From the IMG/VR virus record IMGVR_UViG_3300008964_000003: DNA of 20,000 bases. One strand, written 5' to 3'. The stretch is from an uncultured virus (IMG/VR IMGVR_UViG_3300008964_000003). Lineage: Duplodnaviria > Heunggongvirae > Uroviricota > Caudoviricetes. A model generated the notes under the pieces. That model saw nothing but the letters and a program-made list of their open reading frames with translations, was not told the origin of the DNA and searched no databases. Positions 1 through 20,000 of this stretch are shown here, in pieces. The position numbers and the translations under genes are program-made. Within the stretch, counting starts at the first letter, position 1; each line of letters starts with the position of its first letter.

Positions 1-306
1 GAAAAGTCCAAGATCCCTATTTCGGTATCATGGGAAGGTGGCGTAGAGAAATGGTCAGGTCTTCTTGATGTTGCTCTTGCTGGTAACTATGCTGCTAAAC
101 CGTCGAATGGATGGTTCTGTCATGTAGATCAAGAAACAGGCGAATTGGTAGATACTAAATATCGTGCAAAGGATACACTAACAGAAGAATTCTGGAAACC
201 TATCTTTGAGAACACCGACTTTAAAGAATTCTTGAAAAAACAATATCAAATTGGACATGAGTCTCTTGTTAATATGGATGATATTGTACTAGAAAGCGAG
301 GAATAA
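1..306 (+). CDS. uvsX: UvsX RecA-like recombinase, C-terminal part (5' truncated by window)
   Basis: Frame 1 reads EKSKIPISVSWEGGVEKWSGLLDVALAGNYAAKPSNGWF..ETGE..KYRAKDT..EFW and stops at TAA 304-306. This matches the T4-type UvsX C-terminus and the uvsX-40-41 synteny. Confidence 0.9.
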   Translation, partial: EKSKIPISVSWEGGVEKWSGLLDVALAGNYAAKPSNGWFCHVDQETGELVDTKYRAKDTLTEEFWKPIFENTDFKEFLKKQYQIGHESLVNMDDIVLESEE

Positions 307-309
307 CAA

Positions 310-1230
310 TTGGCATTAGAATATTCGTTTTTGGAAAATGGTTGGGTTGTTAGAATACATAACCGAATTCAGGATATGTCTTTAGAAGATAAGCTTGAAG
401 CACTTGAATTGTTGCGCAAAAACGTTGTTGTTGTGTGGAAAAATCAAAAGCTAACTCCCAGAGAGGAGTTAGACTTTTGTGGATCATTTGGTAGTTATGA
501 TTTTGCAGATGTTGCCGAATATTGGGATAATCTACCGTCCGATCAACAGGATATCTTTATTAAAGAATATCCGGGAATTTTAAGAGTTACAGCAAAACCT
601 GGTACAAATGGTGGACCTGGACATTTTAGTCATAAAACTGAATTAAAATGGCACAGTGATAGGATTGGGCATCCTGATAGAAGACCTTGTGTTTGGCTGT
701 ATGGCATTACTGATACTACTGGATCAGTAACAAATTTTACCAATAATTTTCTTGCATATAATGCCCTTTCTGAAGAAGAAAAGAATTTCTATGGCGGATT
801 AAGGGTTTCCCATTATAATACACGATACCAACAAGATAGCGATAGGAGCACTCATGCATGGCGCATCGAAGAAAATCTTATCATAAAAAATATGGGTATA
901 TGGGACAATATTATCGTAGAAAACGATTTTGGGGATAAATCATTTTTCTTTTCCCCATTGCAAGTCGGTTGCATTGAAGGTATGAGCGAAGAAAAATCTT
1001 TAGAAATCGCTGATGAGCTTTTACAATATCTGACTCAACCACAATTCGTGTATTCTCACCAATGGGAAGATGGAGATGTGGTTATTAGTGAACAAACGTT
1101 TAGCATGCATTCTAGAGACGCTTTTAATGATATGGAAAAACGATATTTACACCATATACAATTTAACGTAGAAAAAATTCTGCCAGATTTAAAATATCCT
1201 GGCTACAACGATAGAGGGCATTTAGTATGA
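310..1230 (+). CDS. TauD/TfdA-family Fe(II)/2-oxoglutarate dioxygenase
   Basis: WHSD (HxD) motif, G-x-T-x-F motif, and HQWEDGDVVI...MHSR..RYLH matching the C-terminal W-x-x-GD...H.R pattern of TauD. TTG start. Confidence 0.8.
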   Translation: MALEYSFLENGWVVRIHNRIQDMSLEDKLEALELLRKNVVVVWKNQKLTPREELDFCGSFGSYDFADVAEYWDNLPSDQQDIFIKEYPGILRVTAKPGTNGGPGHFSHKTELKWHSDRIGHPDRRPCVWLYGITDTTGSVTNFTNNFLAYNALSEEEKNFYGGLRVSHYNTRYQQDSDRSTHAWRIEENLIIKNMGIWDNIIVENDFGDKSFFFSPLQVGCIEGMSEEKSLEIADELLQYLTQPQFVYSHQWEDGDVVISEQTFSMHSRDAFNDMEKRYLHHIQFNVEKILPDLKYPGYNDRGHLV

Positions 1231-1529
1231 GCGCATTTGATTTAGAAGGTAAACCGTTGCTTAATGAAAACGTAGATTATGAACTTGTTCCCTCAGAAGG
1301 TGAAAATTGGGATATTCGTATTCTATCTGGAGCTTTTACTGAAACGATTCTCAAGTTCACTAAACTTAAAGTGTCAGATGATGAAGAATATATGACATTT
1401 AACTTTGACGTCGTATCATCCCCTGACGATGAATTGAGTGATTCAAATACTGATTTACAAGACCATGCAAGTATGATATTAGATTCAATATTAGAGAATG
1501 CAGCGCGCGCGCTTGAAAATAAAAAATAA
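1227..1529 (+). CDS. Probable gp40-like head vertex assembly chaperone
   Basis: Acidic ~100 aa protein located between uvsX and the gp41 helicase, as T4 gene 40 is. Assignment rests mainly on position and size. Confidence 0.5.
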   Translation: MSAFDLEGKPLLNENVDYELVPSEGENWDIRILSGAFTETILKFTKLKVSDDEEYMTFNFDVVSSPDDELSDSNTDLQDHASMILDSILENAARALENKK

Positions 1530-1948
1530 TGAAAATCTTGATCTGCGGTCTACCAGGCAGTGGTAAGACCTATCTAGCCCAGCGACTACAGAAACAGCTA
1601 GAGTGTGCGTGGTACAACGCAGACAGTATTCGTAACATGGCGAACGACTGGGACTTCAGTGGTCCTGGTCGCCGCCGGCAGGCGGAACGTATGAACACCT
1701 TCGCTAACTTCGAACACAAGCGGGGGCGAACAGTTATCTGTGACTTCGTGTGCCCTACGTGTGAAACCCGTAAAGAGTTTGACGCGGATATTACTATTTG
1801 GATGGACACTATTACCACCGGGCGATTTGAAGACACAAACAAGATCTTCGAGAATCCCAAGGACTGGGATATTCGCGTGGATAAGTTTGAAACAGAAGAA
1901 GCGATCGAAGAAATAGCAAGAGTGCTAAAGGAAGAATATAATGTTTGA
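1529..1948 (+). CDS. Adenylylsulfate kinase (CysC)-like P-loop kinase
   Basis: GLPGSGKT Walker A; NADSIR..DWDFS..GRRRQAERM; VICDFVCP; FE-x-P motif of the APS kinase family. Confidence 0.75.
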   Translation: MKILICGLPGSGKTYLAQRLQKQLECAWYNADSIRNMANDWDFSGPGRRRQAERMNTFANFEHKRGRTVICDFVCPTCETRKEFDADITIWMDTITTGRFEDTNKIFENPKDWDIRVDKFETEEAIEEIARVLKEEYNV

Positions 1949-2351
1949 TTGGAAGAAGCCCACAGCAGAAATGCTTGGTCGTTGGCAGCCATGGCATGAC
2001 GGGCACACCGAGCTATTTAAGAAAGCGCATGCAGATGTAGGCCAAGTGGTTATTATGGTACGTGACGTCGAAGGCATTGTTGGTGAAGATGCCGGAGGTG
2101 GACGTACTGCAACCCAAGATGATAATCCATTTTATTACGATTATGTTTGTGATGCTATTGAAGATGGATTGCGAGAAGAGGGGTTTACACCGGGCTCTGA
2201 ATATGTTATTATGAAAGTACCAAACATCGTAGACATTAGCTACGGTCGAGGTGTTGGTTACACATTCACGCAACACGATCTTGGAGAAGAGACACATAGT
2301 ATCTCAGCAACTAAGATCCGTGCTGCAATGCGAGAAAAGGGTGAACTTTGA
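1941..2351 (+). CDS. HIGH-superfamily nucleotidyltransferase (cytidylyltransferase-like)
   Basis: GRWQPWHDGH (HxGH), NPF and ISATKIR motifs. Confidence 0.8.
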   Translation: MFDWKKPTAEMLGRWQPWHDGHTELFKKAHADVGQVVIMVRDVEGIVGEDAGGGRTATQDDNPFYYDYVCDAIEDGLREEGFTPGSEYVIMKVPNIVDISYGRGVGYTFTQHDLGEETHSISATKIRAAMREKGEL

Positions 2352-3724
2352 TTAATGCAAACATAGAACAAACTGTTCTAAGAAACCTATTGGTGAATGA
2401 TGAGTATATGAGGCGTGTACTCCCTTTCATCCAACCCGAATATTTTGAAGGAGTATATCAACAACTATTTCGTGAAGTAGCCAAGTTTGTTGCCAAGTAT
2501 AATAAACTGCCTACAGCTGAAGCATTTAAGATTGAACTTGATGATAATCAAACTATGTCTGATGAGCACTATCGTCATGCAGTAGAAATCATCCCAGAAA
2601 TCTTTAAGATTGAAGATATTGATGATGAATGGCTTTATAATAAAACAGAGAAGTGGTGTCAAGATCGTGCACTATTCAATGCTGTTATGGAGTCTATTAG
2701 CATTATTGATGGTAAGCATAAGACCCTCACAAAAAATGCTTTGCCTGATATCCTACAAAAAGCTTTGGCGGTTACATTTGATACAAATATTGGTCATGAC
2801 TATCTTGAGAATGTTAATGAACGATATGAATTTTATCATTCACAGGAAGAAAAGATCCCATTTGATATCGAATATTTCAATCTAATTACTAAAGGCGGCC
2901 TTGCTAATAAATCACTGAACATTGCTCTTGCTGGCACTGGCGTAGGTAAGTCTCTGTTTATGTGCCATGTTGCAGCTGCAGCCTTGAATGAAGGCAGAAA
3001 TGTTCTATATATATCCATGGAGATGAGTGAAGAACGTGTAGCTGAACGTATCGACGCCAACTTGCTTGACATTCCTATCGAACAAATTGATAGTATGGAT
3101 GAGCAGATGTTTAAAGATCGTGTAAACAGTCTTAAGACTAAAACTAATGGTAAACTTATTGTTAAAGAGTATCCAACCGGTTCGGCTAATGCTAATCACT
3201 TCAGAGCATTGTTGAATGAATTGAAACTTAAAAAAGCCTTTGTTCCAGATATTATCTTTGTAGATTATCTTAATATCTGTGCATCAGCAAGAATGAAAAT
3301 GGGAGGATCAGTAAACAGCTATGCATACATTAAAGCCATTGCTGAAGAACTACGTGGCCTTGCCGTCGAATTCGACTTACCGATCGTCTCTGCAACCCAA
3401 ACGACTCGTACTGGTTATTCTAGTTCGGATCCTGGGCTTGAAGATACCTCCGAGTCTTTTGGACTACCCGCTACCGCAGACCTAATGTTCGCTTTGGTAT
3501 CCAGCGAAGAGTTAGATGCACAAGGCCAGATTATGGTCAAACAATTGAAGAATAGATACAACGACCCAAATAAAAACAAACGCTTTGTTGTTGGTATTGA
3601 TAGATCTAAGATGAGATTGTTTGATGCTGATGATACTAGCCAAAACTTAATGAAAGACACACCAATGTTTGATCGAACCAATCAGGGTGAAGATCAGAAA
3701 AAATTTGAAGACTTTAAATTCTAG
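2348..3724 (+). CDS. 41: T4 gp41-like replicative DNA helicase (DnaB family)
   Basis: AGTGVGKS Walker A; YISMEMSEE..AERIDANL; KEYPT; IFVDYLNIC; KAIAEELRGLAVE; SATQTTR; SESFGLPATAD; KQLKNRY. TTG start. Confidence 0.96.
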   Translation: MINANIEQTVLRNLLVNDEYMRRVLPFIQPEYFEGVYQQLFREVAKFVAKYNKLPTAEAFKIELDDNQTMSDEHYRHAVEIIPEIFKIEDIDDEWLYNKTEKWCQDRALFNAVMESISIIDGKHKTLTKNALPDILQKALAVTFDTNIGHDYLENVNERYEFYHSQEEKIPFDIEYFNLITKGGLANKSLNIALAGTGVGKSLFMCHVAAAALNEGRNVLYISMEMSEERVAERIDANLLDIPIEQIDSMDEQMFKDRVNSLKTKTNGKLIVKEYPTGSANANHFRALLNELKLKKAFVPDIIFVDYLNICASARMKMGGSVNSYAYIKAIAEELRGLAVEFDLPIVSATQTTRTGYSSSDPGLEDTSESFGLPATADLMFALVSSEELDAQGQIMVKQLKNRYNDPNKNKRFVVGIDRSKMRLFDADDTSQNLMKDTPMFDRTNQGEDQKKFEDFKF

Positions 3725-3733
3725 GAGAATATT

Positions 3734-4018
3734 ATGGGAAAGAAAAGACAGAGCACTGGCAACGTATCAAAGGGTGAGCGTCGTTCATCCATTGGATACG
3801 GCAGTCAAGGCGTAACAAACGCAGACAAAATGCTTCGGAAGCTCGATGCACTTGCAAAGGGTAAAGATATTACTATTACCCTCGAAAATCCTAACAAAGA
3901 GGAAACCAATCGTAGGTTTATTAAATATAAAGTTAGCGGTAAGGCCTATGTGAAATACATTCAAGGCGGGTCTGAAATGAAAGGCGCTCGTAATCCTCTT
4001 CTTTCGCTGGGAGAATAA
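3734..4018 (+). CDS. Hypothetical basic protein
   Basis: 94 aa ORF with AGGAG RBS, tightly packed between the helicase and thyX. Confidence 0.75.
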   Translation: MGKKRQSTGNVSKGERRSSIGYGSQGVTNADKMLRKLDALAKGKDITITLENPNKEETNRRFIKYKVSGKAYVKYIQGGSEMKGARNPLLSLGE

Positions 4019-4019
4019 T

Positions 4020-4712
4020 ATGAAATTTGCAAATGAGGCTATGAAAGCCTATTTGGTTGTGCAACCAGCACCAGCAGAAGAATTTAAGGAGCACTTCAAT
4101 GACGCACTCGAGCTTATTGCCTACTGTGCCAGAGTATCTAACCCAGCTAACCAGTTCAACAAAGACACCGGAGAAAGACTTGTCCGATATCTCGTCAAGC
4201 ACAAACACTGGTCACCACTCGAAATGTGCAACGCCACAATCGGGATCGACACAACGCGGGACATCGCGCGGCAAATCCTCCGACACAGAAGCTTCTACTT
4301 TCAGGAATTTAGCCAGCGCTACGCCGATCCTAACGACCTTGATGTTTCCTTTGTTCTAAGAGAAGCGCGTCTACAAGATCCGAAGAATCGTCAGAATAGT
4401 ATTGAAAGTGACGATCTTGAATTGCAAAAAGCTTGGGTAATGAAACAAACCCAGATTATTCATGAAGCAAAACTAGCGTATCAATGGGCAATTATGAATG
4501 GTATTGCAAAAGAACAGGCACGTTGTGTTCTTCCTGAAGGCAATACTGTAAGCAAGGTGTATATGAATGGAACACTTCGTTCTTGGGTTCATTACATTGA
4601 ACTACGCTCAGGTAACGGAACACAGAAAGAACACATTGAAGTTGCGCGTGAAGTTGCTAAGGCAATCGCTAAGATCTTCCCAATGGTAGAGGAATTTGTA
4701 CATGATGAATAG
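4020..4712 (+). CDS. thyX: Flavin-dependent thymidylate synthase ThyX
   Basis: CARVS, HWSPLE, RQILRHRSFYFQEFSQRY (RHRx7S), AKEQARCVLP, NGTLRSW.H...LR, Q.EH. The start may instead be the Met at 4041. Confidence 0.95.
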   Translation: MKFANEAMKAYLVVQPAPAEEFKEHFNDALELIAYCARVSNPANQFNKDTGERLVRYLVKHKHWSPLEMCNATIGIDTTRDIARQILRHRSFYFQEFSQRYADPNDLDVSFVLREARLQDPKNRQNSIESDDLELQKAWVMKQTQIIHEAKLAYQWAIMNGIAKEQARCVLPEGNTVSKVYMNGTLRSWVHYIELRSGNGTQKEHIEVAREVAKAIAKIFPMVEEFVHDE

Positions 4713-4914
4713 AAAAATCTCAACGTATTATGCTGATCCTCCTGGCCGAGGTCATTGTGAAGTCCATATGGATTTAAAAGAAGAAATGACCTATATCAAG
4801 TACTTTGATGATAACGGTAGAATGTTTTTTACAGAGGATTTCCCTAACAAATCTTTGCGGTATGTCGAGGATGCTGCAGAGAACTGGGCCCTTGGCATAA
4901 AAAAACTAGATTAA
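4696..4914 (+). CDS. Hypothetical protein
   Basis: ORF overlapping the end of thyX, with GAGG upstream. The start is probably 4702 or 4705. Confidence 0.7.
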   Translation: MYMMNRKISTYYADPPGRGHCEVHMDLKEEMTYIKYFDDNGRMFFTEDFPNKSLRYVEDAAENWALGIKKLD

Positions 4915-4926
4915 GCGAAAATAGTT

Positions 4927-4956
4927 GTTTACACTCCTTTTCATATATGGTATAAC
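4927..4956 (+). promoter_or_regulatory. T4-type early/sigma70-like promoter
   Basis: GTTTACA (-35, TTTACA 4928-4933), 17-bp spacer, TGG-TATAAC (-10 at 4951-4956). Confidence 0.75.
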
Positions 4957-4991
4957 AGTTGTAATAATGTAATAATTAATGAGGCAGAACA

Positions 4992-5459
4992 ATGAAAATC
5001 ACTAACGCACTATCATTTATGATGACAGTAGCTATAGTAGTTGGTTTTATTATAGGCTGTACATCAGAAGAAGCAAAGGCCAAGGCAGTAAAGGATAAAA
5101 CCTGCCTCGCGCTTAACATCTACCACGAAGCACGTGGTGAACCAATTGCTGGCCAAATCGCAGTTGCACAGGTTACGATGAACCGTGTAGCGCATAAAAG
5201 CTGGCCAAATAATGTATGTAAAGTAGTATATCAGCGTAAGCAATTTAGCTGGACCCATACGATTAAAGACCATACTCCAAAAGAAACCGAGCAGTGGGAA
5301 ATTGCCAAAGATATTGCTGAAAGGGTATATAAAAATGAAGAAGATGACTTTGTACACGGTGCAGTGTTTTACCACGCTGACTACGTAAATCCTTCGTGGG
5401 CAAATGCTTATACTGAAGTAACTAAAATTGGCGCTCACATTTTTTATAAGAAAGACTAA
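4992..5459 (+). CDS. SleB/Hydrolase_2 family cell wall hydrolase
   Basis: N-terminal hydrophobic segment; CLALNIYHEARGE..GQIAVAQVTMNRV; C.VVYQ..QFSW; GAVFYHADYVNP.WA; IGAHIFY. Confidence 0.92.
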   Translation: MKITNALSFMMTVAIVVGFIIGCTSEEAKAKAVKDKTCLALNIYHEARGEPIAGQIAVAQVTMNRVAHKSWPNNVCKVVYQRKQFSWTHTIKDHTPKETEQWEIAKDIAERVYKNEEDDFVHGAVFYHADYVNPSWANAYTEVTKIGAHIFYKKD

Positions 5460-5461
5460 TA

Positions 5462-5995
5462 ATGAAACTATTGATTGTCGGACATGCTCGACACGGTAAA
5501 GATACTGTAGCAGAATACTTTGAATCAAAATACGGATTGCAGTTTGCATCTTCAAGTATGCATAATGCAGAGCATACTGTATTTCCTGTATTGGCACCAC
5601 TATATGGTTATAAGACTGTACAAGAATGTTTTGAAGATCGTGGTAACCATAGATCAGAATGGTATGATCTTATTGCTGCACGCTGTAAAGACGATCCTGC
5701 TACCATTGGCCGTGAGATCTTTGAGATTTCTGACATCTATGCAGGTCTTCGTAATAAACGTGAATTCCATGGTATCAAGAATGCTGGCTTGATTGATTGT
5801 GCTATTTGGGTAGATCGCTCAGACCATCTTCCACCTGAAGATAAGTCGTCTATGAGTCTAGAACCATGGATGACTGATTATGTTATTGATAATAATGGCA
5901 CTCTAGAACAATTGTATCAAGCCATTGATGCTTTGTATTACACTCTAGCCTATCGTTTTGACGGCTTAGGTCATGAATATGAAATGTATCCTTAA
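5462..5995 (+). CDS. Deoxynucleoside monophosphate kinase (T4 gp1-like)
   Basis: N-terminal G-HARH-GKDT P-loop, G.R...E motif, DYVIDNNGTLEQL C-terminal motif. Confidence 0.7.
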   Translation: MKLLIVGHARHGKDTVAEYFESKYGLQFASSSMHNAEHTVFPVLAPLYGYKTVQECFEDRGNHRSEWYDLIAARCKDDPATIGREIFEISDIYAGLRNKREFHGIKNAGLIDCAIWVDRSDHLPPEDKSSMSLEPWMTDYVIDNNGTLEQLYQAIDALYYTLAYRFDGLGHEYEMYP

Positions 5996-6227
5996 AAAAG
6001 CTATTAATTGGTGGCGGATGACTGACCACAAGAATAAGATGGAACAGCGTCAAAAAGAGGTAGAATCTATCTATGAAAAAACCAATAATATACGGAAAAG
6101 AATCTCCGCTCTTAGAAGCAGCCATGGATGGGATAAGAAACCCACTGAAGCTGTACCGGTACCGGAATCCAAACCGTACGTCAAACCCGGACTCGAGGAT
6201 ATCAAAGCAAAGCTTCGTAAAAAGTGA
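5973..6227 (+). CDS. Hypothetical basic protein
   Basis: ORF filling the gap before the tmRNA promoter; start position uncertain. Confidence 0.55.
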   Translation: MNMKCILKKAINWWRMTDHKNKMEQRQKEVESIYEKTNNIRKRISALRSSHGWDKKPTEAVPVPESKPYVKPGLEDIKAKLRKK

Positions 6228-6262
6228 TTTAAAAGTCACAGTATTAAAACTATAATATAGGG

Positions 6263-6292
6263 GTTTACTTAATCCATCCTTTATGTTAATAT
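6263..6292 (+). promoter_or_regulatory. Promoter for tmRNA precursor
   Basis: GTTTACT (-35, TTTACT 6264-6269), 17-bp spacer, TGt-TAATAT (-10 at 6287-6292). Predicted +1 near 6298-6300, the start of the acceptor piece. Confidence 0.7.
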
Positions 6293-6373
6293 ATAACCTG
6301 TAAACGTTGAAGCAACGTGGACACATTCTGGACCTGGGGGCGGTACCCAGCGACTCCACCATAAGGATACACA

Positions 6374-6571
6374 ATGAAACAATATTCAAAAGAATATTTA
6401 GAGTTTGAACTGAAACACACTAAAGAGTTGGTAGAACTTCATCATAACACAAGAGATGAAGAATTGAGACTTCAAATTTTAGAAGTTAGAAAAACTCTTG
6501 AGCGTATCTTTTTGATGGGGTCGAAATTAGGATCGACAGGTGTGAAAGTGAAAGTGGAGTTTACCGGATGA
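6374..6571 (+). CDS. Putative small protein encoded in the tmRNA intervening segment, running into the coding piece
   Basis: AAGGA RBS 6 nt before the ATG; 47 stop-free codons in AT-rich spacer; charged amphipathic-helix composition; stop TGA 6569-6571 lies inside the tmRNA coding piece. Confidence 0.5.
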   Translation: MKQYSKEYLEFELKHTKELVELHHNTRDEELRLQILEVRKTLERIFLMGSKLGSTGVKVKVEFTG

Positions 6572-6598
6572 CTGCGTTATTGGTCAATTAAACTAAAT

Positions 6599-6643
6599 GC
6601 AAATGAAAATTTCGCACCTACAGGTTACGCCCTAGCGGCATAA
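6599..6643 (+). other. tmRNA proteolysis tag reading frame ANENFAPTGYALAA*
   Basis: GCA AAT GAA AAT TTC GCA CCT ACA GGT TAC GCC CTA GCG GCA TAA, an AN[D/E]NF...ALAA tag of the alphaproteobacterial type. Confidence 0.92.
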
Positions 6644-6713
6644 TGCTGGTGGGTATGAGCACCACCTAGAAACAGAACGGACTCGCAACAACTTTAATTT
6701 TATAGGACTAAAA

Positions 6714-7049
6714 ATGAAAAATATTCTCTTGGCAACAGCCGCAACATTCGCTCTTACAACTTCTGCATTTGCAGCTGATCTAGGCTATGCCGGTGACGTT
6801 GAATATGATATTGAAACAGAAACAGCTGCACTTGAATTTGGACCAGCACTTTCAATGGCCGGTTTCCTAGTTGAACCAAAAATGCACGCAGGTGCTACAT
6901 TTACAGACGGCGCAACAGTAAACTTTACTGGTGTATCTGCAAAAGCAACATACGGCGTAACTGCTAATGTTTCTGTATATGGTACAGTATCAGCTGACAA
7001 AGACTTTAAATACGACACAGCAACAGTTGGTGTTGGCTTTAACTTCTAA
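6714..7049 (+). CDS. Small outer-membrane beta-barrel/porin-like protein
   Basis: Sec signal peptide ending ..SAFA-A, alternating amphipathic beta strands, C-terminal VGVGFNF BAM beta-signal; AGGA RBS. Confidence 0.75.
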   Translation: MKNILLATAATFALTTSAFAADLGYAGDVEYDIETETAALEFGPALSMAGFLVEPKMHAGATFTDGATVNFTGVSAKATYGVTANVSVYGTVSADKDFKYDTATVGVGFNF

Positions 7050-7092
7050 TAACTGCCTTTGGCACAGGGATAGGCTATACGCCATCCGAATT

Positions 7093-7122
7093 AAAAGAGC
7101 GTCCTTGTGGCGCTCTTTTTTT
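7093..7122 (+). terminator. Rho-independent terminator
   Basis: AAAAGAGCG-tccttgtgg-CGCTCTTTT-TTT hairpin with U tract. Confidence 0.85.
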
Positions 7123-7123
7123 A

Positions 7124-7131
7124 CATAAATA
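7124..7131 (+). promoter_or_regulatory. Probable T4-type late promoter
   Basis: CATAAATA (one mismatch to TATAAATA), directly after the terminator and 30 nt upstream of the operon start; no -35 element. Confidence 0.55.
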
Positions 7132-7160
7132 TGAATGTTATTATATTATAGGACTATGCT

Positions 7161-7718
7161 ATGTTTAAAAAATTACTAATTGCAGTGCCATTGATTCTTG
7201 CTTACTCTTTAGCAGTTGCTGAACCAATTGTTACTGAATCCACAACTGATAGTACTGTTACTTCGAATTCGAATTCAACTACAACTGTCAAAACTGCACC
7301 ACCATCAGCAATTTCACCTTCGATCAATACATCGAATAGTGACACATGTACGATCGGTGTTTCAGGCGCGGTTCAAACACAAATTCTTGGTATCTCTGCT
7401 GGTAAAACAGTTCGTGATATGAATTGTGAACGACTCAAAAATGCAAAAACTTTATATGACATGGGCATGAAAGTTGCTGCCGTGTCTGTTATGTGTCAAG
7501 ATTCTAGAATCTTTGATGCTATGATGGATGCTGGCACACCTTGCCCATATGATGGAATGATTGGCGATGCTGCTAAGGAAGCTTGGAAACTAGATGAGGG
7601 TAAACAACCATCAAATGTAAAACGAAGCACTATTCTGAAAGATATGGATGAAGATGATAAAAGCACTCTTAAAGGTGCCGCTGGTGTTGGTGGCCTCTTA
7701 CTCTTATTGCTACTCTGA
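7161..7718 (+). CDS. Secreted Cys-containing protein with S/T-rich linker and hydrophobic C-terminal tail
   Basis: Signal peptide (..LAVA-E), Thr/Ser-rich stretch, four Cys, C-terminal GAAGVGGLLLLLLL. Confidence 0.8.
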   Translation: MFKKLLIAVPLILAYSLAVAEPIVTESTTDSTVTSNSNSTTTVKTAPPSAISPSINTSNSDTCTIGVSGAVQTQILGISAGKTVRDMNCERLKNAKTLYDMGMKVAAVSVMCQDSRIFDAMMDAGTPCPYDGMIGDAAKEAWKLDEGKQPSNVKRSTILKDMDEDDKSTLKGAAGVGGLLLLLLL

Positions 7719-8541
7719 AGTCATAACCGGACAAACCAATAACGCTACTAGCAATGGTTACAGTTGGAATATGGCTGATATATTACCGCCCGAGGCTGGT
7801 ATAGAGGTTAGTGGTGTATTTCATCGTTATACTATAACGAAAGATCCATCTACTGATGCCACTGTTGTTATTCGTAATGAAGACGCAATAAATGGTGGTT
7901 ATGTATACGAGAGAAACGATAGCTGGGATCAGTTACCCGGAAATACTAAAGTTGGATTTGATCCGATGATTACTAACATTCCAGGTAATAGATGGGGGCC
8001 TGGGGAAATATTTGTGAATGGTGATGGCACAATTAGTGATGCCAATATATCATACACATATCAGTTTGATACTTGTTACAATCCTTTATTAGATCCAAGC
8101 TGTGATGGATATTTTGATTCTATGTATCAATATTTGTTAGATAATGGGCTTTTAGGCACTATTGATTATGATGATCCATATTATGATGAATTCGTACAAA
8201 GATATTTAGAAGAAAATGCAGAAACCGACCTTGAAGAAACTGAAATTCAAGAAGAAGTGATTACCGAAGAAGAAGAAACTGAAGAAAGATCGTTGGAAGA
8301 GGTGTTAGCTATTACAGGCGCTGCAGAATCGATCGGCGATGCAGCTCAGCAACAAGCTGCTATGGCACAATTAACTAATAGTATTCAATTTACTCCTTAT
8401 TATAGCGTCACTATTCAAGGAGGAAAATACGAAGATTCTTTATCATTTGAAGATAAAGATATTCCCGACAACAGAAAAGCATTGAGCAATTTGGCAAGTC
8501 AACAATTGCATAGGGATATGGTTCGTTTACAATATGATTAA
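7648..8541 (+). CDS. Secreted protein with beta-rich N-domain and acidic C-terminal region
   Basis: Signal-like N-terminus, CYNPLLDPSC motif, Glu-rich linker; overlaps the upstream gene by 71 nt. Confidence 0.75.
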   Translation: MKMIKALLKVPLVLVASYSYCYSEVITGQTNNATSNGYSWNMADILPPEAGIEVSGVFHRYTITKDPSTDATVVIRNEDAINGGYVYERNDSWDQLPGNTKVGFDPMITNIPGNRWGPGEIFVNGDGTISDANISYTYQFDTCYNPLLDPSCDGYFDSMYQYLLDNGLLGTIDYDDPYYDEFVQRYLEENAETDLEETEIQEEVITEEEETEERSLEEVLAITGAAESIGDAAQQQAAMAQLTNSIQFTPYYSVTIQGGKYEDSLSFEDKDIPDNRKALSNLASQQLHRDMVRLQYD

Positions 8542-8566
8542 TAAGATAAACAATCGGAGAACTAAA

Positions 8567-9064
8567 ATGTTCAATACAAAAACACTTACAGTGGCGTTTT
8601 CGCTATTAGCATCTGCAAGCTTTGCAAATGTTAATATTACGGGCACAGTTCAGTCTAAATGTTCTGTTCATACTGAAACTCAGGGCGTATATGGTAACCC
8701 TACCGCCGACAAACTAAGCACTGCATCTGCAGATGGCGGCGTTGTTCCTCGTATTCGCTACGATGTTTCATTAGCTGATAGCTATATCGCAAAAATCTCG
8801 TACCCGACATCATTCTCATCATCACCAACTTTGAATGATGTTGTTAACTGGACTGGTACTGTTGCGGTAGATAAAGTTACAGATCCATTAATGTCAGCAT
8901 ATGAAACAAATAAAGTCGTATACGATAGCACAACCGAATACGATATGACAATTGCCGGTAGCACATGGTTCACTATTGAATCCTCTGCCGAATACGGATA
9001 TAATCAGGCTCTTCCAGGCGGTAACTATACTGCTATCGTAGAAGCCGAATGTATCGCAAAGTAA
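8567..9064 (+). CDS. Fimbrial/pilin-like Ig-fold secreted protein
   Basis: GGAGA RBS supports the start at 8567. Signal peptide ..SASFA; mature N-terminus NVNITGTVQSKCSV and C-terminus PGGNYTAIVEAEC resemble chaperone-usher pilin termini. Confidence 0.6.
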   Translation: MFNTKTLTVAFSLLASASFANVNITGTVQSKCSVHTETQGVYGNPTADKLSTASADGGVVPRIRYDVSLADSYIAKISYPTSFSSSPTLNDVVNWTGTVAVDKVTDPLMSAYETNKVVYDSTTEYDMTIAGSTWFTIESSAEYGYNQALPGGNYTAIVEAECIAK

Positions 9065-9065
9065 T

Positions 9066-9437
9066 ATGAAGTATGTGATAGGGATATTGTTGGGGCTGTC
9101 TGGTGCAGCAAATGCTCATGAGATGGTTCCAGCTTATCCTACTATGAAACCGTCTTATATATCAGGCGTGTCAGTAACAAGTATGAAATTATTTAATAGA
9201 AGAGATGATGTTAGATATTATGAGATTGGTGTGTTTACGAGTGAATGGAAGCCAATTGCGTTTGCTTCAGAAGAAAAGATTATAAAGTTAGAGTATTTAG
9301 GAAAAAAGACCTTTGAGGTTTATATCCGCAATAGTGATTTAGATGATGCTACCTATATTTGCACCTTATCTAAATTAGAAAAGGACAATGTTCGAACTAC
9401 AGGAGTATCCTCTAAAATATGTTCGAAAATAAAGTGA
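9066..9437 (+). CDS. Secreted protein, putative pilus chaperone-like Ig domain
   Basis: Signal peptide ..AANA; P..P motif followed by MKLFNRRDDVRYYEIGV, like the first strands of PapD-type chaperones; ICT...IC Cys pair. Confidence 0.5.
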   Translation: MKYVIGILLGLSGAANAHEMVPAYPTMKPSYISGVSVTSMKLFNRRDDVRYYEIGVFTSEWKPIAFASEEKIIKLEYLGKKTFEVYIRNSDLDDATYICTLSKLEKDNVRTTGVSSKICSKIK

Positions 9438-9446
9438 GGCAAAAAT

Positions 9447-9833
9447 GTGAGATATTTTATTATTTTTATGTTAATGGCAACATGCGCATATGGTGATTCA
9501 AGTTCAATAAGTTTAGGCTTACCTTCAATGCCACAAAACTATCAATCTGATAAGTTTAGGGCCGGAGAACTTGATTGCTCAAATGCTATTGGGTCAGCAA
9601 CTAATATGGAATTTGGCGTGACTGGTACTGTTGAACAAGGCGGAGCCTTTGGAAATGATACGCCCGGTGATGTTGGAGTCTATGCCAGAATTGTCATACC
9701 TCTTGGCAAAAGAGTTAAGAGTAGAATTGATTGTAATAGACTATATGAATTAGAACTAAAAAAGAAACAACTCGAAGTTTTAAAACTCGAAGCAGAGTTA
9801 AAACAACTTAGAGAATTACAATTTGAAAATTAA
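9447..9833 (+). CDS. Secreted protein with amphipathic beta hairpin and C-terminal coiled coil
   Basis: GTG start with GAGG RBS; signal peptide; Cys pair; MEFGVTG and VGVYARIVIPLG strands; LELKKKQLEVLKLEAELKQL heptads. Confidence 0.7.
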   Translation: MRYFIIFMLMATCAYGDSSSISLGLPSMPQNYQSDKFRAGELDCSNAIGSATNMEFGVTGTVEQGGAFGNDTPGDVGVYARIVIPLGKRVKSRIDCNRLYELELKKKQLEVLKLEAELKQLRELQFEN

Positions 9834-9881
9834 TTATTAAAATAGTGACATATATCATGGAAACCAAACAAAGGGTTAGAC

Positions 9882-10598
9882 ATGACTATAGATCGCTCAG
9901 CACACTTTGCCCATATGGCAGAGCTTGCGTATAAAGATGGTAAAGAAGCCAAACCTAATTTTAAAAAGTTAGGCTACACCTATCATAAGTTCATCGACAT
10001 TGACTGCGCACAGGTACATGTGTGCTGGAACAAAACTGAAATGGTTCTTGCTTTCCGTGGCACAGAACCGGGCGAGTTTTCTGATATTAAAGCAGATCTC
10101 AACGCATTCCCAGACCGAGCCCAAGTTGGTGGTTGGGTACACAACGGATTTCAAACTGAATTAGAAAAAGTATGGCAAGATGTTTTAAAAGTTATGGGTG
10201 ACAAACTTGGTTCCCGTAAACTATACATCTGTGGACATTCGTTAGGCGGCGCAATGGCAACTATTGCGGCTTCTCGACTAAATCCACATGCGTTGTACAC
10301 ATATGGATCACCTAGAGTGGGAACTAAAAAGTTCGTTAAGAATATTACATGCAAGCATTACAGGCATGTTAATAATAATGATATTGTTCCAAAGGTTCCA
10401 TTTGCTTTTCTTGGTTATAGACATCATGGAGAGCTTCAATATATTAATTTCTACGGTAACATCCGTAAAATGACATCATGGCAGAGATTCAAAGACGGTT
10501 TCAGAGGACGTCGCGCTGCTTGGAAAAATAAACAACCATTTGATGGCGCCCGTGATCACGGCATGTCCAATTATATAAAATACTTGGAGAAAGAATAA
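9882..10598 (+). CDS. Class 3 lipase (alpha/beta hydrolase)
   Basis: AFRGT, VHNGF, GHSLGG nucleophile elbow, TYGSPRVG, DIVPKVP, and C-terminal DH.M..Y. Confidence 0.92.
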   Translation: MTIDRSAHFAHMAELAYKDGKEAKPNFKKLGYTYHKFIDIDCAQVHVCWNKTEMVLAFRGTEPGEFSDIKADLNAFPDRAQVGGWVHNGFQTELEKVWQDVLKVMGDKLGSRKLYICGHSLGGAMATIAASRLNPHALYTYGSPRVGTKKFVKNITCKHYRHVNNNDIVPKVPFAFLGYRHHGELQYINFYGNIRKMTSWQRFKDGFRGRRAAWKNKQPFDGARDHGMSNYIKYLEKE

Positions 10599-11050
10599 TG
10601 CCTAACGAGTATAAAGTAAAAGTTTTAAAGATCGTCGACGGCGACACTGTAGACGTGGATATTGATCTTGGGTTCGGTATCGTGCTCACGGACGAGCGCG
10701 TACGAATAGTTGGCATCGACACCCCAGAATCACGTACGTCAAATAAAGTTGAGAAGATCTTTGGACTTGTATCAAAGAATAGATTGAAGCAGCTATTAGA
10801 AAAAGAAGCAATCCTAATCACATTCGATGATAAGAATGGTGAAGACATGAAGGGTAAGTTTGGTCGTGTGCTCGGTGACTTTAAATGCGGTGACACTACT
10901 GTATCTAAAGTGCTGATTGAAGAAGGACACGCTGTTCCATATCACGGTCAAAACAAAGCAGATGTTGAAATTGCTCACCTTGCAAACCGTAACAGACTAA
11001 TGCAAGAAGGTGTAGTTGATCCTGCGGAAGTACAGGCGGCTGACAAATGA
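10598..11050 (+). CDS. Staphylococcal nuclease (SNase/thermonuclease)-like protein
   Basis: VDGDTVDV.IDLGF, RVRIVGIDTPESRT, GKFGRVLG, LIEEGHA motifs. Confidence 0.9.
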   Translation: MPNEYKVKVLKIVDGDTVDVDIDLGFGIVLTDERVRIVGIDTPESRTSNKVEKIFGLVSKNRLKQLLEKEAILITFDDKNGEDMKGKFGRVLGDFKCGDTTVSKVLIEEGHAVPYHGQNKADVEIAHLANRNRLMQEGVVDPAEVQAADK

Positions 11051-11328
11051 TTTGGGATATGGTAGAAAGGATGGCTAGTGACAGATTATGGATCTATACA
11101 AGCATTGCTGGCAGTATTGCTGGTGCTATGGTATTGGCTTATCTTAGCACTACACGAATCGGGTTATGGGGATATGCTCAATTCGATAGAGCAGTGGATT
11201 ATCTCGTGGATCGTTGGGGACTAACTTGGTTAGAACAACCTGAAGATGCATGGAGAAAGAAATACCCAAAGATAACAAAGAAAATAGATGAATTGGAGGC
11301 AAGAATCAATGAACTGGATAAAAAGTAG
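11047..11328 (+). CDS. Hypothetical membrane protein
   Basis: One TM segment (LWIYTSIAGSIAGAMVLAYL) and a charged C-terminus; ATGA overlap with the upstream stop. Confidence 0.75.
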   Translation: MIWDMVERMASDRLWIYTSIAGSIAGAMVLAYLSTTRIGLWGYAQFDRAVDYLVDRWGLTWLEQPEDAWRKKYPKITKKIDELEARINELDKK

Positions 11329-11464
11329 ATTAGTAGAAAGAACGTCTCTGGATGGCGTAGTGTTGATCGGATGTGGTATCGCTATGATCCTAGCACCCCT
11401 TAATCTTATCGCGTATGGCATGATCGCATACGGCGCTTGGACACTGTTGAAAGGTGAGAAGTAA
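11309..11464 (+). CDS. Small 51-aa two-TM membrane protein (not in ORF track)
   Basis: GGAGG RBS; MNWIKSRLVERTSLDGVVLIGCGIAMILAPLNLIAYGMIAYGAWTLLKGEK; TAATG overlap with the next gene. Confidence 0.7.
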   Translation: MNWIKSRLVERTSLDGVVLIGCGIAMILAPLNLIAYGMIAYGAWTLLKGEK

Positions 11465-11808
11465 TGACTGAGGAAACAAAGGTCGCAAAAGAATATCATC
11501 CGGCTGACACCAACGGAGACGGTCATGTGTCTGCTGAAGAAGAAGCAATGTATCTTGAGTTCAAACGAAAGGAACTTGAAGATGCTGATGCTATGCGTGA
11601 TGCCCAAAGAAACATGACATGGTTTGCTCTAGGCGGACTATTACTATATCCATTTGCTGTTGTTCTTGCTTACATGGTGGGACTTGACTCGGCTGGTCAA
11701 ATATTAGGCAATATGGCAGCAACATACTTTGTTTCGGTTGCTGGTATCGTGGCAGCATTCTTTGGCTCACAAGCATATGCTAAAAGCTCAGCTTCAAAAC
11801 CTAAGTAA
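11464..11808 (+). CDS. EF-hand-like motif plus two TM helices (holin-like topology)
   Basis: DTNGDGHVSAEE fits the EF-hand loop consensus; two hydrophobic helices follow. Confidence 0.7.
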   Translation: MTEETKVAKEYHPADTNGDGHVSAEEEAMYLEFKRKELEDADAMRDAQRNMTWFALGGLLLYPFAVVLAYMVGLDSAGQILGNMAATYFVSVAGIVAAFFGSQAYAKSSASKPK

Positions 11809-11817
11809 GGAAAGAAC

Positions 11818-12372
11818 ATGGCAGAGTTTGAATTTGGCGGAATGACTTTTCGAGGTGGTAAGATGGCGGTTGTACTAACGGCGCTGTCTACTGCAGGTGG
11901 AGCTTTGTGGGGTGGTTTTGAGTTCTATAAAGACTATGTTGATATGAAAGAAGTCGTACAGAATATCGACATAGATAAAATTAAAGCAGAGAATGCATTA
12001 GTGCAAACAAAACTTGACGGAGCAATTGACTATACTCGCGATATTAAAGATGGCTTGCGTGATGATTTACTTAAGCTTGAACAAGCAGTAGATCGCATGG
12101 AAGATAAAGTAGACGAATCTGAAAATCGCGTTAAAGATGCCCAAGATAATATTGAACAAACGCTTGAAGGTATTCGCACTGAAATGAATCAGGTACAAAA
12201 AGATGTAACAGCATCTATACGAGAAGTAGAAAAGACTATTAGAGAGTCAGAAAAAGATGTTCGTGACACAATGCGTGAGACGGAAACTCGTATAGATACT
12301 GATATGAGACAGCTTGATAAAGATATAAAAGAAGTCTTACAGGAAGCATTAGATAACCCATTGAACAATTAA
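11818..12372 (+). CDS. Membrane-anchored coiled-coil protein
   Basis: N-terminal TM segment, then a long charged helical repeat region; AAGGA RBS. Confidence 0.75.
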   Translation: MAEFEFGGMTFRGGKMAVVLTALSTAGGALWGGFEFYKDYVDMKEVVQNIDIDKIKAENALVQTKLDGAIDYTRDIKDGLRDDLLKLEQAVDRMEDKVDESENRVKDAQDNIEQTLEGIRTEMNQVQKDVTASIREVEKTIRESEKDVRDTMRETETRIDTDMRQLDKDIKEVLQEALDNPLNN

Positions 12373-12374
12373 CT

Positions 12375-12403
12375 GTTTACAAATGGGTATATAGTGGTAT
12401 AAT
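12375..12403 (+). promoter_or_regulatory. T4-type early/sigma70-like promoter
   Basis: GTTTACA, 16-bp spacer, TGG-TATAAT (12398-12403). Confidence 0.75.
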
Positions 12404-12436
12404 ATAAAAGATTCTTTTATCAATGGGTAGTATACT

Positions 12437-13798
12437 ATGAGAATTTTGGGTGTTAGTGAAGGTTTCCATGATGCAGGTGTTGCATTAGTGGATAAAGGTG
12501 AGATCTTATATGCTGGTCATTCTGAGCGGTATTCTAAGATTAAGAATGACCCTAGGATTCATCCTGATCAGTATTTTGATCATGATCTATACGCATATTA
12601 TGAAAAGAATTGGCTTAAGAATACTCGAAGAGTTCTATTCGGACAAGAAGCCATAAAATCATATAAATGTGATTGGTGCTTTGATATGTGTAAAAAGAAA
12701 ACATTCTATCACCATCAGTCACATGCTGCAGCTGGATTCCATACATCTCCGTTTGATAAAGCTAATGTATTAGTTATTGATTCCATTGGAGAATGGGATA
12801 CAATTTCTGTATGGGAAGCTTGGACGGATCATTATAATCACGCGCAGATGAGAAAGATCAAAAGCTGGAAGTATCCGTACTCTCTTGGTCTATTTTATTC
12901 TGCGGTCACACAACGTGTCGGATTAAAACCTAATGAAGACGAATATATTCTTATGGGCATGGCTGCGTATGGCGAACCTATCTATGATATGTCTGAACTA
13001 CTACATCGCAATAATCATAAAGGCATTGGCGACTATTTGCCGAATGCAAAGAACGAAGACCTAGCTGCATCAGCCCAAGCTACGTTTGAAAAAGAATTAC
13101 TTAAGATCATTGATAAGTACTGTAAACATCCTAACTTAGTGTATATGGGTGGATGCGCGCTTAACTGTGCAGCTAACAGTAAGATTAAAGGTAAGAACAT
13201 TTGGATTATGCCAAACCCAGGTGATGCTGGTTCATCACTCGGTGCTGCAGCATTAGCTCTTGGTAAGAAATTGAAATGGAAAAATCCGTATCTTGGATAC
13301 AATATCAAACGTAACATCAATTCTAAAGAGGTTGCTCAACATATTGTTGATAATTCTTATTGCGGGGTTGCTAATGGCCGTGCTGAGTTTGGCCCTCGCG
13401 CCCTTGGCAATCGTAGCTTGCTTGCTGACCCTCGAAGAGATATTAAAGACACTGTTAACCAGATTAAGCGCCGACAACTCTTTCGACCCTTTGCACCTGC
13501 AATCTTGGAAGAATTTGCTTCTGAATATTTCGAAGGACCGATGAACGAATATATGCAGTTTGTAGCACAAGCAAAGCATGACTATAGTTCAGTTACTCAT
13601 GTTGATGGCAGCGCAAGGGTTCAGGTTGTAAAGAAAGATTGTGGATCTGTTATTCGTCCTATTATTGAAGAGTTTTATGAATTGACTGGTGTTCCTATGC
13701 TACTTAATACAAGTCTAAATATCAAAGGCAAACCTATGGTCAATGATGAAGCTGATGGCATAGAATTTCAAAGAAAATATAATGTAAAAGTATTTTGA
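12437..13798 (+). CDS. NodU/CmcH/TobZ-family O-carbamoyltransferase
   Basis: HDAG...ERYS; HHQSHAA; SLGLFY; MGMAAYG; GGCALNC; GDAGSSLGAA; GRAEFGPRALGNRS; RPFAP; HVDGSAR.Q; LNTSLN. Confidence 0.93.
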   Translation: MRILGVSEGFHDAGVALVDKGEILYAGHSERYSKIKNDPRIHPDQYFDHDLYAYYEKNWLKNTRRVLFGQEAIKSYKCDWCFDMCKKKTFYHHQSHAAAGFHTSPFDKANVLVIDSIGEWDTISVWEAWTDHYNHAQMRKIKSWKYPYSLGLFYSAVTQRVGLKPNEDEYILMGMAAYGEPIYDMSELLHRNNHKGIGDYLPNAKNEDLAASAQATFEKELLKIIDKYCKHPNLVYMGGCALNCAANSKIKGKNIWIMPNPGDAGSSLGAAALALGKKLKWKNPYLGYNIKRNINSKEVAQHIVDNSYCGVANGRAEFGPRALGNRSLLADPRRDIKDTVNQIKRRQLFRPFAPAILEEFASEYFEGPMNEYMQFVAQAKHDYSSVTHVDGSARVQVVKKDCGSVIRPIIEEFYELTGVPMLLNTSLNIKGKPMVNDEADGIEFQRKYNVKVF

Positions 13799-13819
13799 TG
13801 AAAAGATACGAGAAAAATA

Positions 13820-14626
13820 ATGGCTAAAAAAATATTACTTGCGTCGGGTTGTTCATATACTGATACGCATTATAGATCAAACGACCCCACAATCAAAAGA
13901 GATTGGGAAATGTGGCCAGAGCTTATGGCAAAAGAATTGGGTTTAGAATGCGTGAATAAAGGCCAGTCCGGCGCCGGCGCGGATCATATATTCGATACAA
14001 TTTTAGAAGGATTAAGTACATACGGCGATAGGGTCGATACTGTAGCTATTTTATGGTCTACTTCTGATAGACTTCCATTTTTTAATTTTACGCTTAATCC
14101 TATTGTAGAGTGTAACACCATCAATGGAAACTACGATCCATTCCCGTGGATGGACGACATTGGGGTTGGTAAAATAAGCCAAAAATATTTTAAAAGTGAT
14201 CATTTTTTAAGCACTAAGGCCTATAAATCTATGATTCTCAATCCAATTAGAAAAATGTTTGCTATTATGGAAATATGTGAAAAACGTAATATCAAATTTG
14301 TTATGTTCGGAGGTTTAATATATTTTGATTATTTTTCAATTAATAAACAGGTTGAAAATCAACAGTTGCCTGAAAAGTGTGCAATATCACCAGCAGAAGT
14401 GGTTAAAATTTTAACTAACAATTCCATATTTTCCGAAGTCGACAAAAGGAAAAAACACTTTATCGGTTGGCCAATGATGAAAGAAATCGGTGGATATTCA
14501 TTTGATGATATGAGATATAATAAAGAAGAATATTATATTTCTATTCGTGATAGACACCCTAATGCTGCTGGACAAATATTAATTTCAAAAGAATTTATTA
14601 AGAGATATAAGGATCTTTATTTATGA
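13820..14626 (+). CDS. SGNH/GDSL hydrolase-like protein
   Basis: SGCSYT block I, WP, N.G.SG.G block II, WS..DR, C-terminal DRHPNAAGQ (DxH). Confidence 0.7.
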   Translation: MAKKILLASGCSYTDTHYRSNDPTIKRDWEMWPELMAKELGLECVNKGQSGAGADHIFDTILEGLSTYGDRVDTVAILWSTSDRLPFFNFTLNPIVECNTINGNYDPFPWMDDIGVGKISQKYFKSDHFLSTKAYKSMILNPIRKMFAIMEICEKRNIKFVMFGGLIYFDYFSINKQVENQQLPEKCAISPAEVVKILTNNSIFSEVDKRKKHFIGWPMMKEIGGYSFDDMRYNKEEYYISIRDRHPNAAGQILISKEFIKRYKDLYL

Positions 14627-15438
14627 AAAAAGATATACTGCTGGTATCAGGGTGTTCTTATACTGATCCAAACTTTGTTAGTTATGACAAATCTTTGCCT
14701 GATGAAAAAGCTAAAGGTTGGAAGATGTGGCCCGAAATTATTGCAGATCGGCATAATTTATCCGTCATTAATAAAGCTATTAGTGGTATAGGTAATAAGC
14801 AAATATTCGATTCTATAGTAGACGAGCTTCATGTTAATAAAAATGTTAAAAAAGTTGTGGTAGTCTGGAGTGGTTGGGATAGATTTCAGACAATGGCCCA
14901 CATACAACATTTTCCCTTAGCTTCTGCTGTAGATCTTTTACGTGATGATCATTCCATGTATAAAGAAATTTATCAGTATGAAGTAGACTATAGAGATTTT
15001 TTCTATAATCCAAAATATACTATAGATTTATGGGTAAAAAGCGTAGTTAATGATACATTTAGGTATATGTTTTTGCTGGCAAATATATTAAAAGATAAAA
15101 AAATACCATACGCGTTTTATCAAGGTGTTGCCGGATTTCCTATAGGACTTCTCACTAATTTGGATTTTTTACCTAATATAAAAAATCCGATTAATTACAA
15201 ACTAGATAGCTTTTTTTCAGATATTATGCTTAATCCATATTTCAAAGATATTAAAAATAATAAAAATATTATAGGATTCCCATTCCATAAGATGATCGGT
15301 GGATTTAACTTGGATCATATATTAGGGGATGGCGACGATGTTAGGATATCAAAATCAGACCGCCATCCTAACGCACTTGGTCAAATTGGGTTTGCAAATT
15401 ATATAGAAAGCAATTGCAATGGTTTATTTGATAAGTAG
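14623..15438 (+). CDS. SGNH/GDSL hydrolase-like protein (paralog of upstream gene)
   Basis: SGCSYTD, W.MWPE, NKAISGIGN, WSGWDR, IGGF, DRHPNALGQ. Confidence 0.7.
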   Translation: MKKDILLVSGCSYTDPNFVSYDKSLPDEKAKGWKMWPEIIADRHNLSVINKAISGIGNKQIFDSIVDELHVNKNVKKVVVVWSGWDRFQTMAHIQHFPLASAVDLLRDDHSMYKEIYQYEVDYRDFFYNPKYTIDLWVKSVVNDTFRYMFLLANILKDKKIPYAFYQGVAGFPIGLLTNLDFLPNIKNPINYKLDSFFSDIMLNPYFKDIKNNKNIIGFPFHKMIGGFNLDHILGDGDDVRISKSDRHPNALGQIGFANYIESNCNGLFDK

Positions 15439-16054
15439 TTTTATTTGGTGGTTCTTTTTATCTTCAGCGGTAATTTCAGCTGGATATCATAGATACTTTT
15501 CGCACAGATCGTTTAAAGCTCCTGTCTGGTATGAATATCTAGTTCTTTCTTTAGGGCCATTATCAGGCTCTGGCTCGGTACTTGGTTGGGTTGGTGTACA
15601 TAGGCTGCATCATAATCACTCGGATACTGAAAAAGACCCTCACTCGCCCAAGTATCAACCCGTTTGGAGAGTATTGACTTCTACGTTTAAAGTTCCGGCT
15701 ATTCGTCCAAGACACGTAACTGACTTACTCAAAAACAAACGAGTAATGTGGTTTCATAAAAATCATAGAGATATTCGTTTCTGCACATTCTTATTTGGCC
15801 TCACCTTTCTGCCATTTGAATGGTTTCTAGTGTTATTAATTGCACCTATGGTTTATGGTTATATAGGATTTGGATTGCTAAATACATTGTGCCACCGACA
15901 TGAAAATGTTTCTAATTCTTGGATAGCTAACATTTTGACTGGCGGTGAAGGATGGCACGCTAATCATCATGCAAAGCCAATGGATTGGCAAATTGGAAAG
16001 AGGTGGTACGAATGGGACCCAGCGGCTTGGTTTATTCGATTGATCCGAAAGTAA
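15419..16054 (+). CDS. Delta-9-type membrane fatty acid (acyl-CoA) desaturase
   Basis: His boxes GYHRYFSH, HRLHH..SD...DPHSP, N...H, GEGWHANHH; TM helices. Confidence 0.9.
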   Translation: MVYLISSFIWWFFLSSAVISAGYHRYFSHRSFKAPVWYEYLVLSLGPLSGSGSVLGWVGVHRLHHNHSDTEKDPHSPKYQPVWRVLTSTFKVPAIRPRHVTDLLKNKRVMWFHKNHRDIRFCTFLFGLTFLPFEWFLVLLIAPMVYGYIGFGLLNTLCHRHENVSNSWIANILTGGEGWHANHHAKPMDWQIGKRWYEWDPAAWFIRLIRK

Positions 16055-16617
16055 TAACACTTAAGGAATACGGAGAAGATAACTTTATAAAAGAGTTAGC
16101 TCGTTTAAAGAACGAGTCTTACATATATGATAAGAAAAACTCTGATTGGTTCGATAACCTTCCAAATACTTATAAAGATAATAAGTTTTTAGATTGGTTT
16201 TTCTTATATGATGAAGATAGACCCGTTGCATTTGCTACTATTCAAAAATACTACGAAGGTTGCTATAGGATCTGCACTAGAACTTATATTTACAGGGATT
16301 ATCGCAGATTCACTCATCCTAAAAACGATATGGTATTTAGCCCATCACAGCACCTAGCACTTGCTCAAATGGATTATCTTAAACAATGGGATACAGTTTT
16401 TGTCTCTATGCAAGGATTAAAGAGAAAAAACAGTATACAAAGGTTCAAAAACAAGATAGAATATAGGAGTGGCTTAAGATGGGTTGTGCCTGATGGTATG
16501 TTCCAAACATGTGAACCGGTTTGCGATCCGGATTGTTATCAAAATATAGTATATAATGGTAAGCAGCCAAAGCTGAGTAAAATGGAAATTGAAACGTATA
16601 GGATTTTACATGGATAA
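15985..16617 (+). CDS. Hypothetical protein, possible GNAT-like fold
   Basis: FFLYDEDRPVAFATI..RICTRTYIYRDYR resembles GNAT beta3-beta4/motif A. Start uncertain (possibly 16012). Confidence 0.5.
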   Translation: MANWKEVVRMGPSGLVYSIDPKVITLKEYGEDNFIKELARLKNESYIYDKKNSDWFDNLPNTYKDNKFLDWFFLYDEDRPVAFATIQKYYEGCYRICTRTYIYRDYRRFTHPKNDMVFSPSQHLALAQMDYLKQWDTVFVSMQGLKRKNSIQRFKNKIEYRSGLRWVVPDGMFQTCEPVCDPDCYQNIVYNGKQPKLSKMEIETYRILHG

Positions 16618-17254
16618 GAAATACCTCATCGAAACTACCAAAAGAATGAGGGTAGGTGGAACTGGGCCAAAACGTCACCAACTCAAATTCTTTGAGAAGC
16701 TCGGTAAAGTTCCTCAGTTCATGGTCGATGAACTTAACGAAATTCTAGATGCAGAACCCCAAAACGATATCGGTGGGGATGTATATGGAATTAGTCAAGC
16801 TATCGACTATAAGCAAGTTTTTGATACGAGCGGATATCGTCAGCTGTTAGTTCAAACAAAACCTCCTGAAGAGATTGGAGTCGATGTTGATGAATATCGT
16901 TATACATATTGGACTAAAGAAGTAAAAGCTAAACAATTTCTAGAATCATATTTCACAAACATTTATCGTTTCAGAATGAGTGAAATGAGTAATGCGCATC
17001 AACTAAATTGGCATATCGATAGCTGTACAAGCTATATGTGTAGAGCCCAAATTTGCTTGAATGAAAACGATTCAGTATTTGAGTTTAGAGGACGAGATGG
17101 AACTATTCATAGTTTTCAAATGGAAATAGGCGATCTTTGGTTTATTAATACCGGTTGGAACCATCGCGTAGTGACCGGTGAAATTCCACGTAGAGTAGCT
17201 ATTTTTGGTTATCATTTTGATAACGTAATCGATCAAAGCAAATTTTATATCTGA
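16610..17254 (+). CDS. Asp/Asn beta-hydroxylase-like Fe/2OG oxygenase (cupin)
   Basis: RFRMSEM..LNWHID (HxD), GDLWFINTGWNHRV, R-x-x-I. ATG at 16610 with AGGA RBS is preferred over TTG at 16589. Confidence 0.7.
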   Translation: MDKKYLIETTKRMRVGGTGPKRHQLKFFEKLGKVPQFMVDELNEILDAEPQNDIGGDVYGISQAIDYKQVFDTSGYRQLLVQTKPPEEIGVDVDEYRYTYWTKEVKAKQFLESYFTNIYRFRMSEMSNAHQLNWHIDSCTSYMCRAQICLNENDSVFEFRGRDGTIHSFQMEIGDLWFINTGWNHRVVTGEIPRRVAIFGYHFDNVIDQSKFYI

Positions 17255-17264
17255 GGAATATATT

Positions 17265-17399
17265 ATGACAACTAAAGACGCTATCGAATTGATCTATGAA
17301 TCTGTTTCTAAAAAATATGGAATTTCAGTTAATGAAGTAAAACGTCGAGCCGTGTCTGGTGATAGACTTGTAAGTAATTTTAGCGAAGGCAAACATTAA
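17265..17399 (+). CDS. Small 44-aa hypothetical protein (not in ORF track)
   Basis: GAGGA RBS; MTTKDAIELIYESVSKKYGISVNEVKRRAVSGDRLVSNFSEGKH; TAATG overlap with the next gene. Confidence 0.65.
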   Translation: MTTKDAIELIYESVSKKYGISVNEVKRRAVSGDRLVSNFSEGKH

Positions 17400-18241
17400 T
17401 GAATAAGCTAACTAAGATTGCAATTATTGGTTATGGGTTTGTAGGTAAAGCTGTAGAGTTTGGGTTTAAAAACACATCTAACGATATTATGATCGTGGAT
17501 CCTTATAAAGGCTTTCACGATATGGATGATTTGGAAGCATATGTCCCAGATGTTACTTTTGTATGTGTGCCTACCCCAATGGGGAATGATTCCTCCGGGA
17601 TTGATGCCAACATCATTAGGGAAGTAATTCTAAAGCTTGAACAATTTCCAAGTGGTATGGTAGTAATTAAATCGACTATTACGCCTGATCTGGCTGAAGA
17701 GTTTACCAGATATAAGCGTTTTGTATATAACCCAGAATTTTTGACTGAACGTAATTCCTATGATGAGTTTTTGAATCCTGAATTCCATATTCTGGGTGGA
17801 GATATTGAAGTATGTAAGAAAGTTGAAAACCTTTATAATTATAACTCAAATTGTAATCCCGCTAAAGCATATTTCATGACACCTGCAGAAGCAAGTCTCG
17901 TAAAATATGGCATTAACTCATTTCTAGCTTCTAAAGTTGTATGGTTCAATCAATGGAAAGATATGGTAGAATCAATCGGTGGAAGATACAATGTAGTGGC
18001 TAGTGCTATAGCTAAAGACCCGCGGATTGGCCCTTCACATACTAAAGTACCTGGATTTGATGGGAAAAAAGGTTACGGTGGAAGTTGTTTCCCAAAAGAC
18101 ACATATGCAATCTGGGATTTTGGGTTTGATAACCTCAGCATTTTAGGTGAAGTCATCAGGGCAAACAACCAATATAGAAGTCATTATGAACTGGATGATC
18201 GTGAAAAAGAACAAAATATTTTTTACAAAAAGCACATTTAA
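17399..18241 (+). CDS. UDP-glucose/GDP-mannose dehydrogenase family protein (lacking C-terminal domain)
   Basis: GYGFVG Rossmann motif; FVCVPTP; VIKSTI.P; NPEFL.E; A.LVKY..NSFLA.KV; DPRIG; GYGGSCFPKD catalytic Cys. Confidence 0.9.
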   Translation: MNKLTKIAIIGYGFVGKAVEFGFKNTSNDIMIVDPYKGFHDMDDLEAYVPDVTFVCVPTPMGNDSSGIDANIIREVILKLEQFPSGMVVIKSTITPDLAEEFTRYKRFVYNPEFLTERNSYDEFLNPEFHILGGDIEVCKKVENLYNYNSNCNPAKAYFMTPAEASLVKYGINSFLASKVVWFNQWKDMVESIGGRYNVVASAIAKDPRIGPSHTKVPGFDGKKGYGGSCFPKDTYAIWDFGFDNLSILGEVIRANNQYRSHYELDDREKEQNIFYKKHI

Positions 18242-18243
18242 CT

Positions 18244-18273
18244 GTTTACAAATGATTTCATATGGCGTATTGT
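18244..18273 (+). promoter_or_regulatory. T4-type early promoter
   Basis: GTTTACA, 17-bp spacer, TATTGT (18268-18273). Confidence 0.65.
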
Positions 18274-18299
18274 AATCATATGAAATGGAGACAAACACT

Positions 18300-18458
18300 A
18301 TGAACATGTACACTCGTCAAATCGCAGAACTTCTTAAGATTGACCTTGAAACTGCTGCAAAAGTTCAGTACGAAATGGAATGCTGGGGTTTGGACTTTTC
18401 GGAATGCTCCAAGCGTGAATTCAATATGGTGGCACGTGAGTGCTTCGAACTGGTATAA
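18300..18458 (+). CDS. Small 52-aa early hypothetical protein (not in ORF track)
   Basis: GGAG RBS; MNMYTRQIAELLKIDLETAAKVQYEMECWGLDFSECSKREFNMVARECFELV; its stop overlaps the AAGGAG RBS of the next gene. Confidence 0.7.
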   Translation: MNMYTRQIAELLKIDLETAAKVQYEMECWGLDFSECSKREFNMVARECFELV

Positions 18459-18470
18459 GGAGAATATATT

Positions 18471-19442
18471 ATGGCACATGAACTTGAATTTGTTGACGGT
18501 AAAGCTCAAATGGCTTATGTTGGTGATGTACCTTGGCACGGTCTTGGTACTTTGGTTTCGAATGATCTGACTCCAGGTCAGATGATGAAAGCTGCCGGTG
18601 TTGACTGGCGCGTTCAGGAAGTTGAGTCTTTCATCGAGTATAATGGTGAAAAGCGTAAAACTGGTCAGAAGTCGCTTGTGCGTGAAACTGACGGTAAAAT
18701 CCTGACCAACGTCGGTGAAAACTGGAACCCTGTTCAAAATGAACAAGCTTTTGAATTTTTCAATGAGTACGTTCTTGCGGGTGATATGGAAATGCATACC
18801 GCAGGATCGCTTAAAGGCGGTAACTATGTTTGGGCTCTTGCTAAAGTAAAAGAATCATTTGACCTCTTTGGTGGAGATCAAGTTGACTCATATATGCTTT
18901 TTAGCAATCCACATGTTTATGGCAAGTCAATCGATATCCGTTTTACGCCAATTCGAGTAGTATGCAACAATACTCTGACATTTGCTCTTAACTCACAAGC
19001 ACAACGTGCCGTAAAAGTTGGTCACCGCACTGCGTTTGATGCTGATACTGTCAAGGCTACTATGGGTATTGCTCATGAGAAATTTGCTAAGTACAAAGAA
19101 CTGGCTCAGTTCCTCGGACAAAAGCGATTTTCTGTTGACTCTCTGATGCAGTATTACAATGAAGTGTTCCCACTTACATCTGGTCAAACAAAGCAAGAGG
19201 AAGTAAACGCTGATACTATCTCTCGCATGGCAAAGCAGGCATATAGCGTTCTCGAAACACAGCCAGGTGCAGAGTTTGCCGAAGGTTCATGGTGGCAAGC
19301 ATTTAACTCGGTTACATATGTAACTGATCACCTTCAAGGTCGTAATGCTGATAACCGCCTCCATAGCCAGTGGTTTGGGTCTAACCAACTCCGCAAAATC
19401 AAAGCTGCAGAAAAGGCTGTAGAATACGCTCTAGCGGCTTAA
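18471..19442 (+). CDS. DUF932 / LGT_TIGR03299-family phage-plasmid protein
   Basis: MAHE...MAY.G.VPWHGLG; PVQN..AF.FF; TAGSLKGG..VWALA; TPIRVVCNNTL; W.AFN.VT...DH. Confidence 0.88.
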   Translation: MAHELEFVDGKAQMAYVGDVPWHGLGTLVSNDLTPGQMMKAAGVDWRVQEVESFIEYNGEKRKTGQKSLVRETDGKILTNVGENWNPVQNEQAFEFFNEYVLAGDMEMHTAGSLKGGNYVWALAKVKESFDLFGGDQVDSYMLFSNPHVYGKSIDIRFTPIRVVCNNTLTFALNSQAQRAVKVGHRTAFDADTVKATMGIAHEKFAKYKELAQFLGQKRFSVDSLMQYYNEVFPLTSGQTKQEEVNADTISRMAKQAYSVLETQPGAEFAEGSWWQAFNSVTYVTDHLQGRNADNRLHSQWFGSNQLRKIKAAEKAVEYALAA

Positions 19443-19448
19443 AACTTA

Positions 19449-19485
19449 GAGGGGAGTTTACAGCTCCCCTCCTTTATGATACTAT
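19449..19485 (+). promoter_or_regulatory. Early promoter whose -35 sits in a stem-loop (PeSL-like)
   Basis: GAGGGGAG-tttacag-CTCCCCTC hairpin; TTTACA 19457-19462, 17-bp spacer, TGa-TACTAT 19480-19485. Confidence 0.75.
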
Positions 19486-19494
19486 GGATATATT

Positions 19495-19680
19495 ATGAAA
19501 TATACACACCCAAATCAAGATCATGTCTACTATGTATCGAAACATATGTACGGCGGCCGAGTTCAGGAATATTCAAATGGAACTATTCCTGGTAAGAAAC
19601 TAGAGCTTAACGAAGATCAATTCGAAAGCTTTTTGAATATGCTAGAAAGGAATGGTTGGAATGAATCAGCGTACAGGTAA
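19495..19680 (+). CDS. Hypothetical early protein
   Basis: 61 aa ORF directly after the promoter, with GGA RBS. Confidence 0.6.
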   Translation: MKYTHPNQDHVYYVSKHMYGGRVQEYSNGTIPGKKLELNEDQFESFLNMLERNGWNESAYR

Positions 19681-19879
19681 ATCTCACCGAGCAGCTCTTG
19701 GTGATGGCATGGCAGATATGAAGCTCAAGCTGTTCTTTAGAGATTGTGCCGCTGTCTTGGATGAAAATGGCCATGGAGATGCTGCATTTTACTTTGAACA
19801 AATTGTAGAGCATATTATGTCAGGCAAATCACTTCCAAATGATAACAAACATGAAGTAGCAAGAATTCTAGGTGTATAA
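19661..19879 (+). CDS. Hypothetical early protein
   Basis: ORF MNQRTGKSHRAAL...; start at 19652 or 19661. Confidence 0.65.
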   Translation: MNQRTGKSHRAALGDGMADMKLKLFFRDCAAVLDENGHGDAAFYFEQIVEHIMSGKSLPNDNKHEVARILGV

Positions 19880-19896
19880 TTCTTTTAATAAAGATG

Positions 19897-19926
19897 AAAA
19901 AGGGGAGTTTACAGCTCCTCTTTTTT
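19897..19926 (+). terminator. Terminator hairpin with GTTTACA -35 in loop (second PeSL-like copy)
   Basis: AAAAAGGGGAG-tttacag-CTCCTCTTTTTT; shares AGGGGAGTTTACAGCTCC with 19450-19467. Confidence 0.75.
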
Positions 19927-20000
19927 AGTATATGAGGTTGTGTTGATAAGGAGATACATCCGCTACCAATATCTCCAAAAAATTTAAATAAAATGAAAAA

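What the first reader, a model, noticed from the sequence alone, without database searches (positions are those of the whole stretch)
6362..6571. Protein-coding ORF inside the intervening segment of a permuted tmRNA: a potential self-made non-stop mRNA circuit
Seen: the spacer between the CCA end (6361) and the mature 5' GGGG (6517) is 155 nt. It has an AAGGA RBS, an ATG at 6374 and an open frame of protein-like amphipathic-helix composition (MKQYSKEYLEFELKHTKELVELHHNTRDEELRLQILEVRKTLERIFL), and the only stop (6569-6571) lies inside the tmRNA coding piece. Known: permuted alphaproteobacterial tmRNA spacers are normally short non-coding linkers removed by RNase P and 3' processing; ArfA-type rescue factors are controlled by being made from non-stop mRNAs that tmRNA tags. 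Inference: RNase P cleavage at 6517 falls within codon 48 and would turn the excised spacer into a non-stop mRNA of 47 codons. The product would be tagged and degraded by the same tmRNA, while the 65-aa form would come only from unprocessed precursor. This could act as a sensor of trans-translation or RNase P activity during infection.
Basis: partly seen in the sequence, partly recalled or inferred. Interest (0 to 1): 0.88.

Follow-up and report, generated by a model that had tools for sequence, protein, structure and literature searches.

The report
Stop-less gene inside phage tmRNA spacer
The spacer that is cut out when this aquatic phage's two-piece ribosome-rescue RNA (tmRNA) matures carries a real, conserved small-protein gene with no stop codon before the cut, but the spacer is a swappable slot for many small genes and the proposed self-sensing switch is possible, not shown.

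Summary
In detail: permuted tmRNA, 155-nt spacer, ATG 6374, only stop at 6569-6571. The ORF is a real gene: dN/dS 0.14-0.15 against its two nearest alleles, a family of 35 protein records, a confident helical-hairpin model, no known family. In all 7 DNA alleles followed by a tmRNA 5' end it runs across the RNase P site, in two frames, in alpha- and beta-type tmRNAs; the tail varies, and 65 aa is this allele's quirk.

Against the sensor model: the 'RBS' is one arm of a stem that closes nearly all such spacers, so the excised spacer should initiate poorly. The spacer is an exchangeable cassette slot: 26 of 41 cargo families stop inside it, and frames at the junction look random. The fixed stem register can freeze the stop-less end. 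The protein resembles no rescue factor.

Best reading (0.62): accessory gene riding the tmRNA promoter, translated mainly on the nascent precursor, non-stop products being a by-product. Regulated non-stop circuit: 0.2. This scan reported the cargo habit before on other DNA; this family is new to it. My literature searches found no description.

The parts
6264..6292 (+). Candidate promoter (-35 TTTACT, 17 nt, -10 TAATAT after TG)
   Evidence: Read from the sequence. It matches 8 of 12 consensus bases, so the scan (threshold 9) did not list it. Relatives have TTGAC-N17-TATAAAT at this place. Likeness to T4 early promoters is recalled. Inferred.
6300..6361 (+). tmRNA acceptor piece (T-arm, 3' strand of acceptor stem, encoded CCA)
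   Evidence: Rfam RF04321 alignment starts at 6300; ARAGORN
6362..6516 (+). Intervening segment = stem-closed cargo cassette, 155 nt
   Evidence: folds at -30 kcal/mol, z -3.05; same cassette in other tmRNA alleles
6363..6370 (+). 5' arm of the closing stem, doubling as Shine-Dalgarno (AAGGA)
   Evidence: Paired in precursor and excised spacer, mostly open in a nascent transcript; a purine-rich 5' arm goes with an early start codon across 41 cargo families, p 2.5e-5
6374..6514 (+). Conserved 47-codon core of the small gene (helical hairpin, helices 6-26 and 29-46)
   Evidence: dN/dS 0.14-0.15 to nearest alleles; homologues; AlphaFold mean pLDDT 93.9
6504..6511 (+). 3' arm of the closing stem; also encodes residues 44-46
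6513..6517 (+). TGAT leader and predicted RNase P site (6516/6517), inside codon 48
   Evidence: TGAT ends 206 of 235 viral spacers of 20 nt or more; cleavage by RNase P is inferred from tmRNA biology, not shown here
6515..6571 (+). Unconserved read-through tail (codons 48-65 and stop), read from the tmRNA coding piece
   Evidence: Tail differs in every lineage
6517..6687 (+). tmRNA coding piece; tag frame 6599-6643 (ANENFAPTGYALAA, stop)
   Evidence: 3' end taken from the RF01849 match; an RNA-library contig matches 6526-6704 without differences

Best explanation
A T4-like aquatic phage uses the intervening segment of its permuted tmRNA gene as an exchangeable, stem-closed cargo cassette; here the cargo is a real gene for a 47-residue helical-hairpin accessory protein. 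SHOWN: cassette anatomy, selection on the protein, exchange of cargo between tmRNA alleles, no stop before the cut. INFERRED: the gene is transcribed from the tmRNA promoter. Ribosomes load mainly in the short time before the 3' stem arm is made and pairs with the Shine-Dalgarno. Most read to the first stop inside the still-uncut tmRNA and give core plus an arbitrary tail. Once the stem closes, RNase P and 3' processing release a spacer that initiates poorly. Ribosomes overtaken by the cut stall in codon 48 and are cleared by tmRNA with host SmpB; this trims output but is a by-product. The stop-less end persists because residues 42-46 are needed, they overlap the stem arm, and the arm-to-cut register is fixed by pairing. 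The protein most likely acts by helix packing on itself or on a host protein early in infection (weak inference; no target identified).
For: Selection: 7 of 24.9 synonymous against 5 of 98.1 non-synonymous sites differ from L128 (dN/dS 0.15, p 2.6e-3); 0.14 against L363 (p 2.6e-4); all 14 computable ratios of 15 pairs are below 1 (0.14-0.53), 10 of 15 with p<0.05. Slot: 152 of 179 unique viral spacers of 100 nt or more hold a filling ORF, against 32 on the reverse strand and 26+-4 in shuffles; cellular alphaproteobacterial spacers have median 28 nt, maximum 83 (114 of 120 measured). Exchange: the 7 nearest other tmRNA alleles (flank score 0.90-0.96) all carry different cargo; this cassette sits in alpha- and beta-type tmRNAs and in tandem remnants (L127, L361). 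Stem of 7 bp or more in 193 of 208 spacers against 50 when ends are swapped; register fixed in 197 of 200 clear cases, 8 unclear. Shine-Dalgarno unpaired probability about 0.01 or less over AGGA in the precursor, 0.19-0.91 in the nascent RNA. Stops: 26 of 41 credible families stop inside the spacer, 12 read through, 3 are mixed; junction frames 9:8:3, p 0.21.
Against: This family never shows a stop before the cut: 0 of 7 DNA alleles, and none of 35 protein records ends at residue 46 or 47, across 43-64% identity and a change of frame. In this genome the 4 credible ORFs that abut ordinary tRNA genes all stop before the tRNA 5' end. A second family (L019, 7 sequences) also reads through in two frames. 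Translation, processing and their relative rates were not measured; folding predictions are equilibrium estimates.
Confidence: 0.62

Rival explanations
1. Selected non-stop circuit: RNase P cuts ahead of ribosomes that loaded co-transcriptionally, the 47-aa product is tagged and degraded, and it accumulates only when trans-translation (host SmpB, tmRNA, ClpXP) or RNase P is overloaded during infection.
For: No stop before the cut in 7 of 7 alleles, two frames, alpha- and beta-type tmRNAs. 23 of 35 protein records have tails of the two tmRNA read-through types; 9 of 23 tails tested back-translate to a tmRNA 5' end at codon 48, most of them above the controls for their length. The conserved core ends just before the cut and the tail is free, as in arfA (PMC8012679, passages). 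No smpB in 5 phage records, one complete, so tagging would report on the host factor.
Against: No class-wide bias to read-through; stop status flips inside at least 2 cargo families. The 7 alleles amount to about two independent junction states, and the fixed register explains their persistence. The Shine-Dalgarno is paired in the excised spacer. No ArfA-like match, core net charge -4 to +5 across the family and -1 here. Nearest tmRNA alleles lack the gene. In L361 the gene has lost the tmRNA 5' end altogether.
Confidence: 0.2
2. The gene is selected only in other contexts or was translated in the past; in this cassette the stem keeps it silent, as reported for the S23p ORF in a 23S rRNA intervening sequence.
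For: Start region buried in a stem; L486 has no purine-rich Shine-Dalgarno and L487 starts with TTG; S23p is reportedly not made in vivo (PMC4990558, abstract).
Against: Purifying selection between alleles that all lie in spacers; every DNA-backed member lies in a tmRNA spacer or a remnant of one; Shine-Dalgarno position tracks start position across families.
Confidence: 0.1
3. Translation is the signal, not the protein: a ribosome that reads through the cut site melts the acceptor stem and delays tmRNA maturation, coupling it to translation status.
For: The frame crosses the acceptor stem's 5' strand in all 7 alleles; stops lie 9-55 nt or more inside the coding piece.
Against: Strong residue-level conservation of the core (14 invariant columns in 20 sequences) is not needed for such a role; most cargo families stop earlier and many spacers carry no ORF.
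Confidence: 0.08

Closest known systems
Circularly permuted two-piece tmRNA genes (Rfam RF04321, RF01849; phage example: OM43 phage Melnitz, PMC9004378)
   Same: Acceptor piece, intervening segment, coding piece; G3-U70 pair, encoded CCA, tag ending in LAA. Two-piece tmRNAs are reported in about 50 aquatic phage genomes (PMC9004378, passages).
   Different: Spacer is 155 nt against a cellular median of 28, closed by a long stem and filled by a selected protein gene. The 2025 tmRNA database paper mentions a tRNA-Ala and a repeat inside spacers, no ORFs, in the parts read (PMC11915505).
arfA / brfA: genes expressed from non-stop mRNA and repressed by trans-translation
   Same: Conserved N-terminal part, unconserved tail beyond a predicted truncation point (PMC8012679, passages).
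   Different: There the cut comes from a terminator or RNase III site and the product is a ribosome-rescue factor. Here it would come from tmRNA maturation itself, the product matches no rescue-factor model and has no basic tail, and regulation is untested.
23S rRNA intervening sequences that carry the S23p ORF (PMC4990558)
   Same: An ORF inside a stem-closed piece that is excised from a stable-RNA precursor.
   Different: That element is 428 nt, cut by RNase III, with one protein family reportedly not made in vivo and decaying (abstract). Here the cargo is one of dozens of unrelated small genes and is under purifying selection.
Small accessory ORFs between tRNA genes of T4-like phages (recalled, not read)
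   Same: Small unknown genes released from tRNA-like precursors and exchanged between phages.
   Different: Here the gene lies inside one RNA gene, its ends pair, and it has no stop of its own; the ORFs next to this phage's ordinary tRNAs do stop first.

Membership tests
Permuted (two-piece) tmRNA gene | Acceptor piece with T-arm and CCA precedes the coding piece | tested here: met
   RF04321 97.8 bits (gathering 47), model positions 1-213
Permuted (two-piece) tmRNA gene | Alanine identity (G3-U70, discriminator A) in a 7-bp acceptor stem | tested here: met
   6517-6523 pairs with 6351-6357, G6519 with T6355
Permuted (two-piece) tmRNA gene | Tag frame ending in a hydrophobic Ala-Ala end and a stop | tested here: met
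   ANENFAPTGYALAA, 6599-6643
Permuted (two-piece) tmRNA gene | Precursor is processed to two pieces and tags proteins in vivo | not testable with these tools
   Only assembled contigs of RNA runs were available; they show no ends
arfA/brfA-type non-stop-regulated gene | mRNA is truncated inside the ORF before its stop | tested here: inconclusive
   Predicted RNase P site lies in codon 48 in 7 of 7 alleles; order of cutting and translation unknown; Shine-Dalgarno paired after cutting
arfA/brfA-type non-stop-regulated gene | Tail beyond the truncation is poorly conserved and dispensable | tested here: met
   Tails end at register 49-76 in different frames
arfA/brfA-type non-stop-regulated gene | Product is homologous to a rescue factor, with a basic C-terminal tail | tested here: not met
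   No such Pfam model at E<=1 for 16 members, no NCBIfam match for 20 members; core net charge -1 here
arfA/brfA-type non-stop-regulated gene | Fold of a known rescue or translation factor | tested here: inconclusive
   Generic helical hairpin; no Foldseek hit at E<=0.001, best VIA Z 6.0 (rmsd 3.6, 45 aligned)
arfA/brfA-type non-stop-regulated gene | Protein level rises when trans-translation fails | not testable with these tools
   Needs an experiment
S23p-type rRNA intervening sequence | ORF inside a stem-closed excised segment of a stable RNA | tested here: met
   (predicted stem with covariation between cassettes)
S23p-type rRNA intervening sequence | Located in 23S rRNA and encodes an S23p-family protein | tested here: not met
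   Lies in tmRNA; no such Pfam match

The most novel reading that the evidence does not exclude
This gene family has been kept for a long time at RNase P sites (alpha- and beta-type tmRNAs, perhaps tRNAs too) because the maturation cut makes its message non-stop. The tmRNA would then, by its own maturation, create a substrate that it tags, and the 47-aa protein would appear only when host SmpB, proteases or RNase P are saturated in infection: a one-transcript feedback sensor of a type not described in the papers I could search.
Probability: 0.2. Interest if true: 0.87.

Novelty: new variant of a known kind. Interest (0 to 1): 0.6.

Why it matters
The 'discarded' spacer of phage two-piece tmRNA genes is a hidden gene slot: dozens of small-protein families, mostly with no database match (3 of 41 hit Pfam and 3 of 41 hit PHROGs at E<=0.001), sit inside a locus that annotation treats as one RNA gene. 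It suggests one reason why aquatic phages keep a tmRNA gene: a strong promoter with an exchangeable expression cassette. This family is a good test case of whether a tRNA-type maturation cut can regulate a protein through trans-translation, since a one-codon change separates the hypotheses.

Tried and rejected
RNA evidence: contigs of 4 metatranscriptome runs (of 24 listed) were laid on 5900-7200. One contig matches the coding piece (6526-6704) without differences; none covers 6384-6471. Contigs show no ends, strand or level, so the gap is no evidence.

Function of the protein: no Pfam match above cut-off (best E 0.039), no PHROG or NCBIfam family, no PDB sequence hit under E 0.38, no Foldseek hit at E<=0.001 in PDB or BFVD, best VIA Z 6.0, Atlas best score 0.77 among unnamed clusters and no named hit. 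A likeness to ribosomal protein uL29 that I recalled from memory found no support in the Pfam scan.

tRNA-linked members: 12 of 35 protein records have other tails. By eye some read like tRNA 5' ends (P0017 like tRNA-Cys), but the back-translation test did not lift them clearly above controls, and two scans found no DNA for them. Left open.

No family member in INPHARED phages (2 queries; one E 0.8 chance hit) or plasmids; the window's DNA matched only 45-52 nt of tmRNA in 3 roseophages.

An alignment-wide RNA structure inside the ORF was not supported beyond the acceptor and closing stems. Assembly artefact for the tandem cassettes is unlikely but not excluded: two separate assemblies share the arrangement with different junctions. 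No Rfam family other than tmRNA or tRNA matched non-coding spacers of 20 loci tested. No complex prediction was run: no partner is implied by the data.

Full report
1. Observation. The window is part of a 77,472-base virus record, 37% complete, with a T4-type helicase, thymidylate synthase, dNMP kinase and endolysin upstream of the locus and 16 tRNA calls elsewhere. ARAGORN and Rfam call a permuted tmRNA. CCA ends at 6361, the coding piece starts at 6517, the spacer is 155 nt, ATG is at 6374 and the first stop at 6569-6571. Such a frame arises in 0.5% of shuffles.

2. The ORF is a gene. Close alleles with DNA are L127/L360, L128/L362, L361 and L363; distant ones are L485-L487. Over codons 2-42, which leaves out the stem arm, dN/dS is 0.15 against L128 (p 2.6e-3) and 0.14 against L363 (p 2.6e-4). 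All 14 computable ratios among 15 pairs are below 1, and 10 of 15 pairs reach p<0.05; the two other forward frames hold 4-9 stops in every allele. Profile searches gave 35 protein records at 43-100% identity. I left out 4: two long proteins matched by repeats (P0008, P0020), a cluster-mate with an unrelated name (P0031) and a longer form of P0017 (P0032). Several records are one gene with different starts, so they are not independent. AlphaFold gives a two-helix hairpin, mean pLDDT 93.9. No family or fold was assigned.

3. The spacer is a cassette slot. Of 179 spacers of 100 nt or more, 152 hold an ORF that fills them, against 32 on the reverse strand and 26+-4 in shuffles. Some cargo hits known domains (DUF6356, PGDYG); other spacers hold tRNA-like or unassigned structured RNA. 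Cellular alphaproteobacteria picked by one pattern have spacers of median 28 nt and at most 83 (114 of 120 measured). The 7 tmRNA alleles closest to the window's all carry other cargo, while this cargo occurs in alpha- and beta-type tmRNAs with different tags. In L127 and L361 it lies in tandem arrays of cassettes joined by bare acceptor-stem repeats, upstream of an intact tmRNA with another spacer. Exchange by recombination in the conserved flanks is inferred.

4. The 'RBS' is also a stem arm. 6363-6370 pairs with 6504-6511. A stem of 7 bp or more closes 193 of 208 spacers of 60 nt or more, against 50 (maximum 64) when ends are swapped between spacers. The register to the cut site is the same in 197 of 200 clear cases. 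The AAGGA is still probably a true Shine-Dalgarno: across 41 families a purine-rich 5' arm goes with a start within 15 nt (17, 2, 5, 17; p 2.5e-5; starts were chosen automatically). In folding predictions it is paired in the precursor and in the excised spacer and largely open before the 3' arm is made.

5. Is the missing stop selected? For: 7 of 7 alleles that are followed by a tmRNA 5' end have no stop before the cut. Four read one frame and three the other; the change came with 2-nt differences in both stem arms. Of 35 records, 6 and 17 have the two read-through tail types, 12 have other tails, and none ends at residue 46-47. Nine of 23 tails tested place a tmRNA 5' end at codon 48, most above length-matched controls. 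The 4 credible ORFs beside this phage's tRNA genes all stop first. Against: of 59 cargo families, 30 stop inside, 26 read through, 3 are mixed. After dropping 18 singletons with doubtful starts the figures are 26, 12 and 3 of 41 (one mixed pair, L016/L182, is doubtful). Families that reach the leader without a stop of their own fall into the stop frame and the two open frames 9:8:3, no different from chance (p 0.21). Stop status flips within at least two families. For this family, conserved residues run into the stem arm, the register is fixed and position -4 is T in 228 of 235 spacers, so few single changes can add a stop; the 7 alleles amount to about two junction states. The 65-aa length is incidental: one extra T skips the stop that gives 51 aa in the nearest alleles. 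In L361 the gene has lost its tmRNA 5' end and ends in promoter sequence.

6. Mechanism. Most likely (0.62) the phage expresses an accessory protein from the tmRNA promoter. Ribosomes load on the nascent RNA and mostly finish at a stop inside the uncut precursor; the stem then closes, shuts off initiation and presents the acceptor stem for processing; ribosomes overtaken by the cut are rescued and the product is tagged. That processing is slower than reading 47 codons is my assumption from general knowledge, not a result. No smpB was found in 5 phage records, one complete, so rescue needs the host factor. Rivals: a selected non-stop sensor (0.2), a silent gene (0.1), ribosome gating of tmRNA maturation (0.08).

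7. Known and new. It is a member of the permuted tmRNA class. It is laid out like arfA/brfA in having a conserved core and a free tail beyond a cut, but it is not a member: no homology, no basic tail, regulation untested. It resembles S23p-bearing rRNA spacers in anatomy only. Searches for ORFs in tmRNA spacers listed no paper that describes them; the library lacks most subscription journals. What I saw: PMC11915505 passages and the first of two parts of Results (supplements and the sequence database not examined, and they may hold such spacers); PMC9004378, PMC4131195, PMC8012679 and PMC3978253 passages; PMC4990558 abstract. Mao et al. 2009 and Keiler et al. 2000 were seen only as citations.

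8. Verdict. Real feature, new variant of a known kind, interest 0.6. The gene and the slot are solid. The circuit is unproven, but in this family the stop-less end is old rather than a recent accident, which makes it a good test case.

Noticed in passing
L127:2845-3600 and L361:180-860: Arrays of spacer cassettes, each closed by a bare acceptor-stem repeat and with repeated promoters, upstream of an intact tmRNA; one cassette is a tRNA-like RNA (Rfam tRNA 44.4 bits, no readable anticodon). Similar tandem cassettes in L341 (three), L290 and L345.
   Followed up: partly
L019:1047-1190 and relatives L222, L223, L228, L229, L234, L254: A very basic 48-aa cargo family that also reads through the cut in all 7 sequences, in two frames; no Pfam or PHROG match. 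Its basic end makes it a better candidate for a ribosome-binding, non-stop-regulated factor than the family studied here.
   Followed up: partly
L268, L269, L272, L289, L311, L322 (tmRNA spacers): One cargo family appears to start at ATA behind a GAGG motif in several members and at ATG in others, and has both stop-inside and read-through members.
   Followed up: no
L003, L004, L009, L025, L081, L105, L141, L192 (tmRNA spacers): Non-coding, hairpin-rich spacers of about 60-150 nt, some recurring in several phages, with no Rfam match besides tmRNA; possible unknown small RNAs released by tmRNA processing.
   Followed up: partly
P0014, P0017, P0024, P0028, P0030 (protein records): Family members whose tails read by eye like 5' ends of tRNA genes, which would place the cassette in front of tRNAs too; not confirmed, no DNA found.
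   Followed up: partly
window:6714-7049: 111-aa ORF with a signal-peptide-like start and a C-terminal Phe directly after the tmRNA; similar ORFs follow the tmRNA in L133, L135 and L136. No PHROG match. Looks like a small outer-membrane protein (inference).
   Followed up: no
window:7161-9833: Run of five ORFs with signal-peptide-like starts and weak or no PHROG matches; may be the curli-like module reported for related marine myophages (PMC9004378), not tested.
   Followed up: no
G000:C1:58835-58928: A tRNA called Ile(TAT) at 94 nt, longer than usual; similar calls in L128 and L486.
   Followed up: no
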